NCBI GenBank assembly: GCA_000182565.2
Contig: KQ257457.1
Origin: Spizellomyces punctatus DAOM BR117
Lineage: Eukaryota
Direction: 5' to 3' (one strand)
Length of the DNA stretch: 64,000 bases
Numbering within the stretch: the stretch's first letter is position 1; each line of letters starts with the position of its first letter. Shown in pieces: positions 1 through 64,000 of the stretch. The notes beneath the pieces were generated by a model that did not search any database, had not been told where the DNA came from, and worked only from the letters and a program-made list of their open reading frames with translations. Position numbers and translations under genes: made by a program.

Positions 1-341
<341 letters not shown>

Positions 342-492
342 TTTGTTGTCACTGAACTACGAGCAAAATCGAGAGTCCGCAGGTAATTGGGATTCTGCTG
401 GCTGTGCCATCGGCGTGATTTGATGAGCGTTTGCGTTTTTGTGTGTCGGAGAGTGCTGGCACACTTTTGCATCCACAAGACCTTTTTGTACA

Positions 493-1675
493 ATGTACGG
501 GCCACAGTTACCGCCGTCCCGTAGGGAAAGCTCCCCAGAAGAAGCAGATATTGGACCAAAATCACCACCCTCACCCTCACCCTCACCCGAAATCGGCCCG
601 TCGCGTCCACACATCACAGCAACCCCACCAGAACAGGAAGCTACAGCAAACGATGGCACCAATTCGAGCAGCGAAGAGGATACCTTTGGTCCGTCTCTTC
701 CTCCCCGCCTCCTCGCTGCACGTCAAAAACAACGGCAAGGGGCATCTCCCCCAGCACGACGAAAACTCGTTGCGGGTCCAGCAGCTCCTCCTCCTCCAGG
801 ATTTTTACAGCATGCAGAAGTAGATAGTGACGATGAGGTGGGACCCAAACCTGCTCCGAGGAATGGGGAAGACGAGGTTTGTGGAAATATTACATAATGA
901 TGTTGTCCACCGTGATGTTGATACGAAGTATATGTCTAGTTAGACGATCTACAAAGTCGAATAGCAGAATTTGAGGAACGAGAGCGGCGAGCCAAGGAGG
1001 AAGCGGAGAATGCATCCCGTCCCGAGAAGATCGTGAGAGGAGATTGGATGCTGGTACCGCCAGAAGCGAATAGGCTACCAATAGGTGAGAAAGCATTAGT
1101 CTCTGTTCTCTCTGACTGGACAGTACCTAATGCTCCAAAATTGTAGCAATGGGGTCAATGAAATCACGCCAATTCAGCAAGTCGTCTACTGAGAAGGATA
1201 TTGATCAATCTGGATGGACGGAGACACCGCAGGATAGAGAAAAGAATGCTGGCCAAAAGGTAGTTTGCAGTATTATTCAGCCCATGTCGGTAATGAAGGC
1301 GTAATGTATATTATCCTCAGCGTAAGCGACCACCTAAAGACGAACCCAGACCACCAACCGAAGAAGAGCTCCGAACTCGAGAATTTGTTAAAAGACACAC
1401 TGTGAGTACCAATTACACATCCATCTGTATTATCATATCTCACAACAGTGATATAACAGGAAAAACACCGTGGAAAGGCATTAATGGACCAACATATGTC
1501 AACATACATTCGCAACGGACGACTGGACGAGGAAGACGTTAGCAAACGCAAGTTTGACAGGGAGCAGGATATGGGGGGCTCGCGGCGCATTGATGCAAAG
1601 TCTAGACAGGAGATGCTGGATCAAGCAAGAAAATTGGATTCAAAGTTTGGACATGGAAGGAAAACATTTTTGTAA
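493..1675 (+). CDS. GPALPP motifs-containing protein (DUF3752 family), multi-exon
   Basis: Repeated GPxLPP-like motifs (YGPQLPP, FGPSLPP, VGPKP), an REDWMLVPP segment, and a C-terminus ...RKFDREQDM...LDSKFGHGRKTFL typical of DUF3752/GPALPP1. Confidence 0.8.
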
Positions 1676-2317
1676 AATGCGGCAGGCAATGCAAGTAATT
1701 GTAAATAGGAAATGATAGGTTTGGGATCTGAACCGATTGACAGATTTCTTCACAATGTCCAAGAACCACTGTCGTCTAATGTCCTTCATCCGAACCACGT
1801 CACCAGTCTCCATAACCATCAAACGTCGTCCAAAATTGGTTCCTCGGATTGGTATCTGTCGCCAACCTAAGCTTGTTCCTTATCGACTGTACGACATGCA
1901 CGTCACCTCTTGCTAATTCTGTATAATGATTTTTGCCAACTAGCTCAGCTTATCAGATAGCGACGATCGGAAACAGCACTGTTTGCAAGCGTGTTTTGGG
2001 CCCACAACCCTTTAACGGCTAATGCGTGGACGCTGACAATAGTGCTGCCGAACATGAGAACACAAAAATGCAAAGAGTAAATGCAGTATCAAGCCCATAG
2101 AAACTGACAACTGAACCGATGCTTTCGTGGTGACATATCTTTAACAAATGTCCTCAACCCGACCCTAGATTTCGCGTAAGCGACGCCCAACCGACACGGA
2201 GCTAAGCCACCGATCCGGTTTCGAAAAGATCGGAAGACTTTGCCTCGTGTTCCGCCGTCATCTCCATCAAATGTCTTAGATTATACTCGACGATTCTCAC
2301 TTGATATCCGATTCTTC

Positions 2318-4833
2318 ATGTCCCGCCTAAAAGCTTTCAATCGCCGCTGGGATATTGCGTCCGACGACCTCTTTATACCTCTATTTTATTCCCTCCTATT
2401 CCACCTCATATGGCATGTTTTCCATATATTCTACCATTGCCAAACACTGATAACCTCCATGACAGGCTCATCTTTGTCACCATCGTGATTGCCACACATG
2501 GAGAATGGATTCCTATTCCATACATTCCGATATTTTATTGTTTTGTCGTCGCATGTTTACTTATTGAGGGAATTGGGATGATCATTTCTCTGAGGGGGAC
2601 CGTGGCAGACGAGCGGCCAAGGAGGAGGATGAGGTGTGTTGATTTCTTTCATAAATTCAGGAGAGGATTTAGATTAATTTCAATGGGTTCGTCAGAAATC
2701 TGGTCGAGATACATTCAGTGATGACTCTTTTGGAACTGGTAAGGACTGCCACGCATGTTTGCTTTCAGAATTAAATAGCAAGGTTCCAACTATCATCTAT
2801 AGCCACTCGAAATCTACACACTGTACTTTACAATTCACACACTTAAAACTATCACCCACCTCGCCCTGCTCATCCTCCTCATCATTTCGACGCTGTTAAC
2901 AGCATTATTGACTCTGCTTCACCTTCTTGCTATCCTAGCTCTATATATTGTATCCTGCCCAGTAGTAAAAGATGAACAAGCAGCCTACGAATCGACGCAG
3001 AGACTTTGGCAAAGACGCTTACGCCGGCTATTCAGCTTTGGTGGAAAATGGGTGGCTGGACAGGACGTCATGGAAGAGGTTGCGAGATTTTTCGGGGAGT
3101 ACTTTGACGGCGTTGATTTGGCACCATCAGATGTTTTGGTTGGCTGTATGTACGTAAGTTGGACCATGAACAGTTGACGCCGCCCTAACTGGCGTGTTTC
3201 AACAGTAGCGTTACTACGCAAAGTCCAGCAAGAAAGTGCAAAGCAGCACGCCCGAGAGCGCAGACAAGACGCGATTCCTTTGGTTGCTCAACAGAACCCA
3301 CAAGGTGAAGATGCAGCACCAGTCAGCACTGGTCAAGGGACCGATTCCGCCCAACTGGAGGATAGGGAACTAAGTTCGAGGGAAGACGAACGGGAAGAAG
3401 AGGCGGAGCCCGTCCCACTGTCGCCCATTCACCAATCGGGGCGTGCTAACGAAGCGATCGTGGACAAAGCCGACCTAAGCAACGCCCTCCACTTTCTCAA
3501 TTATGCGCAAGCAATCTATGGCCTTCCGCTCACCTTCGCGGAAAATCCATTTTCAACACTCAAGGCAACATGCGGTAGTCTTTGTTGCGCCTGCTGTGTT
3601 GGTTGCATCCCACACCCTAAGCCCACGCCTACCAAAGAAGTCTGGCAAGCCGTTGCAACGGAGGGTGGCCTGTTCCCATTTTTGGGCACAAGTACGGATT
3701 CGTTGGAATCAGGGGAGGTCGGCGAAGATATTCAAACAGTTCACAAGAAGCTTCATTCCGACCTCATCTACATATCGCACATCAACTCCCCTTTTCGATC
3801 ACCATTCTTTGTCTCTCTTGATCACCAGTCCCGCAGCGTCGTAGTCGCGGTCCGCGGCACGTTCTCTACTGCCGATGTATTGGTGGATCTGAGTTTGCAG
3901 GTGACGGATTTGGAATTATGTGACGGAGGAAAGCATTGGGCTCATACGGGGATGCTGAAGACAGCGAAAAATTTGGTCAAAGAGATGGACAAAAGGGGCG
4001 TCTTAAAGAGACCCGAACTGGAAGCCGATGAGAACGGAAGAAGCAAGTATCGGGTTTGCGTTGTTGGACATTCACTTGGTGCTGGTATCGCAGCGCTAGT
4101 GTGTCACATTCTTCGTCGCACCTCGCATGCTGGTGCAATATGTTATGCATATTCCCCACCAGGATGTCTCCTCTCATCGGATGCATCAATTCACTTTCAG
4201 CAATTTTGCACCTCTATCATCCTCAACGATGATCTCGTACCACGTCTAAGCCGCACGTCCCTGGAGCGTGCAAAGAGAGATGTCGCATATCTGTGTGGGC
4301 ATAGCAATGTGCATAAACTCCACGTGCTGGCTGCAGGTTTTGGTTTGGGGTGGACGAAGCGGTGGACAAGAGGAGAAGGTGTCGTGGAATGTGAGGAGGA
4401 TGTATTACGAGTCAGAGAAAACGAAGAACAGAAAATGGCCGAGACGACCTCCAGTGAGTGTATTGTGGATCTTCCTCGCCAGGAGGAAGTGCCCGCAGAC
4501 GACAACGTGCAGGCCGAGGCAGCATCACCCACGGGTGGAACTACTGTCGAAGTGCGCAAATCCGTACAGATGTATGTTCCTGGAACAATCATCCACATTG
4601 TCCGTCTATCACCTCTTGGCATCCCGAAAGCACGTTCAAACAAGAAGTACAATCGCCGACACCCTCCACCACGATACACAGCGCGCTGGGCAGATAAAGC
4701 GGACTTTACTGAAATTCTGCTCTCACGGAGTATGTTGATGGATCATTTCCCATATAACGTGCGCAAGGGCTTGAACGAGGCCTTAGAGACGTTCACTGCT
4801 GCGGAAGCAATCGGACACGACGTATTAGAGTAA
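2318..4833 (+). CDS. sn1-diacylglycerol lipase-like protein (N-terminal TM helices plus class 3 lipase domain)
   Basis: N-terminus MSRLKAFNRRWDIASDDLFIP resembles the DAGL start. Also hydrophobic helices, DLAPSDVLVG, VVAVRGTFSTADVLVDL, AHTGML, catalytic GHSLGAG, YAYSPPG, DDLVPRLS and MLMDHFP. Confidence 0.85.
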
Positions 4834-4899
4834 TCTCAAAAATGACAAGTACAACTGTATCTATCTTACTTCCAAATACATTACATTTATAACTTCCAA

Positions 4900-5543
4900 T
4901 TATTTATTAAACCCAGGAAAGACTTCTTGAAAGGTTGGTGTTTGTCCCCATAGTGCCGTATTCACATCCAACTCCTTTCTCGAGAGAGTCTCCCTTCGGC
5001 TACAAATGTCCCGACAAATTGCCTCTCTGACCGTGTAATCCTTTTCCAGTGTACGGACATAGTCTACGCAAAGGAGAATCATGTCGCGGGGAATCTGTGC
5101 AGTTGGTGAAACATGCGAATCCTTCACATGCAAATTAGTCAGTGCACGTACAGCTTTCCAGCAAGGGACCACCTTGCAACTTACGCTAAGTTGATCGAGA
5201 TCCAAATCTTGGGAGATGTATAGGAGAGTGCGACGATCGGCATAGAATGCGTGCAGCAGGTCTCGCACTAAAGCCAAATATGTTTGCCACATCTGTCATA
5301 AGGGAACAGTTCCGCCGACCCTTACGTTCATCCACAATTATTGCAAGTTTCATGGCGCCACTTCTTGTAACTAGTAACGTAGGATATCGGATGAACGATT
5401 ATGGCCAGATACCATTGAATTTTACCATCTTGGAGAAACGCCCTACCATCTGCATCCATTAATCCCGCCAAAATCTTTTGCCCGTCTCGCACTTTGACAT
5501 TCCAATCCTGCAATCTGTGCATCATCACTATTTTCCGCGCCAT
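4900..5543 (-). CDS. Hypothetical small helical protein (weak resemblance to the CINP/C1orf109 C-terminus)
   Basis: Adjacent minus-strand ORFs 5328-5543 and 4900-5292 fill the gap between two plus-strand genes. Exon structure is not resolved. Confidence 0.4.
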
Positions 5544-5971
5544 GCTGAGAACCGTGAGTGCACCAACCGTTCGCGTGACGCTAGGAATGTCTCTGTCAGA
5601 AGTTCCATTGCTCGTCCGTTGTGAATTGTGATCTGGTGTCTTTAGACTTGATCAGCAATGGGTAACTACATGGCAATTATGATCGTACTTGTGCCTATCC
5701 CGTTCTACAGATACCTTTGCATCCTGCTCGTTACGATAAATGTGACGTTATTTGCCAGGCGGTCAAGAGTAAAGATCTGGTTGCAATTCGGGCGACTTCT
5801 CCAGCGCAAGTCCCTCATCGCATCACGTGTGGAATGGGTTGGACGTGAGCAGACGCGGTTGCTGTCGATCTTGACGTCGTTTCCCGCTGCACACTCGGCT
5901 GCGGTGGGGCAGGAAATGCCACTTTTGCACCTTAAATTGCAACATTTGTAACTAGTCCACATCTCGTTAAC

Positions 5972-8900
5972 ATGAAATTCGGTAGAACGCTTGTCAAGTA
6001 CCAGGTCCCAGAGTGGTCCGCGTAAGTTTTCTCGTCGTGTCCTTTGGTGCGTTCGGCCGTTCACCTTGAACCGGCAGACAATACATTGCATACAAGTCCC
6101 TCAAAAGAGCAATCAAGCATGCAAAGCGACTACTTGATGTCAAAGGTCCTAAAGACAGTGAAACGGAGGAGGCGATTACCGGTGCGAATGTCTTCGTGTG
6201 ATCTACACATACAAGCCAGGAACGATACTCACTTCACCTTAAAGCATTTATCAAAATGGTGGAGATAGAGGCAAAGAAGATCAATGGATTTTGGTCGAAC
6301 CAATACTCTGCAACAGAACGCCGACTTCGTTTGAGTGAGGTTCTCGCTAATGGGACTCCGACAGTTACGGTATTATTTACAGGTTCCCTTCAATGACAGG
6401 CAAAGAGCAACTAGAACAAAAAGATGTCAGATCGATTCCCAACGATGAGGTTGTAGAAACAATAAACGAAATCAAAGTGCAACTTTACCTAGTCCTTCGA
6501 TATCTTGAAATGAACCGAACTGGATTTCGGAAGATCTTGAAAAAGTAGGTCTAGGCCTGCTTCTCCAAGAAGTAAACCATCAGTCTAATCGACCTGCAGA
6601 TTTGACAAGAAACTAGATGTGGAGTTGAGCGAAAAACTATGGGCAGAAAAGGCAGGGGACCGTTTGATGTCGCTCTTGTATCAGCATCTAGAACTGATTC
6701 TGGGTCAAGGTCGCTGTGTACCCATTCTGCACAGACACATCTTTGGAGAACATGTTGCAGGTTGTCGATGATCTGAGCGAAAAGGCTCAGAGTATCCAAC
6801 ATAGTCTATGGGATGATGCACAAGCGACTCCGTCCCCCGATATCCATTATGCATTTCCGGCCGAAGTCCAGGCCGCGCTGAAAGCTGATGATGTCACGCT
6901 ACTGAGTATAGTGATGGAAAAGATTCGATCACCGGCTCCGGGACAGGCTTTGAGTACAGCAGAGGTGGGCGAGTTCCTTTTGTGTATCATTTTACAATAA
7001 TTCACCTTTTCTATGGCTACAGGAGAAGCGCACATACTGCTCTATTCTTGTCAAAGCGTGCCAGAGAAACGCATTGAAGTGCATTGCACATCTCGTTCAG
7101 CAACCGGATCTCGTTAGCACTCCTCTACCCGGTGATATCAATCAGCGAACTATTCTTCATCGGCTAGCTGTGTTGGGTCCGAACCTCCTTCGTCAACCCG
7201 GAGGTGGTATGGTCCCTTCGTCCGGCATCGGAAGGGATGATCCTACTTTACTTCAGTACATTCTCTCCCATATACCAAGCAACGTGGCGAACTCTGCTCT
7301 CCGCGTCAAGGATTTTCTCGGCAGAACGCCTTTGCATTACACAGCCCTTTACGGGATGCCGAGCACAGCGAAGGTGCTCCTTAACTTTTTGTCTGATGGC
7401 ATCCTGAAAGGGAGCCAATGGGTAGATGATGATGGTCACTCCCCTCTTTTCTACGCTGTTGTAAGGGGATTTGTAGACGTTCTGTTGGTGCTATTGCCAA
7501 GATGGAACAATGTCGACGAGCTGGGTGATGGTGCGTCGAATCTTTTGGCACATTGCTTGAGACTGAGCTGACTATGTCATATTAGCCTTCCAAGACACGG
7601 ATCTTGTAGAACATCGACAACTCCAATCGTACGTCGCGGGGCAACAGATCAATCCAGGGGAAAGCGTCTTATCATCTCCTCTCATAACACCATCCCAGTC
7701 CATGGCTGCCCTCATGGACATTCCTCTTCAGCCAACGCGGACGAACCCTAGCACTCCATTGGCATTAGCTTGCACCTTTGGCCATGCTGAAGTGGTCCGT
7801 GTTCTCTTGGAGCACGGGGCAAATAGCAATGTGTGCAATGACGATGGCGAGGTTGGTTGTACAGTTCGTGGTCAAATCCGAGCAATCTCCCTCATCTGAA
7901 ATAAACTGGCAGAGCCCATTGCATCTTTGCGCCCGGGGTGGGCACATCGTCTGTGTGCGGTTGCTGCTAGGACAGGTAGATGGTGCAACATGGGCCAAAG
8001 CGAACTGTGACTCCAAAGATCGATCATTTGGGCGTACACCGCTTTTCTTGGCTGGTGAGCTCTGAAGTATTCTGTGACGGGTAATATTGTTGAGCTGATG
8101 TCGCCTGATCGATCTTCTGGAATAGCAATGGAGGGTCACATTGAATGCGTTAAAGCTTTGCTTGACGCCGGTGCGTCTGTACAAATTGTGGACTCAGCAG
8201 GATTGAATCCACATGAATACGCTGGTATGTTGGATGGCGCCTGTATAACTTACGCCGCATCTCATGGGCATCCTCAACCCAGTGTTCCGAGCTCATAACG
8301 AGGTTGCCGCCATTCTTCGTTCCCACGTTACCCCTTACACGGTCAAGCCCGCAAACATTGAAATCAGCTCGGTCGCGCAAGCTGTGGTCGTCGAAAGAGC
8401 CTACGGACATAGATATTTAAAAGGCCAATCAATGATTCGTCTATATCTTGGATCTCTGGACCTTCGGCGACGAGACCCGCCCGTTCGATTGGACGACAAA
8501 CGTATTCCAGCGCAAATGGCACCAGGAACATTTCGTTTAACTATATCTGCAAAGAACGCGGTGGGAGACCCTGCAATCTTCGATCTTCCGCTTTTAGAGC
8601 CCGTTCCGGAGCCAATTGTGTTTTACGCGGAGAATTTTGAACAAGTCTCTCTGCAGTTTGATATCCACCCTGCATATGGGGAAGCGACAAAGAAAGCTCG
8701 GTTAATTGGCAGGGCCAGCGCGCTTCTTTCCACTGTCAAAACGTCGCTATGGCAGGAAAAGACGCCACTGGGTGGGAGTGTTGATGTACCGATTATGAGC
8801 TCCCATAGTTTGGAGATCATTGGATCCGTGACATTTGAGTTTGTGGTTGTGAAGCCATTTGTGCATGGTAACCTTAAAGGAGATGGAGCGAGAACCTGGA

Positions 8901-10271
8901 GATCGCAAATGACCAAGGTGCTGCCTGTATAATTTGCCCAGCACTAAAAGTCTTATTGATCAATCTGTTTGCCTTCACAGGTCGTTGGACACCGAGGATT
9001 GGGTATGAACAAGGCAGCTCACGTAGCCAACGGACGCGGCCATCTACAGCTAGGGGAGAACACATTGCTCTCCTTCATCACGGCGGGTGCCTTGGGCGCC
9101 GAATATGTTGAATTCGGTGCGTCATCAGTTGTATATTGTAGCCTTTCCAAAGAAACCATCCTGATGCATGTGGTTGACTACAGATGTGCAATTAACGAAG
9201 GATCTGGTTCCTGTACTGTACCATGACTGTAGGTTGTCTTCCTGGCGCTTGATGCAAGAAAAAATTCTCATCATTTTTCGTACAGTTAGGGTATGGGAAA
9301 CCGGTTACCACCTACCTCTAAGTGCCCTAACAGTGGAAGAATTCCTCGCCCTCCGACCTAAAGAACGGCCCTCCCGTAAACTTGCTTGGGCAACCAACGG
9401 ACATTTGCGGCGCACCATGAGTATGAGCGATGCATCCGAAGAGAGTTTGAAGGCGGCTGATGAGCGGGCTTCATGGCCTACTCGTGGGAATGATGACGGG
9501 TCGGTTCAGTTACCATTCGCAACGTTGGAGGAGACGCTAAAGGTGACGGACATGTTTTATGCAGGGCTTGAATAGGTCATTCCCGGGCTGATTTTGCTTG
9601 GTTTGTTTCATTACAGAAAGTGCCAACAAAGATCGGGTTTAATGTTGAAGTCAAATATCCTAATTTACAGGAAGCCGAACAGGATGAGCTCCAAAATGCG
9701 GAAATCAATGTCTTCTGCGACAAGATCTTGGAAGGTATCTTTGATAACGCTGGAGATAGGTATGGCCTTTCGATTGTGTGTGAGTGTGTGCAGACATCTA
9801 TTCTTATGCTTACTGGACTGTGCTTATTAGAAATATATATTTCTCGTCCTTTCACCCGGAAGTCTGTTGGATGTTGAGTATGAAGCAGGTGACTTGTGCG
9901 TCGTTCTGCCCAACCATGAGATCGTAATATTTACACATCGTCATTGTTGCCTATTAAAAAAGAACCACTACCCCGTCTTTTTCTTAACCGAAGGTGGAAC
10001 TGATACCACCTACGACGCTCGCTGCAATTCCCTCCTCGACGCCGTGCGATTCGCAACTCGAGCAGGATGTCTTGGCATCGTAACAAAGGTGGATCCGATT
10101 CTGGAAGCACCTGGGCTGATTCGCGCCATAAGAGAAAGCGGGCTCCTGCTTTTTACCTATGGTGGTTTGAATAACGAGGTGGAGAATGCGAAATTGCAAA
10201 GGAGTTACGGGGTTGATGCTATAATCGTTGATAAAGTTAGGAGTGTTTTTACCGAATTCCAGAAAGTGTAG
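5972..10271 (+). CDS. GDE1: Glycerophosphodiester phosphodiesterase with SPX, ankyrin and GDPD domains
   Basis: SPX start MKFGRT... and MNRTGFRKILKK. Ankyrin repeats (GRTPLHY, GHSPLFYA, TPLALAC). GDPD motifs VVGHRGLG, GENTLLSF, DVQLTKD, GFNVEVKYP and GVDAIIVD. Confidence 0.92.
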
Positions 10272-10458
10272 ATGATTGTGTGGATATTTTGGGTAGAATA
10301 GGACTACGGTAGATGTTGTATTGGACATTGTTTTGTATGAATTGGACTTGAATCATGAGAATTACTAGATCATGACAACGCCAATCGTTTATTCACCTAA
10401 GTATACTCAAACAACATAATTGTCTTGCAAACTTTGCAAAGAAATCATCTCTTATTTC

Positions 10459-11689
10459 TTACAACCGTTCCTTCAAATCTCTCCACTGCTTTTCTCTCAC
10501 CATCTTCGTCCCTGCCATTCTTTTTGACCATGTTGTATGTGGAGGTGGATCAGATACATAGGCTGGTGGATCGTCCACATGCAGTTCGTAGAGGGCTTCT
10601 GAGTATTCCACGACTATTTGTTCCGCTGCTGTTGATATGGGAAGCACTGGTTTGCTTGCTCTTGATCGAGACGATGGTCGTGGTGTGTCACCAGTAGTTG
10701 GTGGAGGTGTGGGTGCTGGTGGGCGAGGCGGAACTTGCTGTTGTTCCTGTTGTGTTGTTTCACTCCCTTTATCCTTTTCGCGATCAATGGGGCCTTGTCC
10801 CTTTCCGATCGGCGGTAATGGATGGTTCTTGGTTTTGGTCCTTAGAGAAGCCTTGGAATGCACCGTATGTGTGGCAAGGGTGTATAATTCTTTCATATCC
10901 AGTTGCAATCCAGCAACGCTCAGGGCCTCTTGCACCAATTCACGCTCCGCCTTAAGATGGTCTATCTCAACCTGCTTCCGTTTGTTGTCCTCGTTGAGCC
11001 GGTCAATGAAGGCTGTGTACTTCTTTTTCTGTTGGTCTAGGAGGAGATAGAGGTGGGGTTCGGATGGGTCTGTTGGTAATGAGGAACCTGTGATTTGAGT
11101 CTCTGGATGGTTGTGGGAGGGCTTCGGGTCAAATGTGTGGACAGATGCTTGCAATTTACTCGTTGTAGGGTCATGCACGTCTAAAATAATCTAGATGGTT
11201 ATGCACTGCTAATGTGAGCCCTTAAAGCTGCAGTACTACTGTACCTCCACCGTCTGCCTTTGTTACAAGTCTCACCGAGAGGTCTGCTCGACATCAGGCG
11301 TTAAGCAACAATCTGGAACAATATCATCTAGCCAAAACAGCACTGACAGTATTCATACCAGAACAAACACTCTGCAACCTTGTAATCTCGCTATGCAGTC
11401 CTTTCAGAACACCCGCATGCTCTTTCTGCAAAAACTCTATTGTCTTCTCTAACGATGTGATCTTCGCTAAAGCTCTTGCATGTGCTTGAGATGACACACT
11501 GCAGCAAGTCATTGTAGCTCGAATTCCAGTCTCTTGCATTGGTTGAAAGGATAGCCCCAGCTGGTTTAAGATTCGTCCTGCTGCATAACCGCTCCCTGTT
11601 TGTTGTTGCTGATGTTGTGGAAGACTGTATTCGGTTCCGCTGTGGAAAAGTGGTACAGGAAGTGGTGTAGTGGCAACGGCGGCAGGCAT
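10459..11689 (-). CDS. Coiled-coil protein with a CCDC92/CCDC74-type N-terminal domain
   Basis: KITSLEKTIEFLQKEHAGVLKGLHSEITRLQ matches the CCDC92/74 coiled-coil signature. A downstream exon (10459-11178) has coiled-coil and Pro-rich segments. Confidence 0.65.
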
Positions 11690-12422
11690 GAGTCGTCAGA
11701 TACAGTAGAAATGAGACCGACAGGGGCGCGAAACAAGAAAAAGCACGAGGTTCAAGAATGTTGATAAATGTAAACGGGGTTTATACAGTCGATTGGGGTT
11801 TTGTTAGTAACTGATTCATTTTAGTTGCCCGTGAGCGTGGAACGAGGGTCTTGCGATGAGTTTATAACTATGCTGTCCCTTTGCATCAAAATATGTACAA
11901 TCACAGCAGTCACCGGCACACTTTGTATTGTAAAGCCTTAAATCGCTCCCATCGTTGACCATCCGTCCCTTGTTATATGTCAACAGCGAGCAGCACAAGG
12001 TGCAAGCGAAAACGATCTTTATCCCGACCATTACATAAGCATTGTGGCAAACGGATGGCTGCATGTGGCGGGTGCTGGCTGTTCAGTCCAAAAGTCGCGA
12101 AAGAAGGACGCACTTTTCACCAAAACAAGCCGAGCTGCACAATAATAGAACGGGCGAGTTGAAATTTCCATCCCGTTTGGCAGAATCATTCTTCCCATCG
12201 GGGCGTCTTACTCTACGACCTTTTGAAGGATTTCCCCTCTCGTCACGTCGGGCTCATAATTTCTAGCCCATCAATAAACTTTTTGGTTGGTACACGGCCG
12301 AACGCGGTGCGCTGCAAAAGACGAAATCACCAGCGTGTCGGAGATGGGATCGTAGCTTGATAGTACTTGCTCAAAACATTCACACTATCTTGTATAGGCA
12401 CCCCCTTTTTATTAAACCAACC

Positions 12423-13807
<1,385 letters not shown>

Positions 13808-14279
13808 AAATTAAATCCCTCAAATTACCCAAAACGGATTTCATCACTCTGTTTTCTTTTTCTAAAAGGCAGTGATTGTACAGTTTTTGAAGCTTTCGCC
13901 TGCCTTTGGCTGACTTGGATGTGTGCTTGGGAGTTATGGGCTGTGCCCTGTCGGTTCTATCGTTATTACGACGCTTGGCCTGATTACATAGGCTGGGATT
14001 GAGAAGGAGAGCTGTATTTTGCTGCGAGTGGTGCTGTAACTCGTTTGCAATTTGATAGCAACAGTTTGAGCCTTCGAGGTGTAATATACCGATGTTCTTC
14101 GTTGAGGTGTGAAATCGTCCTGCTCTCTGTCGATGCATGTTTTGACGATGATTGGGGAGCAAAGGGGACAACCAAGGATGGTCACTGATAAGTTCGCCAC
14201 AAACGTGGAATACACTAGTTGCATAGTTTTGGCTGTTCCCATATTTGTACATCACACTCTCAATCGCGCAAAAACACAT

Positions 14280-14920
14280 TTACACAATATTCCTCAACAC
14301 CAATACAACTATAAGGTGAAAGGGAAGCAGAACCGGATCAATATAGATTCAACAAAACATCATCAACAAAACCACAATGCACCCACCGGAATCTCCTCGT
14401 AAAAACATCTTTGATATAAAGCGGTCCTTGTTGATCGGCTTGGCCTTCTTCACCCCCTTTCCAGTCTTTGGTGTCTCTGCCAAATTAAAGTGTCAACCAA
14501 TATGCGCCATTTGGGTAAAACATAATAGTTCCCAAAAAAACCAACCTGTCCACATCTCCTTTACGTTCTCCAAAACCATGTTACAGTGCCGGTCACTAGA
14601 TTCGCAAATGGTGAGCTCAACGAAATTCTCGCACTACGATCAGTTGCGTTGTAGATATGCGTACAAAGCTTTTACTCGAGCAAGCAGTTTACGATTGTTT
14701 CGACACATGATTAAGATTTGAGAGTTGTTTTTGACAGACTAGATAGAGAGATGCTTTAATAACCATATTCCTCGGTGCACGTTGACGAAGCGAGGTAGGT
14801 TGCGTTGCACACAATAATGTTTACCTGCGTCAATACGGACAATGGTCCTGTTTGGAACTCGGCTTCCTCTTGGGCAGCGAGTTCCGCTTCTGTCATTTCG
14901 CTCTTTGCTTTTGCAGACAT
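14280..14920 (-). CDS. SMD2: Small nuclear ribonucleoprotein Sm D2 (5 exons; not in the ORF track)
   Basis: Spliced translation: [32 protein letters not shown] / [25 protein letters not shown] / [17 protein letters not shown] / [29 protein letters not shown] / VVLVLRNIV*. Confidence 0.95.
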
Positions 14921-15123
14921 TTTTGAACGATGCTAGGGAAAGTTGTGTGTGTCGTGTGCTATTTTGCGGCTGGTGAGAGAGGATGGGGATGGGACTGGGA
15001 TGTTGATCTGACCTGTGGGTCTCGTTGAGCTTGCCCCTCCAAGTCTTGTTGTCTTGGCAACCACGCACAGTCAACTGCAGCACCTCATCAGTTCCAATAA
15101 CTGACCTTTCCACCCAAGAGCTC

Positions 15124-15953
15124 ATGAGTGTCGCTGGGACATATCAAACACTCTCCTCAGTTCAACGCGCTGTTCGTACGGCCTGGACCGATCTTAAATA
15201 TCACAGAACGTCATGGCAAGACCTCTCCGATGACGGCACGGGAGTCGCGAACAAGCTGCTGAATCTTGTTTTGAAGAAAAAGTAAGGTACGTTTTTAAGC
15301 TGTGCGTCACTCTCAAAAGTGCACACAGCACTTATTGGTTGACAGATATGCCCGTGAAACCACAGCGTGGACTCCAGGGTTGTCTGAATTTGAGGGAGTT
15401 ACGGAGGAATATGAGAAGAAGTTGGAGGAAGCATTGAAGGCGCCCCTGGACGAGCTAAACGAGATTATCGTACGATTGGTAGGTCTTGGCTGGCAAGCAT
15501 TGCAGCAGATATTCTTTCTGTGTTAGTAATAGCTGCACACAACATTCACAGACGCAACTGCTAAGGAAGATGCAAATTCTCTACCTCCAACTCGAAACCT
15601 TGATTGATGATACATCGAATAATGTTGGAGAACGGTATGCATATGAAACACCTCTATTTAGAAGCCAAACACTCGAAGGACATGGTATGCACAGCCTGTC
15701 TCCCGTTAGTTCTCTACTCCATAATAACTGGCTTGTATGATCAGTTGGCCTTTTCCGGAAGACGATAGACATGTATGCGACGGAATTGAGTCTCAAGCGA
15801 CGAATAGCAGAATCCTTGCCGAATCTACGCGATCGACGAGAAGCTATGTTTCATTTGACTGCATGGCTGCAGGAGCCGTACCTAGACCTCGAAGCCTTAC
15901 GCGAAATAGACGGTATATGGGAACTGGAGAGCTCAGTGGAGGGTGGTTCTTAG
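15124..15953 (+). CDS. CDK2-interacting protein (CINP)-like
   Basis: WQDLSDDGTGVANKLLNL, TPLF and MYATELSLKRRIA...LTAWLQEPYLD parallel my recollection of CINP (WETLNDAGFTTANNIANL; PPLF; MYRKELLLKRTVA...LSMWLHQPYV). Confidence 0.7.
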
Positions 15954-16316
15954 TCTGCAAAAATTTTGTAGTGCCTGAGGGTTCAATTTTCTCTTGTGAT
16001 GCGCGGAGAACTGTTCATCGTTAGGTTTGTGGTGCTGTGTACATATTGAAAATTTGACGTAATGCGATGACACCGATAATGCGCGGACTAAGTGAATGAG
16101 GCAAATATTATTCCATTTCTTGACAATGTCTCTGTCCAATGTCCAAACCGCCATTCAAATCGTTTCAAGAGATTTCAAGAGTACGGGACGCGATCTATTG
16201 ATGTATCCAACGTAGGAGACGCCAGAAACCCGTCCTCACAATGTTGAAACATTTCTCACCGCCCGAGGAGTATAACCTGCATTGTACATCCCACTGCTAA
16301 ACGCGTCAGGTATATT

Positions 16317-17270
16317 TTAGCAGCCAAGAGATGGGTCCGCTTTGGTGTTCAAGATCAACGCGACTGCACGCAAAATAGGTTAAGAGGTGAGGACAGACAA
16401 AGGGCAGAAAAGCTACATACCAATAAGCCCGTAAAGACCCAAAACTTCCGCAAAAATGAGGATCAAGATCATACCTAAAGCGAATTGTAATTAGCACGCA
16501 GGAAAGCCCTGTTGGACAAGATTACTTCTACTCACCAACAAAGAGACGGGGTTGTTGGGCCGTTCCACGGACACCTGCGTCACCCACAACACCAATGGCG
16601 AAACCAGCGGCCAACCCGCTCAAGCCAACGCTAAGACCAGCGGCAAGTTGAATGAATCCGGCAAAGAGGGACATTTTTGGTTGTACTGAAACAGAGATTC
16701 TTCATAAGATGCCACGATCATGTCGCACGTCCGCATTGATGAAGCTACTCACGGCCACCGCTGAGCAACACGGATACGACCAACCCGTAAATACCAATGA
16801 TACCAGCCTGCACGAGAAATTATTACTGATGTGCCCAAAAGAAATATCCTGACACAAGTTTGACCATACCATAACAACGGGGACAATGTTCTTGGTGATC
16901 AACTCGGGCCTCATGATACCCATAACAGAGATACCGACACCGGACTTTGCGGTTCCGTAAGCAGCTCCGAAACCTGTTTTGAGGAACAGAAATTCCATAA
17001 GCTCCAGGTTCAAGACTGGATGAAGAGTACGAGCTCTGCTGTCCACGACATCTCCCTGCAGGAAGAGTTGTGCTGGACACGCTTGATGATGATGAGACTT
17101 ACAGCTGAAAACGATGGCGGCAGTGCATCCCATAGCTCCAAAGAAGGGGCTACATCAGACAACGATACAACGTCAGCGTTGAGTTTTTCATTACGTGACC
17201 CAATATCAACGCGTAAAAAACAGATACTCCACCTGTAAACAGGGCAACCCTCAGTAAACGTAGTCGACAT
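16317..17270 (-). CDS. VMA3: V-type ATPase 16-kDa proteolipid subunit c
   Basis: Exons give [61 protein letters not shown] and [15 protein letters not shown] with the proton-binding Glu. Confidence 0.93.
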
Positions 17271-17688
17271 CTTGATTGGCTAAAAACGAGAGGAATAGGG
17301 TATGTATTGTGTGCACAAAGAGGCTAGACAAGTCGCTTGAACAAGAGTGCTTTGTTTCTGAGGCACGAGTATGCAAGACTGCGCTTGAAAATACGCGAAG
17401 GATGAAATGTACAGATGGTCGATGGGATGAAAATCCAACTCCGCGCGAGACCAAACGACGGAAAGCGTTGGGGGGAGTCCAAAGCGCCTCCTTGAATTTC
17501 GTCGTGGATGGGCTTAGTAAGGCTGGAAGGCCCGCAGTTGAGATTTCCATATATGGCTATATACATGTGGCACATTGTGGCTAGGGTTGCCTACTGGTCT
17601 GAACAAGGAAGTCAGCTTTGTTCGTCGTTCGTTCGTTTTACTGTCCAAAATCATCAGCAATTTCCTTTTGGCAAAAACGAGCAAAGCC

Positions 17689-18143
17689 ATGTCCACAGCC
17701 GCCATGAACATGAACGCTCAGCTTGAGCACTGTGAGTAGTTTGTATAGGTATGCTTTTACCGTACTAACTACTGATCTCTTGTAATTATCCCTGTAGTGC
17801 AGTCCAAGCATGTCGGAACAGGGCATGCCGACACCAACAAATTGTGAGCTTTTTTTCTTTGTCTGAGCATCAAACACTACAAGTGACTTTCTAACCACTA
17901 TTCTGACCAGTGAGTGGGCAGTCAACCAGCATCGGGATACATACGCATCAGTTATTGGCCACAACACTTTGATCGCTTATTCGGCAGTGGCAGAGAATGA
18001 GAGTATTGGGAGAAAAAAGTTTGAAATGATTGAAAAAATGCTACAGCCATGGTGCGTTTCACATCGGGGGAATGCTATGCTTGGCGTACTGTGCTAACTT
18101 TATATCGTAATGTAGCGGTCTTCCCGTACCACGAGACGACTAA
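17689..18143 (+). CDS. SF3B5: Splicing factor 3B subunit 5 (4 exons; not in the ORF track)
   Basis: Spliced translation: MSTAAMNMNAQLEHL/QSKHVGTGHADTNKF/EWAVNQHRDTYASVIGHNTLIAYSAVAENESIGRKKFEMIEKMLQPC/GLPVPRDD*. Confidence 0.92.
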
Positions 18144-18325
18144 TGATAGAATTTTTTCCCTCATGATTGCTTGCAAGAGGATCTGTACATAGTTCAAGTA
18201 GCGTGTCGATGAGTTGACGATGTATAATACTTTGGAGATGGCAGAGTAGAAGAGAATAAAGTCGCAAATTCCAAAATGTAACCTAATAGCACAATTACAA
18301 GCCTGTGACTACCTAAGGACGAAAT

Positions 18326-20392
18326 CTAAATCTTGGTCAACGCATCCAAAAATCCCCTAGTTACATCCGCAATAATCGTTCTGTCCGGAACACTTGCTGC
18401 TGTTCCATAGATGGCTGCCACATCGCCGTTACCCGCCTTGGGATCTTTACGAATTTGACCAACCGCTTCACGAAGATCTGCAAGCAAGGCGTCCGCAGAG
18501 TTACGGGTGAGCATGGTGCACGCGATGTGAATTGCTGGTGGGTTTTGGAGAATGTTTAGATGCCAGTGTTTTCTAGACAAGAGGTCGGCCACTGCATAAG
18601 TGCTGATCGGTGCCTTTGCAGCGAAAGCCACGACAGATACGACAGGATCTCCAACCAGCTGGAGACCTTCAATTTCCTGAACCCTATTTGCATGGTGTCA
18701 GCTAAAAGGGTTTCTGAACTCCGTTAAAATATAAAGCGGCGAATACCCTTTTTTGATTTTCCGAGCAGTCTTCATGATTTGCTGGGTGGATTTTATATAT
18801 CCATCTTCGCCAAAGTGAACCAAGGCCGCCCAACATCCAGCAACCAATGACCCAGGCCTAGACCCAGCGATGGTGGGTGATGCATAGATACCGCCTACAT
18901 TCGAGTATTTAGTACATGTGTGAAACGCCGATACTGCCATATTTCACATCACACACCCGGCCATTCCGTCGTCACGAAATATTGATGGTCCCTAATGTCC
19001 TTGGACCGGTACATGATCACGGAAGATCCCTTTGGCGCGAACCCGTACTTGTGCGTGTCGACCGAAATTGAAGTAACGCCATCCACACGGAAATCACATG
19101 GATGCTCCAGAGGATAGCCTGCCTTTTCTAAGAATGGTACGATAAAGCCACCTAGGCAGCAGTCCACATGCATCCCTATCTTGTGCTTCTTCGCCAGAGC
19201 TGCAAGGGCCGGGATGTCGTCTACGATGCCATGAGGGAAATTGGGGGCTGATCCGGCAAGCTAGTCGGGCAAGTTAGTGGATACACCAGAAAAGAACTGG
19301 GAATCTAGTAAGTTGCTCACCATAATGGTGTTCCGGTTAATTGCGCGAGCCACCTTGCTGACGTCCACTTTCCCGGTAATAGGGTCAATGGGAATGTGAA
19401 CAATCTTGACTCCAAAGTAGCTTTCGGCTTTGTCAAAGGCCGCATGGATAGTCACGGGAAGCACCCTGCACGCTAAGTTATAATCGTATTCTACCATTGC
19501 AGGTCTGGAGGGGTACCTACATCTCGGGCTCAGTCACGCCGCGTTTGACCCTTGCCATATCACGGTAGGCTTTGACAGCCATGAGCAAACTTTCTGTTCC
19601 ACCGGACGTTACGCTACCACATCCACTGTCGGGGGCGTTGTACATGCGAAGAACCATAGATACAACCTCAGCCTCCATCCTACGTATCCCCGGAAAGATT
19701 TCGGGGTGTAAAGGCTATATTGAACGTGAAGAATAGGTTTGCGATTGCCTGTTTAGATGTACGGCGAACATTCCGATTGACGTACGTTGGTGACTGTGAA
19801 GCGTGCGAATGCATCGGTGATCAGCGAGGATACTTCCTCACCACCGTGATAGATGGCACCAGAAACTTTTCCTTCCTTCCAATCAACATCGCCCATTTTC
19901 TGATAACTTTGATACAAAAATATTAGAATGTTAATGTAAGCATGCGATACAGATCATTGCCGCTTACCGATCCAGTTCCGCACGAACTTCTGCCGGACTG
20001 AGTCCCTTGGAGGGCAGCGTCCGATAGATCTTCTCACCAGGAGTATACTGGACGACTTTCTTTTCAATGCTCTGTATTTGCTTAGCAACTTCACTTTTAA
20101 CCATATCGTTTGCACCCGGGATGCTCTTTCTCGTCAAAGTAATGAGGATCTAGACACACGCTATTTACATGAGTTTATTTCCGCCTCTTTTGACAGGGAC
20201 CTCACATACCTGCAGGATGTGCTTCACATAGTCTCTAATAGCCTCGCCGGGTCCCTTTACAGCAACTTTGAGAGCTATGGCAGTAGCATAACGGTACACA
20301 AATATGAGGAAGACGACATTTTTGAACAAAGCGATGTAAGGTTTGGAGGTGGCCGTTGCCACCGCGGCATTGAACTTTTGAACAAGCGACAT
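18326..20392 (-). CDS. DPL1: Sphingosine-1-phosphate lyase
   Basis: N-terminal TM segment, [19 protein letters not shown] lysine motif [17 protein letters not shown], and [15 protein letters not shown]. Confidence 0.95.
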
Positions 20393-21059
20393 TGTCACTA
20401 ATAATATACGGATGTTTAGTTGAATAGCTTTGAGAAACAGGACTATGGAGTATGATAATACCTTTCTGCCCCAACCAAAAGCTTGCGAGATGCGTCGTGG
20501 TCTGCGTTTATCCGCTGTGATCGCTTACTTCATCCGCACTAGTGGCACAGCGTTCAAAGCGACTGGAATGGGAGTATGAAGGTGTTTTGTGTACGGATGC
20601 ACATGAGAACCGCAAAGTGAACATGGCGGTAGATATCATGGCAATGAAGGTGTAGAAGGAATTGGAAGTAAGCGATAGATGCCTCACATACATCGGATGT
20701 AGAAGACGCTAAAGTCCTAGTTTATGTATTATAAATTCATTGCAATTGCATACACCAAGAACAAACGACTTTCTGCTACTAAAGGATGTCCTTGTCTATG
20801 AGATGCCATGACGATTGATCTTCTTGTCCAAACCTTGAATGAACCCAAAGGATAAAGTGCAATCCTCATTCTTGTTGCAAATTGAGTTCCGTCGTCAAGA
20901 TCCAAGTCCCGACGACTAAGCACGCTGACTCACACCATGACACATTTGCCTATCAACCGAGCTGCCCTTGTCCCCGTCGCAGTCTCAATTTCCATCAAGT
21001 TCCACGCCATCTACGTTACCCTCAGTCCTGCAGTACAGCGCTGCATAGCTCCTTACGCA

Positions 21060-24000
21060 ATGCTGCGGCCCGCACAAGAAGTTTTCCTCACATTCTCAAA
21101 AAGTGTCCCTCGTTCGGTTGTCCAGCGACTGACCGCCACAGGACAGCCTATTGTACTGCAACTGCAATGCGCTCCGTCTACATCTCCATTGGCTCGCTTT
21201 GCATCAACAACCACGTCATCCCATGCTCTTCGCGGATTTCAGTCGCTACCGACAAGAATTCCGACTCTTCTACGACCAAGAAACACGATAAATTCCCTGA
21301 ATGAGCGGAGCTTTGCCACTGCTACTCGCCCTGTCCTGAGCTTTTGGTCCAACAGCGGTAGTGGGAAGAATGACGGTGGCGACGGAGAGGGCGGCGAAAA
21401 TAAGCCGGATAAGGATGATACTACGCACAAGAAGGTGGACAAGGATTCCAAGGATGGTGGAGTGGCGGACGACGCAGATAACGCTAACGCAGCTGCTACT
21501 GGTGGTGCAAACGGAGCTGGGGCACCATCTGATGGAAGTGGTGACGGGAAGGGATCGGATAATGACTTTGTGGAAAAGTTGATCACACAAAATCCGGAGG
21601 GATCTGCAACAGAAATCAACACCAGCGCCCTTGAAACAATCACTGTACCTAAAGAGTATCCCCAATTAGTTGCTATACCACTGAATCGCCGACCTCTTTT
21701 CCCTGGATTTTATAAATCACTCTACATAAAGGACCCACAAGCGATTGCCGCCATCCAAGAACTCATGAATCGACGCCAACCGTATGTCGGCATTTTCCTA
21801 TCTAAGGACGATGAAATGTCGGAGGATGTGATAACGGACGTGTCGCAAATTCACCGAGTTGGTGTATTCGCCCAAGTGACCAATGTTTACCAGGCGGGAC
21901 CTGATAACTCAGCTCTCACCGTTGTTATCTACCCGCATCGCCGTATCCGTCTGAATAATCTGGTTGGACCTCCACCAGAAAAGGAAAAGGACAGCAAGTC
22001 CCCGCCTGCTGAGGAGCAATCCTCGGAAGAAGCGGCAGAAGGTATGTGCTCGTGCTTCACGGATGTCGTTAACGTAACCGCTCATTCCTCTTCACCGGTT
22101 TCTCAAAGATTACCTCCCGATCAATAAACATCTCGCAAACTATCGCGTCTCCCTTGCCAACGTCGAAAACTTGAACGACGAGCCTTTCAATGCCAGTAAC
22201 AATGTCGTCAAAGCCATTACTTCGGAAATGCTCAATGTTCTGAAGGAGATTTCACAAATCAATCCATTAATCCGCGATCAAATTATCACGTTTTCCATAC
22301 AAACAGGAGGCAATGCGTTTGCTGATCCAGCGAAACTTGCAGACTTTGCTGCTGCTATTTCTGCTGGGGAACCAAATGAGCTCCAGAGCGTTTTAGAGAG
22401 TTTGGTTATAGAAGAGCGACTACAAAAGGCTTTAGCAGTGGTAAAGAACGAGCTGTCTAATGCGAAGCTCCAGCAGGAGATCTCAAAAGAAGTGGACAAG
22501 AAGATTACGCGTAGACAGCAGGAGTATTTCCTCATGGAGCAGCTCAAGGGAATCAAAAAGGAACTCGGGATCGATACCGATGGGAAAGACAAGCTCATTG
22601 ATAAGTTCAAGGAACGTGCCGCGAAGCTGGCGATGCCGGAGGCTGTAAAGAAGGTCTTCGATGAGGTACGACTAGGCAATTTTAATATCCCTGCGTGGTT
22701 AATCTCATCTGACACTGGCTGCCATTTTATTCTTCAGGAGTTGACCAAGTTGCAACACCTGGAAGCCGCAGCATCCGAGTTCAACGTTACGCGAAACTAT
22801 CTCGACTGGTTGACTCAAATCCCATGGGGTCAATACAGCAAGGAGAACTTTGACATCAAGCATGCCACTACCGTTCTAGACGAAGATCATTATGGGCTGA
22901 AGGACGTCAAGGACCGAATCTTGGAATTCATTGCGGTTGGCAAACTAAGGGGGACAGTTGAAGGGAAGATCATTTGTTTACAGGGCCCACCAGGTACGTG
23001 GTGATTGTATCTTTAAACTCCATCGTACACGCTCTCACGGACTGTTAGGTGTGGGAAAAACCTCGATTGGTAAATCCATCGCGCGAGCACTCGGTCGAGA
23101 GTTTTTCCGGTTCAGCGTAGGGGGACTTACTGACGTCGCAGAGATCAAGGGTCATCGTCGAACATATGTGGGAGCGATGCCCGGAAAGGTTGTGCAGGCG
23201 TTGAAAAAAGTGCAAACCGAAAATCCTCTGATCATGATTGACGAGAGTAAGTTTGCATTGATATGAATTCTCATTCAGATATTAAATGGTGACATTTTTT
23301 CGTAGTCGATAAATTGGGTCGAGGCCATCAGGGTGACCCAGCTTCCGCACTGTTGGAGCTCTTAGATCCCGAACAGAACAACTCTTTCCTAGATCATTAC
23401 ATGGATGTTCCACTAGATCTCTCCAAAGTCCTGTTTGTCTGCACCGCCAACATGCTAGAAACCATCCCCGCACCGTTGTTGGACCGCATGGAAATAATCC
23501 GACTATCGGGTTACGTAGCAGAAGAGAAAGTCGCTATCGCTGGAAAGTACCTGGCGCCCACAGCGCGTGAAGCAGCCGGCCTGAAAGAACAGGATGTGCA
23601 GTTGTCTGATGAGGCTATCGAGACGCTGATTCGATATTACTGCAGAGAAAGCGGCGTCCGAAATTTAAAGAAACACATTGATAAGATTTACCGCAAGGCC
23701 GCATTTAAGATTGTGAAAGAAGAAGATGCTGAGGGAGGTGTGGAGAAGCCCCTCGCAGTAACACCGGACAACCTGAAAGACTATGTTGGATCGCCAGTGT
23801 ATACAGCAGATCGGATGTATGATGAGACACCACCTGGTGTGGTAATGGGGTTGGCCTGGACATCCATGGGTGAGTTGATCTCCGCCATCTTGCTCCTTCC
23901 AGGGTTCTAAATGCAGTTTTACCAGGGGGTTCATCACTCTACGTCGAGTCTGTTTTGGAATCTGCGTTTACAGATAACGGTAAACCGTCCTTCCATCGCA

Positions 24001-24512
24001 CGGGACAGATGGGCGATGTGATGAAAGAGAGCTCGATGATCGCGTACACGTACGCACGGTCATTTATGGCCCGAAAGTTCCCGGACAATAAGTTCTTTGA
24101 CAAGGCCCATATTCATTTGCATGTTCCGGAAGGTGCTACCCCCAAAGATGGTTAGGATCTCTATTGTTGTTGATGGAACTACGACTTCATAGCTGATAGC
24201 GACGTTTTGCTAGGACCCTCTGCGGGGGGCACAATGGTCACATCCCTGTTATCCCTTGCGCAGAACCGACCAGTAATTCCAGATGTGGCAATGACAGGTG
24301 AAATCACACTCACAGGCAAGATTCTTAAGATTGGCGGTGTCAAAGAAAAAACTATTGCTGCAAAACGATCAGGAGTCAAGAAGATCATTTTCCCTGCTGC
24401 TAACCGGAGCGACTGGGATGAGCTAGCAGATTATATCAAGGAAGGACTCGAGCCCCATTTTGTGGGATGGTATGAAGAGATTTACGATGTGGTGTTCCCA
24501 TCGCAAACTTGA
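21060..24512 (+). CDS. PIM1: Mitochondrial Lon protease
   Basis: Basic presequence, [10 protein letters not shown], Walker A GPPG/VGKTS split by an intron, [14 protein letters not shown] and [13 protein letters not shown] with the catalytic Ser. An in-frame upstream ATG exists at 20937. Confidence 0.96.
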
Positions 24513-24710
24513 TGGGCCGGAGGGACGGGGAGAGACGTTTTCTATGTGGTATTTTTTTCGATTACTTCCCTTGTCTTCTTTTTGTACAATAGAAATACCT
24601 GCTGCTAACTTAAAACGAAATTATCGTCGTTTACGCTCGGCTTCCTACGCTGCTCTTGGATATTGTGTTCAGACGAAGGGTAGCAAGCACACAATTAGGC
24701 AGTCATTGTT

Positions 24711-25370
24711 TCATCTCTTTTTGCTCATTTGTCCAGTCAATTTCAAGACCTTGCCAGAATCAAATGCAATATCCACATCTCCCTCATTTTCCTCGTCGCA
24801 CGTTACCACACTACGTCGCTTCAACCCATAAAACCTCACCCAGTCTCTTACAACAGCGCTCATCACATCCTCATCATCATCAGCCAACCAAAAACCCGAT
24901 ACCCCAGCACAAAAGCACAAAGATCGAAAATACCCGGCAAAGTCCTTGGCTAAATATCTTCTTTTCTCATCTTTCACGCACCATATTCCTCTCTCACATT
25001 CTTTAGTGCTAGTCAGAATCATGAGCACCCTTCCACTCTCGCCACCTTCCCATATGCAGTACCCTCGGGCGTCACCAATACAGTACACTTTCATCTCGGT
25101 CAATTGATTTACTCCACTGTGGCCCACGCAGATAACTTTTGCTGCCTTTGTTCTGACCTCCCACGTCAATTTCATTCCATCGCTAACCATTAAGAATGAT
25201 CTCAAGTCTTGTGGGAGACGATCCGGAGCGTGTAGTCTATCCCAAGTGTCCAGGGAATGGGGTGTGAGCGGAAGACCAGAATCGAGATTGATGTTTGTTG
25301 TCAGAGGACAGGATTGAAGGTAGGCAATGAGAGGGGCAAGGAGAATTGTTAAAGGTCGATTGTGGGGCAT
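24711..25370 (-). CDS. TPGS2: Tubulin polyglutamylase complex subunit 2-like (SMI1/KNR4-like fold)
   Basis: WDRLHAPDRLPQDLRSFLMVSDGMKLTW and YLAKDFAGYFR match the TPGS2 pattern (LPxDxxxFxxxxxGxxxTW; xLxxxFxxYxR). Confidence 0.7.
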   Translation of the reverse strand: MPHNRPLTILLAPLIAYLQSCPLTTNINLDSGLPLTPHSLDTWDRLHAPDRLPQDLRSFLMVSDGMKLTWEVRTKAAKVICVGHSGVNQLTEMKVYCIGDARGYCIWEGGESGRVLMILTSTKECERGIWCVKDEKRRYLAKDFAGYFRSLCFCAGVSGFWLADDDEDVMSAVVRDWVRFYGLKRRSVVTCDEENEGDVDIAFDSGKVLKLTGQMSKKR

Positions 25371-25562
25371 GTTTTCAAGTAAAATGTGCGCCAGAAGGTG
25401 GTGAAGAAAGCTGTCAAATGGTAGATCTTCGGGGGTAGAGCTCGCGCGTTCGTGGCTTGGCTGATTAGATAACCCATTCGGACATTTGGCGCGCTCACCA
25501 CTCTGGTAGACTTGCTGATTTTCAAACTTCAGATCCACCGAGGTTTGAGTTTATGCATCAAG

Positions 25563-28283
25563 ATGAGTGCGACAGTCGCACCTCTCCCAGCGCTTCCTAG
25601 CAAATCCACACCTCTCAAACTATCTTCGTCTATCGCCAACCTCGCCGTTGCCTCCTCGTCCACAGTACCGAAGCAGAGTCCTAAAATATCGACACCAGGA
25701 GCTGGGGGTGCTGACGATGATGGCCGAAAGACATATTTTCTGGAAGGTGAGCTCTTGGGTGCGCAAAGTAAGTAATCTGTAGGCATTGCTGCTAATGCAT
25801 TCCGGACTATGCCAGCGGCCGAGCCGGTCGACGATTTTGACGAAGACGACCTGAACTATGAAGAGGTTCCTATAGAGGAGTTTGAAGAGCTGGAGGATGA
25901 TGATGAGGAAGAGACGCTGGAAAGTGCTGTTAGAAACATTCATGAGCGGAGCTTCTTCGGAGGTTGGAGTTTATACTATTTCTGGTCGTTGATGTTTATG
26001 ATGTGCTCAATTCGCGGGCTTTATATCCCGTATAGTTCCGGTGGAGCCGTCTTCCAAGGCCGAGGAACTCACTCCTACCCTTACCAAGCGCCCTGAGGTG
26101 ATCGATGACTACATCAGAAACTATCTGTCCAGTAAGGGATTGGTGAAGAGCTTGGATGCATTCCAGGTAGGGGCGCTATGCAAACACACGAGCAACGCCA
26201 TCTTTTTCTTTTTCCGCCCACTGAATGCTCCACATTTTAGAACGAATGGTACGAATACCAGCAAAAGGGCCGATTGAGCATCGAAGACATCACAATTGTA
26301 CCAGATGTTTACCAACGCAACCAAGAACTTGCAGACGCATTGCAAAAACTCCGGGTAGACGTCGAAAACTACAAAGACATCGCTAGGTAACCCTCTTAAT
26401 TTAGATTGCCCAAAATTAGCCGAATCCAACACAAAACATCTTACGCTAGCAAAGCCCGCTCGACCTACGACAAACTCCGCAAAGAGCGGGATTTCCACCG
26501 TATGCATCACAAGCGGGTCGTTCAGGAAAAAAATAAGTTGATTGCGGATATCAAGCGACTGAAGAAGCACTATGAGAGTTATGAACCAATGTTGAAAGCT
26601 CTGCAAGTCAAGTATGAGACTGCAATGAAGGAGAAGATGTTGACGAGATTAGAACGTGATCGGCTCGCTGGAAAGGTATAGTAGTGTCTCAATACTTTCC
26701 TCGAACCAGTTTCCACATTGACATAGTGTGTCTAGGTAGTACAGCTGGAAAATGCAGCTAGAAATATAGATAGAAGGGAACGTGATCGAGACCGCGAGTC
26801 ACCAACCGGTATGGACATGTCATCCACTACCTCGGGTTGTTTGCTGGTTACAATTAACAATCTACACAGGTCAATCCAGCCGGTCAAGCGCCAATCCTAA
26901 ACGTGAAGCGCAACCTAAAGAGGGCACGGCAACCACCACGAATAAACCTACCAAAAAGAACATCAATTCCCGCGAATCCACTCTCCCGCTCGAAGATCGA
27001 CCAAATCCCTACGCCAACGTTGACCTTCCCGTTGCCAAATGCGACCGGTTGCGACAGATTCATGTTGTCAAGGGACATGACATGGCGATTAGCTCGTACG
27101 TATAATCCGAGTCTCGTACGGATTGGATTAGTATATTTACAGTTTCATTTTGACCCCTAGCGTGAAATTCCACCCTAAAAAGATGATCCTTGCAACAGTC
27201 TCTGACGACAGGACGTGGAAAATGTGGGCTTTTCCGTCCGGAGAATTGATTATGAGCGGTTCGGGGCATAAGGATTGGGTGGCCGAATGTGACTTCCATC
27301 CGAGGTACAGAGCAGAGATTACTTCTATAAGTTGGATAGCTTCTTAACGTGCACCCACATTGTTCGCAGGGGAGCGCATCTGGCAACAGCTTCAGGAGAC
27401 GGCACAATCAAGATTTGGGATTTCGGTAAAGGGTCGGTCACATCAACTCTGAGTGATCACACTCAAGCGGTATGGTCATGCGCATTTCACGATACGGGCG
27501 ACTTTTTGGCGAGTAGCTCTATGGATCATACAGCAAAGCTGTGGGATATGCACACGTGAGTGCTTTTTCTATTTAGATGGAGATCGGCATGTCTGCATGG
27601 TAAACTGCGTTGATTCACAATGTTCTGTGTGTATCTCTATATAGAGGTCGCTGCCGACAAACTTTCAGAGGCCATGCGGATTCTGTCAACCAAGTCGGAT
27701 TCGTACCTTACACCAACACCATTTTCACCTGCTCTGGAGATAAGACGATATCACTGTGGGATGCACGAACAGGACTATGTTCGCAGACGTTGTATGGGCA
27801 CATGAATGCAATAAATTGCGTTTCTTTTTCAGTGAAGGTTGGTCGAATGATAGCATAATTCACACATTCAACATGATAACCAACATTTGATAACTAGGGA
27901 AACAAAGTTGCGTCCAGTGATGCAGACGGTGTTGTCAAATTTTGGGACATTCGGAACGTCTCCGAAGTAGCCAGCCTTGACGCCGGTCCACATCCGGCGA
28001 ATCGCGTATCGTTTGACCCAAGTGGAACAGTTCTCGCTGTAGCTGGAAATGATGGCATTTGTCGATTATTTAATGTCAAGGACTTGGGTGCGCATGCGGC
28101 TTCCTCGAAGAGAGAAGTCCAAGCACACGACGATGGCTGTCAGGCAGCAGTGTTTGATCGAGCGGCTGAATTTTTGGTGACGGCTGGTGGTGGTAAGTTT
28201 CCTTGCCGTACAGGATCGTAATAGCCGAGATGTTGAAAGTTTATTTCTATTTTCTAGATGGGACATACCGAATCTTTCAATGA
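25563..28283 (+). CDS. SPAG16: Sperm-associated antigen 16 / PF20, flagellar central-apparatus WD40 protein
   Basis: RPEVIDDYIRNYL...FQNEWYE, KLRKERDFHRMHHKRVVQEKNKLI and a series of WD40 repeats. Confidence 0.93.
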
Positions 28284-28560
28284 ATTGAACTGGAGCTGCA
28301 GAGACCTTTTATTTATCTTTGTTTCGTAATATACAAGAATCTTTGGCGATTGCGTTGTTTTCTGTGGCCTCACCTACGTTCTCTGTATCCCCATGAGAAT
28401 GCCCCATCACCTCACTAATTGAGACAGTAGAATACAGATAATCTATTGATCTCTAATGCCAATAAGAGTTACTTGACACAACGGGCGCTGCATATAACAG
28501 TTCGTCAAATTGACCATTGTTTGTTTGTTGGGGTTTCGTAATATAGTTTATACCGAGGCT

Positions 28561-30525
28561 CTATTGTGCAGGCCCAATTTGTGATTGATCTTGAAGGGAG
28601 TGTGCTGAGTCACCTCTGTCAGCCTTGGTCTTTTCCAATTCAACCTGCACAAGCTCCTCCATTGGGACGTCCTCCACACTCTCCTGTCTCTCAATCTCGT
28701 GTAGGACTTTCTTCTGTTCTTCAATCTGCTGACCATTCAAGTCCTCCGCAGCCGCCAATGCCAAGCATTGTCCGATCGTCCCCCTGTACTTTAAATGGCC
28801 CTCCACAATCGAGCTTACGTCAATATCTTCCACGCCCCGGACTTTAACAGGTGAGAGACCGGGTACCATGTATTTGATGTTCGTTGTGCGATAGAGAAAG
28901 GCGAGGAGCCAGTCATTTGTAGAGTAGCCGTTTACGATACGTCCTGAGACCACTCGTCGAATGGACCGCCAATAATCTCTGGATCCTGGCGCCGGAAGTC
29001 CGAACATGTAGGCATGCTCCACTATGCCATACGCGTTGCGGCGAGAGAGTTCGACAAGGCAATAAAAGATGGTACGGGCCCCCAGGGAATATCCTATCTA
29101 ATATACGTGATATTTGAGTGACATCATGTCCAGAACAACCGGAGGTATTTCAATAACCATACCAAAGTAACGGGCCGCTCTCCTTGGACCTTCTCAATTA
29201 AAACATCGGCCAATACTGCCCCAGTTTTCTTGGCTAAATCCATAGCATTTGACCATGGATTATCAATCAGTTTCCCGACCTGCAAGAGGCTGAGCGGCCA
29301 CAGTGCGGACATGAGGGAAGCCAGAACGGTTCGCTTAAGGATTTCGCTTTTAACATAGCCTATGGCCTGGGACTTGATCATCGCTGTCATTGCGCGACCA
29401 AGTTCCAAAAGAGATTGAACTTCCTGAAAAAGGAGGTCACAAGAGTCACCCCGAGGGAAATTTCCACAATATATGGCCACAAACCCATTGAAGAGCCTCG
29501 ACATCTCCAGAACCATCAACAATCGTCCAGGGTTCTCCCACGTCGTCCGCTGAGTTGAGCCAGCCAGTGACAGCAATTGTAACGTGGAGCCGGCTGTTCA
29601 CTTTTAACGGTTTGAAATCGAAATCAGTGACTTCTCGAGTTCGTTTCGCCACCATTTTGCCCGACATATCTATATTTCTGTAGTGGTCAGTAGATTCACA
29701 ATGCACTGGCTGAAAGAATACTTACGTCCTCCGTAAGCCCCAAACAGGGAGCCAATGACCATGCCACTGCTCGCCAAACCTCCGATCATCATCCCCGCTG
29801 CAGTACCGCTCAGCCCAACGGCGCCTAACACCGAAGCGAGTCCTGCTCCAACAAGCGGAGCAGCCAATCCACCAGTAACCCCAATCGCCACACCGCCCGC
29901 CAAGGTTGCTAACCCAATTTTCCAATTCCGGGATATCCTTCCCGTCTCTTCCCGCTTTGCTGCTGCTTCCTTGGTAGCCTTTATGGCTTGATCGGGGTGT
30001 TTGAGAGCTTGTTCCACGGATTCCTCATAGTCGGATGGAAACTGAAGGTGCAGCGAGTCTGAAAGACGACGGAGGAGCACGCGAGTTCGCGCATCGTATC
30101 GCTTAACGGTGGTTAATATGAGGAGGAGGAATGTGCGGAGTAGCGAGGCACGAGATGTTGGTGGAAGCTTTTTCAAAGGACTTTGTGCATCGCGTACGGT
30201 AAATTTAGACAGGATCTCTTCCATAGAAGTGGGGTGCTCTATCAATCGACGATGATCAGCGGGACTACCAATTTCTTGTAAAGCACAGAAGCAGACCTTT
30301 TTTATCCTTCTCTACAATCCCCAGCCACACCACCTCCAATAATCCCTTTGCCCATAGATCAAAGCTATTTATTGCAATCTTCTCATCTTCTGTTAATTGT
30401 CGCTTCACTGAAGAGTTCTCGCCTTCCTCCAATGCTTCGACGAGCTCGATCCTCATCTGACTAATGCAACTGACGCAGACATTGTAGAATGCTTGTGCTT
30501 GAGGTCCTGGCAGCGCATTTGACAT
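28561..30525 (-). CDS. DUF726/TMCO4 family alpha/beta-hydrolase-like protein
   Basis: YDARTRVLL, GLATLAGGVAIGVTGGLAAP, IDNPWS, QGERPVTL, GYSLGARTIF and VVSGRIVNGYSTNDWLL. Confidence 0.9.
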
Positions 30526-31165
30526 TTTCTTTGTTATCGGGTTTATCTTTTGTAAATTCAAGATACCTGCCTACTAAAAGCACCAGATGTTCGCGAGTCC
30601 GATCCCTGCGCCACGCTGATGTCATGCGCAGTCATCCTTAAACTCAGTGTTCCATCTACTGGGCAACTATCCATCTTAACGGACAGCTAGAGCAAACGTG
30701 AAGAGCAATCGCATGTGCTAAGAAGGATGGCCAGCACAAAGAAGCTGCTCGTAACGGACGAAGGGGCGGATTCCCAGCAGCTTCACTCTCCCATTTTACA
30801 CGAACCTCAGACATTTTATGGACAAACAAAGAGGGATGTTTCAAGGGAAGTGACTGAACAGACAGCGTCTGGTCAAATGGAACACAAAGCTTCAGCAGCG
30901 GCTGCAGGTGCGAAGATGGACAGTGGAATTGGCAAACTCCCTGTTAAAGTAGAACAATTCTATTCTCATTATCAGGTTCGAAGAAACATTCTATCGCACC
31001 AGAGTCGAAAGGAGGGTATTTTGGGGTTATTCCTGGCGAATGAAATGTTGAAGAAATTCTCGTCTTTTGAATTGTATCATCACCTTATTTGTCTATCGAT
31101 CATTTCGCTACATAACTACAGTGACAATTTCTACACTGCGAACCTTCCTAATCTACTACCTCACA

Positions 31166-34100
31166 CTATGACTGCATAGAAACAGCGGTCTTTGATCGAT
31201 TATGCTCAACCACGTCCACCTTTCTGCTTCCTTTGCGACTCTTCCTTCGTTTCTGTGGTTTCAGAATGGTTGCCGCTAAGGAGTCCTCTGCCGAAAAGGA
31301 TGGCATAACAAATTCCACATCCTTGTCGTCAGATTTTTCTGGTGGCACCAGTGTGATGAATGAACTTTGTGGTCTTTCAGTGTCATGGCCGTAGCAGGCT
31401 GGATGAAGGGCATGTAACCATCGCCCAACAATCTTGTCGTTTTCCTGACGAGCTGCTTCTTGTCGGGCTCTCAGGCGTGCCAGGAGAATCTACGTTGAGA
31501 GATTGCACTGTTAGTCTCGCCCGATCTAAATTGCGACAAGAAAAGCTTACGTCAAGCCAATCCATGTGCGGACCGGTCATCTCTGCTGGTAACATTCGTA
31601 ATTGTATCATCATACTACGAAGAGAATGCTTTGTATCTACGCCGAAAATTGCGAGACTTCTCATAGCAGATTTTCTAAGTGCATGCTTTAGAAATCTGGC
31701 CGTTGCTTCATCTGAGCCAAGCTTACCGAACGTCCTCAATCGGATCCACCAATCTCGCGATCAAAGCCTGAATCAAATACGGATTATATACGCCGTATTT
31801 GACCAAGTTTGAGCACATACGAGATCGGAGCTGCCAGTCGCGGTCATTGAAACTCTCTAGTTGGGGTAGGATGAAGTCTTGCACAGGGTTGCGAAAGTCG
31901 TCTTGAAATGTTTGGTAGAGATAGAGTAGGGAATCAGAAGCTTCGCATTTTTCGGACCAATATCCTGTTTTGAGAACTTTGAAGAGAGCTCCCAGAATGT
32001 TCTGAAGCGTAACATCTTTATCCTGGACATTGCAAAGATACTTAGAATAGTCGTTATGCAATACGAGCGTACCATGTCATACACTTACGCCAAGACCAGG
32101 AAACCAAAACTTGTCCATAATGGCTTGAAGCTCTGGCACAATCTCTGACTCTTCCCAAACCTCGTTCGGTTTCTTTGGCGTTCTTCCGTGCCGTTCGCGG
32201 TGCTTCTCGGCCGGGGCAGGCTGCTGATGTGGAACTGGCGACCGTCTTTTATTCTCAGACGCCAAACCGGATTTGGGCGTTTGAGTTAGCACATTTTGCA
32301 GAGGCTGTTTCTTCTTTCTGGTGACAGATTTTGGACTATCTTGTACTTCAGGAAGCTTTTGAGCATTGCCCCGCTTTTGACTGGGCTTCCCTCCAATGAT
32401 GTGAATCGGAATCGGTTTCGAAGCCCCGAAATTGGTTTCGGTCACTCCTACTTTACCAGGAGTTATCTGTATGATCTGGCCTATGGCAACGCTCCCCGAT
32501 CTGAGAATCTTTTTGGGGGTTGCAGCGGCAAGGGCTCGTTCAAAGAGCTCCTGCGCTCGCTGCGCAGCAGCTTGCTCTACAGCTGCCTCCATCTTTGCTT
32601 GGTTTGCAGCTTCCGCGGCTTCTATGGCGCTTTTCCGTGCTGCCTCTGCCGCTGCTGTTTTGGCTCGACCAAGAGCTTCTGCTTTAGCTGCCTCTTCAGT
32701 GTGTAGGGCCCTTATCCTCCAGGCTGCAGCTGCTTCCAGTGCCTCTTGCCGAATTCGCGCTGCCTCCGGGGATTCACTCTCTTCAACTCTGGTGCGCCCG
32801 GCATGAACAGATTTGGCCGTTGGATCTGGCTCGATCTCCACTGGCATTGTGGTGTCATCAACCGATCCCCTCGCAGCTCTCTCAGCTGCAAGCTGCGCCC
32901 GACGTCGTTCTATAATGGCTCTAGCCTTGGACACCATCTCCTTGTCCTTTTCTCGGCGCTCTTGCTCCTGCACAAGTCGCTTTTGTTCAAGAGCTGGTTT
33001 TGTTTGTCCTGCCATGACGGAGTTCGGGAGAACGCCTAGGCGCTCCATGCGGTTCCGGATATTGATTTGTCGAGATGGAGCTTCAGGCGTCTGTTGGCGT
33101 GGGGGTGGTGCTAAGGTGGACTTGCGCCCCTTGCGGGATAATGCTCTCGGGGAATGCCGAGTGCGAGGAGAGGGCGTTACCCGCTCTCCTGTACGAAGTT
33201 CTAATACTCTTCCTATAAAATATGTCAACCACACGAAATCATTCCGACAAAGTGTCTGAATTATGGTGCATCACCTTTTCGACGACCTAGTCCTGGTCCC
33301 TTGCCATCAGGATAATTTGGACCGAGCTGTGAAGGCGGCTCCAGTCCAGCTTCCCATATAGCTCCCCCTGTTCGCTGCAAGCAAAGCATTAAAGTAACCG
33401 CTCCGGAATAGCAATCTTCTGATACCTTATCTACCTTGACTCCATCTTCACCCCCAACCACGGAAACACGTCGCTGCTCATCTGAGCGGGCCACTGAAAA
33501 ACGCCGTGGCTCATCTGGCCTAACGACTGAACGTCGTGGTTCATCAGACTTTACAACTGAACGTCGTGGTTCGTCATGTTTGATTGCTTTTGGCCTCTGC
33601 GTAGAATGTTTGAGGTCTGCAAAGGCAGAACAGTAGACCATTTGCATGCAGCTTACCGTGAGCATACCACCTCCTTCAACCTCTTGAACAAGTTCTCCTG
33701 GCTGGTGCAAGCTTTGTTCCCCTCCGTCTACCTGATGTGATGCTTATCGTTATAACGTTGCACACTTGCGCTATCAAGCCATCTCCTCACCTCCATTTCT
33801 CCTTCCTCATCCTCGTCGTCCCAAAGTCCCTTTCCCCGTCCTGGAAAATCTGCCGTGCTAACTCTTCGCCCACCCAAGCTGCCCCTCCGCATTGATAAAC
33901 GTCTTTTATACCGGAATTTTCCAGCTATACACTCAATGGATTGGAGGCTCGATGATGTGGGAGCGGACACGGATAGGCGATGTGCGGTGATGGCTTGGGG
34001 AAAAGCCACGATTTCGGTAGACAAATCGACATCTTCTTCCGTTAAGGTATCCATGGGAAGTGTTGAGGGGGGGAAGAAGCTTACGGGGCTGAAATCTCGA

Positions 34101-37100
34101 TGACCCGATGGGTCGTTGAGGGTTATCAATTCGTAGGAGTGACTAGATCTGCTGTATGAGCGGGTCACGGTAACGGCGGGTTTCTCCTTTATGACAATAA
34201 ATGTTATATTGCGCCAAGGCAAAATTCGAGTATCCAATGGATTATACCTCGATCCTCTTCTCTTCCCTCCTCTTTTCCAATTCCTCTAGGGCAAGACTTG
34301 TTGGATCTGGTCCGTCATTTTTCAAACTTTACGGCAGTCTTAGTCTGCAGATACTGCTACCAATTAACAAAACGGAACTTACTTCTCATCAACATGCCAT
34401 CTCACAGCCCCATCTCCTCCATTCGCTCGATACAATTCCCAGAAATCTAGACTGGAATCAAACATCGTTGGATCTTCCACGGGATCATCCGGCCAGTTTC
34501 CGTGGTCAAGCAGAACGCAAAGGTAAGGTACTGGTAGATAATCTTGTACCCGAACAACGACAATTTGCTCGGGGAGAGAAATGAGAAGATCCCCCCGTTG
34601 ATTTGCAAATGTAAGAGTGGTGATAGGTTCGGCAAATTGAAGCTCACTGAAATTTAGGGATTCTATCAATTATGGTCAACACCTGTCGAAGCATGATCAA
34701 TATGCAACTTGCCGTATGAGGGCATTGTCAACTGCATCCCAAATTTTAACGACCCCATCCGTGCTTGCCGACGCAAAGATTCTGATGGCCTCACACGAGG
34801 CAATTTTCGTGACGTCGTTAGTGTGATCATCATCGATTGGATGCGGCTTCTTTATGCCTTTAAGAAATACTCATGAGTATGCAACGTATGGTCAATTCGT
34901 AGCCCCTTGACTTGCCTATTTGCTTTCCATCACATTCAAGACAAAATATCCGTCCACCCACAGCACATGCCATTACCTCCTTTCGCGAATTCCAAGCCAT
35001 TTGCTTCACGGGACCGCTAGGAATGGAAATGGCTGCGATTGAATTCAGCGTTACCACGAGTGGGCTGTCTGAAAAATATTCTGTAAGCGATTCCGGGGTT
35101 GAATTTGTAAGGATTGAGAGCGGGGTATCGGCAGGAACGCTGATTGACCAGATTCTGATGATGCTGTCTGATAGAGACAAATGTTAGCTGTACTGCATCG
35201 AGAAAGTGGGAAAGTAAGATACCTACCTTTTCCGCTGGTGAAGAGCTTTCTTTTTTCCACGTCATACAAGATTGCAGTGATTTCTGCTGCATGTGCCTAC
35301 AAGACCATGGAGGTGAGCAATGTACGTACCACGAAACTCATTCAAGTAACTTACCTGCGCTACAATACTCTGTTTACCTTCCTGTCGTATATCAACCACC
35401 ACAATCTGTCCGGTATCCGTCCCACCTAGCAGTGCGTAGACAGTGGGAGGTAGAGCAGCTCCTGAGTAGTATGGGACAGGAGGCCAAGGTGAAAGGGCCG
35501 CCATGCACATTATTCGTGTCTTGTTGGCTACCACTGGCTTGTAAGCTGGAGAAAAATGAGACAGGATACTGAGGAAAACTTACAGGCGACCTTCCATTCC
35601 CCAATAATCGCACAGGGGTTCGTATTGGTACCGTACACGGCAATGGTGCCGTTTTCGGATAACAGCCAGGCACGATCTGCCGAAATGTATTGAAATGGCA
35701 GATATTTATAAGTGGCTAGATCAATATCGCTTAAGGAAGAAAACATCCCTTACTTTGTGTGACATCATACACTGCATCCAAAGTTGCTATATCGCTCATC
35801 ACCGGGAACCCCATTGCCAAGACTGCGCCAGTGACGGGTGACAAGAGTCGCAAGGAACCGTCTTCTGCGATGGATAGGATACGAGCCGGGAGGGAAGGAT
35901 GCTCGCTGCGGTGAAGTTGCGTTGCCTGAGATCTGACGTAGAAGTCAGAAAGTGAAGAAGGATTGACAGAGGAGGGCGTGATTTACCGGATGTATGCAAA
36001 CGTCGTATAAAAGCGGTTCAGATTCCATAGGCATATCCGATCCTTGGCATAGTGAAGAAAAGTCTCCTTATCCTGCTTGATCCACTGAATTCCCAGACAT
36101 TCAGATGGGGTTTGCAAGCTTTTATCGTAAAATAAATAAACAAAATACTGTACATGCTTTCAATTAAAAGAGACATACCAGTAGGTGCAAACACCAACGT
36201 CAGCATTCCACATCCTGATCGTTCCATCTAAGGAGCACGACAAGAAAAAAGGTGTAGCCGCCAAAGCTTCTAAACTCCGTCCATTTCTTGCAGGAGGCGG
36301 GGGAATGATGGCTAACCCCGTCACAGCGTGTGAATGATCGTGGAGTTCATGAATAAGATTGTTTTGTCTATTCCATACTTTAACTAAAACATATATGGTA
36401 GTGTTAATTGTGGGAAGTGAACAGAGAACCCTTAAATTCATACTAGTAGAATCTCGCGAAGCCGTGATCAGAGTTCCGAGAGGTTCATAAAGAGCCATGG
36501 CGGTGATCGACAGTTCATGCATATCCCGGAGCACATCCAATCTTTCGCCAGATTCATAGTCGTATATCTATTTTACTGAACATATCAGCGAAATGATTTC
36601 TGGTAAAGAATTCCAGTGATTCTCACATGGATCCTGTTCCCCAGTGCGGCATAAATTCTGTTCGAGGGTTTTTGATATATTGTGTGTGAGACCCAATCCT
36701 CAACACCGAGATCTTCAATAGCGAGGCGAGGAGTGTCGAAGCCGTAGGCCAGACGGCTGCTGTTCAATTAAATCACTATTTAGTTTACCACAAGAAGATG
36801 AAGGAGATGCACTCTGCGCAAGGATGACGTTTACCCATCCGCGATTCGCTTAAACTTCCAAATCTAAGAACGAATAGTACTTCGTAAGTACGCTTGGAAT
36901 ACTTCAGTCCCACTTAAAATGGCCTAGTACCCTTATATTACCGACGCCGCCTGCAATAAGCTCGTCTGTATCGTCGCAGAATTCAAGGCTGCGGAGTAGT
37001 TGATTAACCACCGTTTCTAAGCCAATCTGAAACGTTTTTGTTTACCTTAGGACAGGCTTCACGCTCGAAACAGCAGCAAGCTCTTCAAAATTCGTATCCA

Positions 37101-37801
37101 AAATCTATCTCCCCAGCAAATTAGTATATCTCATGCAGAAATTGCTCAATGAGTCCTACCTTTAACTCCAAATGCAAGGTGGCAATCACCACCACCTTCC
37201 ACTTGGCCACGTACAGCCACCTACTCAGTCCTGCCACAGATGTTTTGGCCGTCCCCTTTTCCCCGCCATTTGCAATCTGAGCAATCCTCGTGCTACCCCG
37301 CCAGATATTTACATTATGACTATCCAAACTGGCGATGCGGTCGTTGTGGGGAGATGAGATGTAGATGGCAGATTTGACCGTAGGGCGATGGTGTGGGAGG
37401 ACTCGTGCTGGCTGGAAACCATGAGGTATTGTTGTAGGTAGGACAGGGGTGGGATTGGAGGATGGGGAAGCAGAGCGAAAAGTACCGGATTTGACAAGCG
37501 ATTGTGTGCCGGCTAGCCCAAATTGGCTACTTGACGGCGAGGATGAGAAATGAGGTGATCGAGCTACGATCGATGCTATTTGGCGCTTGATAGTCCGCCA
37601 TGGTTGAATGAGGAGGCCGACGAGTTGGGTCTCGTCCAATATCTCATCAAGGCTTTGTGTGCTTTCGCCTGACGTGGCGAAAGCTTCCAAGGATGGGGGA
37701 TCTGATGAGTGGGTGTTCGATGAGTCACCATCGTCGATGGAGGTTTCTCTCCCTCCTTCTCGGGAAGCTGTCAATGCAATTCTTCCTTTGAGGGCGACCA
37801 T
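31166..37801 (-). CDS. Large multi-exon WD40 protein with low-complexity/coiled-coil middle and HEAT-like C-terminus (WDR87/WDR97-like)
   Basis: Many WD40 ends (SRDSTIKVWN, SLDGTIRMWN, STDGVVKIWD) followed by RELQFAEPITTLTFANQRGDLLI...QDYLP, which resembles WDR87/97. The start codon is uncertain. Confidence 0.7.
33462..33578 (-). repeat. Coding tandem repeat, about 4 x 10-11 aa (DEPRRSVVxx)
   Basis: DEPRRSVVKS DEPRRSVVRP DEPRRFSVARS DEQRRVSVV in ORF 33261-33710. Confidence 0.8.
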
Positions 37802-38421
37802 CCGTCGAAAAACCAGGTCGAACCTGCCAAGATCAGCAATAGTTTTTAGTACAGCTTAGTTCCGCGTATTGAACTCTCTGATTACGAAATACAAACTTCA
37901 TCTGATCGGACTATTTTCTTTGAATAAACAACCGACACGTGCAGCTCTCCCGTAGATTCAAGCATCATTTAAGGATATTGCAGACCCAAGGACCCAAAGG
38001 GTATTCCAGGTTTTGGATTTGTTGAAATGACACCATAGTCATTTGAATTAGATACATTTCTAGACCTATTATCATCAATGAATGCTGATGCAGCGGGCAG
38101 CGGCTAAAACTATCCATGTCCTTTACTTTCCGACGTACCCCATCATGACGCCAGATGCCAAACCTACCACCATGCGCGAGCAGGCGGGCCCCATCATGCT
38201 GAATCGAATAAGGAGATCCGCAACCTTCAAAAAATCTGGCAGTCCGAAGTGTCTGGACACGCCTGCTGGAAATCACATGAGTCGCGCGCTTCTTTACCAG
38301 AGCTCGCGTTCACTACACACGCACTGAGATTAACGACTTGGTGATCCAGCTTGGAGACTCGGTGCAGGACACTCAAGGAGGCGGGGATCTCGAGATTGAC
38401 GTGATCTGGAAAGTATCTGAT

Positions 38422-40715
38422 ATGGCGCGTGGAGGCGCTGGACGAGCTGCTGCTGAAAAGGTATGTTGAGCGTACGCAGAAGCGGGACTCTCAAGCTTGT
38501 CAACCAACATGAGACCTTCGACGCACCGACCTTCTGTTATTCACCTAATGTAGACTGCAAAGTCCCAGAAGAAATCACTGACCGTAGACGACAAGGAAAA
38601 TCTGTCACAAAAGCAAAAGGAGAAGGCGGCCAAACGCAAAACCTCGCTTGTGTCAGATATCGCGCATGGGAAACGGAAGAGGGTACCAGCTGTAACTATT
38701 GAAAACGTCGTGGGTAGTGTTATCAAACGTATGTTTCGGAGTTGCTTCGATATTATGGCCGATTTTGACCAGTTTTTTGGACAGCGCCGAAAAGGGTACC
38801 GAAGAAAACCGCGGCGGGAGCCAAGGCACAGCCAGAGGAGGATGACAGCGATCTGAACAATGATGAGCTCGTTGGAGTACCGATTCATTCGCGCATTATA
38901 TCGAATGATTCAGAGGATGATTTGACTGCCAGTGGTAATTCTTCTTGTTGGAGACAAAGCGCAATGCAAAAGGAGACATACCAAGCAATACCTTTGATAC
39001 AGCTCCTCCGCCAAAGAAGACAAAAAGTGGGACTGCACGAACGAATGATGAGCCATCCGATGTACCGTCTGCAATTAGCGTAGATATACCACGCAAAAGC
39101 AATGCTAGATCAAGCCAAGATAATCATAAATCAGACGCCTTGGGAAACAAGAATCAGCTGCCGCGTGAAAACCGCAAAACGCCGGTCGTAAGACAACCTC
39201 CAGTGCGAAAGTCGAAGGCGAAAAAGACAGTGAACAGAGAAAGCAGATCCTCCGTTGCCGCCCAGGCGGCCGATAATAATACTGAGACAAAATCCGATGC
39301 AGCACGTCGCTCTTCTGTCGAAGAGTCAGACGCGGATATGGATATAAATATTAGGCCAGAGGAAGCAGTAAGCAGTGATGATGGAGAACGAGTTATCGTA
39401 AAGGGGGCCGACGTGCGGCGAGCGAATGAAAATCGGAATAATGGACCAAAGCAGCGGGAATACATGAAACCGGTGGTTGTAGAGAAGAAGGTTGACATAC
39501 CCGAGACGAATGACTATGAAACGGTTGGTACATAAGTGTGCTTGGGACATGCTGTATCCGTGATGCTTGGCCAACCGGTGCCTTAATCTTAGCTCAAAGC
39601 TGCATTCCAAGAATTGCAAGACCGATACGAGGCATTGAAAAATACGGGAGTAAAGGAGGCAGAGGAACGGTTTGAGCAGTACAAAAAGACCGCAGAGGCG
39701 CGTTTGAAAGGTATCCGATACTGTGCAAGAAATTAAGCCAAGCATTGTCGTAATCTGCCTCCTTTCAAACTCCAGCCTGTGAGGACTACAATGAAAGGCT
39801 CAAGCGGGACGTTGAACGCCTTCGAGAAGAGTCACAGGCCAATACACGCGTGCAGAAAGATCTGAAGAAGCAGTTGAAGACTGCTTTGGCAGATGCAGCA
39901 GAAGCGCAGGAGGCATTGGCGCGAAAGGAGGCTGAGGATACCGCTACTAAAAAAGCCCAACAAACAAAGCAGCAAAAGGAAGCTGATGCGGCAGCAGCAG
40001 GAAATGCAAGTAGAGAGGAGGTAGATGAGCTTCAGCGTGAGGTACATGAGCTACAGCAGAAGGAGAAGACCCTGTTGGAGCAAGTGGATAGTTTGAAAAA
40101 GAACGGTATGGAGGATGTAGTTCGACCAAGCGTGCACTGTTGCAAGACGAATGAACCTTTATTCTTGCGCGTTTTAGCTACGTTGCTCAAATCCGAGCTG
40201 CAGACCGCTAAACAGAATATCACTAAATTGGACCAAGAAGCAAAATCCCAAGGCTCTCAGATTCAGCGTCTGCAACAACACGACCGTTACCTCATTACCG
40301 TGGAGCGAATGGTACGGATATACGAGGAACTGACGGGTGTGACCATTCAATCCGTTGAAGATGTCAAGAGGACGGTTGAAAATGAGACCGGAGAGAACAT
40401 GAAAGAGCAGGTTGTCGTCTACAAATGTCGGCAAAAGGGGCGAGGTGGAGGTGAGTCGCATACTGTCTTTAACGTCGCAGGATTTGTGTTGACCAGAATC
40501 TATCAGTGTTGGATTACAATCTAATGACACCATCCGATGCACCTTCCTCCTCCTCGAATAGCAGCAATGTAATGTACACCTACCAGCCCATCCTCCGCAA
40601 TCAGCACAGCAGCGCTGCAGATGTACCAGACTGGCTCCAAACTCCGATTGAATTTGAAAAGGACATGTGTAGCATGTTCTTTTGGAGGGTTTGTGACTAT
40701 TTGCAAGGACAGTAG
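38422..40715 (+). CDS. Monopolin subunit Csm1/Pcs1-like
   Basis: Disordered N-terminus and a coiled coil (ELQDRYEALKNTGVKEAEERFEQYKK). The C-terminal RWD-like Csm1 domain reads YEELTGVTI...YKCRQKGRGG...YTYQP...PDWLQTPIEF...FFWRV. Confidence 0.8.
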
Positions 40716-40896
40716 GTCCGTGGGGTGTGATGCCCTGCTTTTTCAACAGCAGAGAACAAGATCTTTGCTCGCGCGCTTTGTAAAGTGTAGTTTTGGCTAG
40801 TAATGCCATTTGGTTATACGTATTATAGTAATCTAACTGTGTAATAGAATGCACTACGGCTTTTCGACGCCAACTCTTTGCAAGAGGCCGTTTCTC

Positions 40897-41649
40897 TCAT
40901 TCCTTTTTCTTTCCCACCTCCATAATCCCATCCTCATCACCATACAATAATCTCTGAGGCAACTGGCGAAACTCTACGCCTCCCTTCCCGTCAAAGTCCG
41001 CTACCCACGTCACATCAAACCTCTTTTTATTCCATTTGGGTACCTTGTCATTGGGTACACCCAATGCCTTGACGAGATCGGGGAGCTGTTGATGGGCCCA
41101 GGAAATAAGTACTGTTTTATCCTTGTACACTCCGGAGCGAAGGAGTTGTACGAGGGAGGGGAGGTTAGATTTCGTGTAGAGGTGGAAGGGCACTTTATGG
41201 GGCTCCAATGCTTTGACGAGTCTAAAAGCAAAAATGTCACACACCTCGTCAACTCCTTTAATAAAAGAACGAAACACTCACGGCTCCACCGTCTCCTTTG
41301 GCCTCAAACTCAATCCCCACCCGCCAACCTCATCCACATTCTGCGCAACCACCGCCCCCCAAGGCCTCCGTTCCAGCAATTGGAGAATCTCTTCTCTATG
41401 CAAGAAATACGCAACGAGAGCTTGAGCGCGTTCGTATCCTTTTGGTGATAGAATGTGTGTATCGACGTATTCGGACTTTTGGAGGGCTGTGGGTTGGTTA
41501 CCGGATGACCACGGGAGTTTTTCGGCGTGCCGGATGAGAAGGACGGTTATTGGGTGAGGGATTGGTGGGGCGGACATTGTGGGTGCCAGTGGTGATAGAT
41601 GGGAGGTGAAGAAAGGTCGTCGGGAGAAAAGCGTTTTGCTGAATGACAT
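40897..41649 (-). CDS. Histidine phosphatase (phosphoglycerate mutase-like) superfamily protein, 2 exons
   Basis: VLLIRHAEK, LSPKGYERAQAL, RPKETVEP and VLISWAH. An alternative ATG lies at 41577. Confidence 0.8.
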
Positions 41650-42247
41650 GAAGTGAGGCTTGGGCCTCGGACGGTTTGCACGTGTGTTATGCAACTGCTT
41701 GGCCTTTTGGGACAGCGATGGCACTATGTCCTTCCATACGTCACTACCATCATTATATTATCGTCAATTATATACTAGTACTTGAATGTAAACCACTGGG
41801 TATTATCACCACTTTGTGTAGTTGTGATCTGTACGGACAAGACCACCAACAAATCCGATCCTTTTGAGAACAGGGCATCTATAGGAGATCCCAAAACACT
41901 AGCAGTATTCCACGTATATCTGTGGAGGTGAACTATACGCAGTATACGCAGTATACGCAAGCGGGGTGGGTATCAGTAACGGGTTTCGTATAAAGCGTTA
42001 AACCAAGAAGCGCTAGTGAGGGGACATTGTTCGATCTCGCAAGCGTACCAAGGATATCAGGATGATGAGTTTATAGACTGGTAAGCAGTGAGCGGACACA
42101 TAATGATTGAACATGTGATCCAAAAGGATATAAACTATTCTAACATGTCTAAATCCAGGATAGGGAAAGAAAATCCCATCCAAAATATAAATATAATAAA
42201 AAAGAAAAAAAAACGACAAATAAAATCCTATACAAGAATTCTCCTAG

Positions 42248-45200
42248 CTAATGGAAGAAATAACGACTATCTTTCACTTGCTTGATCTCAAAATTTCCTC
42301 TAGCAGGTAACGGCAAAATCTCCAAGTCTACCCAAGTGGTCACCTTCTTTAGCTTGGTCTTTGGTCCAATCCCCGCTTTGCGGCCCTTGGATTCCAAATA
42401 CTGTTTCCACTCCCACAGCTGGTCCCCTTCCAGGATGACCTCAACGGGGATCTTATGCCCAGCGTAGCGGTCAACAAATTCGTTACGCAAGCCAGTCATA
42501 ATATCTCCAGAATGAAGTGTTACGAATTCGTTTCGGATGATTTCATTCATTCGGTTCACGTCGCATGCGTGCGTCCAATACGAGTCGTGTACCGACGCAA
42601 AGGACAAACCAGCGCGTTGGCATTGGATGGCGGAGAGCATCATATGGGCGGCGTCAAGAGAGTGGATAAAGTTGGGGGGAAAGGCGGTGGATTGTTTTTG
42701 GGCGTTGACGGGGGCGAGAGTGGTGAAATCGTAGATGGTAATGGTTTGAAGGAGAGTTTGCACGGAGCGGGGTTGGAAATTGCGGTAGGGCTGGACGATG
42801 GGGAGGCCGAGTGGAGTAGTCCATATGACGGAGGTGACGCGTGGTGGTTTTTTGCCGGGGGCGGCTGGGGCGGGGCAGGCGGAGGTGGGGGATGGTGTAG
42901 AGGTTGACGATAAGTCTTGTGCAGCAGCGTCCTCAAGATCTTCTGTCCAATCATCATCTTCTTCAACTTCGTCTCGCTTGCTCTGCTCCTGCTTAAGAGT
43001 GGCTGATATATCTTCATCAAACTGACTATCCTCCAAATCCTGCAGGGCAGCACCCAAGAGTCCCTCCTCATTTCCGATCTCACCCCTCCGTCGCTCCTCC
43101 CTTGCCAGCGTAAACGCACTGGGCAACACACCAAGACGCGCCAATTCTTCTGCATCCTCCAACTGCGCTGCTGGTATATCACTCTCATGCGTGCTGCGGG
43201 CAATCATACCGGCAGTGACGTTCAGCCAATTTTGGATAGCGCGAGCGCCTTCAAAGATTTGGCCCATGGAGGAAAATATTTGGCGGGTTATATACAAACT
43301 GCAGCGTTCGATATCATCGTCGGTGAGAAGACGCTCGGTGGTGGTCGAGTCGGAGGAAGAGTTGGTTTTGGCCGCTTCGATAGCAGCGGCACGACTTTCC
43401 TTTAAACGGTTCCGTACTTGTGCTCTTGCACCGACAAACGTCACACCATATGTATTGGTCATGACAGTCTGTTTGACCAACTTTCGGTTGATCCGATTCT
43501 GCATCAGGATCGCTTCGGGAACGCCATTAGCCACATCCTGATCCACCAGCAGCTGTACTCGCTCCGCAACACCAGTATACACATCAGCTGGTTTGTGCCC
43601 CGGCAAGAGATTGACCTGCTGAGCTCCAATCTCGTCTCCACCTAATGCAGCATAGTGCTGCAATCCGTTACAGGTACCATCTTGGTGTACGGGTAGTCGG
43701 GAAATGTACTGAAGGGGTTTACCAGATCGAAGGGCATTGACGAGTTCAAAACACGCTGCCAACAATTGCCATGGATTCTCGGCCTTCAACCACCACCGCT
43801 TCCCATCCAACGGACGATCCACCGAGTCTTCAATTTCCACCATATGATCATCGGTCCATCGCTCTCGTTCGCCAAAAGACGCTTTATCGAACCCCGCCAA
43901 CGCAGCAACATGAATCTTGAGCCATCTCATCCCAGCTTCACCTAGTGGTTTTCCCTGGTCAAAGAGAAGAAGACCACGGCAGAGGTCATTTCCAATATGA
44001 TTCAGGTGGGCGGGCATCGGGTAGGCACGACCACGGAAGTCGAGATTGTGCGGAAAGTAGATCGTTTCTCCAATGAACTGCAAGGAAAGCGTTAAGGTTT
44101 TGTTTACGAATACTACTAATTTGACTCTTACTGCTACATACCGCTTTAGCAATCTCAAGCTTATAATTCGTATCCGCCCTTTGTGAGAAATTTTCTCTCA
44201 ACGCGGTGTCCCTCTTGTTGACCAAGAACCAATACTTTCTCTTGGCCAGTGAATCTGTCTCCAGATTGGCCGGCTTCTCCACTTCGGGCAAATCTAATTT
44301 GGCAGGCAATGACGGCGCATGCTCATTATTGTTCCACATTTGTGCTGCGACATTGAAAATGTCCTCGTTAACCCGCCACGGGATTGATCCCAGCACGTCG
44401 AGAGCTCGTGTGACAGTTCCGAGAATCTGCGCCCGGTCCGCTTCCCCCAAATACCGCTTGGCTTCGCCAGATTTTGTTCGAACCATACTTGAGCGGTGCT
44501 GCAGGTACCCTCCCGTTTGCCATGTGATCCATGGGCGTGGAGCAACTAGCATGGGGAGCAGCCACGGGTCCACAGAAACTCGAGTGTTGTTGAGAGCTTC
44601 ATACAAGGCAGGATGATACTGGATCATACCCAACTTGTGTCCTTGACCAATACGTTTGAGAACATGGCTAAAGGCAGGAACTTGCTCCACAATCTCCTTT
44701 CCGGGTGCGTCGGGGTCAGGTCTGGTGACGCGGACTTTGGCAACTTGAAGCATGAGTTTAACCAGTACAGAACCGATCTTGACGCGGATGGCATCGGGCC
44801 ATTTGGGTTTCCATTCCTCTTCATTGTATAGATGTTTGGAGGCAAGCTGCTGTATCACTCGACGGACCGTCAAATGGAAAAGTTTGCCTTCAGTGTGCAT
44901 GTGATGAATCACTTTTTTGAGTTTCAACTTTTGCTTGGTGCTGTGCTTTTTGACCTGTTGGGCATTGTATTCTGCTTCGATACTTCGGGCTATACCGATT
45001 GTCAAGCTCGCAACACTCGTTTCTCCAGCGACGACACCGTTGCCCAAGTTTGCCCTCTTTGAAGGTGGTCGGATAAACTCGGTGATGACAATCCGGGAGA
45101 GTTGCTCCGGTTTTAGCAGCTTGAGGAAGGGGCCATACGCATGATCCTCGGCGTCTTCGGTCACCATATCAATCATTTGAATCTCTCGCTCAATGAGAGG

Positions 45201-46478
45201 CACGAGTGCCTGGTTCCACGAAGACGCAAGATCGCTGGGAATCTGAGAGAGACGGCGTACCTGCTCTGGCAGTCGTTTCTGAGCCTCTTCAAACTCCTCG
45301 AGAGCAGCGGCGTAGGTCCGCTCTTCTAGCCATTGTTGCTGATCGTATTTATTGGTACGTTCTCTTGCTTCCATATCCTTTAGGGCTTTGGTCAGGACAT
45401 TGATGCCGAGTGAGTTTGTAGAGTTAATAGGAAGCAGCACACGCTCCTGTACTTTTGGCGCAGACTGTCCTGTTGCCATTTCCGTAAGGAGTAGCGACGG
45501 AAAAGACGACGAGGAGGACGAGGTATCCGTTGATCCGGCCTTGGCTTCCCCCGCCTCTTCCAAGGCAGACAAAAACAAACGATCTGCAGTCACGACACCG
45601 TCGACTTTTCTCCCCATCTCCCGCAAGATCGCTTCCAAAGGCGCCCTATCTTCCTTTTCCACAAAGCGGTCATTGTCCAACAAATCTGCGACCGTGACAC
45701 CAGCTTTATCCATGTCCTCAATCAATCGTTTGACTTCATCCACCTTTCCCAACTTCAGATAGTACTGAATCAAAATGGCAAACGTGCTGCCGTTTCGCTG
45801 GATATCAAGATCTGTGAACCGCTCGTACCAATCCAATGCCCGATCGATGTTGGCTCCGGCCTCCGAATTCAAGTGAGTGTCGATGAAAGCATTTAGAATA
45901 CGAGCATCAACAAGCTCTTTCATATCCTGAAAATTTGTTCTCCATGCTCGGTTGAATGTGACTTCAGCCCGATCTAGGTCGCCAGAGTGGATAGAGGCAT
46001 AGATGAGCACGATCTTCTCTTCAAGCGCGTGGCGGGCGAGAGCGCGTTCTTCAGTGTAAGCTTGTGTCGTTTTTTCGACGGCTTTTTCTTGTGGCAGATA
46101 GAGGGCGTGTGTTTTGGGGAAGAGTTCTGGAAGGTTTATATCGGGCAGTTGGGACTGTGTTGGTTTTGATGATTCTGACTGCTCTTGAAAACTGTTGCGA
46201 TGTGATGGCCGTAATGAGGCCGGGGAATTAGCCCACTGCGCTTTTGTTCTTTGTGGCCCCGCTGTTCTCTTGAAGGTGTGTTTGGGGGAATCGTATCGTA
46301 CAAGGGGAGGGTCATGGGATGCTGAACGAGAGGGAAGTTCCAACTGGAGTTGAGCAAGAGACTTTTCCCGGGAGTTGAACCAACGTCGTCCACAGGGACA
46401 TGTTCTTGTCGTCGTCGTCGTCGTCGTCGTTGCAGCTGGTCGGGTTTTGCGCGCATTATTCTTGAGCAGTCGCAGCAT
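42248..46478 (-). CDS. RPO41: Mitochondrial T7-like DNA-directed RNA polymerase
   Basis: PPR-like N-terminal region, FPHNLDFRGRAYP, PVHQDGTCNGLQHYAAL, RKLVKQTVMTNTYG, FPPNFIHSLDA, SVHDSYWTH and C-terminal YFFH. One intron near 44080-44141. Confidence 0.97.
46407..46429. repeat. (GTC)n microsatellite encoding poly-Thr in the RPO41 presequence
   Basis: gtcgtcgtcgtcgtcgtcgtcgt; the protein reads ATTTTTTTTR. Confidence 0.85.
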
Positions 46479-47016
46479 GACTAGAACTGGCACGACAAAC
46501 TGGACAACTGGGTGGGGTTTGGCTGAGGGGTGAGGGGGTATCTATATCGAGTGCCGTGCGTCCTATTCTATGTTTTGTAAATGCTGAATGATGTGTAAAT
46601 ACAGTGAGGATGAATGTTTCAAATGACAAGAAATGCTGGCGGAGAATAATTATTTTTTTTTGCTTTTCGAAGCGTTCATCGCGTTGAAGTTGACATGTCA
46701 TCCATTGGAATGCATTCTAATGACATTCTATTCATTATGTGTCATCATGGCAACAAGGCTTCGAGGTGCAGACAGCTGGCACAGGACACCAAAGCCCATG
46801 TCACACTATGGTCGTCATATCTGCATCTATGCGAATGATGATGAATAAAACGAGGACAAAATGCACATAAAACGTTCTCGAGGACTGGCAAGAGCGGTTA
46901 TGGCAATCAAAAATTCCCTTGCTTCAAGGATAGACTTTTGAATGGAAAAAGTCTGTGACAATGCAATTGTATGGACATACACACTACATGTATTGAATCA
47001 CATATTGGCAATGCCC

Positions 47017-47436
47017 TCACGACGTGCTAACCAACGCCTTCACCAAATCCTCAACGGAATTCCCACTCACGTCCTTCAAAAACTCGTTCACTTCCTCATC
47101 AGTAAGAGGCTCACCCACGCTCATCAAAATCCTCTTGAGCTCATTTCGATCCAACCCTCCGTCCTTGTTAAACGTTAACAAAGCATCTCGTACATCGGAT
47201 TCAAGGCGCTGCGGCACGCTCTGTCGAGACACGAGGGCGAGGAATTCGGGAAAGTCAATCGTCTTTTTGTCCTTTGTCAGGCGTGTGAGCTCCGCTTGGG
47301 TAGGGAGTTTGCCGAGTGACCGCAAGAGTTTGCCGAGGAGATAGGTGGGAACGAGGCCGTCGCTGTCTTCGTCCAGGAGCGAAAAGGCTTCCTTGAACTC
47401 TGCAATCTGTTCATCGCTCAGTTGGTGGTCGGCCAT
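47017..47436 (-). CDS. Divergent calmodulin-like EF-hand protein (possibly a myosin light chain)
   Basis: [27 protein letters not shown]...IDFPEFL...[13 protein letters not shown]. Loops 2-4 are shortened or degenerate. Confidence 0.8.
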
Positions 47437-47717
47437 TGTGGTAGAATAGAAAAGTAGTGGACGGGAAGAACGGACACGGACCGCCAACCACAAAGATCGG
47501 CCGCTGACTGGATGGCTTAGCTACGAGGTCTCTGTGCGGCTGCACACATTATGCCCGTTTATGGTTATATGACAAAAGGATTGGATAATCAGTGATCGGA
47601 CACGTGACATATATCAGTCTCTTGTCGGTGGCTCTCCTGTGTGCATTTGATCACGACTACTAGGGTGAGGCTCGCGAATCTTTCATGTATTTACATGTGC
47701 AATTGTAATCGAAAAGT

Positions 47718-50240
47718 TTAGGATGACGATTCAAAGATAGCCGCCAATGCTCTAACACCCCCACCCTCCTTCTTGTCCTTGTGAAGACCGCTCCGCCACA
47801 TATCCACACGATTTGACCCATTCGTGTCCCCGTGCGTATTTTTTGCGTCGCTCACGGGTTGGCTGCGTCGCGATGGAGATTCAGGGGTAGGTTCAGCAGC
47901 AGGTGCAGTGTGTTGGCGATCAAAGGATGAGGTGCGCCGGTGAATGACAGGGACAGAGAGTTTGGCCGTGCTTGCTGTTTGGCCTAGAAATGACACGGAG
48001 GATGTAGGTGGTACAGGACGTGGTGGGACGGGGGGGCTCTCGGTACGAATGGAATCAGGACTGGCAGTCGCTTGTGTACTCGCCGCTACTTGCCGGCCAG
48101 CTTCCTTCCAACCCATGTGTCCAGATGCATGCTCACCGCCCTCATTGACAGGCTCCTTGACAGCATGCTGCTTTGTTACAATTTCTGTAACAACATTACC
48201 AAATTGGACTCTCTTCTTTTCTTTCTTTCCGGGATCTCGAAGGGCCTCATCCGCTCGGGACTTATCTCGCTTCTCCTTTCGTCTCTTCTTTTCCAACTTT
48301 GCAGGATGCTCCCATATGGTGTCCTTGGTCTTGATATTATAATAATATACCTCGCCGTCTTCTGTCTTTAATGGATACCAGTCGGGGTACTCGGGTACTG
48401 GCGTGTCATCTACTCCTGGCTTCCACTCCCCCGCGTCATCTTCTATCTCGACAGACTCCCTGTTGCTCACTACGGGAGAATCATTCTTTTCACCATCGAC
48501 GACGCTATGTCCCTCTTTCCGCATCAACTGACTCGCCACATCTGCCAACCCCATCGTTTCCGACGGTCGTCCCGGTAAAGGCGGCGGTGGTCCAGAAACA
48601 GGCGGATTCCATGTGGTCTCTTGGGTATCCTTATTATAATAGTACACTGTCCCATCCTCCTGTGTTACAATCATCCACCCCGGGCATTCGGCAAGTGGCT
48701 CCATATCCAGGTCGGGTGCACCCATCGCGCTCTCTGGATCGCCATGTCCAAACCATGGATGCTCGAGGGCTTTTTTGATACTAGGTCTTCGGGAGGGCTC
48801 CATCTGAAGGAGGCTGCGGACAAAGTCTTTAGCGAGGTCAGAGACTTGAATGTCAGGAGGAAATTCGAGCCCTTTACGTATCGCGTCGAGCTGTTGTTTT
48901 GGACCAATCTTTTTCGTCGCAAAGAACCCGCTCGATGGGACAGGTTTAAATGGGAGGCGACCGAAGAGAAGTTGGTAGGCTACTACCCCGCAAGACCATA
49001 GATCGACTGATTTGCCATAAAACGTCCGTGAGAGCATTTCTGGAGCCTTTGAATCCCATCAGTCGTTATCATCCAGGATGATACTTTTGAATATTCAAAT
49101 AACAGACCTCATACCCCATAGTACCAGCAATTTGATTCAAATTGTCATACCCGACGTTCCCAACCGTAGCCCCAAAATCTGCCAGCTTCAATGAAGTAAA
49201 GTCGTTCTTTTCCATTAACATCAGATTGGCAGGCTTGATATCCCTTCAAGTATGTCACCATTCAGGATGAGCCAGGACGAAATCAAAAGCACGGTAGCGT
49301 CCAACAGTTTACATACCGATGCACGAGCTGTGCTGAGTGAACACAGTACACAGCTTCCAGCATACCAAATATCGCCTCTCGTGCATCAAGTTCGCTCAAT
49401 ACCTTTCGGTCGTACAGTACATCTTGCAATGTGCATGCAGCCCTAAAAGGACCTAATCAGTTATACTCCAAAAAAACCACAACGCAGGACAGACCACTAC
49501 CTCTCCATAACTAAAACCAATTGATCCTCGTCATTTGCATAAAAATCCACAAACCCAATGATTCTCTTTGGATGTGCCCTGCACAGGTCTTTCAGAATCT
49601 TGACTTCCGCCAACACCTTTTCGTCTCGGACAGGACCCTCCGCGAAACGTTCGCGGTCAAACAATTTTAAGACGACTTGTTGGCCGGTTGCTTTGCAAAC
49701 TCCGTACCAGACATGTTCGTCCCTATTTATGGGCTTTAGCACAAGATCCTTGTAAGACGATATTTGAACCAACTCACAGTCCAATCCTTCGTTGGGGCCA
49801 GTAGGGATCAGGCATTTTCCGTTTTGAGGAAAGAAGGTCTGAAATATGGTTTCAAATGTGAATTCTCGCCTTGACGGCGAATGTGGAGAATAGCGGAATA
49901 GTTGAAAGCGTGCGGTAGAAATGAAACCAGTGTCGTAATGCTGAAATGCTTTATCTACGCTGTTTGCAGTTGCTTCCAATGTGAAATGTTTTAGTGGCAA
50001 GCCCTCAAACAACCAACAAGGCGATGACAGCAACGCGCGGTCGCTAAGCCCCCCATTTGGTAATCGTCTGCGTTCACAGTCGGGACATGGCAGTGCCAAA
50101 AGATGGAGAATTGAACGACATGCTGTGGAGGACAATGCATTGAGCTGTAAAAGGCGGATCCAATATTGTCCAGCACATGCCTGAAGTTTATGAAATTGTA
50201 GATCGATTTCTCACAAACTCGATCGTACACAATCATACAT
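47718..50240 (-). CDS. CAMK-like Ser/Thr protein kinase with two C-terminal WW domains
   Basis: VVLK, HRDIKPANL, LKLADFG, GTMGYEAPE and DLWSCGV. WW domains PGW...VYYYNKDTQETTWNPP and PDW...VYYYNIKTKDTIWEHP. The first exon and start are tentative. Confidence 0.85.
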
Positions 50241-52113
50241 TGACGGAAGGATTTCCTTCCAAGGGTTTCCTACAACCACTCAACTGTATCACAATATCTC
50301 AGAGTTCATTTACACCACCTACATACAATATGTGATGGGACACCACACAGCGGTTAACACAGCGATTTGAATTTAATATATTTGTAATTTCGTCCATCGT
50401 GGGTTCGTCTTCACTCAATGCACTATTTCATAGCAATTGCTAAGGCGGTATGGCCATGCCACCAAACCTGGTTTAACGCATGCGCTGCTGTGTTTCTGCT
50501 GTGTAACCCATTATCTGTCCCATAATATATTCGATACTAGTTGTATGTTTGGCTGACAGAAAGGCCGCAGGACATTTTTTGCTCGCTCCAGGGAATCAGC
50601 AGCACGAGTAACATTCAAATTGTCCATGCATTGTAAAGGATAAAAAGCAGGTGAAAATGGGTCGACTTGTCTGCAATCCGTATTGAAGGTGCTGAATGGC
50701 CTTGTGCGCAGTCCAGCCCCGTCCTTGGGATCTTCACGCGTAGGATATGGAGTCTTTTCCCTGGCCCAGTGCACTTGCCGTTGTTGATCAACTAGCACAA
50801 AGAGTACTCTATTTGACAGAGCGTAATGCCCAGCTCAATAATCACATCCTCGTACTTTTCAATTGTCCCACAAATGGAAACTTGGCTATGGGCTTGTGTG
50901 AATTTCATGACCTTACTAGTAGAGTCTTAATAGTCGGGGTGCCGTACGCTAGTTAGAGCTGGGGGGGGGGGGATCAGGGACGATTTCTCCGGAGTTTGTC
51001 ATATGAATACAAAAAGTAGCTGACGGCATGTTTGTGGATTCCGTGTGAGTTTATGCGAATGCATGGCAAGTATCAGATCTGTCCATTAAGTCAACATTGC
51101 CCAACATGTTTATGCCATAACGTGAGAAATGCCCAATCTCCGCTATGAAAAGGGTACTCTTCACCTAAAACTGTCGCAGTCTTGGCAAAGATCACGTAGA
51201 AACTTTTGACAGCTCTATGACGAGGGACCCGATAAAGGGTTCTAACGCTCATCGATATCGACAAGCATCCAATGCAATACCTGAGATTCCATTAACAAGA
51301 ACAAAGGCCAATCACAAAACGACGATGCAACATCATGCCTTGTCATCTTAACCCCCAAGACATTCCTTTTTACTCTTCAAAAGGTGACAACGCATTACTT
51401 TACCTTAGTTCCATAGTCGATCCTTTACATATCTGAGGTCGTGAGTCACAGTAGAATGCGAAACGTGATGGAGGGATTTTCGTTTAACATAACATAGAGT
51501 CTTTCTATCGAGCACAGCTTCTCAATCAGCCATTCCAAGTATTGAATCTGTGAGGATGGCTCTTTTGTTTCCCCTCTTGGCTTTTTCTTGCATCAACGGT
51601 CATTCTTAATAACTGTCATGGATGTGTAGAATGAGGAGAACCTATACCAGTGCACAGTTTTGGTAGATATTCAAACCTTCAGTTGTAGATGAAAGTTCAT
51701 CAGTCTGAGCTCATTTCCTGATGGATTCGATGGTATCTTTTGTAGGCCATTTTCGAGTAATGCGAGAGAGTTGCCAGTATCTCGGCCTCACGCAACCTTA
51801 TTAAAAGCGTAAAAACAAAAAAGTTCTAAATGCCATGTCCTAAATGCATGTCCAAAAACCGTGTGTGCAAAAAGTCCAAACAGTTTGTCCGAAATGTTCC
51901 TGTTGATCGAACGCGTTACGTAACGTTGACAATGGAAAATGACGTCCTGCTGGCGTTTGTTTAAACTTACCCCGTCGTGTAGGCTTTTTTTATGTGGATA
52001 TTTCGTCCGCGGAGAGGGCAAAGGAAAACCTTAACGATTAGAATCCCTCCGGCCATGCTAAAAAAACGCATGTCGTCATTTATCCACCTTGGACCGGAGC
52101 TTGTCAGCTGGGA

Positions 52114-52120
52114 TATAAAA
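52114..52120 (+). promoter_or_regulatory. Candidate TATA box of the catalase gene
   Basis: TATAAAA about 125 bp upstream of the ATG at 52242. Confidence 0.45.
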
Positions 52121-52241
52121 AGGATGTGAACTGGATCTAGAAAGCCTCAATAGCTTTTTATTCAGAGTGCCAACGATTGCAAACTACAGTTGTCTTTCAT
52201 AAACACAAATTTCATCACTACAACCACTTCATAACCACACC

Positions 52242-55013
52242 ATGGCTGATTTGTCCTCTCAAGGAATTGGTCGTAGCGTTGCAAATGCAGCTGCCCACGC
52301 TGTCCAAGGTGTAAAGGGAGCCTTGGGTGTAGGCATGACAGAAAAGCGGCAGGTAAACTTGAGGAAAGCCATCCGTCGTCGTAGAAATCAATCAATCAAT
52401 CTTATTCACCCCCCATCTTAGCAACTGAACCAAATCGCCGTCCAAGACAATGCAAATACCGTACTGACAACTTCCAGTGGTGTTCCTATCACCACCGTCG
52501 ACGATTCACTTAAAGCCGGAGAACGGGGTCCGACTTTGATTGAAGATTTCCAGTTTCGGGATCGAATGGCTCACTTTGATCGGGAGAGGATACCTGAACG
52601 AGTTGTGCATGCTCGGGGAAGTGCTGCACATGGATATTTTCAGGTCTACGAGTCGCTGTCAGATTTGACGCGTGCTGCACCGTTCCAAGATCCCAGCAAA
52701 AAGACGCCTGTATTTGTTCGGCTCTCTACTGTTCAAGGATCCAAGGTAAAGAGAATGTCACCTCTCTAATACTGGCAACAGCCACAGCGTGTGTAACCTG
52801 TCCTTTCTGCTCTTAGGGATCAGCGGATACAGTCCGTGATGTCCGCGGCTTCGCTACCAAATTCTATACAGATGAAGGAAACTGGGATTTGGTTGGAAAC
52901 AACATCCCAGTCTTCTTTATCCAAGATGCGGTAAAGTTTCCTGATCTGGTCCATGCGCTTAAACCTGAACCGCACAATGAAATCCCGCAAGGACAGGTAT
53001 GTCATTCAGTCGCAGTTACCTTTTCTGGATGATCAATAACTCCAAATCGTGTATTTGTCAGACTGCCCACGACAACTTTTGGGACTTTGTTTCCCTCCTG
53101 CCGGAATCTACTCACATGGTATATATCACAATACGAATCGTATGACACTGCACGTTCGGCCCCTAACCTATCTATTCATCTAGTTGATGTGGATCATGTC
53201 AGATCGCACCATTCCCCGCTCATTCCGAATGATCAATGGATTCGGCGTGCACACCTTCCGCTTTGTGAACGCCGATGGAGTTTCACGATTTGTAAAGTTC
53301 CACTGGCGTCCGGTGCTTGGAGTTCATAGTTTTATTTGGGACGAAGCCCTCAAAACTGCCGGCCGGGATCCTGATTACTTGAGACGGGATCTATGGATGT
53401 CCATTGAGATGGGCGACTTTCCAGAGTGGGAGTTGGGTATTCAGGTATGATGGGTCCTGTTGAAGATCTAAACATTGAGGTTTGGACCTTACACACCACC
53501 CATTGTATAGGTCATTGAAGAGTCTGAAGCGGATAAGCTTCCTTTCGATATTTTGGATGCAACAAAATACATTCCAGAAGAAATTGTTCCGATTCGATAC
53601 ATTGGGAAAATGACACTCAATCGCAACCCCGATGAGTTTTTCCCAGAAACTGAACAGGCTGTTTTCCATCCTGGACACTTGATTCCAGGTAGGTCTTAGT
53701 CATATACCATATAAGAAAGTGTTCTAATATGGACTTCCCGTTTTTTTAGGTATCGACGTTAGTGAGGACCCCTTGTTGCAGGGTCGACTTTTCTCATACA
53801 CGGATACTGCTTTCCATCGTGTGGGAACCAACTTTAATGGTAGATTGATGGCTTACACATGCACAGTGAAAGATTACCATAACATTAACGCCATCATTCC
53901 CTTGCTGTAGAACTTCCCATCAACCGACCTGTTTGCCCCGTTCACAACCATCAACGCGGTGGATTCATGCGCCATACCATCGTCAAAGGCCAGGCAAATT
54001 ACCATCCGAACTCGCTCGGTGGGGGATGTCCCGCTTTAGCAAGCGCAAGCAAAGGCTACGTCCATTACCCAGCACCAGTGATTGGCCGCAAGACATCAAA
54101 CCGCGCCGGCTCCTTTTCCGATCACTTTAGCCAAGCCCGCATGTTCTACAACTCGATGACTGATACTGAAAAGGGACACATCTTGGGCGCATTCTCTTTT
54201 GAGCTATCAAAGGTGTCTACCATGGGCATTCGACAGCGGATGGTGGATCTTTTGAACAAGGTTGATCATGACTTGTCAGTGAAGCTCGCCGACAATCTTG
54301 GTGTGAAAGCACCGGAAAAGTCAGAAGTGGAGTCGTCTACCAAAGTACTTGGCGTCGCGGCATCACCAGCCTTGTCCATCATAAAGTCAAACAAGTATGA
54401 TACCATTCGGGGACGCATGGTTGGGATTTACATTATGCCTGGCTACGATTCCACTGTTAGTGAACTGATGGGAGCTCTGACGGCGGCTGGAGCGGTTCCT
54501 TTGACCTTATCTGCAAAAGGCGGTCCAGTTCCGGATGCTTCTGGCTCGTCGACGACGACACCTTCATTCACTTTCAGCGCATCCTCTTCCACTCAGTTTG
54601 ACGCCTTGTTTATCCCGGGTGGACGTAAATCGGTTGATGCTCTACTGGAAAACGTTCCAGCACTCGTTCAGATCGCGGAAGGGTTCAAACACCTTAAAGC
54701 CATTGCAGCCGTTAACGAAGGTGTCGAAGTTGTGCAAAGGCTGAGCCTGATGGTCAAAACCGCCGAGGACAACTCTGTCGCTGTCGACTATGGGGTCATA
54801 ACTGCTAAAGGTGTTGGAACTGGGATGAATGGCAAATTGGGCAAAGCTGCCGGTATGGCTGCTGGCGCTGTGAGTGGAGCAACAAGCAAAGCGTCGATCC
54901 AGCCGGGTGGCAATGCAGGAGGAACGAGCGAGTGGATCACAAAGTTTATTGAGACCATTGCAAAGCACAAGGTGTGGGAGAGGGAGGAACTGGCTTCCAA
55001 AATTGTCATTTAA
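52242..55013 (+). CDS. Large-subunit monofunctional heme catalase with C-terminal DJ-1/flavodoxin-like domain
   Basis: [41 protein letters not shown] (proximal Tyr), [12 protein letters not shown] and C-terminal FDALFIPGG...KHLKAI. Confidence 0.96.
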
Positions 55014-55186
55014 ACAATTGCCGTCAATTGCGGTTTTACCTGTATTATAAATTTGCAGAATGTTTGCTGTTCATAGTATGTTGGGCTCAAGCCCAGTAGT
55101 AAATGAAGTACAATCTTGTCGCAATGCTGTCCCTTATTCTAAAACTTGGTACATGTAGTTTCCACACGCAGATATGCCAAGCATTG

Positions 55187-56479
55187 CTATGATTCCGACT
55201 CACGACTCGACGCCATCAATGTCAACCCACGAGATAGTTTGCCATCGTCGCCAGCCAGCTCCAAATACCGGCTCATGTCCCCTCGAAACGTTGCGTACAC
55301 GTCCGGATCTGTTTCTGGGGACGGTGACAGGGATGCAGGGAGTTCCAACGTCTCCTCATGCGCTACGGCAATATTCGATCCTTTTTTTGAATCATAATGG
55401 ATGAGTACATGGAGTTTGTTTATCACCGTTCCGAAAAAGTACTCACCCCAATCCTGCTCCTGCTCATCCCCAAGTTCAGACTCTTCCGCAACACTCTCAT
55501 CATCACTACCCGCCACATCGCATAAACTTTCCATGCTCACACTAGCGTCCAAATTCGCAACCTGCCTACAAAGAGGACATAAAAACATGTCACCCTCACT
55601 CAACATCCCTTTCACGCATTTAAAGTGGTAGCAATGCGAACAAGGAGCGAGGAAAAGTGCTTGGTAAGGACCTATCCCTGAGAGACAGATGCAGCAATCT
55701 TGGAGTTGGGCAGTGGGAGAGGGATCGCTTGTGGTGGAGTAGGGGTTGGCGAGTGTAAGGAGAGTGTGAAGGGTCTTTCGGAAACGGGTTGTGAGGTGGT
55801 TCTTTTTGAGAGTTGCACAGTGTGTTGGTGGGTGGATAATGGACAGTCTGAAAATCGGTGCTTTGTAAACTTCTGCTCATGGGGAACATAATAATAAGTT
55901 TCCAATGGTAAAAAACACCAAACCAGACTCCTTGACACCATTTTTACCTTCACTCCTCCCTTGATAGTCCACTCCCATTTGAATCACATCCCCACTCTTG
56001 ACCGGATAAGGCCGACTTTCCTTCCCACTCGGACTCAACCTCAACCGATTCAAAAACGTTCCAGAACTACTTGCAGTGTCCTTTAAATACACCTGCCCAT
56101 CCCTCCCGATCCAAAATTCGGCATGATGGCGGGAGACGACCTTTGATTTAAAGTAAATGTAATCGGTTTGTCGAGACGAGGGCGAGGATGGGAGGAGCAC
56201 GCCTGCGGCCGTTGTTGCTTGTTTGTGGGGGGTTGTGGTGGGTTCGCGAACTTGTCGGCCAAGTCTGATAGGAACATTGTCCTGCAGCTCACGTTCGATG
56301 GGATCCGTGCCCGTTGTCGGGGATGTTGGTTGTGGTGTAAGAAGGATACGAATGCTCTCAGAAGGGGTTGGTGTATCGGGTGGTGACCTGCATCCAAGTG
56401 CAACGGTGCGTAGAAAGCGGAGGGGATTCCGACTCTCGTTGCTTCCTTGGAGAAATGGCGGCGATAATACTGATGGCAT
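55187..56479 (-). CDS. FHA-RING E3 ubiquitin ligase (Dma1/Dma2-like)
   Basis: FHA domain LGR...FKSKVVSRHHA...SSSGTFLN...IQMGVDYQG. RING-H2 CCICL...QALFLAPCSHCYHFKC...CPLCRQVANL. Confidence 0.88.
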
Positions 56480-56999
56480 GGCGAGAAATTGGAGGCAGTA
56501 AGTGATTAATCTACCTAATTGATGTCCACTTTATTATTGTTTTTAAAAAAAAAAATACCCCCGACACGCAGCAGCAAAAGCAACACGCTGTGCGCAATCC
56601 CTCAGTGTAAACTTCACGATCGGGCCAAAAAAATGGGCAACGAAACCCTCAATGACGACGACCAAGGGCACGGGTACAAACACCCCGATCCCATCGGACA
56701 TTTAATCTGTAGATACTTGCCCATGTGTTATGAGCAGGTGTTTGCGACTTGATACCACTGGACGAGATGTCAAAAGTTAAAATGTAGACTACAGTTCGTG
56801 GACCCTAATCCACACTTGGAATCTCAAGTTACATAGCGGAACATACACGGATGTGATATCACAACCTTAGTCTTCGACTGCAAAACGGCTCTAGTCTGAT
56901 TGTCCATCACCCCTATTATCTACCAATGTACAACGTTTTCTGTTTGTTCCTGACCGATTCGACTCGTCTCTGATTCAAGAATCAGCAAAGGACGTTCGC

Positions 57000-57021
57000 G
57001 CGAAATCCGGCCGGATTTCGC
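57000..57021. repeat. Perfect 22-bp palindrome
   Basis: GCGAAATCCGGCCGGATTTCGC equals its own reverse complement. Confidence 0.9.
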
Positions 57022-57938
57022 CAACGTGTACCAAACTTTGTCCTGAGTGCAGGCATTCCGGATGACCACGACGACGATTTTAAGCATTTCCTGTCATGTC
57101 AGGTTGAGGTTGGATGGAGCTGCGTTCCCGTAATCATTCTGGAAGGAATAACGAATAGAAACGCAAGAAGGAGATGCTTACTATAAGAACATTAAGGGCG
57201 CTCTTCAGTGCACTGGTGTGTGCGGTCCGTTACACTTGGCTCCCACTCTGGTAGACATCTAGAGTATCCGGGACATAGGTTATTAGCCTACACCAGCAAA
57301 GCGCCCACAAAATATGCAAACTCGGAGGTTCGGAATCGCATATCGTAGCGGAGTTGACCTCAATTGAAAAGTAAATAAAAGCCATTTTGTCGAACGCCTC
57401 AAATAAATTCACACAGTTATCTTAATTTTACATAAACCATCAAGAAATACTACATCTCCTTGCCAATGATATAAACTATCTATAATAAATAACCAACAAA
57501 CTACTAAAACTAATGTGGTTACTCTACTTGAAAATGATTTTTCTATTTAGATACTCCAGCATCCTATTATCCAGGCTAAATCTAGAATTCATCCTCGGAA
57601 TTGAACCCCCAAGTTACCGCATTCAACAATAGTATTTGGTCCAGAGAAATCATGGTCTGGGCATCTCGCCAGTAGACTCTGATGAGCCTGTTTTCGGGCC
57701 GACCGGACGCTCCTAAAAGGGGACCCCCTCGGTCCCATTTCCTCCTTCTTTCCTCTCTCCCCATCCTCTTTCCTACAACACAACCCCTCGTTTCTACAAA
57801 GACTCACTCGAACTTCAAACCTGCTTCAAAATACATTTGCTTATTATCATATATCGGCACCCGATCGTCTCAACGGATTTGCCCCGGGCCACTTTTTCCG
57901 TTTCTGTCGAGTTCCCCACCCGCTAGTGTGTCGCACCG

Positions 57939-59657
57939 ATGGGCATGCGGTCAATACTTTTGCTCATGCTAATGTCGTGGGCCAATGCCTCTTCAACTCC
58001 TCAAGTTTGCACTTTTGCTTCGCTCAGCGATTGCAATTCCTACTCGGGATCCAACTGTACGGGGATTGACCAGTTGCCCTCTGGTATAGGAGGAACATGT
58101 GCAAAGAATGATCCACCACGGCTTTTCTTGTCGAGTGATAAAGTGTGCAGCACATACCCAGAATGCAATGCGACGACACAGGCAACATCCAGTGGAGATC
58201 CGTTGACTATCAATGGCCAAGCATACGTGGTTTCAGCGGGCACTACTCTCACTCAATGTCCCAATGATGGGTGCACGCAAGTGTTGTCGGCAGGAATGTC
58301 TCCGGGGAAAACAAAAGTAGGGGGAAGCATCCAGACCTTGACAGCTACCTCCCTGACTGGGGTATCATATGTTGTGGTGGGGCCTGATGCGTATATTACC
58401 TCTGACAATGGTGCAACATTCTACAAGTCGACTTCCAACCCACCGTCTCTCAGCGGCTTCACAATTGATACAGGCAAAGAAATCATTTCAAGCACCGCTA
58501 CTCAATCCCAAGCTAGCTACAACTACGCTCCTTCAAACGCAGACGACTTTGTCCGGGACCAAAACACTTGCAATTTCGCCATTCGCTTCACTCAGGGAGG
58601 TTTCAGTACGTTCGCTGGGACCACCATATTGGTTTGGAGAGGATCAAATACTCAGTGGTTGGTCTCAAGTAGCGACTGCCCAAGTGCTCTGGCAAATAGC
58701 AATTGGAGCAGCCGCTATGTGCAGACTTTTAGGGTCTTCATCGACTCCAACAATAACGGCATAGCCTACCTGACCGACACGGGCATTCTTTACAAAATGA
58801 CCGGTGGGTCGTGGACTTTGGTCACCGATACGGCCGGCTGTCTGGCCAACGGCAGGACATACTTTAAGATCTCGGGTACCTACAAGGTATACAACTCTGG
58901 GACTTGCCTCTTGGATACCGCTTCCACCCTAACGGGGACTCCCGCATACGACTTCACTTACGGCTCCCTTACCCTTTCGCCACAGCAGCCGACATCAGCA
59001 ATCAGACTTGTCTCCAAAATGGAACGACCTATGGGAAGCTCAGTGGCACTGTGGCGAACCCCCACTCTGAACTTGTTCTCCTCCCCCTCGTGCGCTCCCA
59101 ATCCGACAGTCAATGCCACCACTATTCTCAGCGATTTGATCTCCACTTGTGACACTCTGAATGCAGGCGACTACGCGATCAGCGGGAATGCGATTGTAAA
59201 GTTTGTAAACTCCAGCTTCGCCTGCAGCAGCCCTGACTGCATCGACATTGGGGACTGTCAGACGGATTCGTGTCTTTACCGTGAAGGTCAAATGGCCGGC
59301 AATGTGAGCTGCTCGGCAGGAGGTGGCATCGTGAAGGGTATGATCTACGTCGAAGACCCACCTACCCCTGACCCAACAAGTACCCCTGACCCAACGTCTA
59401 CCGCTAACCCAACAAGTACCGCTAACCCAACTGCCACACCTACTCCTCTAATCACAACAAAACTCAGTGGAGGAAAAATTGCAGCAGCTACCGTAACGCC
59501 AATCGTAGGACTATCGGCAGCTATGGGTGCAATGTTTTATATGAAAGCCGTTAAGGCGAAAGCTGTAAAGACTAATACTAAACAGGAGGGAAAAAGTACT
59601 GAAGAGGAGGGCAAAAATACTGAACGGGTGCCAGAGATCAGTGAAACTCCTGTTTAA
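57939..59657 (+). CDS. Intronless Cys/Ser/Thr-rich type I membrane (cell-surface) protein of unknown function
   Basis: 572-aa uninterrupted ORF with a signal peptide (MRSILLLMLMSWANA), Cys-rich ectodomain, Asp-box-like TSDNGATF, a P/T repeat stalk, a TM helix (IAAATVTPIVGLSAAMGAMFYM) and a short charged tail. Confidence 0.85.
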   Translation: MGMRSILLLMLMSWANASSTPQVCTFASLSDCNSYSGSNCTGIDQLPSGIGGTCAKNDPPRLFLSSDKVCSTYPECNATTQATSSGDPLTINGQAYVVSAGTTLTQCPNDGCTQVLSAGMSPGKTKVGGSIQTLTATSLTGVSYVVVGPDAYITSDNGATFYKSTSNPPSLSGFTIDTGKEIISSTATQSQASYNYAPSNADDFVRDQNTCNFAIRFTQGGFSTFAGTTILVWRGSNTQWLVSSSDCPSALANSNWSSRYVQTFRVFIDSNNNGIAYLTDTGILYKMTGGSWTLVTDTAGCLANGRTYFKISGTYKVYNSGTCLLDTASTLTGTPAYDFTYGSLTLSPQQPTSAIRLVSKMERPMGSSVALWRTPTLNLFSSPSCAPNPTVNATTILSDLISTCDTLNAGDYAISGNAIVKFVNSSFACSSPDCIDIGDCQTDSCLYREGQMAGNVSCSAGGGIVKGMIYVEDPPTPDPTSTPDPTSTANPTSTANPTATPTPLITTKLSGGKIAAATVTPIVGLSAAMGAMFYMKAVKAKAVKTNTKQEGKSTEEEGKNTERVPEISETPV

Positions 59658-59959
59658 AAAGTAATAATATGCGACTTTTTTTGCAATACAGAGTGTCACT
59701 TTGTTAAGCATTGATTCAGAAATGCTTCATTTGCTACATGGCTGGCATTTTAACATTTGCATTGTCGTGGTCGATGCGTCTCTGATAATGAAATGCTGTT
59801 AACCGATAGTCCCGATGAATCATAAAGTCAGATTATCAGGAACAAGCACCTCATTCCTTGTAACATGAACAAATTGGCGATGTTTTCCAACAAAAATAAA
59901 CAGGGAAGTACTTTTTCTGAAAAAAGGAGGATATCCAGGCGCGATGATTCAAAGTGAAC

Positions 59960-61060
59960 GTTTCAAGGAACCCCGGAAGCCTTAAAGAGCGACATAATTT
60001 TAAGCTCATTCCTGCATATCGAGATGAGAAACGTCCCATTTGGAAAGTGGGCAGGTAACAGTTACCATTTTCATACCGACTTCCCAGAAAAGGGAGAACG
60101 CTAGCAGATTATACTCCGAACCTAGGACTTCCTTCCACAGGACGACCTGTTCGTAATCGATGTTGATGCCAAACCGCCAGCGCAAAGATGCATGTCTGGT
60201 CATTACTCTACTTGAACGGGAATTGAGGATTTTGGCACTGCATGATTCCACCTTCCAAAAAGGCTGGCCGGAACGAAATACCAATGGCAAACTGACTTGC
60301 ATGTCCACGATATTGCAAATCTGCCAGAATGGATTCTAGACAATATTTTGGCAACAATGGCAAAAGACAAGCAACATTTTCTTGAATCAAGTGGATGGCT
60401 TTCACCGCCGACCCTGCTAAACAACCACGAAATTGAAAACAAAGTGGTCGCTCTGTTGAAAAAAAAAAGTGAATGGTGGCAAGACTGCTTTAGCCTGTCC
60501 AAACCAGATGAGAACAATATCGTTTGTATTGCGGCAACAGCGCCGTATAATGCAAGTTGTGTGTGGCGGACGACATGTTAAGAACAGTAATCATCCATTT
60601 TTTAGTCAACAACGGCGGCATTCTGAAATTCATCTGTCGTTCTGGCAGAGATTCTGAGGGAAACCCGTTTCTCCGGCATATTTCCACTCATGTCTTTTCT
60701 GATGAAATCCAGAATAATTGGCTAATTGCGTGTGGAAGTGAAAAGGGTGCGAGCGATTATTTCCAATGGTTTGTATCCTGACTATGTGAAATACGATTTG
60801 ATGTTGGTTACGATGAAAACAACTTGGCGTGTTGAAACAAAGGTAGAGGAGACCGCCTGCGGGAATTACGTTTTGCAACATCCTGCGGAAACATATTGCA
60901 GTCAATCGCAAAGCAATTGAAGCATGCCTTGAGTCCTCTTTAAAAGAATATGTCTTTGAGACTTTCACAATTTGGGAATACCAAAACATAAGATAGGAAT
61001 AACTTGTCAAGATCGACATGTATCCTTACTTTTATGATTCGCTTGGCAGCTCAACCGATT
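59960..61060 (+). pseudogene. Decayed Prim-Pol (bifunctional primase-polymerase) / zinc-ribbon / D5_N-like primase-helicase remnant
   Basis: Ordered motifs across stops and frameshifts: DDLFVIDVDAK (60141), MIPPS (60242), GTKYQW (60270), IANLPEWILD, then C-K-L-C...RH...HPF-LV...LKFICRS (about 60551-60642). Confidence 0.6.
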
Positions 61061-61354
61061 TATACCTCGAGAGACTAACTACTTCACAACGCGTAGGAAC
61101 AGAACATGGAGCTGCATTCAAGTACAACCTACATAGTGTGGAGGCGATTGAAAAGGGCACTAGGACCCATTATTATCCGGATTAATCCGGTTAATCATAT
61201 CGCATAATCAGAACCCCCCTCTATCGCTCAGATTGGTGTGGCATGTATTGTAATGTTTTTTTTTAAACTGCGGTGAGGCGCATGCCAAAGGTCTATAAAA
61301 GGGGAGCCTTTTCCCTCTTTCCTCTTTACCCATCCTCGACTCGAAGCATCTGCG

Positions 61355-61438
61355 CAACGCTCATTGCGACCCACATTGCAACCTCATAGCGACCCACATT
61401 GCAACCTCATAGCGACCCACACAACCTCATCGCGACTC
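61355..61438. repeat. Tandem repeat, about 4 copies of a 23-bp unit
   Basis: Unit CAACCTCATAGCGACCCACATTG with variants. Confidence 0.85.
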
Positions 61439-61446
61439 GGTCAACC

Positions 61447-61797
61447 ATGAGAACGCCGATGTGGTGGTGTCGAGGACCTCGACCGCCCGACAGCAACCGT
61501 GATCAGAACCAGCGGCAACCAATCGGATCCGATAACAAAACCTACTATTATACTGCCACATTAGTTGAGCTTGGTTGGTATGTATCGATGGCATTTCTTG
61601 GATTTCTTGTCATCGGGTCACCTCGCTGACATGCAGTTTTTTTTAGTCTCCAAGCCTTGTCACTGAAAATCCACCAGCTTGTGACGCTGCCCAGTCGATT
61701 CGCTCCTGGTTGCAAGAGTCTGGCTTCAATGCCATCAAGAGTTCTGGATCAAGGCCTAGTAGGGACCGCGTGTGGTGGTGGGCAGTTATCCGGTTAG
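61447..61797 (+). CDS. Possible small spliced orphan ORF (93 aa) or gene remnant
   Basis: TATAAAA at 61294, ATG at 61447, canonical intron GTATGT...GCTGAC...TAG (61578-61646) and an in-frame stop at 61795-61797. No recognisable homology. Confidence 0.3.
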
Positions 61798-63749
61798 AAC
61801 AACCGTTACGTATTGCGTGTATAATTGCCTAGTAGTAGTTAGTTAGGTTTTCCGAACCGGTTGTCGCGCGGTTTATTCCCTGGTGTAGTAGCTAGTGCCA
61901 GTTTCTGTCACCTCTACACTAAGAAAACTATACCAAGAGCTAGTTTCAATTTCATCACCCAATATGCAGATGGCGGGCGAGAGTTGAATAAAAGAATTCA
62001 AGACATGTGGGTACAAATACCCCATCAATCGTTAACTTTCAATAGCAGTAACGTCAGTTCTGAGTGACTACATTACATTGACTTTCAAAGCAGTATGTTC
62101 CCTTTCTAATCTAAAATCCATCCTGGTCGTATTGAACGTCGTTCGCACCCTAATCAGTTGCATCAGCAACCCACAACTTTTCGTTGTCAAACCTCGCATG
62201 TCTAGAATCATGTCTAGAATGACTCTAGTACCAGAATCTCCCCCTCAGTGTTGCCTATGCGACCCTGACGACGAGGGAGCGCCAATATTTGTCTGTCCAT
62301 CCGGCCCCTTCCAACTAGGTAAATATTGCTTTGAGAAATTCAGGTTCAAAAAGCAAGTGCTCGATATTCTACCGGGCTAAAATGAGAAAAAATCTGTAGA
62401 ACAATTGGACTAGAGTATCCTCGACATGTAACCACTTGCGAACAGGTTTCAAAGCCATCGAGTCCAGCCTTACTGAATGGCAGCCTTGAATCCGATCCCC
62501 GGGCAAACATAAAAAAACAGCCTTACTGAGCATACAGGATTCAAAGTTTGTGGTATTCGCGATTAGAAAGGAGATGAGGATACCCATCAACTACATAAAA
62601 GATGGTGGAATACATCAAAATCATTTTGACGAGGAAAACTGGTCATGGCCTCTTTGACCTCTTCGATGTTCTAGAAGTACGTAGTGTGAGATTGTGGACC
62701 ATGTTTGGCACTCTTCAGGACACTCTCATTAGTCTGGACTGGGTTGTCGAAGGTGATGACGCCAAGTGGTCATGTTGTGCCATATTGATGGCATTCATAT
62801 TGGAAAGACCAGCACATGCAACAAGCCATAATTGTCAGATATAATAATAAATTCGGGAAATCCTCTTGGAGAACCCGATCTAGGTAAATAATTTCGCTAG
62901 TTGAATTTGTTTTGGGAGGAAATCTCACAGACTATATTATCAAAGGCAGATATCCTTCTTTCGATGCTGCTATCAAGCTCATAGTCTGGATGCCCTCTAT
63001 GTGCAGGATTTACTAGATATCCTAGTCGCTTCTTGCTGTAGACGCCGATGAACAGGCACCAACCGAACCATAACCCAAAATCCCCTTCCATCTGTTGACG
63101 TCGGTATATTGGGCACCACAAAACTAGCCATTATTTCCCTATGGATTTTGCATATTCTACTGAACTGAACAAATGGACAAATCACAAATTAATTAAAAAA
63201 GGTCCACACATTTCGTCGATATAAAGCCTCCTTTACGCCTAGATGCCATTGTGTCGCACCTTGCCGTCCTCAATGTGGATCAAGAGATGCTTCCGTCGTC
63301 TATCATCAGTGATGACCACAGAACCTTTATTGCTCCTGATATGATGGAACGAGTATACATGAAAGTAACTGGATTTTCCCAAAAAGATCCCGCCAAGCTA
63401 CTAGTAATAGGTGGGGGGATGGCCCTTGTAAATATGACGAAACCTGTTTCTGTTCCAGCCGTCCTTTGATGCCTAGCATTCGCCATCCTGCCAATCGCTC
63501 TTTATTTCTCGCTATCTTTTACTCCCTTAATCCATAGACTATATTTACTTGATTGCAAAGTACAACCTTGGGAGAAAGGGTACAGAGCGCCCGATACTGC
63601 AGCCATTTGCGGATACTCGTGATGGACAGTGTGGAGGTATAGGACGACGCTGTGGGTTGACAAGAATATTGGGCGATTGCAAAAAATCGCAGGGAGACTA
63701 TAGATGATATTCATCCTCGTAAAACTCTGAGGCTCTGTCACTGTAACGA

Positions 63750-63822
63750 GGGCCTATGGCCCAATGGATAAGGCGCCTGACTACGGATCAGGAGATTCCA
63801 GGTTCGAATCCTGGTAGGCTCG
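63750..63822 (+). tRNA. tRNA-Arg (ACG)
   Basis: 73 nt. Acceptor stem GGGCCTA/TAGGCTC, D-arm TGGCCCAATGGATAAGGC, anticodon arm CCTGA-CTACGGA-TCAGG, and T-loop GGTTCGAATCC. Confidence 0.97.
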
Positions 63823-64000
63823 TGCATATGCTCCAAAGCGTCCAAATTTTTTTTAATAATCTCTGTTGGGTTCACACTTTTTGCCCGTTTCTGTACTTTG
63901 GTTTTCTGCGAGCCGGCGCATCAGATGGGAACGAAAAGAAAGCCAAGTGTTGTGATGGATGAGTTTTTTCATGGATATGCATATGTGTAGATGCGGATGC

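What the first reader, a model, noticed from the sequence alone, without database searches (positions are those of the whole stretch)
59960..61060. Fossil of a virus/plasmid-type Prim-Pol primase-helicase gene, hidden by frameshifts
Seen in sequence: reading through stops gives IILRT*...DDLFVIDVDAK at 60141-60173. MIPPS at 60242-60256 joins GTKYQW by one extra base in an A-run (60257-60260), and IANLPEWILD follows. About 90 codons on, small indels restore APY-CKLC-GGRHVKNSNHPF-LVNNGGILKFICRS. Fragments ASDYF..LYPDYVKYD and YFYDSLGS come after that. Established knowledge: hhhDhD...PPS...GxxYxW...hAxLPxWL is the motif order of bifunctional Prim-Pol (AEP-superfamily) domains. Fusions of these with a Zn-binding module, D5_N and an SF3 helicase are replication proteins of Polinton-like viruses, virophages, giant viruses, phages and plasmids, not of fungal core genomes. 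Inference: this is an endogenised, decayed replication gene, internally deleted (I could not find the catalytic His motif) and truncated before the helicase P-loop.
Basis: partly seen in the sequence, partly recalled or inferred. Interest (0 to 1): 0.78.

Follow-up and report, generated by a model that had tools for sequence, protein, structure and literature searches.

The report
Dead viral-type primase gene in chytrid
This is the broken, silent remnant of a DNA-replication gene (primase-helicase) of the kind carried by small DNA viruses and plasmids, left behind in the genome of a chytrid-like fungus; such relics are already known from these fungi, so it is real but fairly ordinary.

Summary
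A one-frame read-through of 59958-60581 finds nine true relatives among 1.84 billion proteins (best E 2.7e-25, 43% identity). All nine carry Pfam Prim-Pol, and several also carry D5_N and the DUF5906 helicase. Every named relative comes from a chytrid fungus; intact copies are 800-850 aa.

The window copy starts at a retained ATG (59944). It needs eight changes of frame and one stop read-through to reach 60706. It has lost about 62 codons holding catalytic motifs II and III, and fades out near 61004. No D5_N core or helicase is found anywhere in the window. In the runs laid it is single-copy DNA with almost no RNA.

A host gene ends 290 bp upstream, and a high-copy repeat starts about 130 bp downstream. 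The source element could not be determined; a Polinton-like virus is the most likely guess.

Verdict: observation confirmed and interpretation supported. It is a new member of a known kind, of modest interest.

The parts
59944..59979 (+). Retained start codon and first 12 codons (MIQSERFKEPRK), frame mod3=1
   Evidence: In the frameshift-aware alignment it aligns with residues 1-12 of P0009 and P0011 (MTQTQLFKLAKQ); translation.
59981..60239 (+). N-terminal half of the Prim-Pol domain, read in frames 2/0/2/0. It holds catalytic motif I (DDLFVIDVDAK, 60141-60173) and one stop on the best path (TGA 60213-60215).
   Evidence: Family profile hit 60030-60239, E 1.3e-14, profile positions 30-97. tblastn P0009/P0011 32-97 to 60036-60239, E 4e-09 / 2e-11. 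Frame changes near 59980, 60041, 60103-60109 and 60131.
60239..60242 (+). Deletion junction. About 62 codons are missing (P0003 residues 97-158), covering motif II (TPSGGKHxYF) and motif III (AVDxRxKGGY). The junction also shifts the frame.
   Evidence: Gap of P0001 in alignment A1. Profile positions 98-166 have no counterpart. tblastn finds no HSP for these residues except chance 13-residue matches elsewhere.
60242..60268 (+). MIPPSKKAG, frame mod3=2, the counterpart of the family's MCPPSxKG
   Evidence: frame-2 segment ending 60265-60268; family consensus.
60270..60551 (+). C-terminal end of the Prim-Pol domain and the following helical region (GTKYQW..DIANLPEWILDNIL..KSEWWQDCF..APYN), frame mod3=0, open for 111 codons
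   Evidence: Family profile E 3.2e-24. tblastn P0003 161-266, 42% identity. Pfam PF09250 positions 134-158, E 0.098.
60551..60706 (+). Cys/His (zinc-type) region in three frames: CKLC (60551-60562), GGRHVKNSNHPF (60565-60597), LVNNGGILKFICRSGRDSEG.. (60599-60706)
   Evidence: tblastn P0003 261-311 to 60551-60706 and P0004/P0006/P0008 pieces at 60559-60603 and 60599-60649. Path segments 10/12 and 20/36 identical to P0003.
60725..61004 (+). Weakly recognisable tail (linker between the zinc region and D5_N) with three more frame changes (about 60770, 60861, 60959).
   Evidence: Frameshift-aware score against P0007 residues 311-407 is 102, against 43.5 +/- 7.2 in 100 shuffles (0/100 reach it). P0004 0/100, P0025 1/100, P0022 3/100, P0034 5/100, P0027 10/100. 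In the 30-shuffle run, P0006, P0014, P0003 and P0005 did not exceed their shuffles. Not found by the profile search.

Best explanation
Positions 59944 to about 61004 (+) are a dead relic of the first ~410 codons of an ~800-850-codon primase-helicase gene. The architecture is a pRN1-type Prim-Pol (AEP) domain, a Cys/His zinc region, D5_N and an SF3 (P4/D5-type) helicase.

The intact protein would prime and unwind the DNA of a selfish element. This is inferred from the family assignments and was not tested.

The gene entered the genome of a chytrid-like fungus with an integrating virus-like element, most likely a Polinton-like virus (inferred, about 50%). It then decayed neutrally. It lost catalytic motifs II and III in a ~186-bp deletion, acquired eight frame changes and a stop, and lost everything from the D5_N core onward.

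Today it is single-copy, untranscribed filler between a host surface-protein gene and a high-copy repeat, and it does nothing.
For: - Homology (shown): phmmer E 2.7e-25, with 9 of 10 hits belonging to one family; family profile E 3.2e-24 and 1.3e-14.
- Family identity (shown): PF09250 at E down to 2.4e-21, plus D5_N and DUF5906; TIGR01613 'phage/plasmid primase, P4 family' E 1.4e-32, above its cut-off.
- Helicase half: a family profile matches ASFV C962R at 1.5e-33 and poxvirus D5/E5 at about 1e-15.
- N-terminal fold: the model (pLDDT 89.6) is closest to pRN1 ORF904 (E 1.5e-07, prob 1.00) and NrS-1.
- Decay (shown): the frame path, stop and deletion. The terminal branch is 2.48 against a median of 0.33; this is partly inflated by out-of-frame stretches in the one-frame query.
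- The breaks are not listed as differences in independent short DNA reads (X17, about 2-8x), and no indel row falls within 59815-61102 among the rows shown.
- Silent: RNA depth is 0-0.3 over 59815-61102 apart from 2.0 next to an A-run, while the 3' end of the upstream gene reaches 147x.
- Mobile origin: all 13 species-named proteins among 22 close family members come from Chytridiomycetes. Five species were looked up and span four orders. At least five distinct clusters occur in one species, and the tree is not host-like.
- Literature: an integrated Polinton-like virus is reported in Spizellomyces punctatus (PMC7805220, passages read). A 2026 preprint reports A32 ATPases of presumed viral regions in many chytrid genomes (10.64898/2026.06.19.733378, passages read).
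Against: - The window peptide itself fails Pfam's Prim-Pol threshold (13.5 bits against 22.8), so membership rests on transitive homology.
- No capsid, packaging ATPase, integrase, terminal inverted repeat or target-site duplication was found beside the fossil.
- No relative was found in IMG/VR in 6 scans, in JGI metagenome contigs in 2 scans, or in phage records. The viral nature of the carrier is therefore unproven.
- The helicase half resembles giant-virus D5/C962R, which fits a different source.
- The RNA run was read only to about 6% and looks 3'-biased, so 'silent' rests on thin data.
- The read depth supporting the breaks is low.
Confidence: 0.88

Rival explanations
1. The fossil comes from an inserted giant virus (Nucleocytoviricota, e.g. 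Mycodnaviridae of zoosporic fungi), being a D5-like primase-helicase core gene, and not from a small Polinton-like element.
For: The family's D5_N-helicase half matches ASFV C962R (E 1.5e-33) and poxvirus D5/E5 (about 1e-15) best among solved structures. Giant-virus contigs with a D5-like helicase-primase are reported in zoosporic fungi (PMC13533422, passages read). NCLDV D5 genes were reported in lower fungi (PMC5294986, passages read).
Against: The N-terminal domain is the pRN1/NrS-1 Prim-Pol type by Pfam and by fold, while monkeypox E5 primase chains score only prob 0.11-0.14. TIGR01613 P4-family matches. The nearest Atlas clusters are labelled viruses, mostly Uroviricota. Unnamed full-length relatives sit on contigs of only 18.8-24.9 kb. 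No other giant-virus gene lies in 56600-63750.
Confidence: 0.15
2. The gene family belongs to a capsid-less element, such as a plasmid-like or self-replicating transposon of chytrids, not to a virus.
For: No capsid or packaging gene was seen here. The family was absent from the viral contig collection in 6 scans. Prim-Pol + D5_N + SF3 is also a plasmid architecture (pRN1, P4).
Against: The context of intact copies could not be read at all, so absence of capsid genes is untested where it matters. Pfam covers PLV capsids poorly. PLVs are already documented in chytrids (PMC7805220; 10.64898/2026.06.19.733378).
Confidence: 0.2
3. It is a working host gene whose pieces are joined by splicing or programmed frameshifting, or the breaks are assembly errors.
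For: Three frame changes lie at or next to homopolymer runs (60257-61, 60595-60600; the A-run 60463-72 is in frame). A start codon is kept.
Against: There are eight frame changes with no sequence between the pieces, a stop, and loss of about 62 codons with two of the three catalytic motifs. RNA depth is about 0. Short DNA reads of another study list no differences there among the rows shown. The branch is very long.
Confidence: 0.02
4. It is a chance resemblance of intergenic DNA to Prim-Pol motifs.
For: Pfam on the window peptide is sub-threshold (E 0.098).
Against: E 2.7e-25 against 1.84 billion proteins, with collinear matches over about 250 residues in the right order.
Confidence: 0.01

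Closest known systems
Chytrid-genome primase-helicase family (e.g. TPX54301.1 Powellomyces hirtus, KAJ3030393.1 Rhizophlyctis rosea, 'bifunctional DNA primase/polymerase' of Phlyctochytrium arcticum; unnamed 800-850 aa proteins on 19-25 kb contigs)
   Same: Collinear homology over the first ~410 residues at 35-47% identity. Same motif I, the same GxxYxW..LPxWI end and the same Cys/His region.
   Different: The window copy is broken: eight frame changes, one stop and a ~62-codon deletion of motifs II and III. It lacks the D5_N core and the helicase.
pRN1 ORF904 primase-polymerase (PDB 3m1m, 1rni) and phage NrS-1 primase-polymerase (6a9w): Pfam Prim-Pol PF09250
   Same: The fold of the family's N-terminal domain matches (Foldseek E 1.5e-07 and about 1e-03, prob 0.97-1.00 across the listed chains). 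Pfam PF09250 matches relatives at 1e-18 to 1e-21.
   Different: Sequence identity is only 13-19%. No sequence-level PDB match exists for the N-terminal domain. The window copy fails the Pfam cut-off and lacks motifs II and III.
ASFV C962R and poxvirus D5/E5 primase-helicases (PDB 8wvz, 8apl, 8xj8)
   Same: The D5_N + SF3 helicase half of the intact family matches these (E 1.5e-33 and about 1e-15).
   Different: That half is absent from the window. The N-terminal primase domain of the family looks like pRN1, not like the poxvirus primase.
AEP-SF3 primase-helicase replication modules of Polinton-like viruses and virophages, including the integrated PLV of Spizellomyces punctatus (PMC7805220; 10.64898/2026.06.19.733378)
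   Same: Same domain architecture, same host group and the same integrated state.
   Different: No sequence from those elements was available to compare. No capsid, ATPase, integrase or terminal repeats lie beside this fossil.

Membership tests
Prim-Pol (Pfam PF09250, AEP superfamily) | Profile match of the sequence itself above Pfam's gathering score | tested here: not met
   P0001: E 0.098, 13.5 bits against cut-off 22.8; only profile positions 134-158 matched.
Prim-Pol (Pfam PF09250, AEP superfamily) | Homology by descent to proteins that pass the Pfam threshold | tested here: met
   All nine relatives (E 2.7e-25 to 1.3e-06) score above the PF09250 gathering score: 22.9 to 77.3 bits against 22.8. 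Family profile against the window: 3.2e-24 and 1.3e-14.
Prim-Pol (Pfam PF09250, AEP superfamily) | Catalytic motif I (hhhDhD) | tested here: met
   FVIDVDAK within 60141-60173 aligns with the family's VIDVDNK.
Prim-Pol (Pfam PF09250, AEP superfamily) | Catalytic motif II (sxGGxH) and motif III (hDhR..GGY) | tested here: not met
   Both lie in the ~62 codons with no counterpart between 60239 and 60242. The copy therefore cannot be catalytically active.
Prim-Pol (Pfam PF09250, AEP superfamily) | AEP Prim-Pol fold | tested here: met
   Tested on a relative only (P0013, pLDDT 89.6). Best matches are pRN1 ORF904 and NrS-1. The window copy was not folded.
D5_N + SF3 helicase (PF08706, PF19263, TIGR01613) | D5_N domain and Walker A/B helicase core downstream of the primase | tested here: not met
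   Present in intact relatives. No match anywhere in the window by tblastn, by family profile, by Pfam on six frames of 56600-63750, or by frameshift-aware scoring of 61922-63749 on both strands.
Polinton-like virus / virophage-type integrated element | Double jelly-roll capsid genes, A32-type ATPase, integrase, and terminal inverted repeats with target-site duplication | tested here: not met
   No Pfam hit at E <= 0.1 in six frames of 56600-63750 except a sub-threshold CDC24_OB3. No repeats of 40 nt or more in the window and no flanking inverted repeat. Pfam's sensitivity for PLV capsids is low. A host gene ends 290 bp upstream.
Polinton-like virus / virophage-type integrated element | Intact family members lie inside elements with those genes | not testable with these tools
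Six viral-contig scans and two metagenome-contig scans returned no locus. No eukaryotic genome collection is held.

The most novel reading that the evidence does not exclude
The fossil marks a chytrid-specific lineage of small (about 19-25 kb) integrating dsDNA viruses. They would replicate with a pRN1-type Prim-Pol fused to a C962R/D5-like helicase. The lineage is still intact and multi-copy in other chytrids (Phlyctochytrium, Rhizophlyctis, Gaertneriomyces, Borealophlyctis). It has not been described as such, and may be virophage-like parasites of the recently found giant viruses of zoosporic fungi.
Probability: 0.3. Interest if true: 0.6.

Novelty: new member of a known kind. Interest (0 to 1): 0.3.

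Why it matters
On its own, the fossil is one more endogenous relic of a selfish DNA element. It adds a dated footprint of past invasion to a fungal lineage where DNA viruses were long thought absent and have only recently been documented.

Its practical value is as a pointer. It led to a coherent family of intact 800-850-residue primase-helicases, restricted so far to chytrid genomes and a few unnamed 19-25 kb contigs. The carrier elements of these genes could be defined with an ordinary genome survey. That survey would show whether chytrids host their own Polinton-like viruses or virophage-like elements alongside their giant viruses.

Tried and rejected
- Pfam and PHROGs on the single pieces (P0002, 60726-60920, 61003-61185, 60847-60996, 60460-60657): Pfam gave nothing on any piece; PHROGs gave one weak row (phrog_29092, E 0.31, on 61003-61185), taken as noise.
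- tblastn of P0001 against 50,697 phage records: no match.
- The search for related loci: viral contigs with P0001, alignment A2, P0007, P0022, P0006 and P0017 (6 scans), and metagenome contigs with A2 and P0022 (2 scans). None returned a relative. The neighbourhoods of intact copies therefore stay unread.
- Sequencing runs: no RNA holder was listed by the index. The RNA statement rests only on laying run X16.
- A 13-residue match of P0010/P0009 to 18392-18430 ([10 protein letters not shown]) has no flanking similarity and was rejected as chance.
- Sequence search of the PDB with an N-terminal profile (A3) gave only two spurious rows.
- Repeat searches found no terminal or flanking repeats around the fossil.
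- YFYDSLGS (61024-61047) lies on no homology path.
- A first frameshift-aware alignment with linear gap costs mis-aligned the N-terminal part across the deletion. It was redone piecewise.
- Beyond the repeat (61922-63749, both strands) scores equal those of shuffles.
- Supplementary tables of PMC7805220 and PMC11296320, which may list the replication gene of the Spizellomyces PLV and the chytrid helicase hits, were not seen.

Full report
**Observation**

- DDLFVIDVDAK lies at 60141-60173, after two in-frame TAG codons.
- MIPPS lies at 60242-60256 in another frame.
- GTKYQW...DIANLPEWILDNIL follows from 60270.
- APYN, CKLC, GGRHVKNSNHPF and LVNNGGILKFICRSG lie in three frames between 60540 and 60650.
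- GASDYFQWF, LYPDYVKYD and YFYDSLGS lie further on.

The A-run where one frame change was placed is 60257-60261. The window has no N, and its composition here (43% G+C) is unremarkable.

**Is it more than chance?**

Pfam on a one-frame read-through of 59958-60581 (P0001, stops as X) gave only a sub-threshold Prim-Pol match. It scored E 0.098 and 13.5 bits against a cut-off of 22.8, at the GTKYQW..LPEWIL piece, matching the last 25 profile positions. PHROGs gave nothing useful.

The exhaustive phmmer search of P0001 against 1,835,955,588 representative proteins settled the question. It returned 10 proteins at E <= 0.001 and 7 at <= 1e-10, the best at E 2.7e-25 and 43% identity. Nine of the ten are one family. 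All nine match PF09250 above its gathering score. Seven score E 6.1e-06 to 2.4e-21, and the two fragments P0010 and P0011 score 6.1e-05 and 1.3e-04. Four also match D5_N (PF08706) and three match DUF5906, the P4/D5-type helicase. The tenth, P0012, is an unrelated DUF7151 repeat protein.

A profile of 19 full-length relatives (A2) run over the six-frame translation of the whole window hits only this locus. The hits are 60270-60560 (E 3.2e-24), 60030-60239 (E 1.3e-14) and three small pieces at 59987-60091, 60548-60652 and 60559-60612.

**Who are the relatives?**

Seven of the nine relatives carry names, and all seven are from chytrid fungi: Powellomyces hirtus, Rhizophlyctis rosea, Phlyctochytrium arcticum and Borealophlyctis nickersoniae. 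Two are unnamed proteins of 829 and 802 residues on contigs of 24.9 and 21.2 kb.

A word-indexed search with the 829-residue protein found 27 proteins.
- Twenty-two are close (E <= 2e-95).
- Thirteen of those 22 carry species names, all Chytridiomycetes. New names were Nowakowskiella sp., Gaertneriomyces semiglobifer and Geranomyces variabilis.
- Nine of the 22 are unnamed. One of these is labelled by its source as a P4-family phage/plasmid primase-like protein.
- Five further hits are distant (E 1.4e-26 to 8.5e-15) and unnamed.

Five species were looked up and fall in four orders: Spizellomycetales, Chytridiales, Rhizophlyctidales and Cladochytriales. The orders of the other named species are recalled, not looked up. 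Intact copies are 778-849 residues. Phlyctochytrium arcticum alone has at least five distinct 90% clusters.

In a tree of the first 330 residues, copies from one species fall in separate clades. The tree had 28 rows. I left out P0010, P0011, P0015, P0016, P0032, P0035 and P0037-P0039 as fragments or as lacking the N-terminus. The window copy sits unresolved inside the family on a branch of 2.48, against a median of 0.33. Part of that length is an artefact of out-of-frame stretches in the one-frame query.

**What the family is**

- The intact proteins match NCBIfam TIGR01613 'phage/plasmid primase, P4 family' (E 1.4e-32, 112.8 bits against cut-off 108.7).
- The family profile matches the D5_N-helicase half of ASFV C962R (E 1.5e-33) and poxvirus D5/E5 (about 1e-15) among solved structures.
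- The N-terminal domain has no sequence-level match in the PDB.
- An AlphaFold model of a 309-residue relative (pLDDT 89.6, pTM 0.84) is closest to the primase-polymerase of archaeal plasmid pRN1 (3m1m E 1.5e-07; 1ro0, 1rni), then to phage NrS-1 primase-polymerase. Monkeypox E5 primase chains reach only probability 0.11-0.14.
- The nearest ESM-Atlas clusters share the Prim-Pol + D5_N + DUF5906 architecture. They are 55-96% 'Viruses' among members with a record; this is a lead only.

**Anatomy of the window copy**

tblastn of nine relatives, alignment A1 and my frameshift-aware alignments agree on the following path.

| Window positions | Frame (mod 3) | Content |
|---|---|---|
| 59944-59979 | 1 | ATG, MIQSERFKEPRK, aligning with residues 1-12 of relatives |
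| 59981-60040 | 2 | N-terminal Prim-Pol |
| 60042-60103 | 0 | N-terminal Prim-Pol |
| about 60104-60130 | 2 | YTPNLGL |
| 60132-60239 | 0 | Motif I; one stop, TGA 60213 |
| 60242-60268 | 2 | MIPPSKKAG |
| 60270-60551/60557 | 0 | End of Prim-Pol and helical region |
| 60559-60597 | 1 | Part of the Cys/His region |
| 60599-60706 | 2 | Rest of the Cys/His region |

- Deletion: residues 97-158 of the closest relative have no counterpart. These hold motif II (TPSGGKHxYF) and motif III (AVDxRxKGGY). Profile positions 98-166 are skipped between 60239 and 60270. The missing piece is not elsewhere in the window. The only candidate, at 18392-18430, is a 13-residue chance match.
- Tail: beyond 60706 the profile finds nothing. 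A frameshift-aware score of 60707-61135 against the linker region of relatives exceeds all 100 shuffles for P0007 (102 against 43.5 +/- 7.2) and for P0004. It is marginal for P0025, P0022, P0034 and P0027 (1, 3, 5 and 10 of 100). In the 30-shuffle run it did not exceed the shuffles for P0006, P0014, P0003 or P0005. The best path runs 60725-61004 with three more frame changes and includes ASDYF..LYPDYVK. YFYDSLGS is on no path.
- Missing domains: nothing matches D5_N or the helicase anywhere, including 61922-63749 on both strands.

**Surroundings**

The window is ordinary eukaryotic nuclear DNA. It holds a mitochondrial-type RNA polymerase, catalase, a kinase with WW domains, a Lon-domain protein, lipase, and RING and FHA proteins.

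The 570-codon ORF ending at 59657 is a host gene. It has 68-69% identical full-length orthologues in two Gaertneriomyces species. Its 3' end is transcribed.

From about 61138 to about 61921 lies a high-copy repeat (see the notes in passing). A tRNA-Arg(ACG) lies at 63750-63822.

Six-frame Pfam of 56600-63750 found no other domain. No terminal or flanking repeats surround the fossil.

**Reads**

laid four coded runs on 57400-62200.
- Short DNA reads of another study (X17) cover the fossil at about 1.3-4.2 per direction. The upstream gene is covered at 3-12 and the repeat at 500-890. The fossil is therefore single-copy at 92% likeness or more. No substitution or indel row falls within it among the rows shown; 38 and 3 rows were not shown.
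- RNA reads (X16) give depth 0-0.3 over 59815-61102. The exception is 2.0 in the bin with the A-run 60463-72, where 18 molecules end at 60476, which looks like internal priming. The neighbouring gene's 3' end reaches 147x. Only about 6% of the run was read, and coverage looks 3'-biased because the upstream gene is covered only over 59332-59814.
- This is thin but consistent evidence that the fossil is not expressed.

**Interpretation**

The fossil is a pseudogene by every test made. Two of three catalytic motifs are gone, eight frame changes and a stop are present, half the gene is missing, no RNA is seen, and the branch is long. It descends from a family whose distribution (patchy, multi-copy, not host-like) and architecture are those of replication proteins of selfish DNA elements.

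Which element carried it is not shown. The literature documents several relevant cases.
- An integrated Polinton-like virus in Spizellomyces punctatus (PMC7805220, passages read).
- A32 ATPases of presumed viral regions in many chytrid genomes, and AEP-SF3 modules in many PLV groups (10.64898/2026.06.19.733378, passages read).
- Distant helicase hits of PLVs in chytrid fungi (PMC11296320, passage read).
- Giant viruses with D5-like helicase-primase in zoosporic fungi (PMC13533422, passages read).
- NCLDV genes in lower fungi (PMC5294986, passages read).

I put a PLV-like virus at about 0.5, a capsid-less plasmid or transposon-like element at about 0.2, and a giant virus at about 0.15.

Searches for prior description of this particular family were. 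None of the listed papers was seen to describe it. Supplementary tables were closed and could hold it.

**Verdict**

The kind of thing, a viral-type replication gene endogenised and decayed in a chytrid genome, is already known. This is a new member of that kind, of modest interest. Its main value is the pointer to an intact chytrid primase-helicase family whose carrier elements remain to be read.

Noticed in passing
window 61138-61921: High-copy repeat directly downstream of the fossil. DNA depth in run X17 is 500-890 per direction against 3-12 for single-copy flanks, roughly 100 copies or more. It is very strongly transcribed on the + strand (up to about 25,000x). A 69-nt GT..AG intron is spliced out (61578-61646; 919 reads). 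There is a TATAAAAG box near 61295 and a 23-nt tandem array at 61354-61436. The sequence starts TG and ends CA, like a solo LTR, but I saw no matching target-site duplication. It has no Pfam or Rfam match. It may have truncated or displaced the 3' part of the fossil.
   Followed up: partly
window 63750-63822: tRNA-Arg (anticodon ACG), + strand, 2.7 kb downstream of the fossil. It is the only RNA gene found in the window. No link to the fossil was shown.
   Followed up: no
window 59059-59063: A C-run of five inside the host 570-codon ORF. One C fewer is seen in the only X5 contig there (depth 18.2 of 18.2) and in 4 of 9 X17 reads. That would shift the frame of a gene that is open in the window and has full-length orthologues, so it is either an allele or a homopolymer error in those runs.
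   Followed up: partly
window 57927-59657: The host gene is a Cys-rich, secreted-looking protein with a Thr/Pro-rich 18-nt tandem repeat (59362-59431) and a C-terminal hydrophobic stretch. It has no Pfam family, and homologues were found only in Gaertneriomyces (68-69% identity).
   Followed up: partly
relatives P0003 / P0005 (Powellomyces hirtus, two assemblies): The gene model P0005 lacks part of the motif II-III region (..TPSGEGYVMCPPS..) that P0003 keeps. It continues into a DUF5906 helicase without a D5_N match, whereas P0003 ends in unrelated sequence. These closest relatives may themselves be damaged or mis-modelled copies.
   Followed up: no
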